From Myxococcales bacterium (lineage in GTDB: Bacteria > Myxococcota_A > UBA9042), in contig JBBISH010000001.1 of NCBI GenBank assembly GCA_037441385.1, forward strand, positions 113,546 through 177,545: a stretch of DNA of 64,000 bases, read 5' to 3'. Shown here in pieces: positions 1 through 64,000 of the stretch. Numbering within the stretch: position 1 is the stretch's first letter; each line of letters starts with the position of its first letter. Position numbers and translations under genes: made by a program. The notes beneath the pieces are model-generated. The model was not told where the DNA came from and ran no database searches. It was given only the letters and a program-made list of their open reading frames with translations.

Positions 1-462
1 GCAATTCCGAAGCTGGGTTGCCAGTTTGGTCGGCCGCCGCGCAGGGCCGGAGTCAGTGTTCCGGACGAAGACTAGACCACCGCCGACCCGCGACCGCGGC
101 AGCTGTTTTCGCAACGGCTGCGACAGGTACGGACGAGGGGCGTGGCCGTTTGGGGATCCGACTGGGTTATCGAGAAGATGACCGACAAAGGCGAGCCCTC
201 ATCAGGGGTTACGATTCCCACATTCGGCGTTTACATTCCCACAGCGGGATATGCATGGCGCAGCCAGCGGGATGTGCACGGCGCAGCGGGGTCCACTCGA
301 CGCCGCACGCAGGGCGTTGCTTGCGCGACCGCGGGGCGACTCCGCTGCCGGCGGGCGGATTGTACGCGAAATGTCGCCGCGAGTCACGGGGCTGTCATGC
401 ACTTTTTCGCGTGCCCTTTTTCGCTGCTCAGCAAGGTGGGATCTGGACCGGTGCAGCGGGCC

Positions 463-1431
463 TCAGCGACGGGCCAGGTCGAAGGTCATGGCGGTAAACA
501 AGACGTGCAAGTAGGCGAGCGAAGCGAAGAACGCCCGCTTGGCCATCGCCTCGGTGCCGACGCGGTAGAGCTGGATGCACTTCCAGACAAACCAAGCCGT
601 GGCCGCCAGAGCAAAAAGCCCGTAGCCGATCGATAGGTTGCTCGTCAGCGTTGGCAGGATAGCGAACGGCGCAATGCTGATCGCGTACTGCACGATGCGC
701 AACCGGGTCAGCTTGTCGCCGTGCGTCAGCGGGAGCATCGGTAGGTGCGCATTGGCGTAATCCTGCTTGCGGAACAAGGAAATCGCCCAGAAATGCGGGG
801 GCGTCCACAAGAAAACGATCACGAAGAGCGTCAGACTCATCAGGCCGATGCGGCCGTGTAGGGCGGCGTCGACGATCAGCGGCGGCGCGGCGCCGGCGGC
901 CCCACCAATGACAATATTCAGCGGTGTCGTGGGTTTGAGCCACATCGTGTAGATCACGACGTAGAACGCGATGGTCAGCGCCCCGGCCAGGGCGCCCTGC
1001 CAGCCCCCCGAGGCGGCGAGCACGGCCACGCCCGCCACGGTCAAGAACCACGCCCAGATCCAGGCCCATCCCGGCGGCACCAAGCCCGTGGGCAACGGCC
1101 GGTTGCGGGTCCGCTCCATTTTGGCGTCGATGTCGCGCTCCAGCCAGGCGTTGAACACCGAGCTGGCGGCCGCGCAGAGGGCAATGCCGGCCAAAATCGC
1201 AGTGCTGCGGGTCCAGCTTGGCCAAGCGCCGTCATCGATCGCCAAGGCAGGCAAACCGGTAAAGAATACCAGGCCGACCACGGATGGGCGGGTCATGGCA
1301 AGCAGGCCGCCCAGGCGCGAGCGACTACCGCGGGCCGATGGAGTGCCGCGCTCGGCCTCGCGAGTCGGCTCGCCGGCTGGGAGTTCCGCTAGCTGCGCGC
1401 CGGAATCCGCCGCATTGTCCACAGGGATCAT
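463..1431 (-). CDS. cyoE: Protoheme IX farnesyltransferase (heme o synthase)
   Basis: UbiA-family motifs NAWLERDIDAKMERTRNRPLP, YTMWLKP, GGAAGAAPPL, FLWTPPHFWA; ATG at 1431 overlaps the upstream TGA (ATGA). Confidence 0.93.
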   Translation of the reverse strand: MIPVDNAADSGAQLAELPAGEPTREAERGTPSARGSRSRLGGLLAMTRPSVVGLVFFTGLPALAIDDGAWPSWTRSTAILAGIALCAAASSVFNAWLERDIDAKMERTRNRPLPTGLVPPGWAWIWAWFLTVAGVAVLAASGGWQGALAGALTIAFYVVIYTMWLKPTTPLNIVIGGAAGAAPPLIVDAALHGRIGLMSLTLFVIVFLWTPPHFWAISLFRKQDYANAHLPMLPLTHGDKLTRLRIVQYAISIAPFAILPTLTSNLSIGYGLFALAATAWFVWKCIQLYRVGTEAMAKRAFFASLAYLHVLFTAMTFDLARR

Positions 1432-1889
1432 TCCCACCAACGCTCGTCGGCTTCTTCCGCGTCTTCGTCGGGCTCGGCGTCCACGTCGTCGATGTCCAGG
1501 TCGTCGTCGTCTAGGTCATCGCTGCGCTTGCTGCGAGTTTCGTCGTCTTCGTCTTTGTCCAGGCCGACTTCGGCTTCTTCTTCTTCTTCTTCGTCGTCGA
1601 CCGAATAGTCGTCGTCGTCGAAGTTCAGCTCGCGCTCGACCTCTTCCTCGTCGTCGTCTTCGTCTTCGTCGTCGTCGTCGTACGACTCGTCGTCCTCGTC
1701 GTCGTCGTCGTCGTCTTCAAAGTCCTCGTCGTCTTCGAAGTCCTCGTCCTCGTCGTCCCAATCGTCGTATCCAGCCCACAGCGGCACGGCCGGTCCAGGA
1801 GCGGGGGCAGCCACTTCCTGCTGCGGGAGCAGCCAGGCAGAGGCGTTGACCGCAAACGGGCTCATCGAGGTGTCCTGGGTGATCGACAT
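1428..1889 (-). CDS. Highly acidic Asp/Glu-rich low-complexity protein
   Basis: AAGGAG RBS 5 nt before ATG 1889; long D/E tracts; stop overlaps cyoE start. Confidence 0.7.
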   Translation of the reverse strand: MSITQDTSMSPFAVNASAWLLPQQEVAAPAPGPAVPLWAGYDDWDDEDEDFEDDEDFEDDDDDDEDDESYDDDDEDEDDDEEEVERELNFDDDDYSVDDEEEEEEAEVGLDKDEDDETRSKRSDDLDDDDLDIDDVDAEPDEDAEEADERWWE

Positions 1890-2253
1890 GGCAACTCCTT
1901 GGTGCTCGTGCGAGGCCGTCTGCTCGCAGGGCCGCTTGTGCCGATTTTTCGACGCGGTGGCAAGGGGGGGTGCCGGCCACCGAGGGGCGATGCGCTGCAA
2001 CGTGCTGGGACATACTAGTCGTCTTGACGACTTAGGCAAGGTGCCGCCGCGATCGCCACCGGCATTTTCGCGTCAGTCCCAGAGCCACGGCGCGGGCGTG
2101 ATCGGGCAAGCAACGATGCCGCCGACCGTTTTTGCGCCTCGGCAGCCCAAGCGAACTTGGTGTACACTGCCGCCAGCGCCGCACGATCGGCCGCGGAATC
2201 GGCCGCCCGATCCCGGCAGGCCGACATTCCGCCCCGCCCGGCAGAGGTAGCAG

Positions 2254-3336
2254 ATGATCCACAAGCAAGCGCAACCAAATGGGAATTTCAAGACCGATCT
2301 GGCGGCCCTGCGGCGTGTGCGCCTGAGCGAAGGTCGGGCTCCGCTGCTCGGCGCCGCGCTGGACGGGCTGTTCGATCTGCTGCGATCCGTCGATCTCGAC
2401 CCGCGCCACGCGCTGGGCGCACGCAGTCCGGCCAGCATGCTCGAACGGTTGGCCACGGTGGGCGACTGGCTGGACCACACGCCGCTCGACGTGGCCACGG
2501 TCGAGCAAGTGGCGAATCAATGCGGTTGGCAAGGCGTGGTCGGCACCCCGGCCGCGGGTGCGGATTGGGTCGATCGCTGGCTGACCCCCGAATTGCTGTT
2601 GGCGGTGGCCCAGTTTCCCCATGCGCAGCGCAGTCATAGTGGCGAGCGCGGGCCGTGGCTGCAGGCGGTGGCGGCCCTGACGGCGGTCGACGCCTATCGG
2701 CCACTGTTGGATGCTTCGCTGACGCCGGAAGAGCTTGAAGAGACGCCAGGTTGCCATCTGCGTCCGGCCTTGGGCCGGCTGCTGCCGGCGGCGCGCTTCA
2801 TGTCGGCCACGCTGGGCCTGGACGCGGTACTGGCGGCCGCCACGGGTGCAGCCCCCTTCGACGACGCGCTGGGAATGCTGCAGGCCGATGAGATCGAAGC
2901 TCTTTTGCTGGGCAATCACGCTCCAAGCGCGGCAAGGGCGCCACAGCCATTTGGCGAACAAGATGCGGCATGGCTCGAAGACGCGCTGCTGGCGATGCTC
3001 TTCCGGCGGTCGCTCGCCAGCGGCGTGCCGCAGGCCCAGGCGTGGCTGCCTCCGGGCAGCGGACTGCGCTTCGACATGGCGCGCGCACAGTTGCGGACCA
3101 TGGCGCCGGTGCCGCTGGATCACGCCGGCTTCGCCGACGCCGCGATCGGTCATCTGCCCTTGCCCGCGGGCGCCTGTGCCGCTCTGCAGCAGCGCGGCCT
3201 GCAAGCGTTGGACGTGCACCTGGAGCACCTGGAAGCGCTGGACGACTTGTTCGATGTGATCTTTGAAATCTACGACGGCGAAGCCGACGAGGCGGTCCTG
3301 GAAGGCGATGGGTTCCACGTCGAGTTCGTCAAATAG
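2254..3336 (+). CDS. Hypothetical protein (360 aa)
   Basis: GAGG RBS upstream, GC3-biased codons, no recognised motif. Confidence 0.7.
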   Translation: MIHKQAQPNGNFKTDLAALRRVRLSEGRAPLLGAALDGLFDLLRSVDLDPRHALGARSPASMLERLATVGDWLDHTPLDVATVEQVANQCGWQGVVGTPAAGADWVDRWLTPELLLAVAQFPHAQRSHSGERGPWLQAVAALTAVDAYRPLLDASLTPEELEETPGCHLRPALGRLLPAARFMSATLGLDAVLAAATGAAPFDDALGMLQADEIEALLLGNHAPSAARAPQPFGEQDAAWLEDALLAMLFRRSLASGVPQAQAWLPPGSGLRFDMARAQLRTMAPVPLDHAGFADAAIGHLPLPAGACAALQQRGLQALDVHLEHLEALDDLFDVIFEIYDGEADEAVLEGDGFHVEFVK

Positions 3337-3385
3337 TACGTAACAGTAGTACGTAACAGTAGTACCTAACAGTAGTACGTAACAA
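3334..3385. repeat. 13-bp tandem repeat x4 (TAGTACGTAACAG)
   Basis: Four copies seen directly, two with one substitution; AT-rich, between convergent genes. Confidence 0.95.
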
Positions 3386-3407
3386 TCGAACCAGTATCGC
3401 GCTAGAA

Positions 3408-5471
3408 CTACTGAGTAATCTCGAACCTAGCGGTGTCCGTGCCCCACTGCTTTTCGGGCGCGTAGCCAAAGGGCTCGCCGCGGGTCTTGCTGAACACCTC
3501 GCCCATCAGGCGCTCTAGGGGCGAACCGCCGCGAGCGGCCCCGCGCGTGACTTTGAATTCCAGGGCGCGGAAGTCGATGTCGTCTTCGCTGGCGATGACC
3601 TTGAGGATCTCGGGGCCAGCCGGCGGCGTCATCCGGTACGGGAATGGAATCGCCCGCTTCTCGCCTGGTTTCAGCATATTGTCCCCAGGAACGTTAGGTA
3701 GCGGATAGAGGATGCTGATCGACCCATCGGCGCTGAGCTCGACGACGCTGAAGAAACACGGCTTGGTCCCTTTGTTTTCCACGAACAACTGCACGATATC
3801 GTTGGCCTTGACCTTGCCGGTGCCGTCCTTGGCCACCATGCCATGATCCGCCGTGATCTTGGGCCGTTTACCACCCGTTGGGAGCGTCTCGACCACCGCG
3901 TCGACCCGGTGCACGGTCAGATCGACCTCGAGCCGGGTCCCCACGTCGTTGTTTTCTAGCGCCATCACGCGCATCTTGCGGAATTGCGCCTCGATCGCCT
4001 GGCTGACGCGCAGATCGCGCTGCGGATCGTCCATCGCCACCGCGCCGGCCATCGGCTGGTTCTTGCCGCGCGGAATCGGCAGCGCCGTGCCATCGGCCCG
4101 CTGGATGCGCAAACCGCCGGATTCGACGTCCTTGGTCAGCAGCAGATCCCACTGCGGCAGCGCCGCGCTGGCAGCCTTGGCGGGCATCACCTCGACAAAA
4201 GGCAGCTTCTCGACCGTGGCCTGCAGCACGCTGGCCTCGGCGTCGAACGCCACCCGCACGCGCGCGGCTTGAACTTTGGTCAGGACTTCTTGGGCTTGCG
4301 ACCCCTTGTCGAACAGCTTGGCATCCAGCCGCTCGCCGTCTTTGACCGGCACGCCGTAGCTCATGCCCAGTTCGACCCGCACGATCTTGACCCGTGCCAG
4401 CGGCTTGTCGCCGCCGATCGCCCGCACTTCCAGCTCGCTCCCCGGGACCAGGCCGTGCAACGACCCAGCCTCGATCGGCAGCTCGCCGTCGCCGTTGATG
4501 GGACGTACGCGGTAGAACTTGCTGGGCGCAGACCACTCGCCCGAGAAGAGGCGCTTGTCGGCATCGCCCTCGATCTGCGGGTTTTGGTCGCTCACGCGCA
4601 CCACGATCTGTGCGCCAATGCGCTCGATCAGGTCGCGGTAAGTGGTACGCGGGCCGGCATCGTGCAGGGCCTGCACCAGCATCAGCGAGTAGGCGCCCAT
4701 CGGCGCGCCCGACACCGGATCGCGGTCCTCATTCGCTTCTTGATCGGCGCGCACGGCCGAGATGAACACGTACCCTGCCCCTTTGGCGTCGCCCGCCGGG
4801 ACCCAGGCGCCGGCCCCGTCCGCCTCGTTGCCGCGACGCTCGGCCGGCGGATGCATGGGCCGGCTGCCGCGGGTGCGCATCTTGCGGGGATCGCCAGGCG
4901 CGCCGCGGGTCGCCGTGCCGGAGTGACACGAATCCAGCGAAATCACGATGTTGTCGGTCTTCTTGGCCGCCTGGGCGATCAGGCCACCCAGTTCGTCGTC
5001 GCGGATGTGGTTGGCGTAGTTCTTGATGCCCAAATTGTCAAAGGGTACCAGCGCTTCGTCGTAGCCGTCGGCTTCGTCCGGGGTACCGTTGTCGTCGGGA
5101 ATCTGCTGGCCGTGGCCCGAATAGTGGAAGAACAGCACGGCGTCTTTGTCGGCCTTGTCGACCAGCTGCTTTTGAAAGGCCTCGACGATGGCCTTGTGCG
5201 TCGCCTGCTCGTCGACCAGCGTCAGCACGTCGAAGCCGCGCCGCTCCAATTCCGCTTTGATCAAGGTCACATCGTTGCGGCTGCCGTCCAGTTGCGACCA
5301 TTGTTCGTGGGCCGGCACGGCGGGCGTGTAGCGCAGTCCGTAGTGCTCGATGCCCACCAACAGCGCCAGCTTCTTGGGCCCTTCGGCGGCCTGCGCCGCG
5401 CGGATGGACGTGGGCGGCACAACCACCGCGGTGGCCAACAAAATCCCCAGAATCCACTTGCCAACCTTCAT
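3408..5471 (-). CDS. Secreted caspase-family (peptidase C14) protein with C-terminal DUF4384-like domain
   Basis: Signal peptide MKVGKWILGILLATAVVV; KKLALLVGI, HYSGHG and LDSCHSG catalytic dyad; C-terminal ADGSISILYP...GPEILKVIAS. Confidence 0.88.
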   Translation of the reverse strand: MKVGKWILGILLATAVVVPPTSIRAAQAAEGPKKLALLVGIEHYGLRYTPAVPAHEQWSQLDGSRNDVTLIKAELERRGFDVLTLVDEQATHKAIVEAFQKQLVDKADKDAVLFFHYSGHGQQIPDDNGTPDEADGYDEALVPFDNLGIKNYANHIRDDELGGLIAQAAKKTDNIVISLDSCHSGTATRGAPGDPRKMRTRGSRPMHPPAERRGNEADGAGAWVPAGDAKGAGYVFISAVRADQEANEDRDPVSGAPMGAYSLMLVQALHDAGPRTTYRDLIERIGAQIVVRVSDQNPQIEGDADKRLFSGEWSAPSKFYRVRPINGDGELPIEAGSLHGLVPGSELEVRAIGGDKPLARVKIVRVELGMSYGVPVKDGERLDAKLFDKGSQAQEVLTKVQAARVRVAFDAEASVLQATVEKLPFVEVMPAKAASAALPQWDLLLTKDVESGGLRIQRADGTALPIPRGKNQPMAGAVAMDDPQRDLRVSQAIEAQFRKMRVMALENNDVGTRLEVDLTVHRVDAVVETLPTGGKRPKITADHGMVAKDGTGKVKANDIVQLFVENKGTKPCFFSVVELSADGSISILYPLPNVPGDNMLKPGEKRAIPFPYRMTPPAGPEILKVIASEDDIDFRALEFKVTRGAARGGSPLERLMGEVFSKTRGEPFGYAPEKQWGTDTARFEITQ

Positions 5472-5909
5472 CGTCATCCTCGTCTTTGGCCCGGGCCCCG
5501 TTGCGTTGCTGGCGGGCAGGCGTTGGACGCGCTGACCCGGCTGCGGGATCTGCCGCCGTGCCGTGCTGCCGTGGTGCGGCCTTGGTTGGATGGTGCGCAC
5601 AACTGGGCGCGCCGGCAAGTCCAGTTGCTGCAGATCCAGTCCTTGACAGGCGGACACCCCATCCTAGCTTGCGTTCGCCGTGGCCGGTGGTGGCCGGCGG
5701 CATCGCAGACGGTCTGCTGCATTCTTGCATAAGTTCAGCACGTTGCGCCAACGCAGCGCCCGACCGCCAAGCACTGCGACACATCTCTCTAGGGTTCCGC
5801 GTCGGTCCCCAGGGTCGGTCCCCAGGGCGACGCGCAGGGCAAAACCGGGCAAGCGGCCCACACCAGCCGGGCACTGTCGCGTAGCAGAGTCCCGAAACAG
5901 AGGAAGGAT

Positions 5910-7908
<1,999 letters not shown>

Positions 7909-7928
7909 CTCTGTCCGCGACAGGTAGA

Positions 7929-7978
7929 CCGGTGGGCACGTCGGAGCAAGCAAGCCGGCGTGCCCATTGGCATTTTTG
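7929..7978 (+). terminator. Rho-independent terminator after groEL
   Basis: Stem CCGGTGGGCACGTCGG / CCGGCGTGCCCATTGG followed by CATTTTTG. Confidence 0.75.
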
Positions 7979-7993
7979 CACGAGGATGGCGAC

Positions 7994-8386
7994 ATGAACC
8001 CGCCCAAACCGATCGAATTGTTCGCCTTTTACCACCTGGGCCTGGACTCGGACGGCAGCTACAAGTTTCGCAACCTGAGCGACTGCGCCCGCCGCTGGAA
8101 GGTGGATACCGCCACGGTGCAGCGGTGGCTGCAGGATGCCCACATCGATCCGGCCACGGTGAAGTCGGTGCCCTTCAACTTGACCCGCTACCACGTGGAC
8201 GCCCAGTTCGTCCGCGCCGAGCAGCAAGAGCAGTTGATCCGCGACGCGTGGCAGGGCTATATGGCGGAACTCAAGCGGTCGCTGCGCAACGGCCGCGGGG
8301 GAGCGCCCGACTTCCACTTCGACATCGATTACGAAGACGTATGGGAAGACGGCGCGCGGCGCGCCCAGGCCGACGACGACGAGTAG
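7994..8386 (+). CDS. Hypothetical protein with possible helix-turn-helix
   Basis: NLSDCARRWKVDTATVQRWL resembles an HTH; GAGG RBS. Confidence 0.7.
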   Translation: MNPPKPIELFAFYHLGLDSDGSYKFRNLSDCARRWKVDTATVQRWLQDAHIDPATVKSVPFNLTRYHVDAQFVRAEQQEQLIRDAWQGYMAELKRSLRNGRGGAPDFHFDIDYEDVWEDGARRAQADDDE

Positions 8387-8429
8387 CGGCAACCCGGCGC
8401 AGGTCCTACAGCTTGGTCAGGGGGACGGC

Positions 8430-8855
8430 ATGGCAAAGACGGGTGAGTTTCAAGCAGTGCAAACCATGGCCGCCCCGGCGGCAATCGGCCCATATAGCCA
8501 GGCCATCGCCGTGGATCAGCCCGGGCGCTGGGTGTTCCTGAGCGGCCAGGTGGCGCTGGATCCGGTGAGTGGGGTGCTGCTGGCCGGCGACGTGGCTGCC
8601 CAGACCGAGCGCGCCATGCTGAACCTGCAAGCGGTGTTGCGCGAAGCGGGCGGCGACCTGCGCGATTTGGTGAAGGTCGGAATTTTCTTGGCCGACATCA
8701 ACGACTTTGTGGTGGTGAACCAGGTCTATTCGCGCTTTGTGCAGCAGCCATACCCGGCGCGCGCCACAGTGCAAGTGGCCCGGCTGCCGCGCGACGCCGC
8801 TGTCGAGATCGACGGTATCGCCTGGATCGCGAGCACGCCGCGCCCGCTGCCGTAG
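8430..8855 (+). CDS. ridA: RidA/YjgF family enamine/imine deaminase
   Basis: APAAIGPYSQA, SGQVALDP, YPARATVQV, VEID. Confidence 0.92.
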   Translation: MAKTGEFQAVQTMAAPAAIGPYSQAIAVDQPGRWVFLSGQVALDPVSGVLLAGDVAAQTERAMLNLQAVLREAGGDLRDLVKVGIFLADINDFVVVNQVYSRFVQQPYPARATVQVARLPRDAAVEIDGIAWIASTPRPLP

Positions 8856-8945
8856 GCCAAAATCCTGTGACAATCCAAGCTTGAGCCCTGTCCTCTGACG
8901 CCGCACACTGTACGGGCGGGCAGCACTGTCCCGGGGCGGTCGAGC

Positions 8946-11900
8946 ATGCTGGGACACGGCGGGTGGGTTGCACGCCCCTTTGGTACAGGCGGGGCCAAAA
9001 TCCCAGCGCGCGGCGGCCGACTTGCACTGGCCTGGATGCTGTCCTGGACGCTGGCCTGGACAGGGCTGGTCTTTGGCGGCTGTGGCAGCGATCCCACGCC
9101 GACCTCGGCCGACCTCGCGGCCCAAGCCAGCGACATCACTTCGACGGACACCCCAGCCCCAGCCGACACCAGCGCCGCCGACGTCGCGCTGGCCGATGCC
9201 GCGTCGGTCGAGTGTCTGTCGGCCGCCGACTGCGCGGCCCCGGCCAACCCCTGCCTGGTGGCGCAGTGCAGTGCGGGCAAGTGCACAGAAGCACCTGCCG
9301 TTACTGGCGTTTGCGAAGACGGCGATCCTTGCACCGTCGCCGACCACTGCAGCAGCGGCCAATGCGTCCCAGGCCTGGACGTGTGCGCGTGCCATAGCGA
9401 CGCCGAGTGCCCCGACGACGGCAACGCCTGCAACGGCAAGCCGATTTGCGACACGGCGATCTTGCCCCACGTCTGCCGAGTGCCACTAGAAACCGTCCCC
9501 AATTGTTCCAGCGACGCGGACAGCGAGTGCAGCAAGAACGCCTGCAACTCAGAGACGGGCGCATGTGGCATGGCAGCCGTTGAACATACACTGCTGATGT
9601 GCTCGGCCAGCGGCTGCGTCCGCGTCATGACGACCGCGCTGATGGCCGCTGGAGTCTGCGACGACGGCAATCCGTGCACGGCCGGCGACGTGTGCAAAGG
9701 GGGCCAGTGCAAGGCGGGCCTGGATGTCTGCAACTGCAGCAGCGACGCGGACTGCCCAGACGATGGCAACTTGTGCAACGGCGTAGCCTATTGCGACAAA
9801 GCCAAGCTGCCGTGGTCCTGCCACCTCAAACCATTCAGCAAAGTGGTCTGCAGCACGGGCGGGGACTCGGCCTGCCTAAGAAACGTGTGCGATCCCACCA
9901 AAGGCGAGTGCTCGCTGCAGCCCAGCGAGAATTTGACCTGGACCTGCGCCGACGGCAACTGCGCCTGGGCCGTTTTGCCGCCCGGCAGCCCCACTTCCAG
10001 CGTAGCGTGTAGCGATGGAAACGCCTGCACCAGCGGCGATTTCTGCGCGAGCGGCGCGTGCAAGGCGGGCCAAGAAAGCTGCAGTTGCAGCAGCGACGCC
10101 GACTGCGCCGCCCAAGAAGACGGCGACGTCTGCAACGGCACACTGTTCTGCAACAAAGCGACCGGGGCCTGCCAGCTCAACCCCGCCACCGTCATCCAGT
10201 GCCCCACCGCCGACGACACGGCCTGCCAAAAGAACGTCTGCTACCCCAAAACGGGCGTCTGCCAGCCCGCGTCCGTAGAGAAAACCACCCAAGTTTGCGA
10301 CGGCAACGTGTGCACCTGGCACCTTTTGCCGCCGGGCAGCCCTTCGCCGGGCTCGGTTTGGTGCGACGACGGCAACCCCTGCACCCAAGGCGAGGCCTGC
10401 ATCGCCGGCCAATGCGCAGGCGGGACGAACACTTGCGCCTGCAAGAGCGACGCCGACTGCAAAGGTTTGGACGACGGCGATCTGTGCAACGGCGTCATGT
10501 ACTGCGACAAAGCCAAGCTGACCTGCGTGTTGAACCCGGCCAGCGTCAAGCCCTGCCCCACGGTGGGCGACACGGCCTGCCAAAAGAACGCCTGCCAACC
10601 CCTGACCGGCCTGTGCAGCGCCACACCCGTGGGCAAGGTCAAGCAAGCCTGCGTCGCCCTGCCCGACAGCAGCACCGTCTGCGTGATCGAGGTCAAGGCC
10701 GACGCCGAGACCCAGGGCATCGTCTGCGACGACGGCGATCCCTGCACGGCCGGCGAAGTCTGCGAGGCCGGCGCCTGCACGGGCGGCAAGAAGACCTGCA
10801 CCTGCAAGACCGACAGCGATTGCGCCGGGTTAGAAGACGGAGACGCCTGCAACGGCACGCTGTACTGCAACAAACAAACCGGCGACTGCGCCTGGAACCC
10901 GGCGACGGTGGTCAGCTGCCCCTCGGCCGCGGACACGGTCTGCCTCAAGAACGCCTGCGACCCCAGCAGCGGCCAATGCGTGGCCAAAGCCGTGGAGCTG
11001 ACCAAGAAAGTCTGCGATGTGCAAAGCGGTTGCCGGCTGGAGGTCAGCCTGGCCGGCAGCCCCACCAGCACCTGCGAAGACGGCGACCCGTGCACCAAGG
11101 GCGACGTATGCGGCGCGGGCCAATGCCAGTCCGGCGTTTTTGTCTGCGAATGCGCAAGCAGCGCCGATTGCGCCAAGAAGGACGACGGCAACCTGTGCAA
11201 CGGTGTGGCATTTTGCGACAAGAGTGTGGCAGGAAGTCCCACTTGTGCGGCCAACCCGGCCTCGGTCGTCGTGTGCCCGGCCACCGGCGAGCTCTGCGTG
11301 GGCAACACCTGCGACCCCGCCACCGGCAAGTGCGGCAAAGTGGCCGCCAACGAGAAGAAATCGTGTGACGACGGCACCTTGTGCACCACGGCCGACCAAT
11401 GCACTGGCGGCCAGTGTCTGGGCACGGCGATCGACTGCAACGACGCAAGTGCTTGTACCAACGACAGTTGCTCGCCGCAAACCGGCTGCGTCCATGTGGG
11501 CAGCAACTGCGACGACGGCAACGGCTGCACGGCCGACCTTTGCGACGCCAAATCGGGCTTGTGCGTGCACGACGCCACCAGCCTCACCGCCAAAGCGTGC
11601 AGCGACGGCGACCCTTGCACCCTGAGCGACTCCTGCCAGGCCGGCACTTGCACGTCGGGCGCACCCGTGATCTGCCCGGCCACCAGCAAGCCCTGCACGG
11701 TGCCGGTGTGTGTGGCCCAGCCTGGCGCGACCTACCAGTGCGTCACCGCGCTGGCCAAAGACGGCGCGGCCTGCGGAGATGGCAAAGCGTGCACGTTGGA
11801 CGCCACCTGCCAGGCGGGGACGTGCAAACCGGGCACGGTAGAGCGCTTGGGTTTTGCTCAGTTGGACGATCCCACGCTGGCCAACTTGCGCTGGACCACG

Positions 11901-14417
11901 GCGACGCCCACGGACGACGGTGGGCTGTGGGCGGGCGGTATGACCTGGTCGGGCACCCCGGCGGGCACCAACATCGGCGCCGGCAGCTACTGGATCGGCC
12001 ACTTGTCGGCCGCAGCCAAGCCCACCGGCAAAGTCCTGATGACGACTATGTTTGGCAGCATCCCCGACCGCAACTGGCTGACGCTGAGCGCCACCGGCGA
12101 CGGCGGGGTGTTGGTGGCCGGCACCGTGGCGACCCCCAACGGGTCGGGCGGCAACCTCCCGCAAAAGCCGTTCATTTCCAAGGTAACCGCCGCCGGCGTC
12201 CAGTGGACCAAGCTCTACGGCGTCACCGCCGAGATCGAATTCTGCACGGCCGCCAGCCTAAGTGACGGCGGCACCTCGTGGCTGGCCGGCTCGCGAACCG
12301 TGGGCGGAATCGCCAAGTTGATGATCATCCAAGTGGCGCCGACCTGGCAGACGGTTTGGACCAAGCTCTACGATGTGGGCAGCACTTCTGCAGAGGTTTC
12401 GCGGGTCCAGGCGCGGCCCGGCGGCGGTTTGGTGGTGTTCGGTTGGCGCAACGACCCCGGCGGAGCGATGCCCTTTGCGGTCGCGGTGGACGCGTCCGGC
12501 ACCTTGGTCTGGGTCAACAGCTACCCCACCAGCGACTCCACCTGGACCGGCCGCACCTTCCAGGGCGCTGCCGCTACCTCCGACGGCGCCTGGTTGGTCG
12601 TCGGCGACGAGCGCTCGGGCACGAACCGCCGCGGCTGGTGGGGCGAGATCACCAGCAAGGGCGAGTTGGTGTGGAACGAAAGCTCGGGCAACCCCGGACG
12701 CTGGATGGACATTCAATCGGACGGCCTGGACCACTTCGCCGTGGCGGGCAGCTACCAGCCGGTGGGTGCAACGGCGCCAGTCGCGTGGCTGCAGGGGCTG
12801 GACCGGCGCGGCAACGGCCAATGGGCGGCCCAGCAGGCCAGCGCCGACATCTGGCCCGGGGTGGCCACGGCCAAGCTGGGCGGCTGGTGGCCCGTGGGCG
12901 GCCAAGATGCGCCCGGAGCCGCGGGTTGGATCGGCCTGAGCCAACGGGTGGATCCGTGGGGCCACGCCAGCTGCAACGAAGCCGGGGTCTGCGCCACTGC
13001 CCAGGCCAGCGACTGCGACGACGGCAACACCTGCACGGTGGATAGCTGTGACGCCAGCAAGGGTTGCAAGGTCACCGCGGTCGAGAAGCTGCGCTGCCAG
13101 CCCACCGACAGTTGTTCGGGCATGGGCAGCTGCACCCAAGGCAAGTGTCCGCAGACCGATCAAGGGCGCCTCTACAGCGCGGCCATTCACGGCGGCGGCA
13201 CCACCTTCTACGCCGCAGCCACCCAGGCGAACGGCAGCACGCTGGTGGGCGGCACCACCGCCGGCCCCAAAGCCGTGTTGGTGCGTCTGGACGACGCGGG
13301 GCACGAGGTCTGGAGCGACGTGCTCATGTTGGGGCCAGCGGGGAGCTTGGACTACGCCTATGTCCACAGCATCGTGCCCACTCCCGACGGTGGCTTCTTC
13401 GTCGGCGCCTCGGGCCGCTTGGGCAGCATGAACTATGACGGCAACGTGGGTGGCCCAGAGCGCTACCGCCGACTGCGCAAGTACTCGGCCAGCAACGTGA
13501 TCACCTTTGACGAATGGTCGGGCGACGACTACCCCAACAACGCGAACAACCAGAAAGAGGGCGACGACGTGGTGGATGAGGGCGACGGCACCTACATCTG
13601 GCTCAGCCGCGAAGGCGACAAGCCCAACGCGACCAAGCTGAACCAAGTTGGAACGTACCTGTACTCGGTTGCGCCCTACATCCCGCCCTACGATGGCACC
13701 GGGATCACCAACTACGCCTGGGATCTGCGGGGCGCTGCCGCGCCCAATGCCCAGACCTGGGTGGGCGGCTTCCGCCGCTCGGCCGACACGCGCTACGGCT
13801 GGCTGTCCAAGTTGAGTTCGAACGGCACGATCTTGTTCCAAAAGGATTCCGTGCAGATCATGACTGGCTGGACGGGCGCCTACATCCGCGACATGGAACC
13901 AGCACCCAATGGCGGCGTGTACGTGCTGTTCCGCATGGTCAATCCCGCGGGAGCGATGACACCGCGCCTGGCCAGGTACGACGCCAACGGCAATGGCAAC
14001 TGGCAGATCGACCTGGGCGACGACGCCTACTACAACGCGTGGGCGCTGGTTGGGCGATCCGATGGCGACGTGTGGGTGGTCTCGGAGGCCCAGAAGAACG
14101 GCTACAGCATCCCGTGCATCGACGTGCGCAACCCCAGCGCGCTGCGCCGCTATCGCTTCTTCCTGCCCGGAAGTGGCTCGCTCTTCGCGGCCACGACAGC
14201 GGGTTGGGGCGACATCGTGGGCGCCGGCCGCATCGCCGACTTCAGCAATGGCCTGGTGATCCGCGCCACCGCCTGGGGCCAGACGGGCTGCGCCGCTGCG
14301 GGAGCCTGCGCAAGCAAAGCGCCGGTCACGTGCGACGACGGCATCGCGTGCACCATCGACCTGTGCGCCCCCAGCACGGGCGCGTGCAGCCACACCAACC
14401 TGCCGTCCTGCCTCTAG
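8946..14417 (+). CDS. Very large Cys-rich repeat lipoprotein with two probable beta-propeller regions
   Basis: Lipobox FGGC; many C-D-D-G-x-x-C-T-x-x-D-x-C repeats; Trp/Gly-rich propeller-like segments; start uncertain. Confidence 0.85.
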   Translation: MLGHGGWVARPFGTGGAKIPARGGRLALAWMLSWTLAWTGLVFGGCGSDPTPTSADLAAQASDITSTDTPAPADTSAADVALADAASVECLSAADCAAPANPCLVAQCSAGKCTEAPAVTGVCEDGDPCTVADHCSSGQCVPGLDVCACHSDAECPDDGNACNGKPICDTAILPHVCRVPLETVPNCSSDADSECSKNACNSETGACGMAAVEHTLLMCSASGCVRVMTTALMAAGVCDDGNPCTAGDVCKGGQCKAGLDVCNCSSDADCPDDGNLCNGVAYCDKAKLPWSCHLKPFSKVVCSTGGDSACLRNVCDPTKGECSLQPSENLTWTCADGNCAWAVLPPGSPTSSVACSDGNACTSGDFCASGACKAGQESCSCSSDADCAAQEDGDVCNGTLFCNKATGACQLNPATVIQCPTADDTACQKNVCYPKTGVCQPASVEKTTQVCDGNVCTWHLLPPGSPSPGSVWCDDGNPCTQGEACIAGQCAGGTNTCACKSDADCKGLDDGDLCNGVMYCDKAKLTCVLNPASVKPCPTVGDTACQKNACQPLTGLCSATPVGKVKQACVALPDSSTVCVIEVKADAETQGIVCDDGDPCTAGEVCEAGACTGGKKTCTCKTDSDCAGLEDGDACNGTLYCNKQTGDCAWNPATVVSCPSAADTVCLKNACDPSSGQCVAKAVELTKKVCDVQSGCRLEVSLAGSPTSTCEDGDPCTKGDVCGAGQCQSGVFVCECASSADCAKKDDGNLCNGVAFCDKSVAGSPTCAANPASVVVCPATGELCVGNTCDPATGKCGKVAANEKKSCDDGTLCTTADQCTGGQCLGTAIDCNDASACTNDSCSPQTGCVHVGSNCDDGNGCTADLCDAKSGLCVHDATSLTAKACSDGDPCTLSDSCQAGTCTSGAPVICPATSKPCTVPVCVAQPGATYQCVTALAKDGAACGDGKACTLDATCQAGTCKPGTVERLGFAQLDDPTLANLRWTTATPTDDGGLWAGGMTWSGTPAGTNIGAGSYWIGHLSAAAKPTGKVLMTTMFGSIPDRNWLTLSATGDGGVLVAGTVATPNGSGGNLPQKPFISKVTAAGVQWTKLYGVTAEIEFCTAASLSDGGTSWLAGSRTVGGIAKLMIIQVAPTWQTVWTKLYDVGSTSAEVSRVQARPGGGLVVFGWRNDPGGAMPFAVAVDASGTLVWVNSYPTSDSTWTGRTFQGAAATSDGAWLVVGDERSGTNRRGWWGEITSKGELVWNESSGNPGRWMDIQSDGLDHFAVAGSYQPVGATAPVAWLQGLDRRGNGQWAAQQASADIWPGVATAKLGGWWPVGGQDAPGAAGWIGLSQRVDPWGHASCNEAGVCATAQASDCDDGNTCTVDSCDASKGCKVTAVEKLRCQPTDSCSGMGSCTQGKCPQTDQGRLYSAAIHGGGTTFYAAATQANGSTLVGGTTAGPKAVLVRLDDAGHEVWSDVLMLGPAGSLDYAYVHSIVPTPDGGFFVGASGRLGSMNYDGNVGGPERYRRLRKYSASNVITFDEWSGDDYPNNANNQKEGDDVVDEGDGTYIWLSREGDKPNATKLNQVGTYLYSVAPYIPPYDGTGITNYAWDLRGAAAPNAQTWVGGFRRSADTRYGWLSKLSSNGTILFQKDSVQIMTGWTGAYIRDMEPAPNGGVYVLFRMVNPAGAMTPRLARYDANGNGNWQIDLGDDAYYNAWALVGRSDGDVWVVSEAQKNGYSIPCIDVRNPSALRRYRFFLPGSGSLFAATTAGWGDIVGAGRIADFSNGLVIRATAWGQTGCAAAGACASKAPVTCDDGIACTIDLCAPSTGACSHTNLPSCL

Positions 14418-15130
14418 ATCTGGTCCAGGCCGTCCAGGCGCGCCACGAGCCACGGTTGCAGCGCCGACAGCACCGCCATCGGGATCTCGTGCTGGCCGTT
14501 GAATTCCATCAGCTCACCCTGCCAGCTCGCCTGTTGCAGCAGCGTGTGCAGAGCCCGCGCTCCCGCCACCGGCAGCAGCGGATCGTGGCGACCATGGCTC
14601 TGGAAATAGGGGAACTGAGGCTTGGAAGCGGCCAACCGCGCCCAACCGTCGCGATCGATCAGCGTGCCCGACAGGATCACCAGACCGCACGGCGCCACCG
14701 GCGAGTGCAGCGTCCAATCCGTCGCCACCATCGCGCCCTGCGAAAAACCGCCGATCACCACCCGCGCCGGATCGGCGCCGAATTCGCGCAGCATGGCTGC
14801 GACCTGCTGGCGACTGCTCTCTAGCGCTGGCGGGCGGCTGCCACTCAAGTCCGCGCCGCGCCCCGAGATCATCGCCAATTCTAGCGCCACCATGTCGATT
14901 GGGAACCAGGCGCGCCCGGTCATGTGCGGTCCGATCGGCACCTCGAGCGGCGCGTTGGGCACCAACCACGTGGGCCGCTGTGGGAGCGGCAGAGCCTGCG
15001 CCAAGGGCGCCAAATCCCAAGCATCCGCGCCGTAGCCATGCAGCAGCACCAACACAGGCGCGCCAGGGTCGCCGGGCACGACCAGGGTTTCTAGCCCTCC
15101 AAGTTGGCGAATTTGGGGCGAGTGTGACAT
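14414..15130 (-). CDS. Phospholipase/carboxylesterase (alpha/beta hydrolase)
   Basis: LLHGYG, GRAWF, GFSQG nucleophile elbow, HGRHDP, GQHEI. Confidence 0.92.
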   Translation of the reverse strand: MSHSPQIRQLGGLETLVVPGDPGAPVLVLLHGYGADAWDLAPLAQALPLPQRPTWLVPNAPLEVPIGPHMTGRAWFPIDMVALELAMISGRGADLSGSRPPALESSRQQVAAMLREFGADPARVVIGGFSQGAMVATDWTLHSPVAPCGLVILSGTLIDRDGWARLAASKPQFPYFQSHGRHDPLLPVAGARALHTLLQQASWQGELMEFNGQHEIPMAVLSALQPWLVARLDGLDQI

Positions 15131-15325
15131 GTACGCTCCAGGCGACGGGCCAGAAGGGGGCCCCACCGGCGGCGAATTGGGCACCGCCAGCGCAGCCGCG
15201 TCAATGGCGACCTGTGGCAGGCCCCGCCCCACCGACGCGAAATCGTGCTATCTTGTCGCGCCCGCGACCGGCACGGCCCGCGCGGGTCCCCCGGAAATGG
15301 AATGTGTCAAACGCCAGGAAACGGA

Positions 15326-17422
15326 ATGACTAAGCGCTTTTACGTCACAACCCCGATCTACTACGTCAACGACAGGCCGCACATCGGCCACGCGTACTGC
15401 ACCGTGTTGGCCGACGCGGCGGCGCGCTGGCACCGGCTGCTGGGCTACCAGAGCTACTTCCTGACCGGCACGGACGAGCACGGTCAAAAAGTTCAAGAAG
15501 CCGCACAGAAACGCGGCATTTCGCCACAAGCGCATTGCGACGAGATGCATTTGGCCTTCAAGTCGTTGTGGCCACAGCTCAAATGTGAGCCCAATCAGTT
15601 CATCCGCACCACTGAACCGCGCCACAAAGCGGTGGTCCAGGCGGCGCTGCAGAAATTGTTCGACGCCGGGCTCATCGTTTCGCGCGAGTTCGAGGGCTGG
15701 TACTGCACCCCCGAAGAGCGCTTTTGGACCGAGAAAGAGCTGGCGGGCGACGCCTGCCCCAGCTGTGGCCGGCCGGTCACGCGCTTGGCCGAGAAGAACT
15801 ACTTCTTCTTGATGAGCCGCTACCAGGATCGCCTTCGCGATGCACTTAACTCTGGACGAATCAAGGTTTATCCGGCCAATCGCGCCAACGAGGTTCTTGG
15901 TTTCTTGGACAAGCCTTTGCAGGACCTGTGCATTTCGCGTCCCAAGTCGCGGCTGGCGTGGGGCATCGAGCTGCCGTTCGATCGCGATTTTGTCACCTAT
16001 GTATGGTTCGATGCGTTGCTCAACTACGCTTCTGGCATCGGCTTTCTGGGTGCCGCGCCGCCGGCGGATGCGCAGTTCCCGGATCCCGCGATGGGCGCCG
16101 AACAGAACTTTGGCCAGTGGTGGCCCAACGTGGCGCACTTCTTGGGCAAGGACATCCTGACCACCCACGCCGTCTACTGGCCGACGATGCTGATGGGCTT
16201 GGAAGAGGCGCTGGGTCTGCCGCAGAACTCGTTGGTTCCAGGTCGCTTTGTCGTGACCGGTTGGTGGCTGATCGACAACGCCAAGATGTCGAAATCGGTG
16301 GGCAATGTGGTCAGCCCGTTGGGCATGAAAGACAAGTACGGGCCCGAGGTGCTGCGCTATTTCTTGCTGCGTGAAATGGCGGTGGGACAAGACGCCAATT
16401 TCTCGGAAGAGGCGGTGCTGCGGCGCAACAACGCCGACCTGGCGAACGATCTGGGCAACTTGCTGCAACGTGTCTCGGCGCTGGCGGGCAAGAACTGGGC
16501 GGGCAAAGTGCCCGCGCCGTGTGATCTGCAGAGTCCCAGCGCCGAGCTGGCGATGGGCCTGGCAAATCGCCTGCTGGGCCGCAACCTGAACCTGGCCGCG
16601 TTGAGCGAGGCCAACCGTAACAGCGTGGCGCAGGTCGATCCGATCGCCGAGTCGGTGGCGCAGTTCAAGCTGCACAAGGCGCTGGCCGACACGATGATGC
16701 TGGTCGGGGCGCTGAACAGCATGATTTCGCTGGACAAACCCTTCTCACTGGTCAAGACTGACCCAGCGCTGTCGGGCGGCATCGTCTACGCGGTGCTGGA
16801 GGGCCTGCGCATCGTGGCGCACTTGGTCGAGCCGGCCATGCCCGACACGGCGCGCGAAATCCTCAAGCGAATCGGCTGGACAGGCGGCCTGCTCACCTTG
16901 GACGAGCTGCGTTGGGGTCAGCTGCCGGCGGGGGCCGACTTGGTCGAGGGCCCGTCGCTGTTCCCCAAGCGCGAGCTGGAAGTCGCGGCGCCCGAGCCCA
17001 AGGCCGAGGCAAAGCCGCAAGCGCCGGACCAGGGCCAGCCAGTAGTTCATGTGCCGGCAGCGACAGCGGAATTCAAGGTGGCCGACATCAAACCCGAAGT
17101 GACCATCGATCAGTTTGGGGCGGCAGACTTGCGCATCGGGCGCGTGCAGATGTGTGAAAAAGTGCCCAAGTCGACCAAGCTGCTGCGCCTAGAGGTCGAC
17201 ATCGGCGAGGCCACGCCGCGGCAGATCCTGTCGGGCATTGCGGAGTCATTTGCGCCCGAAGACCTGCTGGGCAAAGAGATTTTGCTCATCGCCAACCTGC
17301 CGCCGCGCAAGATGATGGGCCTAGAGAGCCACGGCATGGTCCTGGTCGCGGACGACGGCCAAGGCAAACGCGTGCTCATGCGCCCCGAGCGCGACGTCCC
17401 CACGGGCGCCACAGTGCAGTAG
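15326..17422 (+). CDS. metG: Methionine--tRNA ligase with C-terminal tRNA-binding domain
   Basis: YVTTPIYYVN, HIGH, GTDEHG, KMSKS, C-terminal NLPPRKMMGLESHGM. Confidence 0.97.
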   Translation: MTKRFYVTTPIYYVNDRPHIGHAYCTVLADAAARWHRLLGYQSYFLTGTDEHGQKVQEAAQKRGISPQAHCDEMHLAFKSLWPQLKCEPNQFIRTTEPRHKAVVQAALQKLFDAGLIVSREFEGWYCTPEERFWTEKELAGDACPSCGRPVTRLAEKNYFFLMSRYQDRLRDALNSGRIKVYPANRANEVLGFLDKPLQDLCISRPKSRLAWGIELPFDRDFVTYVWFDALLNYASGIGFLGAAPPADAQFPDPAMGAEQNFGQWWPNVAHFLGKDILTTHAVYWPTMLMGLEEALGLPQNSLVPGRFVVTGWWLIDNAKMSKSVGNVVSPLGMKDKYGPEVLRYFLLREMAVGQDANFSEEAVLRRNNADLANDLGNLLQRVSALAGKNWAGKVPAPCDLQSPSAELAMGLANRLLGRNLNLAALSEANRNSVAQVDPIAESVAQFKLHKALADTMMLVGALNSMISLDKPFSLVKTDPALSGGIVYAVLEGLRIVAHLVEPAMPDTAREILKRIGWTGGLLTLDELRWGQLPAGADLVEGPSLFPKRELEVAAPEPKAEAKPQAPDQGQPVVHVPAATAEFKVADIKPEVTIDQFGAADLRIGRVQMCEKVPKSTKLLRLEVDIGEATPRQILSGIAESFAPEDLLGKEILLIANLPPRKMMGLESHGMVLVADDGQGKRVLMRPERDVPTGATVQ

Positions 17423-17451
17423 CGGCAACCTGCACGGCTATGGAGGAATTC

Positions 17452-17985
17452 ATGAGCAGTCCCATCCGCATCGGCGTCGTCACCGTCAGCGACCGCGCCA
17501 GCCAAGGCATCTACACGGACCTGAGCGGCCCGGCCATCGCCGAGTGGCTGCGATGGGCCCTGACGTGTGAGTACGAACTCATCCAGCGCCTGGTGCCCGA
17601 CGAGCAGGACCGCATCGAGGCGACCCTGACCGAACTGACGGACCTGGAAGGTTGCTGCTTGGTGGTGACCACGGGCGGCACCGGGCCCGCGCCCCGCGAT
17701 GTCACGCCCGAGGCGACGCTGGCGGTGATCGACCGGGAATTGCCCGGCTTTGGCGAGCTGATGCGGGCGGCTTCGCTGAAATTCGTGCCCACCGCGATCT
17801 TGTCGCGCCAGCTGGCGGGCACCCGTGGTTCGTCGCTGATCGTCAACCTGCCCGGCAAACCCAAGGCCATCGCCGAGTGCCTGCAGGCCGTGATGCCGGC
17901 CATCCCGTATTGCGTCGACCTCATTGGCGGGCCGTTCTTGATCACCGACCCCGAGCGAGTGGCTGCCTTTCGGCCGAAATCGTAG
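17452..17985 (+). CDS. mog: Molybdopterin adenylyltransferase
   Basis: VSDRAS, TTGGTGPAPRDVTPEAT, NLPGKPKAI; GGAGG RBS. Confidence 0.95.
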   Translation: MSSPIRIGVVTVSDRASQGIYTDLSGPAIAEWLRWALTCEYELIQRLVPDEQDRIEATLTELTDLEGCCLVVTTGGTGPAPRDVTPEATLAVIDRELPGFGELMRAASLKFVPTAILSRQLAGTRGSSLIVNLPGKPKAIAECLQAVMPAIPYCVDLIGGPFLITDPERVAAFRPKS

Positions 17986-18015
17986 TTCAATCTTGTCTCT
18001 TCAAGGAGTTATGCG

Positions 18016-18885
18016 ATGACGCCAGCGCGCTTTCCCGTGCACTACGTCACAGTCATCGGCGCCGGCACCATGGGCCACGGCATCGCCCACGTGACGGCGG
18101 CGGCGGGTCTGAGCGTCGTCTTGTGCGACATCTCGGCCGCGGCGGTAGAGGCCGGACTGGGCAAGATTCGCGACAACCTGGACCGCGCGGTGGCGCGCGG
18201 CAAGCTGACCGAGGCCGAACGCGACGCCACGCTTGCGCATCTGCAGGGCAGCGATGACCTGCAAGCCGCTGTCGCACAAGCTGACCTGGTGATCGAGGCC
18301 GTGCCCGAGGTCCTGGACCTGAAGCTCAAGGTGCTGGACACCGTGGCCGCGGCCGCGCCCGAGCGGGCGGTGGTGGCCACCAATACCAGTTCGATTCCGC
18401 TGGCGCGCCTGAGTCAGGCACTGCGCTGCCCCAACCAGTTCATCGGCCTGCACTTCTTCAATCCGGTGCACCTGCAGCCCCTGCTCGAGATCGTGCGCTC
18501 GGACGGGACCGACGACGAAACCCTGGACCTCGCCCTGGATTTTGCCCAGCACATCGGCAAGGAGCCGATCGTCGTGCGCGACGTGGCCGGCTTCGCTTCC
18601 AGCCGCCTGGGCATCACCCTGGGTCTAGAGGCGATTCGGATGGTGCAAGAGGGTGTAGCCACCCCAGCCGACATCGACAAAGCCATGGAGCTGGGGTATC
18701 GCCACCCCATGGGGCCCCTGAAGCTGACCGACTTGGTGGGCCTGGATGTGCGCCTGGCGATTGCCGAAACGCTGTCGCGCGAGATCGACCCGGTGCGGTT
18801 TGCGCCGCCGCAGCTGCTGCGCGACATGGTGGCGCAGGGCAAGCTGGGCAAGAAGTCGGGCCACGGATTCTACGACTACGAATAG
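18016..18885 (+). CDS. 3-hydroxyacyl-CoA (3-hydroxybutyryl-CoA) dehydrogenase
   Basis: GAGTMGHG Rossmann motif, ATNTSS, GLHFFNP, HPMGP. Confidence 0.92.
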   Translation: MTPARFPVHYVTVIGAGTMGHGIAHVTAAAGLSVVLCDISAAAVEAGLGKIRDNLDRAVARGKLTEAERDATLAHLQGSDDLQAAVAQADLVIEAVPEVLDLKLKVLDTVAAAAPERAVVATNTSSIPLARLSQALRCPNQFIGLHFFNPVHLQPLLEIVRSDGTDDETLDLALDFAQHIGKEPIVVRDVAGFASSRLGITLGLEAIRMVQEGVATPADIDKAMELGYRHPMGPLKLTDLVGLDVRLAIAETLSREIDPVRFAPPQLLRDMVAQGKLGKKSGHGFYDYE

Positions 18886-18906
18886 CCGACGGGCGCAGGG
18901 GGTACC

Positions 18907-19641
18907 ATGTCCGAATCCGCAACCGCCGCGGCCGAGCGCGCCTACGTGCAAAAGGCCACCGCCAAAGACGGCGAGGCCTTTCAGGATTTCTTGCGGCACA
19001 AGGGCTTTGTTGACCCGTCTTTTGTCCAAACCTGGGGCGCCGTCACCGAAGTGCTGAATCAGAAGCCGTTTGGTCCGCGCATCCTGGACTTGGGCTGCGG
19101 ACCCGGGTGGACGTCGCTGTTCTTGGCCGCGCGCGGCTTGGACGTCACGGCCGCGGACCTTTCGCCCGACATGCTGGCGATCGCGGTCGACAACGCCAAG
19201 CGCCACGGGGTGATGCTGCGCACGGCCGAGGCCGATATGCAGGCCGGCTTTGATCTGGGCCACGACTTTGACGGCGTGCTGATCTTTGACGCGCTGCATC
19301 ACTGCCAAGACGAAGCAGCCGTCTTGCGGCACTGTTTTCAGGCCTTGCGCCCAGGCGGCAGCATCCTGCTGGTTGAGCCAGACTGGTTCCACGAGTTTGG
19401 CGGCTCGGCGCGCCACGATCGCCGCGAATTCGGGACCACCGAGCGCGGCATGGGCTGGGGGCGCATGTCGCGGGCGTTGCGGGCCGCCGGCTTCGACGAC
19501 CTGCAACGGTTCTACAGCCTGCAAGGCACCTTTGCGCGCTCGCCGTGGCAGCGTCTGCGTTCGCTAGCGGTGGCGGCTCTGACGGTGACCGTCGGCTTCC
19601 CGCATCGCAGCGTCATCGGCTACGCCCGCAAGCCGGGCTGA
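18907..19641 (+). CDS. Class I SAM-dependent methyltransferase
   Basis: ILDLGCGPG, ALHH, LRPGG. Confidence 0.9.
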   Translation: MSESATAAAERAYVQKATAKDGEAFQDFLRHKGFVDPSFVQTWGAVTEVLNQKPFGPRILDLGCGPGWTSLFLAARGLDVTAADLSPDMLAIAVDNAKRHGVMLRTAEADMQAGFDLGHDFDGVLIFDALHHCQDEAAVLRHCFQALRPGGSILLVEPDWFHEFGGSARHDRREFGTTERGMGWGRMSRALRAAGFDDLQRFYSLQGTFARSPWQRLRSLAVAALTVTVGFPHRSVIGYARKPG

Positions 19642-19709
19642 TCGCGTCGGCCAACCTCGACGAACTCCGCGACAACTCGTAGCATGGCCGGTGGAGGCTC
19701 CGCATCCAC

Positions 19710-21713
19710 ATGGTCGAGCACACTCCCATGGCCGCCGCAGACCAATCCCGTCATCGGGGTGGACTTCGGTTGTGGTGGGTTGCCGTTGCACTGCTTGCCT
19801 CTGGCGCCACCCTGCCCGCTTGCCGCGACGAAGCGCCGGCCGCAACCCTGACCGTGGGCGATCCGGCCGGCAACGGCGCAGATGGCCAGCTCGCCGCCGA
19901 TGCGATAGAGCGCACCGACAGGCAGGGCAGCGACAACGGCGCTGCGCCCGAAGACACGAGCCCGGACACCGCACAGCCGGGAACGGATGCCGAGCCAGCG
20001 GCCGACGCCGCGGAATGGGACGATGGGCCCGCAGATGGGCCCGCAGAGGACGGGCAGACCCAAGATGGCGTGCCCGCCGACGGTTCGCCAGACGACGGCG
20101 GGCCAGACGACACGACCGCCGAGGTAGTCCAGACGGACGCAGGGCAAGTGGACACCCAACCCTTTGACACCGCGCCCGATACCGCCGACGTGCCGCCCAG
20201 CGGCTGCAAAACCGACGCGGACTGCAACGACAACAACGTCTGCACCGCCGATACCTGCCTGGTCAGCGGCAGTTGCACGTGGCTGGCCACGCCCGGCCCC
20301 TGCAGCGATGGCAACGCCTGCACGCTGGGCGAAAAATGCCAGGCTGGCAAGTGCAGCGGCGGCGTGGCCCAAGACGACCAGACCGCGTGCGGCGACGGCA
20401 ACGTCTGCACAGTAGAAACCTGCGACGCGGCAAGCGGTTGCGTGAGTGTCGCGGCGGCGGGTCCGTGCAGCGACGGCAACGGTTGCACCGCGGGCGACAC
20501 CTGCGCCAACGGTGCGTGCGTGGCTGGACCGCTCACCGTCTGCGACGACGCCAACCCTTGCACATCCGACAGTTGTGACCCCTCTAGCGGCGGCTGCGTC
20601 AGTCAGGTCCAAGTCGCGACCTGCAGTGACGGCAACCCGTGCACCATCGGCGATGTGTGCCAGGGCGTGGCCTGCCTGCCCGGACCAGCCAAATCGTGCG
20701 ACGACGGCAACCTCTGCACCGGCGACGCGTGCAATCCGCAAACTGGCGCCTGCGCCAACAGCCCAACCTCTGGGGTATGCGACGACGGCGATGCTTGCAC
20801 TACCGGCGACGTCTGCGCCAGCGGCAACTGCAAAGGCGGGACGGTCAAGTTGTGCGACGACGGCAACCCCTGCACCGCCGACAGCTGCAAAGGCGGCGTG
20901 TGTCTGGCCACCGTGCTCGCCGACGGCAGTACCTGTGGTGCGCAAATGGTATGCAAAGCGGGCAGTTGCTCGGCACCGGTAGCCACGGCCGCCGCCAGTT
21001 GCCAGGCGCTCAAGGGCGTAGGCAGTGGCGTCCAGACCCTCGACGTCGACGGCGCGGGCCCAGTGGCGCCCGTCCAGACCTACTGCGAGATGAGCCTATC
21101 GGGCGGCGGTTGGACATTGTTGGCGGTCGTCAGCGACGACAGCGTGTCCACATTCACCATGAATACCAAGGATTTGTGGGGCAACAGCTCAGCTCAGGTG
21201 GGATCGGTGGCCGCGCTGAACAAGGACTTCCGCTCGCCCCTGTTGGCCACGCTGCCGGCCAAAGAGGTGCTTTTCCAACACTCTTCGGGTGTTTGGGCGC
21301 AGTACACGTTCGGCGACGGCAAGTCCAGCCTGGGCGCCGCTGTCGTCAAGGCCGGCGGCCCGGTTTGCTATGGCATGGGCAAAGGCCTGGCGATGACCGC
21401 CGGCACGCTGCCCAAAGTGGGCAAACTCTGCGAAACCATGTTGTATCTCAACCCAGCCGACCACGACGGCTACCAAGTCTGCTCCATGGACGACACGCCC
21501 GAGCACACCTGGGGCCCCGCGTGGAACGTCAACCGCGAGGCCGGCTGCTTCGACGATCCGGGCTGGGCAGGCAGCCTGGGCCCCGTCGCGAGCGAACCCA
21601 CCGTCGAAGGCGGCACGGTGCAAGGCCACCCTGTCGGTTTTGGCTGGGCCATCGGCGTCAACACCGGCGTGGCCGGCAGTGCGGCCAACTGGATGCGCCT
21701 GTACGCGCGCTAG
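19710..21713 (+). CDS. Lipoprotein with acidic linker, Cys-rich repeats and C-terminal fibrinogen-like domain
   Basis: Lipobox LPAC; DDGNPCT repeats; YCEMSLSGGGWTL fibrinogen-related motif. Confidence 0.85.
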   Translation: MVEHTPMAAADQSRHRGGLRLWWVAVALLASGATLPACRDEAPAATLTVGDPAGNGADGQLAADAIERTDRQGSDNGAAPEDTSPDTAQPGTDAEPAADAAEWDDGPADGPAEDGQTQDGVPADGSPDDGGPDDTTAEVVQTDAGQVDTQPFDTAPDTADVPPSGCKTDADCNDNNVCTADTCLVSGSCTWLATPGPCSDGNACTLGEKCQAGKCSGGVAQDDQTACGDGNVCTVETCDAASGCVSVAAAGPCSDGNGCTAGDTCANGACVAGPLTVCDDANPCTSDSCDPSSGGCVSQVQVATCSDGNPCTIGDVCQGVACLPGPAKSCDDGNLCTGDACNPQTGACANSPTSGVCDDGDACTTGDVCASGNCKGGTVKLCDDGNPCTADSCKGGVCLATVLADGSTCGAQMVCKAGSCSAPVATAAASCQALKGVGSGVQTLDVDGAGPVAPVQTYCEMSLSGGGWTLLAVVSDDSVSTFTMNTKDLWGNSSAQVGSVAALNKDFRSPLLATLPAKEVLFQHSSGVWAQYTFGDGKSSLGAAVVKAGGPVCYGMGKGLAMTAGTLPKVGKLCETMLYLNPADHDGYQVCSMDDTPEHTWGPAWNVNREAGCFDDPGWAGSLGPVASEPTVEGGTVQGHPVGFGWAIGVNTGVAGSAANWMRLYAR

Positions 21714-21902
21714 CGCAGTTTTCCCTGCTATCCACCAGGGTTGGCGCGCAGTGATGTGCCGTCACCGCCAGCGATCGGCGCGATAGTCCGGTCTGGGGTA
21801 TTCAGACCCCAATCGTGGGCCAATTCGGGCTGCCTTCATGGCCGTTGCTGGGTTCGGGTGGTATGTTGCGCGTGCTGGGGTTGACCCGGAAAGCGGGCGG
21901 CG

Positions 21903-22862
21903 ATGCCCAGCGGCACTTCGGCCCAACGTGCGATTTGGGTGTTTGTGCCCTTGGCCTTTGGCGTCGCCAGCGCCCTGTGGGCGATCGTTGCTCCGTCCGC
22001 GACGCGAGCGACAGAGAAGGCGAGCATGCACGCGGCCTCCGCACCCGGTTCTGCTCCAGATCCCACCAGCGGTCACGCGGCCAAGCCAGTCTGCGAAGTC
22101 CAGGTCGAGGCTGGCAGCGACCACTTGGCGCGCGCCTTGCTTGAAGCCGCGCCCGGCAGCCACCTGTGCCTGCAGCCAGGCGTACACAGCGCGGCGCTGA
22201 CCATCAGCAAGTCGTTGACACTGCACGGCAATGCCGAAGGTGTGATTCTGCAAGGCACCAGCCGCGACTCGGTGCTGCGCATCGACGACGACGGCGTGGC
22301 CTTGCGCCTAGAAAATCTGATTCTACAAGGCGGTTCGGCGCAGGCCGGAGGCGGATTGGCGGTGTACGGCCGCGGCAAGGTCCAGGTCGTGGACTGCACC
22401 TTCCGCGACAACGTGGGCGGCATGGTCGGCGGCGGTGCCATCTACGTGCGGGCTGGCATGTTCATCGCCGAGCGGTGCCACTTCGAGCGCAACCGCGGCC
22501 GGCAAGGCGGCGCGCTGATGTTCGACATGGCCATGCACGCCGAGCTGCTGCGCTGCACGTTCACAGGCAATCGCGCCGAAATCGCCGGGGCACTGCGGGT
22601 GAGCGAAGCCGCTGAAGCCGACGTCAAAGCCTGCAAATTCGACGACAACCGCGGCGACGACGGCAGCACCGTGCGCCTGTCGGGCACCCGCAGTCGCGTC
22701 CCCACCGTGCGCCTGGACCACTGCGAGGTCGACGGCGGCAACCTCATCAACGGCCCGGAAATCCAGGGCCATATCACAGCAAAGGGCTGCAAGCTCCCCT
22801 CTACGTGGAAGGGCGTTGCGGCAGACGGCGGCGGCAACACGTGGCGGGCCGCAAACCCCTAG
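21903..22862 (+). CDS. Right-handed parallel beta-helix repeat protein
   Basis: N-terminal hydrophobic segment; repeated CTFxxN...GGA(I/L) motifs. Confidence 0.8.
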   Translation: MPSGTSAQRAIWVFVPLAFGVASALWAIVAPSATRATEKASMHAASAPGSAPDPTSGHAAKPVCEVQVEAGSDHLARALLEAAPGSHLCLQPGVHSAALTISKSLTLHGNAEGVILQGTSRDSVLRIDDDGVALRLENLILQGGSAQAGGGLAVYGRGKVQVVDCTFRDNVGGMVGGGAIYVRAGMFIAERCHFERNRGRQGGALMFDMAMHAELLRCTFTGNRAEIAGALRVSEAAEADVKACKFDDNRGDDGSTVRLSGTRSRVPTVRLDHCEVDGGNLINGPEIQGHITAKGCKLPSTWKGVAADGGGNTWRAANP

Positions 22863-22900
22863 CAATCCGGGCCCCTTGGCGGCCGCAACCTGGAGGCAGC

Positions 22901-23890
22901 ATGCCAGCGCATGATTCCAAGAAAAACAAGAACAACCGGCCGCAGCCGCAGCAACCCAAGCCGCAGCAACCCAAACCGCAGCAGCCGGCGCCGCAACAAC
23001 CCAAACCGCAGGCCCCGGCACAAGCCCCGGTCAAGCCCCGCGATCTGGCCGACCCGGGCGTGACCCGCGACGAGAAGACCAAAGCGCTGGATCCGTACGC
23101 CTACAAGAAGAACGATCGCGGCGCCAAGCTGTACGGCCCCGACGGGGTCAAGGCGGCCGATGTGCGCCAGGGCTACATTGGCGACTGCTACATGGCCGCG
23201 TCGATGTCGGCGGTGGCGGGCGCCAAGCCCGACGCGATCAAGCAGGCGATCAAAGACAACAACGACGGCACTTTTACCGTGCGTTTCTTCGAGCTCGACT
23301 ACTCCGGGCGCAAGACCGCCCACAACGAGACGGTCGACGCCGATCTGCCGCACTACGGCGACATGCCCGCCTACGCCAAGTCGACCGAGAAGGTGGATGG
23401 CAAGGAGTACATGGAGTTGTGGCCCTCGATTCTCGAGAAGGCCTACGCGCAGTGGAAGGGCAGCTACGACGCTATGGGCAACGGCGGCATCGCGGGCGAC
23501 GTGATGACCGCCCTGACCGGTGAGCGCTCGTCGCAGGTCACCACGGCCGGACCGGGCGAAGCTGACGCACTCTGGACCAAGATGAAGGCCGCGTCAGACC
23601 AGAAGAAACCGATGACGGCGGGCACGGGCGGCGAAGAAGACCCCCGCTACAAGGACCCCAAGGCGGGCGTGTACGGCTGGCACGCCTACACGGTGTTGGG
23701 CGTGGAAGAAGCCAAAGAAGGCGACAAGACCAAGCGTTACGTCATCTGCCGCAACCCGTGGGCCAAGCGGCGACGCAACGCCGATGCGGCCGCCGTGGGC
23801 GACACCACCAACGACACCGCCGGCGGCGTGTTCAAGCTGGAGTGGGCTGAGTTCCGCCGGCTGTACGACAACGTCACGGTCAATGGGTAG
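22901..23890 (+). CDS. Calpain-like cysteine protease (peptidase C2)
   Basis: VRQGYIGDCY, WPSILEKAYA, HAYTV, RNPW catalytic motifs; GGAGG RBS; Gln/Pro-rich N-terminus. Confidence 0.9.
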   Translation: MPAHDSKKNKNNRPQPQQPKPQQPKPQQPAPQQPKPQAPAQAPVKPRDLADPGVTRDEKTKALDPYAYKKNDRGAKLYGPDGVKAADVRQGYIGDCYMAASMSAVAGAKPDAIKQAIKDNNDGTFTVRFFELDYSGRKTAHNETVDADLPHYGDMPAYAKSTEKVDGKEYMELWPSILEKAYAQWKGSYDAMGNGGIAGDVMTALTGERSSQVTTAGPGEADALWTKMKAASDQKKPMTAGTGGEEDPRYKDPKAGVYGWHAYTVLGVEEAKEGDKTKRYVICRNPWAKRRRNADAAAVGDTTNDTAGGVFKLEWAEFRRLYDNVTVNG

Positions 23891-24587
23891 TCCCTTGCGC
23901 TACGCTTTTCGCTTTGTCGTGTGGGCCGTCGCGGCGGCCGGGTCCGTCGGTTGTTCCAGCGGCGCGACCTCCAATGGGTCGAATACCGCCGCGGCCGACG
24001 CCAGCACCACCGATTCGGGCAGTGGCGACTCGAGCAGTGGCGACTCGGGCAGTGCCGACCTGAATACCAGCAAGTGCGGCAAGTTCGACGACGGCACCTA
24101 TGGCAAGAAGGTGCCTTGGCAGGGCTACACGGCCGAGGGCACCTTGTTGTCGTGCAACGTCTGCCGCGGCGGCTACCAGAACCTGAACGGTTCCTGGCGG
24201 TTCATCGACTTCAAGACCGAAGATCCGGCCACGCCCGTAGACCCCGAACTGCTGACCTTTGACGGCAACACCTACAGCGACCACATCCGTGGCAACGACG
24301 GCGGCAAGCAGGTCGAACAGACCAGCAACGGCTGGTACTTCTGCGGCGACAAGGCCGAGATCCCCTCGTTGGACAGCATCTTTGTCATCGAGAAGGCCAC
24401 GCCCGACGGCGCCTTTGGCAACCACGCCGGTGGCTTCTGGCGGGCCAGCGTCAAGACCAACGGCAACGACCTGATTGCACTGGGCTTGTCCAAGGGTCTG
24501 ACCGGCGATGCGGTCGGCGAATTCTTGTACTGCCGGGTGGGCAGCACGATCGCCGGTCATCCCTGCACCGATCCGTTTGCCAAGTAG
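23883..24587 (+). CDS. Hypothetical lipoprotein
   Basis: Lipobox SVGC, Ser/Gly/Asp linker; start overlaps the calpain stop; start is inferred. Confidence 0.75.
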   Translation: MGSPLRYAFRFVVWAVAAAGSVGCSSGATSNGSNTAAADASTTDSGSGDSSSGDSGSADLNTSKCGKFDDGTYGKKVPWQGYTAEGTLLSCNVCRGGYQNLNGSWRFIDFKTEDPATPVDPELLTFDGNTYSDHIRGNDGGKQVEQTSNGWYFCGDKAEIPSLDSIFVIEKATPDGAFGNHAGGFWRASVKTNGNDLIALGLSKGLTGDAVGEFLYCRVGSTIAGHPCTDPFAK

Positions 24588-24632
24588 ATCCCATCCCTTC
24601 CACTCAGCCGGCGCCTGCGCGCTTGGTCGTCT

Positions 24633-25817
24633 ATGCCACGCTTGAACTTGTTCTTTGTGCTTTTTGGTGCGGTGGTGTTGGTGCTGGTCGTGGGCACGCA
24701 CGCCCTGCTGTACCAGCGCCTGGCGGTGTCCACGCAACTACCTAAAATCTGGCAGCAACTGCTCGCGGTAGTTCTGGTGGCGTTGGCCATCAGCCTGCCG
24801 GTGGGCCTGGCGGTGGTGCGGCTGCTGGGTCAGAGCTGGCTGCGCGGCTGGGCGGTGGCCAGTTTTGTGTGGATGGGCCTGCTGTTCCTGCTGCTGGTGG
24901 CGGTGGGCGTGGCCGGGCTACTGGGCTGGGGACACGACAAGCTCGCCGATCTACGCGGTATGGCGGTGGATCCCGAGCGGCGCTTGTTCCTGTCGCGGCT
25001 GCTGGCCGGGTCGGCAACGGGCGGAGCGCTGCTCGCGGGCACGGTGGCGGTGCAGCAAGCGTGGCGGCGTCCCGAGCTGCGGCGGGTGGAGGTGCCCCTG
25101 CCCAAGCTGCACAAGTCCATGGATGGACTCAAGATCGTCCAGATCAGCGACGTCCACGTGGGCCCGACGATCCGCCGCGAGTGGGTCGAGGCGCTGGTGG
25201 CCGAGGTCAACGCGAGCCAGCCCGATGTGATTGCTTTGACCGGGGATTTTGTGGACGGCTCTGTGGACGAGCTGGCCGACCACGTAGCGCCCTTCGCTAA
25301 CTTGAAAGCACGGCTGGGGGTGTTCTTTGTCACCGGCAACCACGAGTACTTTTCGGGCGTAGAGAGTTGGCTGGCCCACTGGCGCTCGCTAGGTGTGCGG
25401 GTTTTGCGCAACGAATGCGTCACCTTGCGCGATGGCGGCGGCGAGCTGGACGTGCTGGGTGTGGACGACTGGAGCGCGGCGCGAATGGGCCGACCCGGCC
25501 ACGGTCACGATCTGCAGAAAGCGCTGCAAGGCCGCGATGCGACTCGCCCTTCGCTACTTCTGGCCCATCAGCCCAAGGCGGTCGACCAGGCAGCGGCGGT
25601 GGGCGTCGATTTGCAGCTGTCGGGGCACACGCACGGCGGACAAATCTGGCCGTTCAACTGGTTGGTGCTATTGCAGCAGCCCTACGTCGCGGGCCTGCAC
25701 AAGCACGGCGGCACGTGGATCTACATCAGCCGCGGCGCCGGCTTTTGGGGCCCGCCGATGCGGTTGGCGGCGCCTTCTGAAGTCACCCAGGTCGTCCTGC
25801 GGGCTGCCGAGAGCTAG
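24633..25817 (+). CDS. Membrane-bound metallophosphoesterase (YkuE/YaeI-like)
   Basis: SDVH, GDFVD, GNHE, HQP, GHTHGGQ; N-terminal TM helices. Confidence 0.92.
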   Translation: MPRLNLFFVLFGAVVLVLVVGTHALLYQRLAVSTQLPKIWQQLLAVVLVALAISLPVGLAVVRLLGQSWLRGWAVASFVWMGLLFLLLVAVGVAGLLGWGHDKLADLRGMAVDPERRLFLSRLLAGSATGGALLAGTVAVQQAWRRPELRRVEVPLPKLHKSMDGLKIVQISDVHVGPTIRREWVEALVAEVNASQPDVIALTGDFVDGSVDELADHVAPFANLKARLGVFFVTGNHEYFSGVESWLAHWRSLGVRVLRNECVTLRDGGGELDVLGVDDWSAARMGRPGHGHDLQKALQGRDATRPSLLLAHQPKAVDQAAAVGVDLQLSGHTHGGQIWPFNWLVLLQQPYVAGLHKHGGTWIYISRGAGFWGPPMRLAAPSEVTQVVLRAAES

Positions 25818-27200
25818 ATGAATATCAAGTTGACGCTTGTTTATCTGACCCTGGTGAGCGGCTGTGCCGTGCATCTGCGGGCGCCGGAACCGGATTTGCG
25901 CGATCAGGCGCCGCTGCGGCCGTCGGCGCAACCGTCGAATATCGCCGCGGTGGCGCGCATCCCCTACGCCACCGTGGCGGCGCTGGTCGAAGCCCAACTG
26001 CCTGCCAAGCTGGCGGGCACCGAAAAGCTGGGCATGGTCGACGCGACCTGGCAGGTGTGGCGCGACGGCGCGGTGGGAGCGCACGCCGATCAGCGCGGAA
26101 GGCTCTGTTTTGACGTGCCCTTTGGCGGCAAGGGCGAGATGGCGGCCTTTGGCCAACGGCTGGACCGCGAACTGCGCGCGCAAATCCAGGTGTGTGCGCA
26201 GCCCGTGCTCGACGGCCAGGCCGTGCTGCGGCTCAAAGAAGTCGATGCCCGGGTGCTCATCGACCGCAATTCGCTGGGCGGCCCGCTGCAACTGCTGCTC
26301 GACGCGGTGGCCGGCCGACTGCAGCAGGTGGCGTCCGAGGACTTGACTAGGCGGATTCAGGACTTGAGTGTGCCGACGCCCGACGCACTGGCACCGGTGC
26401 AGGCGACCATCCGCAAGCCAATCGACCTCGGCCAGACCAGTTGCCTCAAGCTGCGGCCACAGCAAGCTTGGCTCGCGCAACCCGGTATCGATCCCACGGC
26501 CCTGCGCATTGGCGCGGCGGTGCAGGCTCTGCCCACCGTCGAGCGCCCGTGTACGGCGCAAGATTCGTCCGGTGCGGGTCGGCTAGCCGTGGGAGTGGTG
26601 CCGCACCTGGAGCAGCCCAAAACCGCGCTGTGGCTGCCGATGGCGACGGGCATCGAAGTCATTGAAGAGCAAGTGCAAAATGCCGTCACCGCCATGGGCC
26701 GCATCGACACGCCGCAGGGTTGGCTGCAAGTGGGCAAGGTCAAGCTGAGCACGAGTCGCGGCAACCTGCTGGTGCGCGCGGCGATCGACGGCCAGGTGCG
26801 CGACTCGGTCTTGTTCATCCCGATCCAGCGGCGAGTCAAGGGCGAGGTGCTGCTGTGGGGCGTGCCGAAGGTCGATGCCTCTGGGGTGCACATGGACGAC
26901 CTGCAGTTGGACCTGCAGAGCGACGATGCGCTGGTCGACTGGGTGGCGAGCCTCAAGCGCTCGGATCTGGTCAAGATCGTGGCCAGCAAGCTGGCGATCA
27001 AGAAAGAAAAGATCGATGCCGACGCGCAGCGGGCCCTGGCTTCGCTGGGGCAGGGGGTGGTGGTGAGCGGCGTGCGCCTACCCGTGCGCGTCGATACGGA
27101 GCTGCTGGAGCTGCAGCAGGTCAGCGCGGTGGGCCAACGGCTCGAGGTGCTGGTGCACTTTGTCGGTCAGGTCGTGGTCGGCGACACCAACGCGCGCTGA
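25818..27200 (+). CDS. DUF4403-like lipoprotein
   Basis: Lipobox VSGC; PSNIAAVARIPY start and two-repeat layout resemble DUF4403. Confidence 0.6.
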   Translation: MNIKLTLVYLTLVSGCAVHLRAPEPDLRDQAPLRPSAQPSNIAAVARIPYATVAALVEAQLPAKLAGTEKLGMVDATWQVWRDGAVGAHADQRGRLCFDVPFGGKGEMAAFGQRLDRELRAQIQVCAQPVLDGQAVLRLKEVDARVLIDRNSLGGPLQLLLDAVAGRLQQVASEDLTRRIQDLSVPTPDALAPVQATIRKPIDLGQTSCLKLRPQQAWLAQPGIDPTALRIGAAVQALPTVERPCTAQDSSGAGRLAVGVVPHLEQPKTALWLPMATGIEVIEEQVQNAVTAMGRIDTPQGWLQVGKVKLSTSRGNLLVRAAIDGQVRDSVLFIPIQRRVKGEVLLWGVPKVDASGVHMDDLQLDLQSDDALVDWVASLKRSDLVKIVASKLAIKKEKIDADAQRALASLGQGVVVSGVRLPVRVDTELLELQQVSAVGQRLEVLVHFVGQVVVGDTNAR

Positions 27201-27254
27201 CCAGGGTACGCTGACGCGAGCGCCAGCGAGAAAGCGGACTTATTCAGTCCGCTA

Positions 27255-27282
27255 TTGACAGAGCGGCGGCCGCGCCTAGCAT
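27255..27282 (+). promoter_or_regulatory. Possible sigma70 promoter of nfuA (TTGACA-16-TAGCAT)
   Basis: Perfect -35, plausible -10, about 35 nt upstream of the ATG. Confidence 0.45.
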
Positions 27283-27317
27283 GGGCAACGGGCGGTCGAC
27301 CGCCAATGGGGTTTTGG

Positions 27318-27881
27318 ATGCAGATCACCAGCGCCGCCGTGCGCAAAGTGCGCGAAATGGGCGACAAGCAGCAGCCGGCCGGCTACGGACTGCGCGTCAT
27401 CGTCGACGTGGGCGGGCCCGATGGCTTCTTCTACGATCTCGACTTCGAGACCGACAAGCGCGACGACGACGAAACGCTGGTGGCCGACGGCCTGACGGTC
27501 TACATCGACCAGAAGTCCATGGAGCGCTTCCGCGACGGCACCATCGACTACGTCGAGACGGCCGATTTCTCGGGTTTCCACTTCGACAACCCCAACGCCA
27601 CCGGCCCGGGCGCCGATGCGCCGCTTCACGATCGCGTACAGTGGGTCATCGACACCGAGATCAACCCTGGCTTGGCCGGCCACGGCGGCGTGTGCGAGCT
27701 GGTCGAGACCATCGACACCAACGTGCACTTGCGCTTTGGCGGCGGTTGCCACGGCTGCTCGGCCAGCTCGGCGACGCTGAAGTTCGGCATCGAGGCCAAG
27801 CTGCGCGAAAAGTTCCCCGATATCGGCGAGATCGTCGACGTCACCGATCACAGCACCGGTGCCAACCCCTTCTATTCGTAG
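27318..27881 (+). CDS. nfuA: Fe-S biogenesis protein NfuA
   Basis: Cys-less HesB/IscA-like domain plus NifU C-terminal domain INPGLAGHGG...GGGCHGC...VDVTDH...NPFY. Confidence 0.88.
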   Translation: MQITSAAVRKVREMGDKQQPAGYGLRVIVDVGGPDGFFYDLDFETDKRDDDETLVADGLTVYIDQKSMERFRDGTIDYVETADFSGFHFDNPNATGPGADAPLHDRVQWVIDTEINPGLAGHGGVCELVETIDTNVHLRFGGGCHGCSASSATLKFGIEAKLREKFPDIGEIVDVTDHSTGANPFYS

Positions 27882-28885
27882 CTGCTCAGCTCGTCCAACC
27901 GAGCCAATTCCTCCAACCACGGCGCGGTCATGCGCCCGAGCAGCGTGGTGTGGCGGTGGGCGGTGAGCCAGGCGCGATCGGGCCGTTTGCCGACGCGTCG
28001 CGCCAGCACCGAATCGTACAGGTGGGCGACGACCGCGCGCGGATGCGGCGTGTTCCCTAGCTTCTGCTGGGGATCGTCGTGGATGTAGTCCGCGCAGACC
28101 TCGGGTGCCAGCGGGTAGCAGACCTCGGGTGGCAAGACCTGCCAGTCCGCCTGAGTGACATTGCCCGTGGCCGCCTCCAAGAGCCGCGGCCCCAATTCGT
28201 ACAAACGCTGCGCCTGGCGGTCGTCCATGGCCGCGATCCGCCGCAACAACTCGGCCACGAACGGATGCCGCGGTCGCGCCCCCAGCACGGCATTGTTGCA
28301 GGCCAGAGCAAAGTGCTGCTCCAGCTTGGCAAATCGCTCGCCGGCACCGGCAGTCTGAGCCACGGCGTGGCGGGCCGCCAGCAGCGCCCCTGCCTTGGCC
28401 CAGCGCAGCGGATTCTTGCTCTGGTACAGGTCGGCCGGCAACGCGACGCGCTCTAGACCGCAGAACCCGGGATGGATCCTCAGGCTATCCAAGTTGGCCA
28501 GGGTCAGCGCGTCCGCGTCCAGGTACAGGCCGCCTTGTGCCCACAGCACCCGCAGCCGCGCCAGATCCGCCCGCGCCGCCGGTAGTTGCAGGGCCTGGTC
28601 CAGCCGCAGCAGGCGCGCCCGCGTTCCGGGCAGCGTGGCCGCGTCCAACTGATCGTCGCCGGGGTCGCTCAAGTCGCCCAGACAGACCTTGCCGGTCGCC
28701 AGCAGCGCCTGAACCTTGCCGTCTTGCCGCAGTTGTCCCGGCAGGCTCCACAGCACTACCTGTGGCAGTTGGCCCACGTCCAGGGCCATCTTCACCGTCA
28801 ACCAGGCCAGGTCGGGCAGCGTGCCGCCCAGCCAGATCACGTGTCCCAGGGGCGGAATCGGCAAGTCCGGCATGGGCCCAACCAT
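27872..28885 (-). CDS. Glycosyltransferase, GT32/DXD sugar-binding family
   Basis: HVIWLG, ADLARLRVLWAQGGLYLDAD, NNAVLGARPRHPF. Confidence 0.85.
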   Translation of the reverse strand: MVGPMPDLPIPPLGHVIWLGGTLPDLAWLTVKMALDVGQLPQVVLWSLPGQLRQDGKVQALLATGKVCLGDLSDPGDDQLDAATLPGTRARLLRLDQALQLPAARADLARLRVLWAQGGLYLDADALTLANLDSLRIHPGFCGLERVALPADLYQSKNPLRWAKAGALLAARHAVAQTAGAGERFAKLEQHFALACNNAVLGARPRHPFVAELLRRIAAMDDRQAQRLYELGPRLLEAATGNVTQADWQVLPPEVCYPLAPEVCADYIHDDPQQKLGNTPHPRAVVAHLYDSVLARRVGKRPDRAWLTAHRHTTLLGRMTAPWLEELARLDELSSYE

Positions 28886-28894
28886 GTGGAGTGA

Positions 28895-30295
28895 CTAGCT
28901 ATTCGGCTTGGTGGCGTCCGGCGTGCTGCCCTCGGGCATGGCGTCGATGCGCATGTGGCGCGGCACTTGATAGCTGTCCGCCCCGCGGAAAGCGCCTACG
29001 GTGCACAGGGTGGTGTGCTGCCACAGCCACGGCCACACGTGGTTGCTGTACAGACGCCAGGTGTCGGCCGCACCCTGCTTGGCGCGCGGGGCCGGCGGGT
29101 GGGCGGCCAAATGGGCAATTGCGCTCTGGTACGCAGCCTCGTACTTGGCGTAGACCACGTCCGGCGCCACGCGGGTGCGCGCCCGCTCGGCCGCATGCTG
29201 ACTCATGGTGGCGCGCATCTCGGGATTACTCAACAAATCGAGCATCTTGCGGCCCAGCATTGCGACTTCGTCCGCGCCCGGCTCGACCAAGAAACTGTCG
29301 TAGCCGCTCTGGCATTGGTACGAAACGCCCATCTTGTCGTCGATGGCGACCACCGGCGCGCCGCACCACAGCGCCTCGCTGATGACTTGGCCGTAGGTCT
29401 CGCTCAAGCTGGCATAGGCAAACAGATCCGCGTGGCCGTAGTAGTCGCGCAGATCCTTGTGCGGACGCTCGCCGACAAAGTCGCAGCGCTGCGCCACACC
29501 CAGCGATTCCGCCAGTTGCATCAGCGCCTTGTGCTCCAGACCATCGCCTACCAAGGTCAGCGACGCTTCGGGCTCGGCCGGCAAGACGTATTGGGCAAAG
29601 GCCTTGATCACCTTGTCGATGTCTTTCTCGCGGGCGTGCCGGCCCACGGTGATGAGCCGCTTGCCGCGCGGGAAATTGGGCTTGTACGGGTCTGCGCCCA
29701 GCTTGCGATCGAACATCACCACGTCGATCGGCCGCGGGATGACGTGCAGCGGCACCGTGAGCGTGCCCTTGTTTTGCCAGTAGTTGGCCAGCGCCAGGCA
29801 CTGGACGATCAGGCCGTCGCCCGCGTTGTAGCAGTTGGCGAACTTGCGCTCGATGCCGTCGGACAGGCCGGACCACACGGTGCGCACCGTCTCGATCGCG
29901 TACAGCTTGTTGGGCAGCAAATGCTGTGCAAACGCTGGCAGATAGATGGTGTTGGTGCCCACGCACGGCACCCCGTGCAACTGGCGCATCATGGGCGCCC
30001 AGTGCATCAGCAAGCTGTTGCTGTGCGAGTGGATGACGTCGAATTTCGGCGAGTTGTCAAACGCCGACAGCGGCCAGGGAAACGGGATCTGCACCCCCGG
30101 ATGGGCGCGGAAACGCACCGAACCCAGCAGCACCGAGCCCGGCTGCGCCGCGGGATCGTCTGGACCGGGCTGCGGCCCCACGATGGTCACTTTGTGGCCG
30201 CGGCCTTCCAGGTAGCGTTTGAGCGCCTGCGTCGCCAGCGCGGGACCGTTGGCAAAGGTGGCGACGGGGTAGTCAGTCAAGATGCCGATGTGCAT
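28895..30295 (-). CDS. Glycosyltransferase family 4
   Basis: MHIGILTD, VGRHAREK, SETYGQVISEA. Confidence 0.9.
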   Translation of the reverse strand: MHIGILTDYPVATFANGPALATQALKRYLEGRGHKVTIVGPQPGPDDPAAQPGSVLLGSVRFRAHPGVQIPFPWPLSAFDNSPKFDVIHSHSNSLLMHWAPMMRQLHGVPCVGTNTIYLPAFAQHLLPNKLYAIETVRTVWSGLSDGIERKFANCYNAGDGLIVQCLALANYWQNKGTLTVPLHVIPRPIDVVMFDRKLGADPYKPNFPRGKRLITVGRHAREKDIDKVIKAFAQYVLPAEPEASLTLVGDGLEHKALMQLAESLGVAQRCDFVGERPHKDLRDYYGHADLFAYASLSETYGQVISEALWCGAPVVAIDDKMGVSYQCQSGYDSFLVEPGADEVAMLGRKMLDLLSNPEMRATMSQHAAERARTRVAPDVVYAKYEAAYQSAIAHLAAHPPAPRAKQGAADTWRLYSNHVWPWLWQHTTLCTVGAFRGADSYQVPRHMRIDAMPEGSTPDATKPNS

Positions 30296-31140
30296 GGCCA
30301 AATCTCGCGCAGAGTCACAGGGGGGTGGTGCACCAGCCAGCGGTCGAGCACGCCATCCAAGGCGGCGACCAGCGGTGCATGAGCGTAATCGCCCGGATGG
30401 ACAGCCAAACGCACGGTGCGCAGGGCCGGCAGCAGCGCCGAACCCACGCCCGCGGTGGCGACCGAGCCCAGCCGGCGCAACGGGTCGCGCGACGCCATGC
30501 TGAGCGCCGGCGCCAGGATCTGCTGCCCGCTTTGTACGTCGCAAACCAGCAGGTGATCTTCGCACCACTGCAGGCCGGCGGCGCGCACCGCGCGGACCAC
30601 GGCGTCGTTCTGCAGCCACGCCGGGGCGACAAAGCCTTGCGGCCGCAGATCAAGCGTGTCCTCGATGATCTGCAGCCCGTGCTGGATGCGTTGCAGGGCC
30701 GCGGCGTAGTCCAGGGCCTGGAACTCGCCCTCGCCAGCCGTCAGCGTTGCCGCCGCGAGTTTGGCCGCAGCGCCGGAAGGCCCCCGATCCGCCAAATGGT
30801 AGAACCCGTGCAGCGCGACTTCGTCCCGCGGGCCCAAGGCGCGCTTGAGGCGCCTGCAGAAATCGCGGTGATGGCGCAAATCCGCGCGCATGTGATAGTC
30901 GGGCACCACCAACAACGTCAGCGCTTCCACGCCCTTGGAGCGCAGGTGCTCGATCGAGCGGAACACCACGTCGTCATGAGCCGGCGACACGTCGTGCAGG
31001 CTGACCAGTGTTTGCCGCTCGGGCCAACGGGGACCGCGCGCCACCTGCTGGGCGGCTCTGCCAAACCCGTCAAGCCAACGGGCGGGGGCAGGCATGTCGG
31101 TCGAAGTGGACGGCATGGAGGTTCGGTCCGCGTGCGCCAC
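30277..31140 (-). CDS. Polysaccharide deacetylase family protein (DUF2334)
   Basis: VSLHDVSP, LHGFYH, GEGEF, GFVAPAW, RLAVHP; start uncertain. Confidence 0.85.
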   Translation of the reverse strand: MAHADRTSMPSTSTDMPAPARWLDGFGRAAQQVARGPRWPERQTLVSLHDVSPAHDDVVFRSIEHLRSKGVEALTLLVVPDYHMRADLRHHRDFCRRLKRALGPRDEVALHGFYHLADRGPSGAAAKLAAATLTAGEGEFQALDYAAALQRIQHGLQIIEDTLDLRPQGFVAPAWLQNDAVVRAVRAAGLQWCEDHLLVCDVQSGQQILAPALSMASRDPLRRLGSVATAGVGSALLPALRTVRLAVHPGDYAHAPLVAALDGVLDRWLVHHPPVTLREIWPCTSAS

Positions 31141-31207
31141 GGCACGGCAAGGCGCGGGAGTTTAGCCGTTCTGAGCAGCGCATGCCAGGACTTGCAGGGC
31201 GCTGACG

Positions 31208-31807
31208 TCACCGATCCGCAGGGCGGCCCTGGCGTGCGCCGAGCAACACCGCCAGCACCAGGCCAAAGGCAATCCAATGTTGCGGATCCGCAGTGTCACG
31301 GGCGGCGTAGTGCCCAATGACCAAGACCGCAGCCAAATAGACCAGCCGGTGCAACTTCTTCCAGCGCGCCGCCCCCAGGCGCTTGACCACTGCAGCAGGC
31401 GAGGTGACCGTCAGCATCAGCATCAGCACCGTCGCCAACGAGCCCAGCAACAGCCACGGGGTCTGTGCGATTTTGGCTAGTCCGGCGGCCACATTCGGCC
31501 CGTGCTCGCCGATCTGCCAGGTACCCACGTGCAGCAGAACAAGACCGGCCGAGGTCAGCCCCAAGCGGCGCCGCCACCGTGCTGGCCACGTGGCGCCCAG
31601 CCAAATCCGCGCGGGGGTGCAGGCCAGCGCGGCAAGCAGCCAGACGAGCGCCCAAAACCCCAAGTAGTTGGCCGCCCATACCGCCGGGCTGGCCAACGGG
31701 CGCTCGCCAACTTGTTGCGGACCTTGGGCCACCGCGTAGCCGACGTGGGCGATCGTCGCGGCTAGACCCAGCCCGTAGATCCCCGTCTCGCGTGTCTGGT
31801 CCTGCAC
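31208..31807 (-). CDS. msrQ: MsrQ/YedZ-like heme-binding membrane subunit (ferric reductase-like TM domain)
   Basis: LACTP, RRRLGL, WKKLHRLVY, conserved His residues. Confidence 0.8.
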   Translation of the reverse strand: MQDQTRETGIYGLGLAATIAHVGYAVAQGPQQVGERPLASPAVWAANYLGFWALVWLLAALACTPARIWLGATWPARWRRRLGLTSAGLVLLHVGTWQIGEHGPNVAAGLAKIAQTPWLLLGSLATVLMLMLTVTSPAAVVKRLGAARWKKLHRLVYLAAVLVIGHYAARDTADPQHWIAFGLVLAVLLGARQGRPADR

Positions 31808-32001
31808 GATACCGCCCCTGGCGAACCCGCCGCCGGCCGGCAGGATAGCGATGCCGCAGGCAGGCCGCCACCCGCTCGCCAGGCCGATCGCGGCCTTCCT
31901 GGGATGGAGCAGGCCTCAGCGCTGCAAACAGCGATTGCAGCCTGGGGTCAAACACAGCAGAATCGCAGTCCGGCCCAGCCGCGGGCCCCACAGAAGCCGT
32001 C

Positions 32002-34656
32002 ATGCAGCAAGGACTTGTGCGGATTGCGTTGGCGGTGGCCTCGGCTGCCGCGCTGGCCCAGTGCAGCAGCGACCCAGCTCCCGCCAAGGTTGCTGCGGCG
32101 GATGCTGCAGTCGAAACCGGTCCCGATTCGCAGGTTGCCGGCCTGGCCGATGCCAGCACCGCGGCGGACGCCCCCGTCGACGCGACCGCGACGGACACCG
32201 CGACAGAAGAGGTCGCGGAACCGAGCGACGTGGCGGTCGACACGTTTGGCGTGTATCCCAAGCAAGTTGCCGATGCCCCACCCGCCGTGACGCCGCGGTT
32301 TGCCATCCCAGCGACCGCCCCTGCCGCCGAGTGGAAGGGCGCGCCCGCCGGGCAGAAAGTCTATGTGCTGCCCAATGGCCGCTGGTTGACGCCGACCGGC
32401 GACGAGATCTTCCTGGGCGATTTTCCGCAGGGCCTGACCTTGCACCCAGGCGGCAAGGTGGCCTACGTGGCCAACGGCGGCCATGCCAAGGCGATCCAGG
32501 TAGTCGATCTCGCCAGCAAGAAGGTCATCCAGACGGTCAAAAAGCCCTTTATCTATCGATGGCTGTCCGTGTCGGCCGATGGCAAGTTCTTGTACGCGTC
32601 GGGCGGCCCGCGGCAGTCGGCCTGGCGCATGGAGATCGACGCCGACGGCAAACTGGGCAAAGACAAAGAGTACACGACCGAGAGCGGCTTCTTTGGCATT
32701 GCCGCCTCGCCAGACGGCAAGTATCTGTACGGGCTGGTGGATTTGGCCAAGGGCAGCGACGGCAAGCTGCATCCGCAGCTGTGGCGTATGGACACCGCCA
32801 CTGGCGACCACGATGCCACTGCGCAACTGGGCGATGCCCCCTACGACTTGGTGGTGGCACCCGACGGGAAGACTGCGTTTTCAATAGGTTGGCGCGGCGG
32901 ACGCGTGCAACGCATCGACTTGGGCAGCATGGCAGCGCCGGGCGAGGACCAGACCGTCAAGCTGGGTTGGAACGGCCAAGGCATCGCGCTGAGCCCCGAT
33001 GGCCAAACGGTGTACGCCACCGCGGTCGAGGGGGATCTGCTGGTGGCCATCGACGCCAAGACCCTGGCCAAGATCGCTGAGATTCCCCTCAATTTCGCCA
33101 AGGTACCCGGCATGGCGCCGCAGGGCCGCGACCCGGGCTTCGTGCGAGCTTCGCCCGATGGCAAGCGCGTCTACGTCGTGTGCGCCATGAGCAACGAGGT
33201 GATCGTGGTCGACGCGGCCAGCAAAGCGGTGGTCGGAACCATCCCCACGGGCTGGTACCCGTCGGCCCTCGCCATCTCGGCAGACAACAAGACGTTGTAT
33301 GTGGTCAACGCGAAAGGCAATGGCTATCCACCAGGGCCCTGGACGCTGGGCGGCGCCAGCGATGGCTACATGGGCACGCTGTCGATCATCGCGATCCCCG
33401 ACGACACCACGCTCAAGGCCAATCAAACCTTGGTGTTGGACAACATGTACGGCGTCCAAGGCATCGGCCGCGTCCCGGCAAGTGTCGAGGCCAAGCAAGT
33501 CCTGCCCGACACGGGCGGCTCGCAGCAGATTCGGCATGTGGTGTATTTGATCCGCGAAAACAAGACCTTTGACGTAGAACTGGGCGACCTGGCCGGCGAA
33601 GTGACGGGCGTGGTGGCCGATCCGCAGTACGCGCTGTTTGGCGAAGAGTACACCCCCAACTTGCACAAGCTGGCCAAGCAGTTCTGCTTGTTGGACAACT
33701 TCTATACCGACGGCGACTACTCTGCCGTGGGCCATAGCTACGCAATGGCAGGCAAGGCCTCGGACTACATCGAAAAGTTCTACCCCTTGCAGGATACTGG
33801 TGCCGCCGAGCTGACTTGGGGCGTGGGTCCGGCGTCGCGCCCGGGGCGCGGCTTCTTCTTTCACAACGTGCTGGCGCACGGGCTGACCGTGGCGAGCTAT
33901 GGCGAAGTGGTCGGCATGGTCGACGTGTATTCGCTGACCCAGATCATGCAGTTGAAGTGGCCAGGGCTCGCGTTCAACCTGACGGTGTTGGATATCGAGA
34001 AAGCCACGTGGTTCAAAGAACATATCAAGTCGATCGACTTGCCAAACTTTACCGTCATCGTGCTGCCGGTCAACCACACGTGCTGCGGCAACGTCCCCGA
34101 ACACCTGTCGCCCAAGTCGATGGTGGCCGACAACGACGAAGCGACCGGCGTGGTCATCGAGGCCCTAAGTCAGCACAAGGACTGGAATTCTACGGCAGTG
34201 TTCATCTTCGAGGATGACCCGCAAGACGGTGGAGATTCGGTGGAGTACCACCGCAGCCCGCTGCTGATCGTGTCCCCGTGGGCCAAGCACGGCCATGTCG
34301 AACACGCACACCACGCGACCGGCGCCATCCACGCCACGATGGAGCGCATCCTGGACGTGACCCCGCTGACCGAGCTGGATGCCCTGGCGGCGCCGGTCTA
34401 CGGCTGCTTCACCAACCAAGCGGACAAGGGCGCCTACCAGCACATCGCCAGGCTGTATCCGCCCACGTTGAACAAGGAAGAACCCAAGAAGAAGTGGAAC
34501 AAAGACTTGCAAGAGCAGTGGGACGACTACGGCGCGAACGACGTGGACGGCAAGCCAGGCCTGGGCCGCCTCCTTTGGCATCAATACCGGGGGAATCCAG
34601 CGCCTTGGCCTGTGCAACGCTATGCTCCAGAGGGCATTGAAGGCGACAACGATTGA
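32002..34656 (+). CDS. Lipoprotein: YncE/YVTN beta-propeller fused to phosphoesterase (alkaline phosphatase-like) domain
   Basis: SPDG repeats, IPTGWYPS; IRHVVYLIRENKTFD, TPNLHKLA, DNFY, EDD. Confidence 0.88.
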   Translation: MQQGLVRIALAVASAAALAQCSSDPAPAKVAAADAAVETGPDSQVAGLADASTAADAPVDATATDTATEEVAEPSDVAVDTFGVYPKQVADAPPAVTPRFAIPATAPAAEWKGAPAGQKVYVLPNGRWLTPTGDEIFLGDFPQGLTLHPGGKVAYVANGGHAKAIQVVDLASKKVIQTVKKPFIYRWLSVSADGKFLYASGGPRQSAWRMEIDADGKLGKDKEYTTESGFFGIAASPDGKYLYGLVDLAKGSDGKLHPQLWRMDTATGDHDATAQLGDAPYDLVVAPDGKTAFSIGWRGGRVQRIDLGSMAAPGEDQTVKLGWNGQGIALSPDGQTVYATAVEGDLLVAIDAKTLAKIAEIPLNFAKVPGMAPQGRDPGFVRASPDGKRVYVVCAMSNEVIVVDAASKAVVGTIPTGWYPSALAISADNKTLYVVNAKGNGYPPGPWTLGGASDGYMGTLSIIAIPDDTTLKANQTLVLDNMYGVQGIGRVPASVEAKQVLPDTGGSQQIRHVVYLIRENKTFDVELGDLAGEVTGVVADPQYALFGEEYTPNLHKLAKQFCLLDNFYTDGDYSAVGHSYAMAGKASDYIEKFYPLQDTGAAELTWGVGPASRPGRGFFFHNVLAHGLTVASYGEVVGMVDVYSLTQIMQLKWPGLAFNLTVLDIEKATWFKEHIKSIDLPNFTVIVLPVNHTCCGNVPEHLSPKSMVADNDEATGVVIEALSQHKDWNSTAVFIFEDDPQDGGDSVEYHRSPLLIVSPWAKHGHVEHAHHATGAIHATMERILDVTPLTELDALAAPVYGCFTNQADKGAYQHIARLYPPTLNKEEPKKKWNKDLQEQWDDYGANDVDGKPGLGRLLWHQYRGNPAPWPVQRYAPEGIEGDND

Positions 34657-36053
34657 AGAAGTCTCGCATTCTTGCCGCTGCGGCTTTGGCCACAGGCGTG
34701 GTCGTCGTCTACGCCAGCGCTTGCCGAACTCCCCAATCCACCGCTGCACCGATTGCCAGCCCCGCGCCAGCGCCGCAGCCTGAGCTTCCTGCTGCCATTA
34801 CCGCCACTTGCCCGTCGTCCGCTGGGACCGACGAAGCTGCGCCCCAACCGACGGCGCCCGTCCAGCGCGTGCGCAACCCGCACATGACCTGGCAACGCGA
34901 CCCGGCCAGCACCATCACGTTCACCTGGACGACCGACGCCGCCAACGTGGAAGCCTATGTGCCCAAGGCCATCGTGGCGCCGGCCAGTCTGGGGTGCGCC
35001 ACCGGCGAGCGGCTCTTTGCCGTCGGCCAAACCGTAGTGGGCAAAGGCGATGTCTTGGTTACCACGGTGGGCGGCGACCGCGTCCCAGTGCCGGCGTGGA
35101 CGGTGGAAGTCGCCGGTCTGCAGCCCGAAACGGACTACGTGGCGCGCGTGGGCGGCTGGACCGACGTGCCCGGCAAACGGCCAGCACAGGCCAACCTATC
35201 GGACCTTCTGCACTTCCGCACGGGCTCGCCCAAAGGCAGCCGGACCCCGTTCCAGGTCGTGCTCGCGGGCGACAGCCGCGGAGGTTCGTCCGAAATTCGC
35301 CAGCAGGCTGCCCGCTTGGCGGCCGTGCCCGCAGTCGCGTGGTTCTTCAACGGCGACATGACGCCGCGCGGCAGCCAAGACGAGTGGAACGACTGGTTTG
35401 CGGCGATGGCGCCGATCTTGCGCCGGCATCCACTGCTCCCCGTTCAAGGCAACCACGAGCTGCAAAGCGAGCTGTACTACTCGCAATTTGCGCTGCCGGT
35501 CGAACCGGGGCTGGCCAAGTCGCTGGCCGAGCACGCCTGGAGCGTCGACCTGGGCAATGTCCACTTTGTGGGCCTGGACAGCAACAATGCCGAGGGGATC
35601 GCACGGCAAGTCCCGTGGTTGACAGCTAATTTGGCCAAGGCCCAGGCCGACCCGGCCATCGATTTTACCGTGTGCATGATGCACCACGCGCCCTGGTCCG
35701 CCTCGGCCCATGGCAGCCACGAAGGGATTCAGGCCACTTGGGGGCCGCTGTTCGACCGCTATGGCGTCGATCTGGTCTTCTCGGGCCACGATCACGACTA
35801 CGAGCGCACCATTGCGCTGCAGGACGGCAAGGCGGCCGCAGTTGGTCAAGGGGTTGTGTACGTGGTCGCCGGCGGGTTCTTCGCACCCGGTTACCCCAAT
35901 GGTCACGAGTGGTTCACGGCTACTTCGGCCCACGGCGACCTGCGCAACTATGTGGTGCTGGGGGTGACGGGCCAAGCCCTTGGGTTGACAGCCTATTCGG
36001 GCGACGGACGCCGGGTCTTGGACCAATTTACCCTGCCCCGTCCGCCGCGTTGA
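34653..36053 (+). CDS. Purple acid phosphatase-family metallophosphoesterase
   Basis: FN3-like N-domain, GDS, GDM, GNHE, HHAP, GHDHDYER; TTGA overlap with the upstream gene. Confidence 0.88.
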   Translation: MKKSRILAAAALATGVVVVYASACRTPQSTAAPIASPAPAPQPELPAAITATCPSSAGTDEAAPQPTAPVQRVRNPHMTWQRDPASTITFTWTTDAANVEAYVPKAIVAPASLGCATGERLFAVGQTVVGKGDVLVTTVGGDRVPVPAWTVEVAGLQPETDYVARVGGWTDVPGKRPAQANLSDLLHFRTGSPKGSRTPFQVVLAGDSRGGSSEIRQQAARLAAVPAVAWFFNGDMTPRGSQDEWNDWFAAMAPILRRHPLLPVQGNHELQSELYYSQFALPVEPGLAKSLAEHAWSVDLGNVHFVGLDSNNAEGIARQVPWLTANLAKAQADPAIDFTVCMMHHAPWSASAHGSHEGIQATWGPLFDRYGVDLVFSGHDHDYERTIALQDGKAAAVGQGVVYVVAGGFFAPGYPNGHEWFTATSAHGDLRNYVVLGVTGQALGLTAYSGDGRRVLDQFTLPRPPR

Positions 36054-36116
36054 GTTTTTGCCCCGGCGGGCCTAGCTTGGCAGTTGCGCGATTTGCGCTG
36101 CCAAACGGAGCCAGCC

Positions 36117-38294
36117 GTGGCCGACGAAACCGGGAGCGCGCCCGAATCTCCCCTAAAAACAGGCCTGAAATTCGACTGTGGTGACTTGGCGGAGCACCCC
36201 CTGTTGGGGCTCTTGGGTCAAGAAGACCGCACGGTACTGTGCGAGTGCCTGGAGCGCGTCGAGGCCCAGCTGGGCAACTCGATCGTGGTGCAAGGTGCCG
36301 ACGATCAAGCCCTTTACTTCGTGTTCGACGGCGAGGCGCGGGTCGTGCGCGACGGCATCGACATCGGCGCCATCCACCCCGGCGACCACTTTGGCGAGTT
36401 GGGGATGGTCTTGCAGCGCCGCCGCGCCGCCTCGGTCCAGGCCCTGACGCAGCTGCAGCTCGCCCGGCTGGACCGCGACAGGTACATGGAACTCATCGCG
36501 AACCACCCACAAACCGCCGTGCGCCTGCTCGAAACCGTGGTGGGCGGCGTGGCGGCCCGGCTCGAGGTCATGACCGACAATGTCAGTCTGCTCTTGCGCG
36601 ATCGGTCGCTGGCGCGCCGCACCGAAGTACGCATTCGGATTGGCACCCAGTGGCAAACGTTGCGGACCGGCACGCCCGTGGGTGCCGTGTTGCCGCGGCT
36701 GGTCGGCGACGCACCCGTGGTGGCCGCGCTGGTGGATCACCGCATCGTCTCGCTGAGTTGGCCGCTCACGTCGCAGTGCAGTGTGGCGGCGTTGACCACC
36801 GCGGACTCGGAGGGGCAAGAAGTCGTACGTAATTCCGCGGCCTTGTTGCTACTTGAAGCCGCTTACCACTTGGACCCGTCGCTGCAGATCGAGATGGGCT
36901 ACTCGATTGGCGTGGGCCGGCGCATCGTGGTGCGCGAGTCGCTGACCGGCACCAGCGCCAGCCTGGCCCACGAGCTGGAGCAAGGCATCCACGCGCTCAT
37001 CCACAGCGGCGGCCGCCCCCGCGAAGAATGGTGGACCGTAGAGGAGGCGCGCGACCACTTTGTCGACCGCGGCTGGGAGTCGGCGGCAACGCTGCTGCGC
37101 ACCTGGCACCACCCCACGGTGTCGCTGTGCTCGTATGGCGAGGTGTACGCCCTCAGCTTCTCGGCGCTCGTCGAGGACTTGCAGCTCCTACACGGCACGC
37201 GCGTCGTCTCGGATCACTCGGGCCTGTACCTGCACTACCCGTCGGTCGCGATCGCCCGCAACGGCAGCGCCCACACCGCGTTGGTCGACGTAGGCATGGT
37301 ATCGCAGCAAACCAGCGCGATGACCAACCCGCAAGAGAAGTGGCTGCAGGCACTGGGCGTGCGCTCGGTCGGCAACTTCAACGACGCCTGCATCCGCGGC
37401 GACGTAGCCCAGATGATCCGCGTGGCCGAAGGCTTCCAAGAAAAGCGCATCATCGAGATCGCCGACCGCATCCGCGAGCATCACAACGTCATCCGCATCG
37501 TCTCGATCGCCGGGCCGTCTTCGTCGGGCAAGACGACCTTCATCAAGCGCTTGAAAGTGCAGCTGCAAGTCGACGGCCTGCAGCCCGTTGGCCTATCGCT
37601 GGACGACTACTACATCGACCGCGAGCAAACGCCGCGCGACGAAAAGGGCGAATACGATTTCGAGGCATTTGAAGCGTTGCGTTTCCAGCTGCTCCAAGAG
37701 CACCTGCAGCAACTGTTGGCCGGGCAAGAGGTCGCGACGGCGCGCTACGACTTCCAGACCGGCCATTCGCACCCGGCTGGCGGCCCGCTTTTGCACCTGC
37801 GCGACAACGAAATCCTGTTGCTCGAAGGGATCCATGGCCTGAACCCGGACTTGCTGGCCGGCATCGACATGAAGCACGTGTTCAGCATCTTTGTGTGTCC
37901 CCTGGCCCAGCTGCCCTTTGACCGTCTGACCCGCATCAATGCGTCGGATGTGCGCTTGCTGCGGCGCATCGTCCGTGACCGCCATACGCGCAACCACGAC
38001 GCCGCGCAGACGATTGCCCGCTGGCCGTCGGTCCGGATGGGCGAGCGCAAGCACATTTTCCCCTATCAGGGGCAGGCCAGCGCCGTGTTCGACTCGTCGC
38101 TGATCTACGAAGTGAGCGTGCTCAAGGTATTCGCCCAGCGCTACCTGCTCGAGGTGCCCAGCAGCGACCCGTCGTATGCTACCGCCGCCCGGCTGCTGTC
38201 GCTGCTCGACCGGTTCGTGACCATCTACCCGGACCACGTGCCGCCAACCTCGATTTTGCGCGAATTCATCGGCTCTTCTGGCTTCGAGTACTGA
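36117..38294 (+). CDS. cNMP-binding domain fused to ThrRS-N-like region and uridine/nucleoside kinase
   Basis: GDHFGELG...RRAASV cNMP cassette; GPSSSGKTT P-loop, LDDYY, EGIHGLNP, RRIVRD, SILREFIG; GGAG RBS before GTG. Confidence 0.88.
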   Translation: MADETGSAPESPLKTGLKFDCGDLAEHPLLGLLGQEDRTVLCECLERVEAQLGNSIVVQGADDQALYFVFDGEARVVRDGIDIGAIHPGDHFGELGMVLQRRRAASVQALTQLQLARLDRDRYMELIANHPQTAVRLLETVVGGVAARLEVMTDNVSLLLRDRSLARRTEVRIRIGTQWQTLRTGTPVGAVLPRLVGDAPVVAALVDHRIVSLSWPLTSQCSVAALTTADSEGQEVVRNSAALLLLEAAYHLDPSLQIEMGYSIGVGRRIVVRESLTGTSASLAHELEQGIHALIHSGGRPREEWWTVEEARDHFVDRGWESAATLLRTWHHPTVSLCSYGEVYALSFSALVEDLQLLHGTRVVSDHSGLYLHYPSVAIARNGSAHTALVDVGMVSQQTSAMTNPQEKWLQALGVRSVGNFNDACIRGDVAQMIRVAEGFQEKRIIEIADRIREHHNVIRIVSIAGPSSSGKTTFIKRLKVQLQVDGLQPVGLSLDDYYIDREQTPRDEKGEYDFEAFEALRFQLLQEHLQQLLAGQEVATARYDFQTGHSHPAGGPLLHLRDNEILLLEGIHGLNPDLLAGIDMKHVFSIFVCPLAQLPFDRLTRINASDVRLLRRIVRDRHTRNHDAAQTIARWPSVRMGERKHIFPYQGQASAVFDSSLIYEVSVLKVFAQRYLLEVPSSDPSYATAARLLSLLDRFVTIYPDHVPPTSILREFIGSSGFEY

Positions 38295-38320
38295 CCCAGG
38301 CCAACACCGCTCATACCAGT

Positions 38321-38448
38321 TCCGTCCGAATCGGATCGAAAACTCGGGCAATTCTTCGGGCCCGAACCGGGGTCCCCGCCTGATTCTCGCCAGTTGCAGA
38401 ACGGGTCAGAAAAGCCGTACAGGCGCGAATCAGGTGGGGTGCGTATCA
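38321..38448. repeat. ~128-bp intergenic repeat, copy 1
   Basis: Aligns without gaps to 38536-38663; internal 18-bp inverted repeat. Confidence 0.9.
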
Positions 38449-38535
38449 GAGCCAACACCGCCCAGAGCTCGCTGCGGCCGCCCTGACCGCGCGATCGGGC
38501 CGCGACGTCCCACCATCTTGCCGGCCCCGACCGGA

Positions 38536-38663
38536 TCCGTTCAAATCGGATCGAAAACTCAGGCAATTCTCAGGGCCCGAACCAGGGTCCCCGCCTGATT
38601 CTCGCCAGTTGCACAACGGGTCAGACGAGGCGTACAGGCGTGAATCCGGTGGGGTGCGTACCA
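38536..38663. repeat. ~128-bp intergenic repeat, copy 2
   Basis: Direct repeat of copy 1, offset 215 bp. Confidence 0.9.
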
Positions 38664-38721
38664 TGGGAATACTTGCGCGGGTCCAAGGCTTTCCGTAGCT
38701 TGAAAGCAGGAGGCCGAACCC

Positions 38722-39552
38722 GTGACCCCAGTTGATCCCCAGCCCCAACCGCGCCGCAACCTATGGCTGCGCCGCCTGCCGTTTGTGGCCGGGCTGCTCG
38801 CCGTGGGCGGGTTGGTCGGGTGGGCCAGCTTGCGGCCCCTGCCGTCAGCGCTGCCGCCGCCGCAGTCGGCCTCTGAACCCCACTTGGCGCAAAAACTGGC
38901 ATTCGATCCGCGCTCGGCCATCCGCTTGGTCGCGACCGTGCGCTGGGGCCATCCAGAAGCCAAGGCCGACGAGGTCGGGCCAACTGGCCAGACGGTGACT
39001 TGGGACGGCTACCTCTCGTTGAACTGCGGCGCCATCGAGCAGGTGGAGCCGCTGGGCCTAGAGCTGTTGCGCGACGACGAGGGCCGTCCAACGGCCGGCG
39101 ACCGCATGGGACCGGTCGTGATCGGCGAAAAGGGCGACCAACGCGTCTACTGGCGCTCGTCCACCGGGCTGGATTGGGACGGCGTGCGAGTACAGGTCGC
39201 AGCCTGCCCGCGCGGCGAAGAGCCGTCCGTCTTGCGGGTCGTTACGCCGCCGCGCACCTATGTGGCGCGCCTGGACTGGACGGTCGACGACTTTGTTTCG
39301 ATGCCCGTTGGCCACGGGGGCGCCTCGCTCGACGTGCACATTGCCGCCGCCAAAGATGCCGATAGTCTGCAGGCGTCGCGCATCACTGCGGCCCCGCCAC
39401 CACCGCCAACGCGCCTGGCGCCCGTGGCCGAGAGCCATGAAACGGCCGACCCCGATGACCCGGCTGCGGTCGTACCCGGCACCGCGCAAGGCGAGCCGGC
39501 CTCTGGCCTCTCGGCGCAGGGTGCCGCGCCCGCAGTCGGTCCCGTGCAGTAG
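38722..39552 (+). CDS. Hypothetical membrane-anchored protein
   Basis: AGGAGG RBS, GTG start, N-terminal TM helix, Pro/Ala tail. Confidence 0.75.
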   Translation: MTPVDPQPQPRRNLWLRRLPFVAGLLAVGGLVGWASLRPLPSALPPPQSASEPHLAQKLAFDPRSAIRLVATVRWGHPEAKADEVGPTGQTVTWDGYLSLNCGAIEQVEPLGLELLRDDEGRPTAGDRMGPVVIGEKGDQRVYWRSSTGLDWDGVRVQVAACPRGEEPSVLRVVTPPRTYVARLDWTVDDFVSMPVGHGGASLDVHIAAAKDADSLQASRITAAPPPPPTRLAPVAESHETADPDDPAAVVPGTAQGEPASGLSAQGAAPAVGPVQ

Positions 39553-39619
39553 GCGAATCCACGCCCCCCAGCCGTCCGGCCCTGCCGCGAAGCGCTCTGC
39601 CAGCGAGCATCCCACCGAA

Positions 39620-39747
39620 TCCATGCGAATCGGCGCAAAAGACTTGGGGAATGGGGCTGGCCCGCACCGGGATCCCCGCCTGATTCTCGCCAGTTGCACG
39701 AGAGGCCAGCCAAGCCGTGCGCCACGAATCAAGTGGGGCTTGTGTCA
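39620..39747. repeat. ~128-bp intergenic repeat, diverged copy 3
   Basis: Identical core TCCCCGCCTGATTCTCGCCAGTTGCA with diverged flanks (AAGCCGT...GAATCAAGTGGGG); ends approximate. Confidence 0.8.
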
Positions 39748-39820
39748 GGGAAACCGTGCTGTTCTTGCGCTGGGCTATCGAGTCTTGGCCCCGCCGCACA
39801 GCCGTCGCCAGAGTCTGCGA

Positions 39821-41179
39821 CTACTTGAAGAAGCGGCCGGGGTCGATCGCGATGTCCAGATACACGCCGGCGTTGCGATTGAAATACGGCGTCTGGTAGG
39901 TCGAGTTCGGCGCGAGCTGCGAGTTGAACGTCTCCAGACCCGTCGCCACCGCAAACCCGTCGACCAACTCGTACTCCAAGTTGATGTTCCAGTACATCAG
40001 GGCGCGGAAGCTCACATTGTCGGCGCGCGGGTTGACGGTGGTACCGTCGGTCAGCGTGGTGCCATGCAGCGCATACAGCCAGTCGGCGAACTCGCCACCC
40101 AGGACCGTGACAGAAAACTTCTTGGTGGCCTGCCAGCTGACGGTGCCGATGTTCAGCCAGCGGTACTCGGTGTTGCGGACGCCCGTGTTGACGAACGGGT
40201 CGCAGGCGGCGCCCACGGTACAGCCGCTCAGCCAGGGCTTTTCCAGCTCGCCGGTGGTGTACTTGTTCCAATACCGCGTGGCGCGAGAGATCCAGGCTAC
40301 GCGAAACGGTCCCTTGGACCAAGCCGTGGACATGCCCAGGCCCGTGCCAGCGTACATCGTGCGCATGCGCGAGCCCTTGCTGGTGGGCACGGCCAGCTGA
40401 GCGTCAAAGTTGATGCCCAACCCCAACGATTCGAACTTGAAGGCGCGATAGCCCACGGTGAGCAGCGTGTCCGAGAACGTCGTCTCGTTGGCGTAGGTGT
40501 TGCTGTCGGCCTCGGTGATCTCGCGGAAGACGAACAAGCTGCCGGCAAGATAGAACTTCTTGCCCAGGTTGACGCGCGGCGCCAGGATCAGGGCCTGGGC
40601 GTAGTACGGATTCCAGGTGGGATCGACCGACTTGCTGAACGTGTAGGCCGAGGCGACGTTGCGGTAGATCAGCGAGGTGCCCTCGAACAGGCTGGGCCCC
40701 TTGGTGGCCTCGCTGCTGGCGGCCACAGCCGCGTCGTCGGCCGCTTTCTTTTCATCTGCGGCCTTCTTGGCAGCCTGGGCCGCCTTGGTTTCCTCGACTA
40801 GACGGGCAGCTTCGGCTTCGGCTTCAGCAGCCTTCTTGGCCGCCTCGGCCCTTTCGGCCTCTAGGCGCGCGGCTTCGGCAGCGGCGGCCGTGGCGTCGGC
40901 AGGAGCCGCGACCGGCGCAGGTTGAACCGGCGCGGGCTGGGCTGGCACCGGCGCGGGCTCGGCGGGCGCAGCAGGTACGGCAGGGGCCGGCGCAGGTTCG
41001 GCAGGCGCGGCCGGGGCCGGCGCGGGCTCATCTGCCCGAGCAACGGCGATCGTGCTGGGTGCCGTCGACGCCAGCACCGTGCTGATCAAGACAGCCAAGG
41101 TCAGGTTGGGCAGCTTCGCGTGCGGCAGTGTTGCGTTGGGCTGGGCCGCGCTGGGCAGGGTCAGGTTCGAAATGCGCAT
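39821..41179 (-). CDS. Probable outer-membrane beta-barrel protein with Pro/Ala/Glu-rich N-terminal linker
   Basis: Signal peptide, PAPA/AEA linker, alternating aromatic beta-strand pattern; fold inferred. Confidence 0.65.
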   Translation of the reverse strand: MRISNLTLPSAAQPNATLPHAKLPNLTLAVLISTVLASTAPSTIAVARADEPAPAPAAPAEPAPAPAVPAAPAEPAPVPAQPAPVQPAPVAAPADATAAAAEAARLEAERAEAAKKAAEAEAEAARLVEETKAAQAAKKAADEKKAADDAAVAASSEATKGPSLFEGTSLIYRNVASAYTFSKSVDPTWNPYYAQALILAPRVNLGKKFYLAGSLFVFREITEADSNTYANETTFSDTLLTVGYRAFKFESLGLGINFDAQLAVPTSKGSRMRTMYAGTGLGMSTAWSKGPFRVAWISRATRYWNKYTTGELEKPWLSGCTVGAACDPFVNTGVRNTEYRWLNIGTVSWQATKKFSVTVLGGEFADWLYALHGTTLTDGTTVNPRADNVSFRALMYWNINLEYELVDGFAVATGLETFNSQLAPNSTYQTPYFNRNAGVYLDIAIDPGRFFK

Positions 41180-41363
41180 GGACTTCCAGGATTTCATCTT
41201 GGCTCGGCTGGGCGAGTGGCCGCCAGAACGGCGGCAAGCCAGACAGGATAGCGCAGGCAACCCGCGCTGGGAAGCGGAAAATGCGCAGTGTGCGCGCTGC
41301 TTGGGGCATTTCGCGATTGCGGCCAGCCCGCGGCTTGGGGCACGATGGCACAGCGGAGGCAGC

Positions 41364-41810
41364 ATGTTGGCAGCTACGGCCGAGATCGATGTGGAGTGCT
41401 CGCCCCAGGTGGCCGCAGACGTGCTGTGGGACGTGGGCGCGTATCCCGATTTCTTGAGTGATGTACTTGAGGTCGAGGTTCAGGACCAGCCCGAGGGACG
41501 CGACGCTGTGTTTCACGTGCGCGTGTTTCGTGCCCGGCAATTTCGAGTGGGGCTAGTGCGGGACCAAGGCTACGGGCTGCGCTGGCACTTGATCGCCGGC
41601 GAGTACTTGCGCGACCTGCAGGGGTCGTGGACGGTGGTCGAGCTTGCGCCAGGGCTGACACGACTGACCTATGCGCTGCACGTCGACCTGGACTTTGCCA
41701 TCCCCGACGCGATCGCCCGCCGCTTTACCGAATTTGGCCTGCCCACCGTCATGCGGCAGTTCAAGGCCCGCATGGAGACGATGGCAGCGCTGGAAGACCT
41801 GACGCGCTAG
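41364..41810 (+). CDS. SRPBCC/START (polyketide cyclase/Coq10-like) protein
   Basis: WDVGAYPDF, LQGSW, TRLTY; GGAGG RBS. Confidence 0.82.
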   Translation: MLAATAEIDVECSPQVAADVLWDVGAYPDFLSDVLEVEVQDQPEGRDAVFHVRVFRARQFRVGLVRDQGYGLRWHLIAGEYLRDLQGSWTVVELAPGLTRLTYALHVDLDFAIPDAIARRFTEFGLPTVMRQFKARMETMAALEDLTR

Positions 41811-42215
41811 AGACGCGACCAATTACGGCTCATTCGTTCGGTAGTTGCCCCTACTGGCCGCGTCTCCAGCTCCAAGCGGGGCGCAAGCGAACGCCTGCGG
41901 CGACTCGCCGCGCCGATTTCGACGGCTGGGACGCACGGAGAAAGTCCAAATAGCATGTTTCCGATCAGGTAGTTGCGCTCAGCCTCACGCTGACACCGCA
42001 GCGGGGCAAGCAATTGGAACAGGATTTTGGACTTGCTCGCGGCAACGGCGTCTACACCGGCCGCCGTGTGCCACCGCTTTGCCACAAGTACCCAAAAACA
42101 GGCCATCCAGCGGTTGGCAGCGGGGAACCAGCGTTGTACGACCACCGAGCATGACCTAAACTGCCCACCCAGGGCGGCCACCCTTGCGGGTTGGGCCGAT
42201 GGACGGGGGAGAGCC

Positions 42216-42950
42216 ATGACCACGGACGACAAGGCGATTCATTCCAGCCGCGCCGTCACCTGCTTTGCCTGTGGCGGCCGCGAGCGCTCGGAGTGGTGCG
42301 ACCTGGACGGCCCGGACCTGCGCCTGCTCAACCAGGTCAAGGTCTGCAACCAGTACTTGCCCGGCCAGACGATCTTCTATCAGGGCAATCCCTGCTTGGG
42401 TCTGTACTGCATCGAAAGTGGAACCGTGGCGATTCGCAAGACCGATGCCAGCGGCAACTCGGTGATCGTGCGCCTGGCTCACGCTGGCGACACCTTGGGC
42501 TACCGCTCGTTCTTTGCGGGCGAGCCCTACCGCGGTTCCGCCGACGCGCTGGTGCCGACGCGGGTCTGCTTTGTCGATCGGGCCGCGCTGCGGCAGCTGT
42601 TGGAGCGCAATCCCGTCGTGGGCTACTCGTTCTTGAAGCACATGGCGCGCGACCTGGAAGAGGCGGAAGAGGCCAAGCTGCATGCGGCCGCCCTGCCCGT
42701 GCGGGCCCGGTTGGCGCATTTGCTGCTCGTGCTGAAAGAGCGATTTGGCCACGCGGCGCCTGACGGCACCCTGCACATCGAATTGCCGTTGTCGCGCCAG
42801 GACATGGCCGCTATGGTCGGCACCCGGCCCGAGACGATTGCCCGGGCAGTTCGCGGCTTTGAAGAAGACCACGTCGCCCATTTCCAGGGCCGCGCGGTGG
42901 TTGTGCCCGACCTGGATCGCCTGCTGGACGAGCTGGAAAGTCCTGCGTAG
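42216..42950 (+). CDS. Crp/Fnr family regulator with N-terminal Cys cluster (FNR-like)
   Basis: CFAC-x8-C, cNMP-like domain, HTH LSRQDMAAMVGTRPETIAR. Confidence 0.92.
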   Translation: MTTDDKAIHSSRAVTCFACGGRERSEWCDLDGPDLRLLNQVKVCNQYLPGQTIFYQGNPCLGLYCIESGTVAIRKTDASGNSVIVRLAHAGDTLGYRSFFAGEPYRGSADALVPTRVCFVDRAALRQLLERNPVVGYSFLKHMARDLEEAEEAKLHAAALPVRARLAHLLLVLKERFGHAAPDGTLHIELPLSRQDMAAMVGTRPETIARAVRGFEEDHVAHFQGRAVVVPDLDRLLDELESPA

Positions 42951-42951
42951 T

Positions 42952-43140
42952 CTACTGTTTTTCAGCCGGCTCGTTGGTCTCGTCCCGCTTGGGCGGCTGT
43001 GGGTCGTCGTCGTGCAACATGCGCATGCCGGGGGTCGACAAGTCGTCGAACTGGCCACGCCGGACCGCCCACAGAAAAGTCGCGACCGCACCGGCTGACA
43101 TCAACAGTGCAATCGGAATCACCACATACAAGACGGACAT
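42952..43140 (-). CDS. ccoS: cbb3 oxidase assembly protein CcoS
   Basis: MSVLYVVIPIAL...FLWAVRRGQFDD; TGATG overlap with ccoI. Confidence 0.93.
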   Translation of the reverse strand: MSVLYVVIPIALLMSAGAVATFLWAVRRGQFDDLSTPGMRMLHDDDPQPPKRDETNEPAEKQ

Positions 43141-45608
43141 CAGCGACTCCGCGGCTTGGTGGGCTCCGCAGGCAACGCGAACGTGCGGCTGCGGAACGAA
43201 CTCGACACGACCGTGAGCGAGCTCAACGGCATCAGGATGGCGGCTACCAGCGGATGCAGCAAGCCCGTCATGGCCAGGGCCGTGCCAACCAAGTTGTAAA
43301 CCAGCGAAAATAGGATATTTCGCTTGATGACGGCCACCGTGCGCCGCGCACCCAGTAGCAGCTCGACCACCGCACCCAGGCCGGGCCGGGTCACAAAAGC
43401 GTCGCAGGCCTGCAGGCTTGCCTCGGCTCCCCCGTGCACGCTGATGCCGACCGTAGCTGCGGCCAAGGCAGCGGCGTCGTTGACCCCGTCGCCCACCATG
43501 ACCACGCCGCCGCGGTCCTTGCAGGCCTGCACGGCGGCCAGCTTGTCCTCGGGCGTGGCCGCACCGCGACAATCGCCAGGAAGAATCCCAAGTTGCCGGC
43601 CCACGGCGGCCACGACGCTGGGGTGGTCGCCCGACAGGATCCCCACTTCGCAGCCCAAGCGCCGCAGCTCGGCGATCGCCGCGGCCGCATCGGGGCGCAG
43701 CGGATCACCAAACCCCAGTGCGCCAACCACCGCGCCATCCACGGCCACGAGCACCGGCGTAATGCCATCGCTCGCCCAGGTTCCGGCCAAATCCCGATAC
43801 GTGTCGCCGCCTTGCTCGGTGCCCACCCAGGCCAACGAGCCCACGCGTACGGTCCGCCCCTGCACAACCCCGCGGACACCGCCGCCCACGGTCTGCTGCA
43901 CGTCCACGGCGTCGAGCTCGGCTAGGTCGGGCCAAGCCTGCACCACCGCGCGAGCTAGGGGGTGGGAACTGTGCCGCTCCACAGCCAAGAGCAGCGGACG
44001 GTACTCGTCGGCCAGCTCGGCGCGCAGCAACTCGGTGCGCCCCTGGGTCAGCGTGCCGGTCTTGTCGAACCACACGCGCGACGGCTTGCTCAGCCGCTCG
44101 ACCACGTCGCCGCCCTTGACAAAGATGCCCAGACGCGCGGCCCGGCCCACAGCGGCGTGCACGGCCAGCGGCGTGGCCAGTCCCAGCGCACACGGACAGG
44201 TGACGATCAGTAGCGCAACCGTGTGGTCCAGCGCCAGACTGGGATCCAGCAGCCACCAGACCACTGCGGTGACCGCGGCCAGCGCCAGCACGACGGCCAC
44301 AAAGCGCCCCACGATGGCATCGGCCAGGGCCACGATCGGCGCGCGCCGCCGCGAGGCCTCTTCTACCGCCTGCATCAGCTTGCCGACACGGGTCAATTCG
44401 CCGGTCCGCTCCACCCGCTGCCGCAGCATGCCCGCCACATTCAGCGTGCCGGCGTGCACCAAGTCGCCCGGACCGACCTCGACCGGTCGCGACTCGCCCG
44501 TGAGCACGGACGCATCGATGGCCGACTGGCCCTCGACCACCTCGCCGTCGGCGGGAACGGTCTCGCCCGAGCGGACTTCCACGATGTCGCCGGCCGTCAG
44601 GCGCTCCAGCGCCACATCGCGCACCTGACCATCGGCCCCGACGAGGTGCGCCTGAGCCGGTGCCAGCGAAAACAGCAACTCGGCGGCATCACTGGCCTCG
44701 CGCCGCTGCCGCTGCTGCACCCACCGGCCCACCAGCAGGAGGAAGATAAGCGAGGCCACGGAGTCGAAATACACCTCGCCCTGGCCGCGCACCACGTTGA
44801 TCGCACCGCCCAAGAAGCCCGCAGAAAGGCCAATCGCAATCGGCAGATCCATGTGCAGCGCCCGCCCGCGCAGGGCCGTCCAGGCGCCACTAAAAAACGG
44901 CCTCGCGGCCCACAGAATCGACGGCAGCGTGATGAACATCGACGCCCAGCGAAACAACTGGGTCGTGTCGGCGTCCATGTCGGCGAACCAGCCGGCCCAC
45001 AGCGACACGGACAAGATCATCACGTTGCCGCTGACGGCCCAAGCGGCACCCATGCGAATCAGGAGAGTCCGCTCTTCTTGCAGGCGCAGTCGCCGCCGCT
45101 CGGCCCCGCGATAGGGGTGGGGCGGGTAGCCAAAGCGGTCCAACGTGCGGGCGATCTCGGCCAGGCTGACCACCTTGGGGTCCCACACGACCTCGGCCGA
45201 CGCGCGATGCAAGTCCAGGCGCGCATGGACGACGCCAGGCACCACCTGGCTCAGTCGCTCGACGATCCACACGCAGGCCGAGCAGTGCACCCCTTCCAGG
45301 AACAGCTCGACTTGCGCGAGACCGGCTGGCAATTCACGGACATACAGCGCAGCAAAACTGGGATCGCCCAGCTCGGCATAGTTGCGGCCACTGGCCCGCG
45401 TGACCACCACCGGCCCACCGCCGGCTTGCCGCAGCTGGTAGTACCGCTCCAGGCCCGCGCCTTGAATCGCCGCGTATACGGTTTCGCAGCCGTGGCAGCA
45501 GAATTGCAGCTCGCTGCCCGCCACTAGCAAGCCCGGTGGCACCGGCAACTGGCAGTGGCTGCAGGGCACGATCGAGCAGACGCCTTCCTGCGGCGCGTCA
45601 CTCGCCAT
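43140..45608 (-). CDS. ccoI: Heavy-metal (Cu) P1B-type ATPase CcoI/FixI
   Basis: CSHC/CCHGC N-domain, CSAC HMA, TGES, CPC, DKTGT, GDGVNDA. Confidence 0.93.
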   Translation of the reverse strand: MASDAPQEGVCSIVPCSHCQLPVPPGLLVAGSELQFCCHGCETVYAAIQGAGLERYYQLRQAGGGPVVVTRASGRNYAELGDPSFAALYVRELPAGLAQVELFLEGVHCSACVWIVERLSQVVPGVVHARLDLHRASAEVVWDPKVVSLAEIARTLDRFGYPPHPYRGAERRRLRLQEERTLLIRMGAAWAVSGNVMILSVSLWAGWFADMDADTTQLFRWASMFITLPSILWAARPFFSGAWTALRGRALHMDLPIAIGLSAGFLGGAINVVRGQGEVYFDSVASLIFLLLVGRWVQQRQRREASDAAELLFSLAPAQAHLVGADGQVRDVALERLTAGDIVEVRSGETVPADGEVVEGQSAIDASVLTGESRPVEVGPGDLVHAGTLNVAGMLRQRVERTGELTRVGKLMQAVEEASRRRAPIVALADAIVGRFVAVVLALAAVTAVVWWLLDPSLALDHTVALLIVTCPCALGLATPLAVHAAVGRAARLGIFVKGGDVVERLSKPSRVWFDKTGTLTQGRTELLRAELADEYRPLLLAVERHSSHPLARAVVQAWPDLAELDAVDVQQTVGGGVRGVVQGRTVRVGSLAWVGTEQGGDTYRDLAGTWASDGITPVLVAVDGAVVGALGFGDPLRPDAAAAIAELRRLGCEVGILSGDHPSVVAAVGRQLGILPGDCRGAATPEDKLAAVQACKDRGGVVMVGDGVNDAAALAAATVGISVHGGAEASLQACDAFVTRPGLGAVVELLLGARRTVAVIKRNILFSLVYNLVGTALAMTGLLHPLVAAILMPLSSLTVVSSSFRSRTFALPAEPTKPRSR

Positions 45609-46413
45609 GCGCTGGGTTCTCTTCCAGTTCGGGGTGCTTGCCGTGGCAGCACGATCCCTCTTCGCCTTTCTCGATCTTGTCCAGCTGCTCGGAGGCGCTG
45701 CGTGCGCCCATCGCGGTCGCCTTGGGCGAGCCCGGGATCTGAGGCAGCGCAGCGCGATGCGTCACGGCCAACATCCCCACCACCACCAGCGCCACCGCCG
45801 AAAGCTTGGGTAGGTGCGCCCGCAGCGGCCCGGCCAATTGCTGCACACCCACACCCAGGCCCACCAACAGGGGCACGGTGCCCAACCAGAACGCCGCCAT
45901 GGCCAGCGCGCCGTAGCCCGCGTGACCGGTACCCGCGGCCGTGACCACAAAGGCATACAGCCAACCGCACGGCAACAGGGCCGAGGCCAGGCCCAGCAAA
46001 CCGGCGCGCAAGACCGGCGGCTTACCCTGAAGCTTGCGCATCACCGCACCGTAGGCCCGTAGAATCCGTTGGGGAACGGGCGCAGCTGGCAAGCGCAGCC
46101 CCAAGGCCCGCGCCAGGGCCACCGCGCCCCACAGCACCATCACCGAGCCGGCCAGAACCGCCGCGGCCGCCTGCACGCCGGCCAGGTTGCCCGCCAAGTT
46201 CAGGGCCCCGCCCAAGCCGCCCGCCAGCGCCCCCAGCAAGACGTACGTCAAGCCACGGCCGCCGTGGTAGGCTAGATGCGGAAAACTTTTGGCGAAACCG
46301 CGAGCATCGTTGCCGGTGCCGGCGTAGAAGGCCACAAAGCCGCCGCACATGCCCGCGCAGTGGGTACTGCCGACCAGGCTGGCGACGAGGACGGTGGAGA
46401 TCAGTGAAAACAT
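45598..46413 (-). CDS. TauE/SafE / DsbD_2 family membrane protein (cbb3 accessory)
   Basis: STHCAGMCGG, LLPCGWLY, FWLGTVP. Confidence 0.88.
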   Translation of the reverse strand: MFSLISTVLVASLVGSTHCAGMCGGFVAFYAGTGNDARGFAKSFPHLAYHGGRGLTYVLLGALAGGLGGALNLAGNLAGVQAAAAVLAGSVMVLWGAVALARALGLRLPAAPVPQRILRAYGAVMRKLQGKPPVLRAGLLGLASALLPCGWLYAFVVTAAGTGHAGYGALAMAAFWLGTVPLLVGLGVGVQQLAGPLRAHLPKLSAVALVVVGMLAVTHRAALPQIPGSPKATAMGARSASEQLDKIEKGEEGSCCHGKHPELEENPAHGE

Positions 46414-46434
46414 GGATCTTCCCTGGTAGCCGCG

Positions 46435-47028
46435 CTAGCGCGTCGCTTCCACGTGCTGCTGCCACGTGTACAGGTCTTGGCCGCGGTGGAATTGCAGCTC
46501 TACGTCGTGGATGCCGGGGCGCGCCGCCGCAAACGGTAGCTCGTACCAGCCGGGCGCCACTTCCGTGCCTGCCAGAGCCTGCATGGTCTGGCCGCCGGTC
46601 AAAGCACCAATCCGCGCACTGAGTTGCGCGCCCTGCAGCGGCGCCCCATGGGCGTCTTTGAGCTGCACGCGCCACGCACCCTGCCCCACCGGCATGGGCT
46701 TGACCGCCACCTGCCAGCCCAGCTCGCTATTGTGGGCGACCTGTTTGGCGTGCTGGTCCCAGTCCAGCGCCTTCTTGTAGTAGTCCTTTTCGGCGGTAAA
46801 ACCAGGGTCGGCCAGGGCTTCAAACACAAGCCAACCACCAAAAATCATAGGGATCACCAGCAGAGCCACCACGAACAGCGGCCACTGCCAACCCGCCGCC
46901 CGCTCGCGGCGAGCCTGCGCGACTTGCCGTGCCGCCTCTAGCGCCAGGTTGCCGTCGTCACCGGTTCGGTTGGCGACGAAGCCAGCGGTCCCACCAGCTT
47001 TTCCACCATGATCTTGCCCAGTATGCAT
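46435..47028 (-). CDS. ccoH: FixH/CcoH family protein
   Basis: WPLFVVALL, KDYYKKALDW, LGWQ; position in the cco cluster; start uncertain. Confidence 0.8.
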   Translation of the reverse strand: MHTGQDHGGKAGGTAGFVANRTGDDGNLALEAARQVAQARRERAAGWQWPLFVVALLVIPMIFGGWLVFEALADPGFTAEKDYYKKALDWDQHAKQVAHNSELGWQVAVKPMPVGQGAWRVQLKDAHGAPLQGAQLSARIGALTGGQTMQALAGTEVAPGWYELPFAAARPGIHDVELQFHRGQDLYTWQQHVEATR

Positions 47029-47120
47029 CTATCGCCCCACCCAGACCGGCCGCCCGCCCAGACGACCCTGCAATGCTACCACAGCGGCGCCACGCCGGAC
47101 CTGTGCCAGCGCCAAGCCCG

Positions 47121-48527
47121 CTAGGGACCTAGCAATTTGAACACAATGGTCTTTTCCAGTGTCTCGCCGTCGCCCACCACCACTTCGAGGTCGCGGCGCT
47201 TGCCGATGGCCGCCGCCTTGCCGATCACGAACATGCCCTCTGTGCGCAGTTCGCCGGCTTTGACCGGAATCGGGTTGTTTGGCGCCACCAACTGGAGATC
47301 GCCGGCATTCTTCAAGGTCACCTGGTACAGGTGATCGCTGCCGCTGTGATTGTGAATCTTGACGCGCATGGTGTTTTGCACGCTGCCGTCGTCCATCACC
47401 ACAAAGGGCGCGGCAATGCCGCGCAGCACGGTCACTTCGGCGTTGGTGCGCCGCGACAGGGCCAGCAGGAACAGGCCGCCGATGATCAGCAGACCCAGGG
47501 GGTACAGCGCCGTGCGCACCCGCAGCAGGTGGTGGCGCGCGGTCAGCGGAACCTTGTCCTCGATCTCTTGCTGCGCGCCGTAGCGGATCAGCCCGCGCGG
47601 CTTCTTGATCTTGTCCATCACCGCATCGCAGGCGTCGATGCACTGGGTGCACGAGATGCACTCGAGCTGCAGGCCCTGGCGGATGTCGATGCCCGTGGGG
47701 CAAGTCCGCACGCAGGCGCCACAATCCACGCAGTCGCCCACCGCCGGTGCACCGATCGACAGGTCGGCCGTGGCTTTCTTCTGCAGCTTGCCGCGGGGTT
47801 CGCCGCGGTTGACGTCGTACAAGACCACCAGCGAGCGCTTGTCGAGCAGCACGGATTGCAGGCGGGCGTACGGGCAGGCCACCACGCACATCTGGTCGCG
47901 GAACCAGGCAAAATCGATGAACATCATCACGCTGGTGATACCAACCACCGCAAAGCCTTCCGGGTGCTCGGCCGGCGGGCTCAGCACCCAGTGCCACAAC
48001 TGCCCCACCGGCACAAAATAGGCCAGGAACACGTTGGCCAGCAGGACCGACAGCACGGCGTAGATCGCGTACTTCAGCAGGCGGCGCGGCGCAAACTTCT
48101 GCTTATCGAGCTTTTCTTGCTCCTTGATGCTGCCCTCGATCAAACGCTCGATCGGCCGGAACAGGAATTCCATGTACACGGTCTGCGGGCAGCCCCAGCC
48201 GCACCATGCGCGACCGAACAGCGCGGTGATGAGGAAGATCGATAGGAAGATGCCCAGCAGACCCAGCATCAGCAGCACGGTGTCCGTGGCCAGCAAGGTC
48301 GCGCCAAAGAAGGTGAATTCCCGGCGCGGCAGGTCCAGCAGGATCGAAGGCTTGCCGCCGACTTGGATGAGCGGCAGCGCAACGAACAGCGCAATCAGCA
48401 GCCATCCCGTGATGAGCCGGCGCTTCCAGAAGTCGCCAGCTGCCACCACCGGCCGCATCCAACGGCGCGATCCGTCTACGTTCAGGGTCGATAGGACACG
48501 TTCTTCGGGGGTCTGGAAGTCGCTCAT
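47121..48527 (-). CDS. ccoG: Cytochrome c oxidase accessory protein CcoG/FixG
   Basis: GRAWCGWGCPQT, CPYARLQ, two ferredoxin CxxCxxC motifs. Confidence 0.96.
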   Translation of the reverse strand: MSDFQTPEERVLSTLNVDGSRRWMRPVVAAGDFWKRRLITGWLLIALFVALPLIQVGGKPSILLDLPRREFTFFGATLLATDTVLLMLGLLGIFLSIFLITALFGRAWCGWGCPQTVYMEFLFRPIERLIEGSIKEQEKLDKQKFAPRRLLKYAIYAVLSVLLANVFLAYFVPVGQLWHWVLSPPAEHPEGFAVVGITSVMMFIDFAWFRDQMCVVACPYARLQSVLLDKRSLVVLYDVNRGEPRGKLQKKATADLSIGAPAVGDCVDCGACVRTCPTGIDIRQGLQLECISCTQCIDACDAVMDKIKKPRGLIRYGAQQEIEDKVPLTARHHLLRVRTALYPLGLLIIGGLFLLALSRRTNAEVTVLRGIAAPFVVMDDGSVQNTMRVKIHNHSGSDHLYQVTLKNAGDLQLVAPNNPIPVKAGELRTEGMFVIGKAAAIGKRRDLEVVVGDGETLEKTIVFKLLGP

Positions 48528-48661
48528 CGTGGCACGCTCGCCTTGGGACGCGGTCTAGGTTGCCGGCCAGGTGTCGTCCACACCGTCGAATTCGGTGCGG
48601 GATGCCGCCAACGGCCAGGGCAGGCGCCCCATTTCGCAACCAACCTTCTGGTCAGAACCAT

Positions 48662-48675
48662 TTGATACTGAACAA
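48662..48675. promoter_or_regulatory. FNR-like box upstream of ccoG (TTGAT-ACTG-AACAA)
   Basis: One mismatch to TTGAT-N4-ATCAA, in the ccoP-ccoG gap. Confidence 0.65.
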
Positions 48676-48802
48676 AGTTTCAGCACTGACGCGGAAGGCT
48701 GGTCCTCCGTGACTTGGGAGCCACGGCAGGCCCTGTGGGTTCGCAGGGCGGTGATCCGCCCCCGGCGCTGGCGTCGGCAACCGGGGGCAGACCACGGGAA
48801 CG

Positions 48803-49507
48803 CTACAGCTTGGCGGGCTCGGGCGCGGCAGGCGTGGGCGCGGGCGCGGGAACAGCCGCCGGATCGGCGGCCGGGGTGGCCGCTGCCGGGGCCGGCGCCG
48901 CAGCGGGAGCCGGGACTGCAGCCGGGGTGGGAGCCGGTACGGGCGCGGCGTCGTCCGCCTCGACCGTGCCCTGCGGGGCCTTGCCGGCTACGTTGGTGTT
49001 GCGGAGCGACAGGACAAAGGCCGCGGCGGCCTTGATCTCGTCGGTCTTCAAGGTCAGGCGCCACGCGGGCATGCCCTTGCTCTGCACACCGTTGCCGATG
49101 GTCTTGAAGACCTGGCCCGGCTTGCCACCGTGGATCCACGCGTTATCGGTCAGGTTCGGACCGATCTTGCCTTCGGCCTTGTCGCCGTGGCAGACGGCGC
49201 AGCGCTCTTTGAAGATCGCGGCACCCTTGTCGATCAACGCCTTGTCGCCGGCAAAAGCCTTGACGTCGCCGTCGCTCAGGTCCGGCAGCTTGAACTGCGC
49301 GTACTTGATATCGGCTTCTTTGATTTCGTTCTCGTACTCCTGGTAGCGGTTTTGGCCCATGCCCAGCAGCTGGTAGTAGCCCCAGTAGCCGGCGGCGAAC
49401 ACGATGGTCAGCCAAACAAGGCCGTCCACCAGCCTTGGCAGGGGGTTGTCGTACTCCTGGATGCCATCGTAGTTATGTTCCAGCAAGCGGTCGTCGCGGT
49501 CAGCCAT
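48803..49507 (-). CDS. ccoP: cbb3 oxidase subunit III CcoP (monoheme)
   Basis: HNYDGIQEYDNPLP, single CAVCH, GPNLTD, GMPAW. Confidence 0.93.
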   Translation of the reverse strand: MADRDDRLLEHNYDGIQEYDNPLPRLVDGLVWLTIVFAAGYWGYYQLLGMGQNRYQEYENEIKEADIKYAQFKLPDLSDGDVKAFAGDKALIDKGAAIFKERCAVCHGDKAEGKIGPNLTDNAWIHGGKPGQVFKTIGNGVQSKGMPAWRLTLKTDEIKAAAAFVLSLRNTNVAGKAPQGTVEADDAAPVPAPTPAAVPAPAAAPAPAAATPAADPAAVPAPAPTPAAPEPAKL

Positions 49508-49739
49508 GGCCCACCTCCGTAGTGGTGCGTTCGCCCTGTGGGGCGGCTTGGTTCTTTGCGTCGGCGGGCACCAGACGGTCTTGGTCCAGAGGCATGGTGC
49601 CCCCACGCTCCATCGTCTGGCGATTGCGCGCCGAGAAGGTCCAGATGACTTGGGCGATGTAGACTGCGATGAACAGCACCATTGCTGCCACCGTCCAGCC
49701 CCACAGCCCCGTGTGGCTCATGATGTCACTGAGCCTCAC
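49500..49739 (-). CDS. ccoQ: cbb3 oxidase subunit IV CcoQ
   Basis: Single TM helix ending in MPL; GTGA overlap with the ccoNO stop. Confidence 0.78.
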   Translation of the reverse strand: MRLSDIMSHTGLWGWTVAAMVLFIAVYIAQVIWTFSARNRQTMERGGTMPLDQDRLVPADAKNQAAPQGERTTTEVGHG

Positions 49740-52018
49740 AGCGCACCTCCGCGCGCCGCCGGAGTGGGCTCCGCTTGCGTGACCGGCCCGCCCTCGGCGC
49801 CCTTGGCGGCCTTGGTGTCGGGCTTTTGCTGGATGTCGGTACCCAGGCGCTGCAGGTAGGCGATGAGCGCAGTGATCTTCTTGCCTTCCAAGCCCTTGGG
49901 GCCGCCGTCCTTCTCGATGGCGTCGGCGATTTCCTTGGCCTGGGTGCGGGCGGCCGCTTCGGCCTTGCCTTGCAGGACGTTTTCGCCGTAGGGCACGCCC
50001 AGCATCGCCATGGCGTCCACGCTCTTTTGCACCAGCGGCCAGTCCAACTCGTCGCTGAGCAGCCACGGGAAGGGCGGCATCACCGAATCCTTGGTCACGG
50101 TGGCGGGCGCTTCCATGTGGCGGACGTGCCACAGGTGCGGGTACTTGCCGCCCACGCGGTGCAGATCCGGACCGATGCGGCGCGAGCCCCACTGGAACGG
50201 GTGGTCGTAGACGAACTCGCCCGGCTTGCTGTACTCGCCGTAACGCTCGGTCTCAGCGCGGAACGGACGGACCATCTGCGAGTGGCAGTTGTAGCAGCCT
50301 TCCGAGATGTAGATCTCGCGACCGGCCAGCTCCAGCGGCGTGTACGGCTTGACGGTGGCGATGGTCGGGATGTTCGACTGGATGAGGAACGTGGGGATGA
50401 TCTCGAACAGCGAGGCAGAGATGACGGCCAGGGCGGTCAAGACGATGAACAGCAGCGCCTTGCGCTCCCACACGCGGTGCCAGCCGTAGCTGAAGAAGCC
50501 GCCTTCGCTGGCGTGATCGTCGGTCCAGGCCGGATCGAGCGCAGGGGCTTCGCCCACCACGTCGGCGTAGGTGGCCGGGCGGGCCATCCAGGTCTTGAGC
50601 AGGTTGTAGGCGCCCAGGCAGACGCCGGCAAAGAACAGCGTGCCGCCGACGATACGCAGGTAGTACATCGGCATCAGCTTCATCACGGTCTCGACGAAGT
50701 CGGGGTACTGCAGACGGCCCGTCTCGTCAAAGGCGCGCCACATCAGGCCCTGGGTCACGCCCGCGGTGTACATGGGGATGATGTAAAGCAGGATGCCCAC
50801 GGTGCCCAGCCAGAAGTGCAGTTCCGCCAGCTTCTTGCTGTGCAGCTTGGTCTGGAACAGGCGGGGAGCCAGCCAGTACAGCATGCCGAACGAGATGAAG
50901 CCGTTCCAACCCAGCGCGCCGCTGTGGACGTGGGCGATGGTCCAGTCGGTGTAGTGCGATAGCGAGTTGACGGCCTTGACCGACAGCATCGGGCCTTCGA
51001 ACGTGGACATGCCGTAGAACGTCACGCCGGCGACAAAGAACTTGAGGACCGGGTCCTCGGTCACTTTGTTCCAGGCGCCGCGCAGGGTCAGCAGGCCGTT
51101 GATCATGCCGCCCCAGCTGGGCATCCACAGCATGACCGAGAAGACCATGCCCAGGGTCGAGGCCCACTCGGGCAGCGCGGTGTAGTGGAGGTTGTGCGGA
51201 CCGGCCCACATGTAGATGAAGACCAGCGACCAGAAGTGCAGGATCGACAGCTTGTACGAGAACACCGGGCGCTCGGCCGCCTTGGGCATGAAGTAGTACA
51301 TCAAGCCCAGGAACGGCGTGGTCAAGAAGAACGCCACGGCGTTGTGGCCGTACCACCACTGCATGAAGGCGTCTTGCAGGCCCGCGTACAGCGAGTAGCT
51401 TTTCATCGGGCCGGCCGGGACTTCCAGCGAGTTGAAGATGTGCAGCACGGCGACAGCGACGATGCACGAGATGTAGAACCAGATCGCCACGTACAGGTGC
51501 CGCTCGCGGCGCTTGTAGATGGTGCCGAACAGGTTGATCGCAAAGGCCACCCACACCACCGCGATCGCGATGTCGATCGGCCACTCCAACTCGGCGTATT
51601 CCTTGCCGGTGGTGATGCCGAAGGGCAGCGTCAGGGCCGCCGAGACAATGATGGCCTGCCAGCCCCAGAAGTGGAACCAGCTGATGCCGTCGCTGAACAT
51701 GCGGGTCTTGAGCAGCCGCTGCGACGAATAGTAGACGCCCGTAAAAATCGCGTTGCCCGCAAAGGCGAAAATCACCGCGTTGGTGTGCAACGGGCGCAGG
51801 CGGCCAAAGTGCAGCCACCCCACATTCAGGGCCGGAAACGCCAACTGCGAGGCGATGATCAGGCCGACCAACATGCCGACGATCGCCCACACGACCGTGG
51901 CGGCGGCAAAAGCCCGCACTACGGCGTCGTCGTAGACGAAACGCTCCAGGCGGCTTCCGGGCGGCGAACTGGAGGCGGCCGAAGCGGACGCATCCGTGAT
52001 TACAGCGGAATTGCTCAT
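49736..52018 (-). CDS. ccoN: Fused cbb3-type oxidase subunits I/II (CcoN-CcoO); one CuB ligand reads Asn
   Basis: GRLRPLHTN, QWWYGHNAV, GPHNLHY, AHVHSG; CcoO part CYNCHSQ, WGSRRIGPDL, SVMP. Confidence 0.96.
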   Translation of the reverse strand: MSNSAVITDASASAASSSPPGSRLERFVYDDAVVRAFAAATVVWAIVGMLVGLIIASQLAFPALNVGWLHFGRLRPLHTNAVIFAFAGNAIFTGVYYSSQRLLKTRMFSDGISWFHFWGWQAIIVSAALTLPFGITTGKEYAELEWPIDIAIAVVWVAFAINLFGTIYKRRERHLYVAIWFYISCIVAVAVLHIFNSLEVPAGPMKSYSLYAGLQDAFMQWWYGHNAVAFFLTTPFLGLMYYFMPKAAERPVFSYKLSILHFWSLVFIYMWAGPHNLHYTALPEWASTLGMVFSVMLWMPSWGGMINGLLTLRGAWNKVTEDPVLKFFVAGVTFYGMSTFEGPMLSVKAVNSLSHYTDWTIAHVHSGALGWNGFISFGMLYWLAPRLFQTKLHSKKLAELHFWLGTVGILLYIIPMYTAGVTQGLMWRAFDETGRLQYPDFVETVMKLMPMYYLRIVGGTLFFAGVCLGAYNLLKTWMARPATYADVVGEAPALDPAWTDDHASEGGFFSYGWHRVWERKALLFIVLTALAVISASLFEIIPTFLIQSNIPTIATVKPYTPLELAGREIYISEGCYNCHSQMVRPFRAETERYGEYSKPGEFVYDHPFQWGSRRIGPDLHRVGGKYPHLWHVRHMEAPATVTKDSVMPPFPWLLSDELDWPLVQKSVDAMAMLGVPYGENVLQGKAEAAARTQAKEIADAIEKDGGPKGLEGKKITALIAYLQRLGTDIQQKPDTKAAKGAEGGPVTQAEPTPAARGGAL

Positions 52019-52180
52019 CTTTCTACCCTTGGTTGCTGTTCGAGGCGGTTTGAACTGGGCCCACGCCCGCATCGAGCAGTTCTTTGCAATCACCGGCAGT
52101 GCGGCGCACCCCTTGCGCCCTGCCCTTTGGCCACCCGGCGCGCACAGGGCCGCGCCAGGATTCCTTGCCGTCGGCCCCCC

Positions 52181-52861
52181 TTAGGGGTGGACCACAGCGC
52201 TATCGTGCGGCGCGCGAAGCGAGGCCTCGCGCACCAAAAGTCCCGCAATCAGCTGTCCCACCTCGGCATCAAGGAGGGCCAGTGTCCGCGGAATGAATAC
52301 GGTCAGCGACGGCCGGCGCGGAGCGACGGTGCGACCCGCCGCTTCTTCCAGCTCGCTCGCCGAGGGAAACAGAAAGAATCCCGCGCGCGTATCGATGGTA
52401 TCGGTGCAGCCGCACGGCGCAGTCAGCGCCAGTTCGCCGTCCAGGACCAGGAACAAACCGCGCGACAGGTGATCGGTCTGCAGCAGCACTTGATTCCGTT
52501 CGCAGCGCAGCACCATCACGCCCGGCTGCTGGAGCAGAGCGGCCAGGCCGGGCAATTGCGCGTGGTATTGCGCGGTGATGGCAGCGTATGGATTGCCGTC
52601 TGGGGCGAACTGCGCCACGGTTTCGGCGTGCGTCTGTGGGAGATGGACCTCGACCGGCGCTGGCCCCGTTGCCTCGGCAGCGCCGACGTGTTCGGAAGTG
52701 CGATGACGCGACGACTCGGCCGACGGCACCACTTGCCGCGAGCCCACGGCCCCCGCGCGCTGCACGCCAGCGTCGCCCACCGGCTTGGGTGCGGGACTGG
52801 GCCCCGCAGCCGTATCGGAGAGAACATGCGGCGGTGGCACGGGGCGCGAAGGCAAGGGCAA
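52181..52861 (-). CDS. Hypothetical protein with degenerate cNMP-binding-like domain
   Basis: QVLLQTDHLSRGLFLVLDGEL resembles the CAP_ED N-terminal strands; start uncertain. Confidence 0.5.
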   Translation of the reverse strand: MPLPSRPVPPPHVLSDTAAGPSPAPKPVGDAGVQRAGAVGSRQVVPSAESSRHRTSEHVGAAEATGPAPVEVHLPQTHAETVAQFAPDGNPYAAITAQYHAQLPGLAALLQQPGVMVLRCERNQVLLQTDHLSRGLFLVLDGELALTAPCGCTDTIDTRAGFFLFPSASELEEAAGRTVAPRRPSLTVFIPRTLALLDAEVGQLIAGLLVREASLRAPHDSAVVHP

Positions 52862-53062
52862 CTCCTACGGGTTCGGGTTCCGGTCCCCACTTGGCCGAGT
52901 CCACTGGACTCGCTCATCCCTGCGGATACGTGGGGGCGCCTAGTTCAAGCGTCGGTTCGGGTTTCTGGTCCAGCTCAGCCGAGTTGCTGCGCCGGGGGTC
53001 TTACCGGAGCGACATATACGCCGCTTGGCCGCGGCGCGCCTTGGCGTGCGTCAAGGCCGAAC

Positions 53063-53076
53063 GTGATCTGGATCAA
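53063..53076. promoter_or_regulatory. FNR-like box (GTGAT-CTGG-ATCAA) in the divergent cco/hemN region
   Basis: One mismatch to TTGAT-N4-ATCAA. Confidence 0.7.
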
Positions 53077-53270
53077 TTTCACGCGTAACGCCAGATTGGG
53101 CGTGACAAAACTCCGACATGCATCCGCAGCCATACGGCGTAAGTCGTTGAAAGATGGTGGAGCAACCCGTCGATGTGACAATCCGGCGACACCGACTGGC
53201 GCGAAACTTCGGGTTTACCGGCTACACTGACGATCACGGGGCGGGCGCACAGCCCGCGGTGGAGCACCCT

Positions 53271-54704
53271 ATGCAGCAATCTGGTACGCGCAGTGCCGCA
53301 GCGCTGTCGGCAACGACCGCCAGCCTGAATGATCCGAGTTCTCTTGAAGTTTTGAAGCGTTATGCTGGGCGCGGTCCGCGCTACACGTCGTACCCGCCCG
53401 CGACCGCTTGGCACGATCGGGTCGGCGAGACCGATTTCATTCAAGGGCTTGAGATGGTGCGGTCCCGGACGGTGCAGTCACCGCTGTCCGTGTACGTGCA
53501 TCTGCCGTTCTGCCCGAGTCAGTGCTGGTTTTGCGCCTGCAACGTGCTCATTACGCCGCGTACCGACCTGCAAGACGCCTACTTGGACGCGGTCGAGAAA
53601 GAAATCGAGATGCTGCGCCCGCACTTGCCCACGGGCGAGGTCGTGCAATTGCACTGGGGCGGCGGCTCGCCCAGCTTCTTGACGCCCGTGCAGATGCAGC
53701 GGCTGATGGGCCTGCTGCGCGGGGCGTTCCGCCTTGCCAAAGATGCTGAGATCGCGCTGGAAGTTGACCCGCGCATCACCTCGGACGACCATCTGTCGAC
53801 CCTGCGCAGCCTGGGCTTCAACCGCCTGTCCATGGGCGTGCAAGACGTGGACGACGAGGTGCAGGTCGCGATCCATCGCCAGCAATCGCTCGAGACGACG
53901 GCTAATTTCGTCAAGCGTTGCCGCGACATCGGCTTTGGCAGCTTGAACGTGGACCTGATCTACGGCTTGCCGGCTCAGACCGAGGAAAGCTTTGACAAAA
54001 CGCTCAGTTCGGTCATGGACATTGGACCCGATCGGGTCGCGCTGTACAGCTATGCGCACGTGCCGTGGCTCAAGCCCAGCCAACGGCGCATCGACGAGGC
54101 GCGCATCCCTGGGCCCGAACTGCGGTTTTCGCTGTTTCGTCAAGCGTTGCGCCGTTTTGGCGAGGGTGGCTACGCGGACATCGGCCTGGACCACTTTGCC
54201 AAGCCGACCGACGAACTGGCGATCGCCCGGCAAGACGGCACGCTGCAGCGCAATTTCATGGGCTACACCACCCGCTCCGGTGCCGAGCTCGTCGGCATCG
54301 GCCTCTCGTCGATCGGCCAAGTGGCGGGCCGCTTCATCCAAAACGAGAAGAAGCTCAAGAGCTACTACGAGCTCATCGAGTCCGGGCATCTGCCGGTCGA
54401 ACGCGGCTACGTGATGACGGCCGACGACCTGGTGCGCCAAGAGGTGATCCAGCAGCTGATGTGCCAGGGTCGCATCGACAAGCGCGCGATCGAGAAGCGG
54501 TTTACCGTAGACTTCGACGCCTACTTTGCCGAGTCGCTCAAGAAGCTGGCGCCGCACGCGGCCGACGGCCTGCTCGAGCTGGGCAGCGACTACGTCACGC
54601 CCACGGCCCTGGGCCGGGTGCTGGTGCGGGTGCTGGCGATGGCGTTTGACGCCCACTTGCCCAAGCCGGGCGAGGCCGGACCGCGCTTTTCGGCGACCGT
54701 GTAG
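53271..54704 (+). CDS. hemN: Oxygen-independent coproporphyrinogen III oxidase
   Basis: GPRYTSYP, YVHLPFC-x3-C-x2-C, HWGGG, RNFMGY. Confidence 0.97.
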   Translation: MQQSGTRSAAALSATTASLNDPSSLEVLKRYAGRGPRYTSYPPATAWHDRVGETDFIQGLEMVRSRTVQSPLSVYVHLPFCPSQCWFCACNVLITPRTDLQDAYLDAVEKEIEMLRPHLPTGEVVQLHWGGGSPSFLTPVQMQRLMGLLRGAFRLAKDAEIALEVDPRITSDDHLSTLRSLGFNRLSMGVQDVDDEVQVAIHRQQSLETTANFVKRCRDIGFGSLNVDLIYGLPAQTEESFDKTLSSVMDIGPDRVALYSYAHVPWLKPSQRRIDEARIPGPELRFSLFRQALRRFGEGGYADIGLDHFAKPTDELAIARQDGTLQRNFMGYTTRSGAELVGIGLSSIGQVAGRFIQNEKKLKSYYELIESGHLPVERGYVMTADDLVRQEVIQQLMCQGRIDKRAIEKRFTVDFDAYFAESLKKLAPHAADGLLELGSDYVTPTALGRVLVRVLAMAFDAHLPKPGEAGPRFSATV

Positions 54705-54839
54705 GCCGCTGCGCACGGGCATCTTCAATCATTTCAACAGGTAGAAAATGGCTGCCCCCCGTAGCCGCGCTGCTTTGCTTTCGCTAGACTGGCACCAGGG
54801 AAGCAGGCCACCCGACTTGGCCTGTCCGGCGAGGCGAGC

Positions 54840-55244
54840 ATGGCCCTGTTGCGCGGCATCGAGACGACGGCGATCGGCAAAACCAAGACGCTAGAGATCG
54901 AGTACGAAAAGGGCGGCTACGTCGACAAGAGCGGTCGCAAGGTCGCCGTGCTCGACATGAACTGCTACAGCTGCCTCAACGCCTACTTCATCTTGGAAGA
55001 CGACCCGATCGACTACTGCCCGCACTGCGGTCGCCGCGAGGGTGCGCCGTGGGCCAGCTACGACGAAGCGCTGAGCTGGGCGCGGCCGCACGAGTGGAAG
55101 TACATGAAGAAGCTTGGCCTCTTGCCCTACGGCCTGCGCCGCTTTGACGGGGTGTGGGTGCTGGGCTTTGCCAAGTCGTCCAAGGCCCTCTTTGACACCG
55201 GCAAGTTCGCAGAAGTTCGCTGCTTGCTGCCAGGCGAGGGCTAG
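54840..55244 (+). CDS. Hypothetical zinc-ribbon protein
   Basis: CYSC...CPHCG. Confidence 0.75.
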   Translation: MALLRGIETTAIGKTKTLEIEYEKGGYVDKSGRKVAVLDMNCYSCLNAYFILEDDPIDYCPHCGRREGAPWASYDEALSWARPHEWKYMKKLGLLPYGLRRFDGVWVLGFAKSSKALFDTGKFAEVRCLLPGEG

Positions 55245-55246
55245 CC

Positions 55247-56062
55247 ATGGCGGTGCCGGTCACCTCTGCGACCCCGCGGCAGCCTGCCGCCGGCATCGTC
55301 GTGATCGGCAACGAGGTCCTCAGCGTCAAGGTCGAAGATCGCAACACGCCCGCGCTGTTGCACGGCCTGAACGAGGCCGGTATCCGCGTCGGCGAGGTGG
55401 CCATCATCGCGGACGACGAAGAGCGCATTGCCGAGGTGGTAGCCGGGTTTGCGCGCCGCTTCGACTTGGTCATTACGACCGGCGGCGTGGGGCCCACCCA
55501 CGACGATTGCACCTGGAAATCCGTGGCGCGCGCCTTTGGCGTGCCGATGGTGGAAAACCCGATCGTGCTGGCCAAGATGGAGCGGCGCCTTGGCCATGCG
55601 CCGACCCCCGAGCAGCGCCGGCTGGCCTGGTTACCCCAGGGCACAGAACTGGATGAAGTTCAAGGGAAATGGCCGCTGCTGCGGCTGCGCAACGTCTACG
55701 TCCTGCCCGGCGTGCCGTCGCTGGTGCTGAGCCGACTGCCGCAGATCTGCGCGCGATGGGGTGGCCAACGCCCCGACCTGGCCACCGCCTATTGGCGGTG
55801 CGACGAATTCGAAGTGGTGCCGGCGATCGACGCGGTGGTGGCCGAGTTCGGCGATCTGGAAATCGGCAGCTACCCGATCCTAGAGCCCGATGATCACAAA
55901 TTGCGCCTGACCTTCGAAGGTTGGGATCGAACCCGCGTGGCACAGGCCGTAACCCGGGCCACCGAGCGGATCGGCAAAGAGCAGTTGGTGCGGGTGGAGT
56001 GGCGAGTGACGGTTCCGGCCAAGGCTGAATACACCGCCGCGGCCACATTGGGGGACCCATGA
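55247..56062 (+). CDS. CinA N-terminal / molybdopterin-binding domain protein
   Basis: IGNEVL, TGGVGPTHDD, LPGVP, IGSYP. Confidence 0.88.
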   Translation: MAVPVTSATPRQPAAGIVVIGNEVLSVKVEDRNTPALLHGLNEAGIRVGEVAIIADDEERIAEVVAGFARRFDLVITTGGVGPTHDDCTWKSVARAFGVPMVENPIVLAKMERRLGHAPTPEQRRLAWLPQGTELDEVQGKWPLLRLRNVYVLPGVPSLVLSRLPQICARWGGQRPDLATAYWRCDEFEVVPAIDAVVAEFGDLEIGSYPILEPDDHKLRLTFEGWDRTRVAQAVTRATERIGKEQLVRVEWRVTVPAKAEYTAAATLGDP

Positions 56063-56075
56063 ACGCGGAGGCGCA

Positions 56076-56579
56076 ATGGCGACCCTGACGTCGGCCAACC
56101 TGCGCCATCGCCTGGTACTGCAACCCCGCGGCTACCAGTTCAGCATCGCGGACAACCTGTACGATCTCAACTGGGTAACGGTGTTGGCCCGTCTGGTGTC
56201 GCCGGGGCAGCCGGGGCGGATCGTCAAGACCCGCCTGGCCACGTGGGAGCTATCGAGCATGGCGGCCCACCTGGAGCAACTAGCCGACGGCACGCGCACG
56301 TTGTGGCAGCCGCGTTTTTTTGATTCGGGCCTGCATTTGTGGCTGATGCGATCCACCGAGCGGCCCGATCTGATCCTGGTTACGGTGGTGCTGGCCCAAG
56401 TCACCGGGCCGCCGCCCATGGATGTCCTTGAGCACTGGCGTGGCGATCGCATGACGCACGAGGACGGATTGCAGGGGTTGCGCTTTGTTTGCACCCGCGG
56501 CGCGTTGGCGCTTTTTGCCGAAGAACTGCGTATCATCATGCAGGCTTACCCTACTCGGGCGCTCCGCCCTACTGGTTGA
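56076..56579 (+). CDS. Hypothetical protein, possibly WapI-like immunity family
   Basis: GGAGG RBS; GYQF-x6-YDLNW motif recalled from WapI-family proteins. Confidence 0.55.
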   Translation: MATLTSANLRHRLVLQPRGYQFSIADNLYDLNWVTVLARLVSPGQPGRIVKTRLATWELSSMAAHLEQLADGTRTLWQPRFFDSGLHLWLMRSTERPDLILVTVVLAQVTGPPPMDVLEHWRGDRMTHEDGLQGLRFVCTRGALALFAEELRIIMQAYPTRALRPTG

Positions 56580-56628
56580 GTAGGACCGCGCTGAAACCCT
56601 GGACCGCCGCCAGAAAATTCCTTTGCGG

Positions 56629-56657
56629 TTGATCGGCCGTTTCCACTCCGCTATCCT
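56629..56657 (+). promoter_or_regulatory. Probable sigma70 promoter (TTGATC-17-TATCCT)
   Basis: Canonical spacing, upstream of the gene at 56834. Confidence 0.5.
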
Positions 56658-56833
56658 CCTGCACCCCCCGGCTCCCAAACGAGCGGTGGGTGTGACCTGT
56701 TGTGACCCACCGTTCTTGAAATTCGTACTCGATTCGTCAAGTTAGAAACCCAACCTGCCGCGATGCCGGCAACGGAGCGGGCGGGCGCTCAATCTGCCCC
56801 CACAGCCCGCAGCAAATCCCCGAGGAGTTCACC

Positions 56834-57559
56834 ATGAAGCGCATTTTCGCGGTCGGCATCGTCTTGGCCTTGGCGGCCGGTTGTGGCAGCACCACCAGCG
56901 GCAACAACGGCGGCGGCGGCACCACTCAAGACACCACGACGACCCAGGACACCACCACCACGACCGACACCAACACCGTCGGCGACACGACCACGGGCGG
57001 CGGCGATACCAAGGCGGACGCCAAAGACACCAGCACCGCCGACGCCAAGAAAGACACTGGCACGGCGCCGGCCAAGTGCGATCCCAAGAACACGGCCTGC
57101 ATGAACACTTGCGTGGCCAGCGCGTGCAGCAAGGAGTCGACCGCTTGCATGGGCGACGCCAAGTGCTCGGCCGCCCTCAAGTGCCTGAACGGCTGCCAGA
57201 CCGCGCCGCTGCCCACCGACCCCACCGCCACCACTTGCTCGCAGAAGTGCGTGGACGCGGCCGGCCAGACGGCGATGGACCTGTTCTATGCCGGCCAGGT
57301 CTGCATGGGCGAGAACTGCATCGCCTGCAAGGCTGGCGACCAGAACTGCCAGGCCACCTGCGCCAGCCAGCTCTGCATCGACTCGCTGGTCGCGTGCGAG
57401 GCCAGCTTCAACTGCATGAGCATCATGAACTGCCTCGACACCGAAAAGTGCCAAGATCAGGCCTGCTTCACCGCTTGCATGAACAAGTTCCCCGACGGCC
57501 AGAGCGATTTTGCCAACCTGGGGCAGTGCTACCAGAGCAACGCCAACGCCTGCAACTAG
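56834..57559 (+). CDS. Cys-rich lipoprotein with Thr/Asp-rich linker
   Basis: GAGGAG RBS, lipobox AAGC, two Cys-rich helical repeats, strong codon bias. Confidence 0.9.
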   Translation: MKRIFAVGIVLALAAGCGSTTSGNNGGGGTTQDTTTTQDTTTTTDTNTVGDTTTGGGDTKADAKDTSTADAKKDTGTAPAKCDPKNTACMNTCVASACSKESTACMGDAKCSAALKCLNGCQTAPLPTDPTATTCSQKCVDAAGQTAMDLFYAGQVCMGENCIACKAGDQNCQATCASQLCIDSLVACEASFNCMSIMNCLDTEKCQDQACFTACMNKFPDGQSDFANLGQCYQSNANACN

Positions 57560-57588
57560 TCGCGCACGCTGACACTTTGGGTCCGTTT

Positions 57589-57630
57589 GGGCGGCTCGGT
57601 GGCCTTGCTACCGGGCCGCTCGGCGTTTTT
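57589..57630 (+). terminator. Probable Rho-independent terminator
   Basis: GGGCGGCTCGGTGGC / GCTACCGGGCCGCTC stem followed by GGCGTTTTT. Confidence 0.7.
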
Positions 57631-57648
57631 GGGCCTAGAACACCAATC

Positions 57649-57818
57649 ACCGGTCTCCAAGGTTCAGAGCAACGAAACCCCTCGCTGACGAAAACTCGTT
57701 GAAGCTCAGTGGGTCGCAAGCTCGCCCCTCTGGGGACTCGCCGCTCCAACTGCGACGGGTTCGGCGCTGCGAAGAATTCGAATTGATCTAGTCTCTGGGC
57801 CCCTTGGCGAAGGGCGGT
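57649..57818. ncRNA. Candidate structured RNA (unassigned)
   Basis: Nested complementary segments found by eye; no family recognised. Confidence 0.3.
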
Positions 57819-57852
57819 TCGCAACCTAGCTTGAGCACTCGCATACAACGAG

Positions 57853-58284
57853 GTGCTTGTGCTCCATCCTTTGCCCCTAGCTATTGCCGCCGTGATCGCC
57901 GTGACCGTGCTGGTGCTGATGCGCCGCGGTCGCATCGACGTGCTCCGTCTGCGCGAATTGTTGGGTGCCGGCGCCGTGCTCGTCGACGTGCGGACGCCCG
58001 GCGAGTTCGACCGCGGACACATTCCCGGCGCGCGCAACGTACCGTTGGCCGACCTGGGAAAATCGCTTGAGTTGCCTACGGATCCGCTACAGCCCGTGGT
58101 CGTGTACTGCCACAGCGGCGCGCGCAGTGCCCTGGCCGCGCGGCAGTTGCGGCGGCGCGGCAGGACCAAGGTATATGACTTTGGCCCCGTGGAGCGCTGG
58201 CCCGAGCCGCTGGAGCGCACGCCGCCGGTCGTGCCGGTTGCAGATCCGCAAGCAGAGCAACCAGAGGTGGCCACAAGCGAGTAG
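57853..58284 (+). CDS. Rhodanese-like domain protein with N-terminal TM helix
   Basis: LVDVRTPGEF, GHIPGA, YCHSGARS; start could be the GTG at 57859. Confidence 0.9.
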   Translation: MLVLHPLPLAIAAVIAVTVLVLMRRGRIDVLRLRELLGAGAVLVDVRTPGEFDRGHIPGARNVPLADLGKSLELPTDPLQPVVVYCHSGARSALAARQLRRRGRTKVYDFGPVERWPEPLERTPPVVPVADPQAEQPEVATSE

Positions 58285-58308
58285 AACTCACCGCCGGCCG
58301 GGCGCGCT

Positions 58309-58698
58309 TCAGTTCAGGCAGCTCGGATCAAAGAGCGCGAACTCGGGAATCTCCACGTCGATCTCGCGTCCGTCCTGCGTGCGCATGTGGTACTTGCCAC
58401 TCATCGTGCCCACAGCGGTGTCCAGTGGGCAGCCCGAGGTGTAGCGAAACGCCTGCCCTGGCGCCAGCCGCGGTTGTACACCCACGACGCCGGGACCGCT
58501 CACGTGCTCGACGCGGCCGTGGCCGTTGGTGATGACCCACTCGCGGCTGATGAGCTGCACTTCCTCCTCGCCCAGATTCGAGATGGTGATGTGGTAGGCA
58601 AAGAACCACTGCCCGTCTTCTGCGGAGCTATGCTCAGCCAGAAACTGGGGTTCGACTTCAACAGCGATCTTGTCGGTCACGGCTTGCGTGCGATTCAT
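58309..58698 (-). CDS. apaG: ApaG protein
   Basis: FAYHITI, QLISREWVIT, GPGVVG, FRYTSGCPL. Confidence 0.95.
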   Translation of the reverse strand: MNRTQAVTDKIAVEVEPQFLAEHSSAEDGQWFFAYHITISNLGEEEVQLISREWVITNGHGRVEHVSGPGVVGVQPRLAPGQAFRYTSGCPLDTAVGTMSGKYHMRTQDGREIDVEIPEFALFDPSCLN

Positions 58699-58757
58699 GC
58701 TCGTCCTCGCCACCGCCGTCCCGCCCATCCACGCGTTGCGGGTGCCGGCGGCGTAGA

Positions 58758-61487
58758 CTAGCGGTGTGCCACTGGGGCTGGCTTGGCAGCTGCGCGGCCA
58801 GCCACCGGGACGGCCGCGGGCTTGCCCGCCGCCGCAGGGTGCCGGGCTGGAGCGACCGGCGCAACCGGTTTGCCCGAAACTCCCTTGTTTGGCAAAGGCT
58901 TTGCGGCGCTCGGACGCACCGGAGCGGCAGGCGCCGCGGGCTTGCCGGCCACCGGCCGAACGCCGGCCTTGGGCAGCGGCGCCTTCACCACGCCCGGCTT
59001 GCCCGGCGCTGGCTTCGCTGCACCCGGCTTGGCGGCCACCGCGGGACGTGCAGCAACGGCCGGAGGCTTGCCGGCGACCTGACCCGGCTTGCCTGCAGCC
59101 TGAAGTGGCTTCGCGGGAGCCTGGACCGGCTTGCCCGCGGCCTGAATCGGCTTTGCGGCACCCTGAATCGGCTTGCCTGCGGCCTGAACCGCCTTGCCCG
59201 CAACCTGAATCGGTTTCGCGGGAGCCTGAATCGGCTTTGCGGCACCCTGAATCGGCTTGCCTGCGGCCTGAATCGGCTTGGCTGCAACCTGAACCGGCTT
59301 GCCCGAAGCCTGAAGGGGCTTCGCGGCGGGCTGGACGGGCTTGGCGGCCACCACGGGCTTGGCCACCACCGGCGCAGCGACCGGCTTGGCCGCGACCACG
59401 GGCACCGCGGGGCGTGCGGCGGGGATAGCCGCTGCAGGGGCGGCCGGCGCGACTTTGACCGCGGGCGCCACGGCGACTGGAGCAGCGGCAGCCGCGGGGA
59501 GCTTGGCCGCGCCCGCAAGCGCCGGCTTGGCGGCTTTGGCGGCCTTGGGCTGGGCGGGCCGGTCGGGATCTGGAGCGTCCGCGGCGATGACGCGATCGAT
59601 CGGCCGCGCGTCCCAAAGATCGCGCTCCACGCCGCGCTCGACCAGCTTGCGCATGCGCCGCTCGGCGGCGGCCTTGAGCTCGACCTCGTCGACCAACGCG
59701 ACCGTGGGGGTGGCGGCAGCCGACGGCGGTACCGCAGGAGCAGCGCGCGGCGCCTCGAACACGGGCGGTAACGCGCGACCAACAGGCGCACTCCCGTCGC
59801 CACGGGCCACAGCGCCGGGCTCGGACTCGCGGTCCGCCGGCTCCACCACCGTGCCGGGCTCGCTGCCATCGAACAGCGCCGCAACGGACCGCTCGTCAAC
59901 CGTCGGCAGATCTGGAGTCCAACCCACCACTTCCAGCAGCACGGCGAACAAGATGAAGGCGCCACACAGCCACGCCACGGCGGTGGCCATGGCCATCCCG
60001 CGCCGCTGGTCGACCTCGCCGCGCGACACCTTGACCTTGGTCGAAGTCCGCACCGCCGCGGGCTTGGCCTCGGGCTCGCCCGCGAGCGTAGGCTCCTGAC
60101 TTTCGCTGCCAAACTTGTGGGGCAACAGCGGCGCTGCTTCGGGCGCTGGCGTGATCGCCGGCAATTCGCGCGAGGGCGCGACTTGGTACGACTTGCCCAC
60201 CGCCTTTTCGGCCGGCAGCATTTCAACTGCGCGCTGACGCTGCCGGGGCGTGATCGCGCTCATGGGCTGCGACGCCCTGACATCGGGCACTTGGCGCACG
60301 TCCGTCACCGGACGGAGCTCAGGCTCGGGCGCGTCCCACACCACCGGCTTGTTCAACAGGCGCGCGGCGCGCTCTTCGGCGGCCAACTCGTTTTGCGGGC
60401 GGCCCGTGACCATCGACACTCGCGAGTCCGACGCCGGGCCATGGGTGCCTGGATGCGTGCCCGTTGTGACCGCGCCGGCGAGACGGCCCAGGTTGGCGGC
60501 TTCGTCGCCGACGAACAGGGCGCGCTGGGCCTGGCGCTGCACCGTGCGCGAGGCCTCGGGCAGTTCGAGCAAGCGCAACAGCGCCTCTGGCCGATACAGG
60601 GTCCGCGCCGCCCGACCCAGTTGCTCCATGGCAGCCAACATCGCATCAGCACTCTGGAACCGATCTTCGGGATTGCGAGCCATGGCCTTGCATAGCCACG
60701 CGCGCACGTCCTCGGGCTGCTGGCGGAACTTGGCGTTGAACTCGACGTCGCCCTCGATGACCCGGCGGTGGGCCAACTCGGTGCTGCTGGGGCCAAAGGC
60801 CGCTTGGCCCGTGAGCATTTCAAACGCCACAGCGCCCAGCGAATACAGGTCGGCGCGGGCGTCCACCCGCTCGCCCAGCGCCTGCTCGGGCGCCATGTAG
60901 TGCATCTTGCCCTTGATGGTGCCCGTGCGAGTGCGGTCGCTACGGTGACTGCCGCGGGCGATACCAAAATCGGTCAGCTTGACCAGCGGATGCCTGGAAA
61001 TCAGCAGGTTCTGCGGACTGATGTCGCGGTGAACCACCCCAGCGCTCTTGCCGTTCTTGGCCTTGAACGCGTGGACGTAGCTCAGCGCCGTCAGCGCCTG
61101 CCGCAGAATTTCAAAGGCGATGCCCGCGGCCATGACCTGCTTGTGCAGCCGCAGCGCCTGGATCAGCTGCGCCAGGTCGCGCCCTTCCACGAACTCCATG
61201 AGCAAAAAGTGCGAGCCCTGCCACTCGCCCACCTCGAACACGCGGACGACGTTGGCGTGATCGAATAGCGCCGCGATCCGGCCCTCGTCACGGAACATGC
61301 GAACAAAATCATCGTCTTCTGCAAGGTGATCGTGGAGCACCTTGACCGCCAGCCGCCGGCCGTGCAGCGGGTCGCCCGGACGAGCCTCGGCCAGGTACAC
61401 CGTGGCCATACCGCCTGCGGCGATCTTGGCGGTGAGCAGAAAGCGACTGAACTCAAGCGGTTGGTCGAGCTTGCCGGTGATGATCAC
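58758..61487 (-). CDS. Membrane Ser/Thr protein kinase with long Ala/Pro/Lys-rich C-terminal tail
   Basis: GGMATVY, AVK, HRDISPQN, DFG, YMAPEQ; TM segment AVAWLCGAFILFAVLL. Confidence 0.93.
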   Translation of the reverse strand: MIITGKLDQPLEFSRFLLTAKIAAGGMATVYLAEARPGDPLHGRRLAVKVLHDHLAEDDDFVRMFRDEGRIAALFDHANVVRVFEVGEWQGSHFLLMEFVEGRDLAQLIQALRLHKQVMAAGIAFEILRQALTALSYVHAFKAKNGKSAGVVHRDISPQNLLISRHPLVKLTDFGIARGSHRSDRTRTGTIKGKMHYMAPEQALGERVDARADLYSLGAVAFEMLTGQAAFGPSSTELAHRRVIEGDVEFNAKFRQQPEDVRAWLCKAMARNPEDRFQSADAMLAAMEQLGRAARTLYRPEALLRLLELPEASRTVQRQAQRALFVGDEAANLGRLAGAVTTGTHPGTHGPASDSRVSMVTGRPQNELAAEERAARLLNKPVVWDAPEPELRPVTDVRQVPDVRASQPMSAITPRQRQRAVEMLPAEKAVGKSYQVAPSRELPAITPAPEAAPLLPHKFGSESQEPTLAGEPEAKPAAVRTSTKVKVSRGEVDQRRGMAMATAVAWLCGAFILFAVLLEVVGWTPDLPTVDERSVAALFDGSEPGTVVEPADRESEPGAVARGDGSAPVGRALPPVFEAPRAAPAVPPSAAATPTVALVDEVELKAAAERRMRKLVERGVERDLWDARPIDRVIAADAPDPDRPAQPKAAKAAKPALAGAAKLPAAAAAPVAVAPAVKVAPAAPAAAIPAARPAVPVVAAKPVAAPVVAKPVVAAKPVQPAAKPLQASGKPVQVAAKPIQAAGKPIQGAAKPIQAPAKPIQVAGKAVQAAGKPIQGAAKPIQAAGKPVQAPAKPLQAAGKPGQVAGKPPAVAARPAVAAKPGAAKPAPGKPGVVKAPLPKAGVRPVAGKPAAPAAPVRPSAAKPLPNKGVSGKPVAPVAPARHPAAAGKPAAVPVAGRAAAKPAPVAHR
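59052..59345 (-). repeat. 14 x 21-bp coding repeat, (A/G)KP(I/V/L)Qxx heptads
   Basis: Seen directly in both DNA and protein. Confidence 0.9.
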
Positions 61488-61605
61488 GGCGCCTCCGCGT
61501 CGGCCTGCAAGGGGCCGAACACATACGGAGTTGACCGTAACTCAAAGTGCCAATCTGTCCAGTTTTTCGCCGGGCTGCGGCTCGTGCACGGGCGGCCGGC
61601 AGAGC

Positions 61606-63012
61606 CTACTTGGCCGGTGTGCCAAACGCTGGATCCACCGCCGCGATCCACCGCCCGCCGGTCCCCACCGTGGCCTCGATCGCGTCGAGCTCCTTGATGC
61701 AATCGGCAGTGAGTACCTCGGGTTTGCCGGTGGTGATCAGGATGTCGTCCTCGATGCGGACGCCGATGCCACGGTAGCGCTCGGGCGCTTCGGCGTCGTC
61801 GGCGGCGATGTACAGCCCAGGTTCCACGGTCAGAACCATGCCCGGGGCCAATTGACGACTGCAATTCCCGGTCGGCAATTGGTCGTGGTAGCGGCCGCAG
61901 TCGTGCACATCCATGCCCAGCCAGTGACTGGTGCGGTGCATGTAAAAGCGCTTGTATTTCTCGTCTTGTATCAGCTGATCCACGTCGCCCTGGAGCAGGC
62001 CCAGCTCGACCAACCCTTCGGTCAGCACGCGGACAGCCCGATCGTGCACCTCGATGAAGCGATGCTCAGGAGTGCACAGCGCGATCGCCTCCAACTCGGC
62101 GCGCAAAACGATCTGATACACGGCGCGCTGCTCGGGCGAAAACTTGCCCGATGCCGGAAAAGTCCTTGTGATATCGGCCGTTTGGTAGGCTACCTCGCCG
62201 CCGGCATCGATCAGCACCAGATCGCTTGGACCTACGGTTTGGTCGTTCTCGGTGTAGTGGAGGATGGTGGCGTTGTCGCCGCGGGCGACGATGGTGCCGT
62301 AGCCGACCCGCGCCGCGCCGCCCGCGCGAAACACGAACTCGACCACCGCCTGCAATTGCCTTTCGTTCATACCGGGTTGGCACACACGCATCGCCTCGTT
62401 GTGCGCCTCGGCCGCCACCGCTCCGGCGCGACGCAGGGCCGCGATTTCGGCAGGGCCCTTGAGCAAGCGCAGCTCGCCCATCACCGCGGCCAAGTCCGCA
62501 AAGAAGTCAGGGCCATCCAGGTGCAGACGCGGCATGGCGCGGTGCCGCCGCGTCACACGAATCAGGCGCTGATCCAGCTGCGGATCGCGACCCACGTGCC
62601 AGCACAGCTGCTTGGCCCCTTCGACCAGTTTCGGCAGTTGCTCATCAAAGTCCTTGAGATCGAAGGCTTGGTCCACGCCCAAGCGCTGCACCGCTCCCTC
62701 GACACCCACGCGGCGGCCATGCCAAACCTCTTGCGCCGGATCGCGCGGGCGCACGAATACCACCGCCTCGCCGTCGGCGCGGCCAGGGGCCAGGACCAGA
62801 ATGCTCTCGGGCTCGTCGAATCCTGTCAGGTACCAAAAGTCGCTGTTCTGACGCCACTCGTGGTCCACATCGCCATTGCGCAACGTGTGGCCCGCCGCCG
62901 CCACCACAACCACCGAACCAGGGCCATAGGCGTCCATGACGGTACGCCGCCGGTCGGCAAACACGGTGCGATCGTGAACGACTTGATGGAAGGCAAATGG
63001 GTCGTGGCTCAT
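61606..63012 (-). CDS. pepP: Xaa-Pro aminopeptidase
   Basis: RQNSDFWYLTG, LHY, DAG, DITRT, HWLGMDVHD, TVEPG, RIEDD. Confidence 0.95.
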   Translation of the reverse strand: MSHDPFAFHQVVHDRTVFADRRRTVMDAYGPGSVVVVAAAGHTLRNGDVDHEWRQNSDFWYLTGFDEPESILVLAPGRADGEAVVFVRPRDPAQEVWHGRRVGVEGAVQRLGVDQAFDLKDFDEQLPKLVEGAKQLCWHVGRDPQLDQRLIRVTRRHRAMPRLHLDGPDFFADLAAVMGELRLLKGPAEIAALRRAGAVAAEAHNEAMRVCQPGMNERQLQAVVEFVFRAGGAARVGYGTIVARGDNATILHYTENDQTVGPSDLVLIDAGGEVAYQTADITRTFPASGKFSPEQRAVYQIVLRAELEAIALCTPEHRFIEVHDRAVRVLTEGLVELGLLQGDVDQLIQDEKYKRFYMHRTSHWLGMDVHDCGRYHDQLPTGNCSRQLAPGMVLTVEPGLYIAADDAEAPERYRGIGVRIEDDILITTGKPEVLTADCIKELDAIEATVGTGGRWIAAVDPAFGTPAK

Positions 63013-63294
63013 GGGCGATCTCTGCGGGTCAAGCGCCCGCCGGAGAGGCAACCTAGCGGCAAGTTGGCCAAAGCTCAAGCGGCCGCGCCAGACGCTTGGC
63101 AGGCGATGGCTTTGTGTTCGCTGGTCACCCAGCCCGTTGCCGTCTGGGGCCGGGCAGCGACAGCGGCGACGTTCGCGCGGCGCACTGCGATTTCGCGCAG
63201 ATGGCGGCGGTTGACTTGCCTTGCCCCAACCCCGAAACTTGATCGGTTGGCGACCGTCAGCGGGCTTGCGCGCGGTCTGCCCCGGAGGATGCTG

Positions 63295-64000
63295 ATGGCC
63301 AGGACTGGAGTGGCGAGCGCGATGCAGTGCACCCACCAAAAGTGCACCCACCAAAAGTGCACCCACCAAAAGTGTACGCACAGAAATTGCATGGGCAGAA
63401 AGGTCCAAAGCGCAAAGGCAACGCGCTGGTTTTGGGCGCGCGCCGTGCCCGTGGCGCTGGCCGCCATGCTGGCCTCCGTGCTGGCCGCCTGTGGTGCGAC
63501 CAACTTCGAGCGCGCTTCTGGAGCACGCAAGTACCATGCCCTGCCCTTTGGCTCGCCCGTCAAGATCGTCGAGTCGACGGAATCGCTCGCGCAACCGACC
63601 GAGGTGCTTGGCGTTCTGCGCACGACCACCCGCGGCGATCCCGCCAACCGCGGCGAGGCCGAGCGGACCTTCAAGGACCACGCCGCGCGCTATGGCTGCG
63701 ATGCGGTCAGCGACGTGCAATCGGTTCGCAAAGAGATCGTGGTCAAGCGGACCAACCGCGTGCTGACCGGCGACGGCCAGCCCAAGAACGTGGAAGAGAC
63801 CACCACGGTTGCCGAACACATGTGGTCTGCGCAGTGCGTGCGAACGGCCGACGCCCCGGCCGAGAAGGCGACCGCCGTAGCCAAGGCCGAACCAGCCGCC
63901 GAGCCGGCCCCCGAGCCCGAGAAGAAGCCCACCAAGAAGAAGCCTGAACCCAAAGGCAAGGCCAAGCCCAAGCCCGAACCCGAGGTCGTGGCCAAGACCG
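63295..64000 (+). CDS. Lipoprotein, truncated at window end; YbjQ-like domain then Pro/Lys/Glu linker
   Basis: Open frame absent from the ORF track because it has no stop; GGAGG RBS before ATG 63295; lipobox LAAC; AARYGCDAV motif; alternative starts 63322 and 63391. Confidence 0.75.
   Translation, partial: MARTGVASAMQCTHQKCTHQKCTHQKCTHRNCMGRKVQSAKATRWFWARAVPVALAAMLASVLAACGATNFERASGARKYHALPFGSPVKIVESTESLAQPTEVLGVLRTTTRGDPANRGEAERTFKDHAARYGCDAVSDVQSVRKEIVVKRTNRVLTGDGQPKNVEETTTVAEHMWSAQCVRTADAPAEKATAVAKAEPAAEPAPEPEKKPTKKKPEPKGKAKPKPEPEVVAKT
63326..63385. repeat. 15-bp tandem repeat AGTGCACCCACCAAA x3 plus one degenerate copy
   Basis: Seen directly. Confidence 0.95.

Follow-up and report, generated by a model that had tools for sequence, protein, structure and literature searches.

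Does an asparagine at a copper-ligand position mark a cbb3-type oxidase of a new kind, or is it a one-off of the record that carries it? The question is raised by a 64,000-nucleotide stretch of DNA from a Myxococcales bacterium (contig JBBISH010000001.1), analysed here as a whole and called the window, whose minus strand at 51202-51182 reads GGT CCG CAC AAC CTC CAC TAC. The original prediction, made from these letters, took the encoded GPHNLHY motif as the sign of a C-family enzyme with an altered metal site or chemistry, for example NO or N2O handling. As the alternative it named either one erroneous C-to-A call or an inactivating mutation private to this organism. Our analysis favours this alternative: the change is a one-off that has not persisted in evolution, and the part of the gene in which it lies is without independent support.

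A fused ccoN-ccoO gene with asparagine at a CuB ligand position

The motif was read as predicted. The AAC codon occupies 51193-51191 and specifies residue 276 when counted from the ATG at 52018, in a reading frame that ends with a stop at 49736; the interval originally given, 51182-51215, also spans the preceding IYMWA codons. Exactly the same 760-aa protein is on record at NCBI. Pfam places COX1 on residues 33-461 (393.8 bits) and FixO on residues 514-729 (298.8 bits). Since the two domains follow each other in a single ORF, the gene is a CcoN-CcoO fusion. A phmmer search against PDB chains matched its CcoN part, residues 28-484, to 3mk7_A (E 4.7e-182), with a second match to 3mk7_B, the CcoO chain (E 2.9e-53).

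The helix-7 Tyr of cbb3 oxidases is cross-linked, and its equivalent here, Tyr269, aligns with the canonical position, as do the heme b and heme b3 ligands His78, His363 and His365. The landmarks present are His78 in PLHTN, His225 in WYGHN, Tyr269 in IYMW, His275, Glu341 in FEGP, His363 and His365 in AHVHS, and CYNCH at 575. The claim that the heme ligands, the tyrosine, the FEGP glutamate and the CcoO heme motif are intact was thus confirmed. At the motif itself, the phmmer alignment pairs 'wagphnlhyt' with 'wagphhlhyt' of 3mk7_A, and counting along it sets Asn276 opposite residue 258. According to the available text of PMC3578206, CuB is bound in P. stutzeri CcoN by His207, His257 and His258. 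Two of the three are present in the window protein, as His225 and His275, and the third position, 276, is Asn in the record. Of the eight landmark positions, the protein therefore departs from the canonical residue at one, position 276. Because AAC is a single base from the canonical CAC, chance is not at issue in this observation; what is at issue is whether the base is true.

The gene lies in an intact cbb3 operon

The genes that accompany a cbb3-type oxidase, ccoP, ccoG, ccoH and ccoI, are all present and intact (Table 1). In particular, the copper-delivery genes ccoG and ccoI, which had been said to lie alongside, are both found intact downstream by Pfam. Two minus-strand ORFs with no Pfam match, at 48555-49139 and 49408-49704, are placed between ccoNO and ccoP or overlap them; a small ccoQ-like gene or another ccoP start is possible there. 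Further away, a plus-strand ORF at 56076-56579 has a WapI-like immunity protein domain (PF24716, E 1.5e-12).

Table 1. Features of the window discussed in the text, with positions counted from its first base.
Feature	Position	Strand	Basis or remark
Fused ccoN-ccoO, cbb3-type oxidase subunits I + II	49736..52018	-	760 aa + stop; ORF, Pfam, PDB match, NCBI exact protein
AAC codon, Asn276; opposite CuB ligand His258 of P. stutzeri CcoN	51191..51193	-	1 base (51193) from CAC
Stretch of the gene not reproduced by run X1 contigs, includes the Asn codon	51138..51271		exact contigs stop at 51137 and restart at 51272
ccoP-like subunit	48803..49606	-	FixP_N + one cbb3-type cytochrome c domain; candidate start codon
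ccoG, FixG-type 4Fe-4S protein	47121..48527	-	Fer4_18, FixG_C
fixH/ccoH	46435..47028	-	FixH
DsbD_2-type membrane protein	45598..46413	-	Pfam
ccoI, P-type ATPase with HMA domain (copper delivery)	43140..45608	-	E1-E2_ATPase, Hydrolase, ATPase-cat_bd, HMA
Divergent hemN-like radical SAM gene, upstream of ccoNO	53154..54704	+	Radical_SAM, HemN_C

The source genome consists of 221 contigs, is about 91% complete and has a single ccoN match. We considered whether the Asn copy might be a spare beside a canonical ccoN paralogue and rejected this, as there is one ccoN match in this genome, at that completeness, and one in each of the two Paracoccaceae MAGs described below. A second heme-copper oxidase subunit I is encoded at G000:C1:110802-112136, about 1.4 kb before the first base of the window (COX1, 501 bits), and a search with PF01654 found no bd oxidase in the genome, as far as its 91% completeness reaches. 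With a second heme-copper oxidase present, the organism does not depend on cbb3 alone, and the loss of cbb3 need not kill it.

Close relatives keep the histidine

We searched 40 relatives, 23 of which gave a match (24 of 41 when the window's own genome is counted); the site was covered in 20 genomes. The codon is CAC or CAT, and hence His, in every one of the 20, which include orthologues 97%, 93%, 81% and 80% identical to the window protein. When the latter was aligned with 19 orthologues, five of its residues proved to be private, and Asn276 was the only one of them to fall in a column where all 19 agree. Compared with the nearest orthologue, the gene differs at 132 codons synonymously and at 23 non-synonymously, which indicates ordinary purifying selection on the gene and no other decay.

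The proteins closest to that of the window bear the source names of uncultured Myxococcota and Polyangiaceae and are canonical fused CcoN-CcoO. Its 90% cluster contains only two other proteins, both with His, and the protein collection holds no second assembly of the species. One protein of this cluster, P0013 (NCBI MBI5611203.1, annotated as 'cytochrome-c oxidase, cbb3-type subunit I'), has the same 760 aa and the same domain order and is identical at 737 of 760 positions; it reads GPHHLHY where the window protein reads GPHNLHY, and the remaining 22 differences fall in variable positions.

Two of the orthologous regions showed irregularities of their own. The same-genus ccoNO orthologue at G003:C18:40116-42356 (L006) has one TGA inside the match. 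The same-class region at G026:C42:38761-41031 (L023, L026) was matched in six pieces, one of which contains two TGA stops; a decaying gene or a frameshifted assembly may explain this.

It had also been suggested that the His two residues downstream of Asn276 might compensate as a ligand. In 7 of the 20 relatives' genomes this position is Leu (GPHHLL), as it is in many cluster representatives. Being variable, the downstream His offers no conserved ligand candidate, and the suggestion was not upheld.

The codon falls in a stretch that the contigs of the source run do not reproduce

Support for the base was judged on the assembled contigs of four sequencing runs, labelled as subsurface metagenomes; contigs show presence and not absence, so that a hole among them proves nothing. 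Of the gene's sampled 31-letter words, run X1 contains 0.93 and every other run 0.23 or less. Contigs of X1 are identical to the window over 50950-51137 (depth 8.2) and over 51272-51450 (depth 10.7), and the Asn codon lies in the 134 bases between them. Words touching these 134 bases make up 164 of the 2328 starts (7%), a proportion that matches the missing share; this stretch thus appears to be the sole part of the gene absent from the X1 contigs.

On the plus strand, position 51193 is T in the window. Contigs of the runs that cover the position have G, the letter of His, in 43 of 43 cases (6/6 in X1, 1/1 in X2, 18/18 in X3 and 18/18 in X4). These contigs carry several further mismatches and belong to other organisms, which leaves them silent on the source organism's own reads. 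At 51188 and 51200, too, the letters of the window differ from most or all of these contigs. Consequently, the T sits on the organism's own haplotype and not on a path borrowed from an abundant neighbour. The contigs provide no independent support for the T at 51193; they neither confirm nor disprove it.

The reading that we favour is that this T (coding-strand A, turning CAC into AAC) arose as a wrong consensus call where the assembly is of low depth and weakly supported. Under this reading a Polyangiaceae-like myxobacterial MAG has a fused ccoNO of the usual kind, set in a complete cbb3 operon, and the real enzyme of the organism would have a canonical GPHH CuB site. We give such an error an even chance. 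On the plus strand the odd T repeats the T that precedes it and lies 20-30 bases after GGC triplets; the available text of PMC3141275 describes a repeated preceding base after GGC as a pattern of sequence-specific Illumina errors. Since GGC is common in DNA of 65% G+C, this context counts as compatible with an error rather than as a sign of one. Against an error, a majority-wrong base is uncommon at a depth of 8-11, and the T stands on the organism's own haplotype.

This last point is equally what would be expected if His276Asn were a real, very young private allele in the population sampled, with CuB binding and thereby cbb3 activity reduced or lost. Such an allele could be tolerated if O2 respiration through cbb3 were dispensable in the habitat or if another oxidase covered for it. 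The second heme-copper oxidase just outside the window agrees with this, as do the subsurface labels of the runs, which suggest that oxygen may be scarce. An intact operon and a gene with no other decay also fit a very recent change. On the other side, the allele was seen in no contig of the four runs, which can show presence only, and in the protein collection, which has no second assembly of the species, the two companions in the 90% cluster both have His. We hold a young allele to be possible, if clearly short of probable.

Two further GPHN genes form no clade

The change is not confined to the window. We scanned one genome per species, 185,579 species in all, with a degenerate DNA pattern for W-x-G-P-H-N-L-H-Y-T, a design that a GPHN clade with other residues after the Asn would escape. 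Two more GPHN sequences were found, both in true CcoN genes of MAGs: JBHJIZ010000016.1, named Paracoccaceae bacterium, and JBHJGY010000011.1, named Pikeienuella sp., both Paracoccaceae (L031:1501-1529 and L032:1501-1529). In each, AAC stands at the equivalent CuB ligand codon of the sole ccoN match. The same scan gave no match in 241 million metagenome records. All three GPHN genes thus use AAC, one step from CAC, and AAT occurs in none.

The two Paracoccaceae genes are 81.5% identical at the DNA level, and the identical stretch around the codon is just 23 bases long. Among relatives of the Pikeienuella MAG, His is present at all 24 loci that cover the site. The Pikeienuella CcoN is 86%, 84% and 83% identical to His-bearing proteins and 79% identical to the other Asn-bearing one; being nearer to the former, it does not form a clade with the latter. 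Common ancestry of the two genes and recombination between them were accordingly rejected, on the DNA identity, the short shared stretch and the nearer HH relatives. Compared with 22 other orthologues, each of the two Paracoccaceae CcoN proteins departs from an invariant column at just one private residue, the Asn. An exact-sequence cluster look-up further showed that the protein of the Paracoccaceae bacterium MAG shares its cluster with two proteins, of 540 and 444 aa, from which it differs in nothing but the His they have at the site, and with two further mates, differing at three and five residues, that both have His. These otherwise identical His-bearing mates fit a strain polymorphism as well as an error. 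Separately, we note that the two MAGs are alike in accession prefix and naming style, and a shared technical cause may be behind them.

The search for GPHN homologues that might form a clade thus had a divided outcome: others do exist, two in number, and they are unrelated singletons with nearer HH relatives and with no AAT codon among them. The same holds for what had been named as telling against a variant enzyme, namely close relatives that are all HH together with the lack of any other GPHN sequence. The relatives are indeed all HH; the second part does not strictly apply, as two other GPHN sequences exist, without forming a clade.

How does this recurrence bear on the origin of the base? 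Random loss of function is unlikely to strike one base in three unrelated MAGs, since stops, frameshifts and hundreds of missense sites are equally open to it. One base change that recurs across different organisms is therefore unexpected for a young inactivating allele and favours an error. An error in turn would have to be context-specific to give three MAGs alike, which we consider plausible, and recurrence at one site would also be expected from selection for a specific change. GGT CCG precedes CAC AAC in all three GPHN genes, and also in 7 of the 42 distinct His-bearing sequences tabulated; this comparison is post-hoc, has three cases and supports nothing firm. We infer a technical origin rather than a very young real allele.

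Recurrence likewise raises the third reading, that Asn at CuB is real, selected, function-changing and recurrent in cbb3 oxidases, with another metal or geometry, inhibitor tolerance, or NO/N2O chemistry as its outcome. The identical swap in three independent lineages, with the other landmarks and the rest of the gene intact, is the one point in these data that speaks for it. Set against this are the lack of a clade, each case being a tip whose nearest relatives are HH, the absence of the GPHNLHYT pattern from the 241 million metagenome records, and the use of AAC in three of three codons; nor is the His proposed as a substitute ligand conserved. As one case differs from His-bearing proteins at this residue alone and all cases are tips, no such allele has persisted.

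Other substitutions at the site

Protein searches with the motif region point in the same direction; they list cluster representatives, so that one-offs inside clusters are uncounted. Of the best 120 representatives in a first search, 118 had GPHHLHY, two GPHRLHY and none GPHN, and the best 120 in a second search comprised 119 with GPHHLHY and the query itself. Arginine was met in sequences of two sorts. In P0100 (ENA, 746 aa) it is a His-to-Arg one-off at the equivalent codon, with His in six of six cluster mates, a parallel to the Asn cases that we count in favour of an error. P0002 and P0132 (JGI, 551 aa) are fused CcoNO-like proteins with GPHRLHY that differ from each other at five residues and stop short of the CcoO heme motif; a decaying or split gene with an inherited Arg could account for them.

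When metagenome contigs were scanned with a pattern allowing any non-C first base in the codon, four matches were obtained, three of them due to chance and one a CcoN fragment with Tyr, too few to give a rate. This fragment (L067:601-629, SMVB01148227.1) reads GPHYLHY, has an in-frame stop just upstream and loses similarity as soon as the motif ends, which gives it the look of a broken or chimeric sequence.

Loss of the histidine in the wider CcoN family

Searching 1.84 billion representatives of 50% clusters, we obtained 4394 matches, and the counts that follow come from the best 150 of them. The site column was covered by 128 of these 150 and held His in 88 and another residue in 40. Among the same best 150, 53 diverse representatives cover all eight landmark positions, and in none of the 53 is this His the only one changed, which again tells against a selected variant. 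In the three representatives where the column holds Asn, the His before it is missing as well, along with other landmarks.

The 40 of 128 representatives without His at the CuB column (among P0146-P0287; best 150 of 4394) for the most part lack several ligands. As CcoN homologues without His at this column, such cofactor-poor families resemble the window protein; they differ from it in that several ligands are gone together and in being at most about 57% identical to it, whereas in the window protein seven of eight landmarks are retained and identity to a canonical enzyme reaches 97%. With one landmark position of eight differing, it was not assigned to these families.

Comparison with known enzymes

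A structurally solved point of comparison is CcoN1/CcoO of P. stutzeri (PDB 3MK7, 5DJQ), with which the window protein shares both heme ligand sets, the Tyr and the equivalents of His207 and His257. The two differ in that the subunits are fused in the window and that the equivalent of His258 is Asn there, in the numbering used in the available text of PMC3578206.

A His-to-Asn change at a non-heme metal site does have a precedent. The putative NO dismutases, qNOR-derived proteins represented by Methylomirabilis DAMO_2434 and its relatives, have one His of the non-heme site replaced by Asn, according to the available text of PMC3413370; the likeness to the window protein is one at the level of the superfamily. 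This precedent lends some support to a selected variant. In the same text, however, the Asn of the NO dismutases is group-wide, and with it these proteins have exchanged a Glu for Gln, changed their proton channel and lost the quinol site. In the window, by contrast, the change is a singleton and all other landmarks are those of a canonical cbb3 oxidase. A consistent Asn that comes with other changes is thus unlike what is seen here, and the comparison counts against the selected variant as well as for it.

A clade of ligand-swapped enzymes would be expected to carry the swap in related genomes, and changes elsewhere in the protein might accompany it. What we found instead was His in 20 of 20 relatives' genomes, at 24 of 24 loci of GPHN-gene relatives and in the cluster mates, and Asn276 as the sole private residue in an invariant column, with the other seven landmarks canonical. 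With histidine in all 20 relatives and the other GPHN genes being unrelated singletons, the idea of a variant C-family enzyme with an altered metal site or chemistry found no support, and the one-off error or private mutation offered as its alternative is preferred. That Asn at CuB is selected and changes the function of the enzyme we consider very unlikely. Much the same low probability attaches to a recurrent allele that is selected for a CuB change such as inhibitor tolerance or another metal, and whose cost stops it from persisting. The three cases are tip one-offs in unrelated MAGs, with no descendants and no accompanying changes. On these sequence comparisons we would exclude with good confidence that selection maintains a class of such variant enzymes. 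Conversely, it is highly probable that one or the other of the one-off readings, consensus error or young allele, is correct rather than any new enzyme class.

Most likely the asparagine in the window reflects an error of assembly or a defect of very recent origin and not a new kind of enzyme. More generally, swaps of a single 'catalytic residue' in MAGs should be confirmed in the reads and examined for a clade that shares them before claims of new enzymology are made. That one base change turns up in three MAGs is a minor oddity, possibly a context-specific error. Were the asparagine genuine and favoured by selection, no C-family oxidase before it would have shown a natural swap of one CuB ligand, and the gene would offer a handle on how the copper site sets O2 against NO chemistry.
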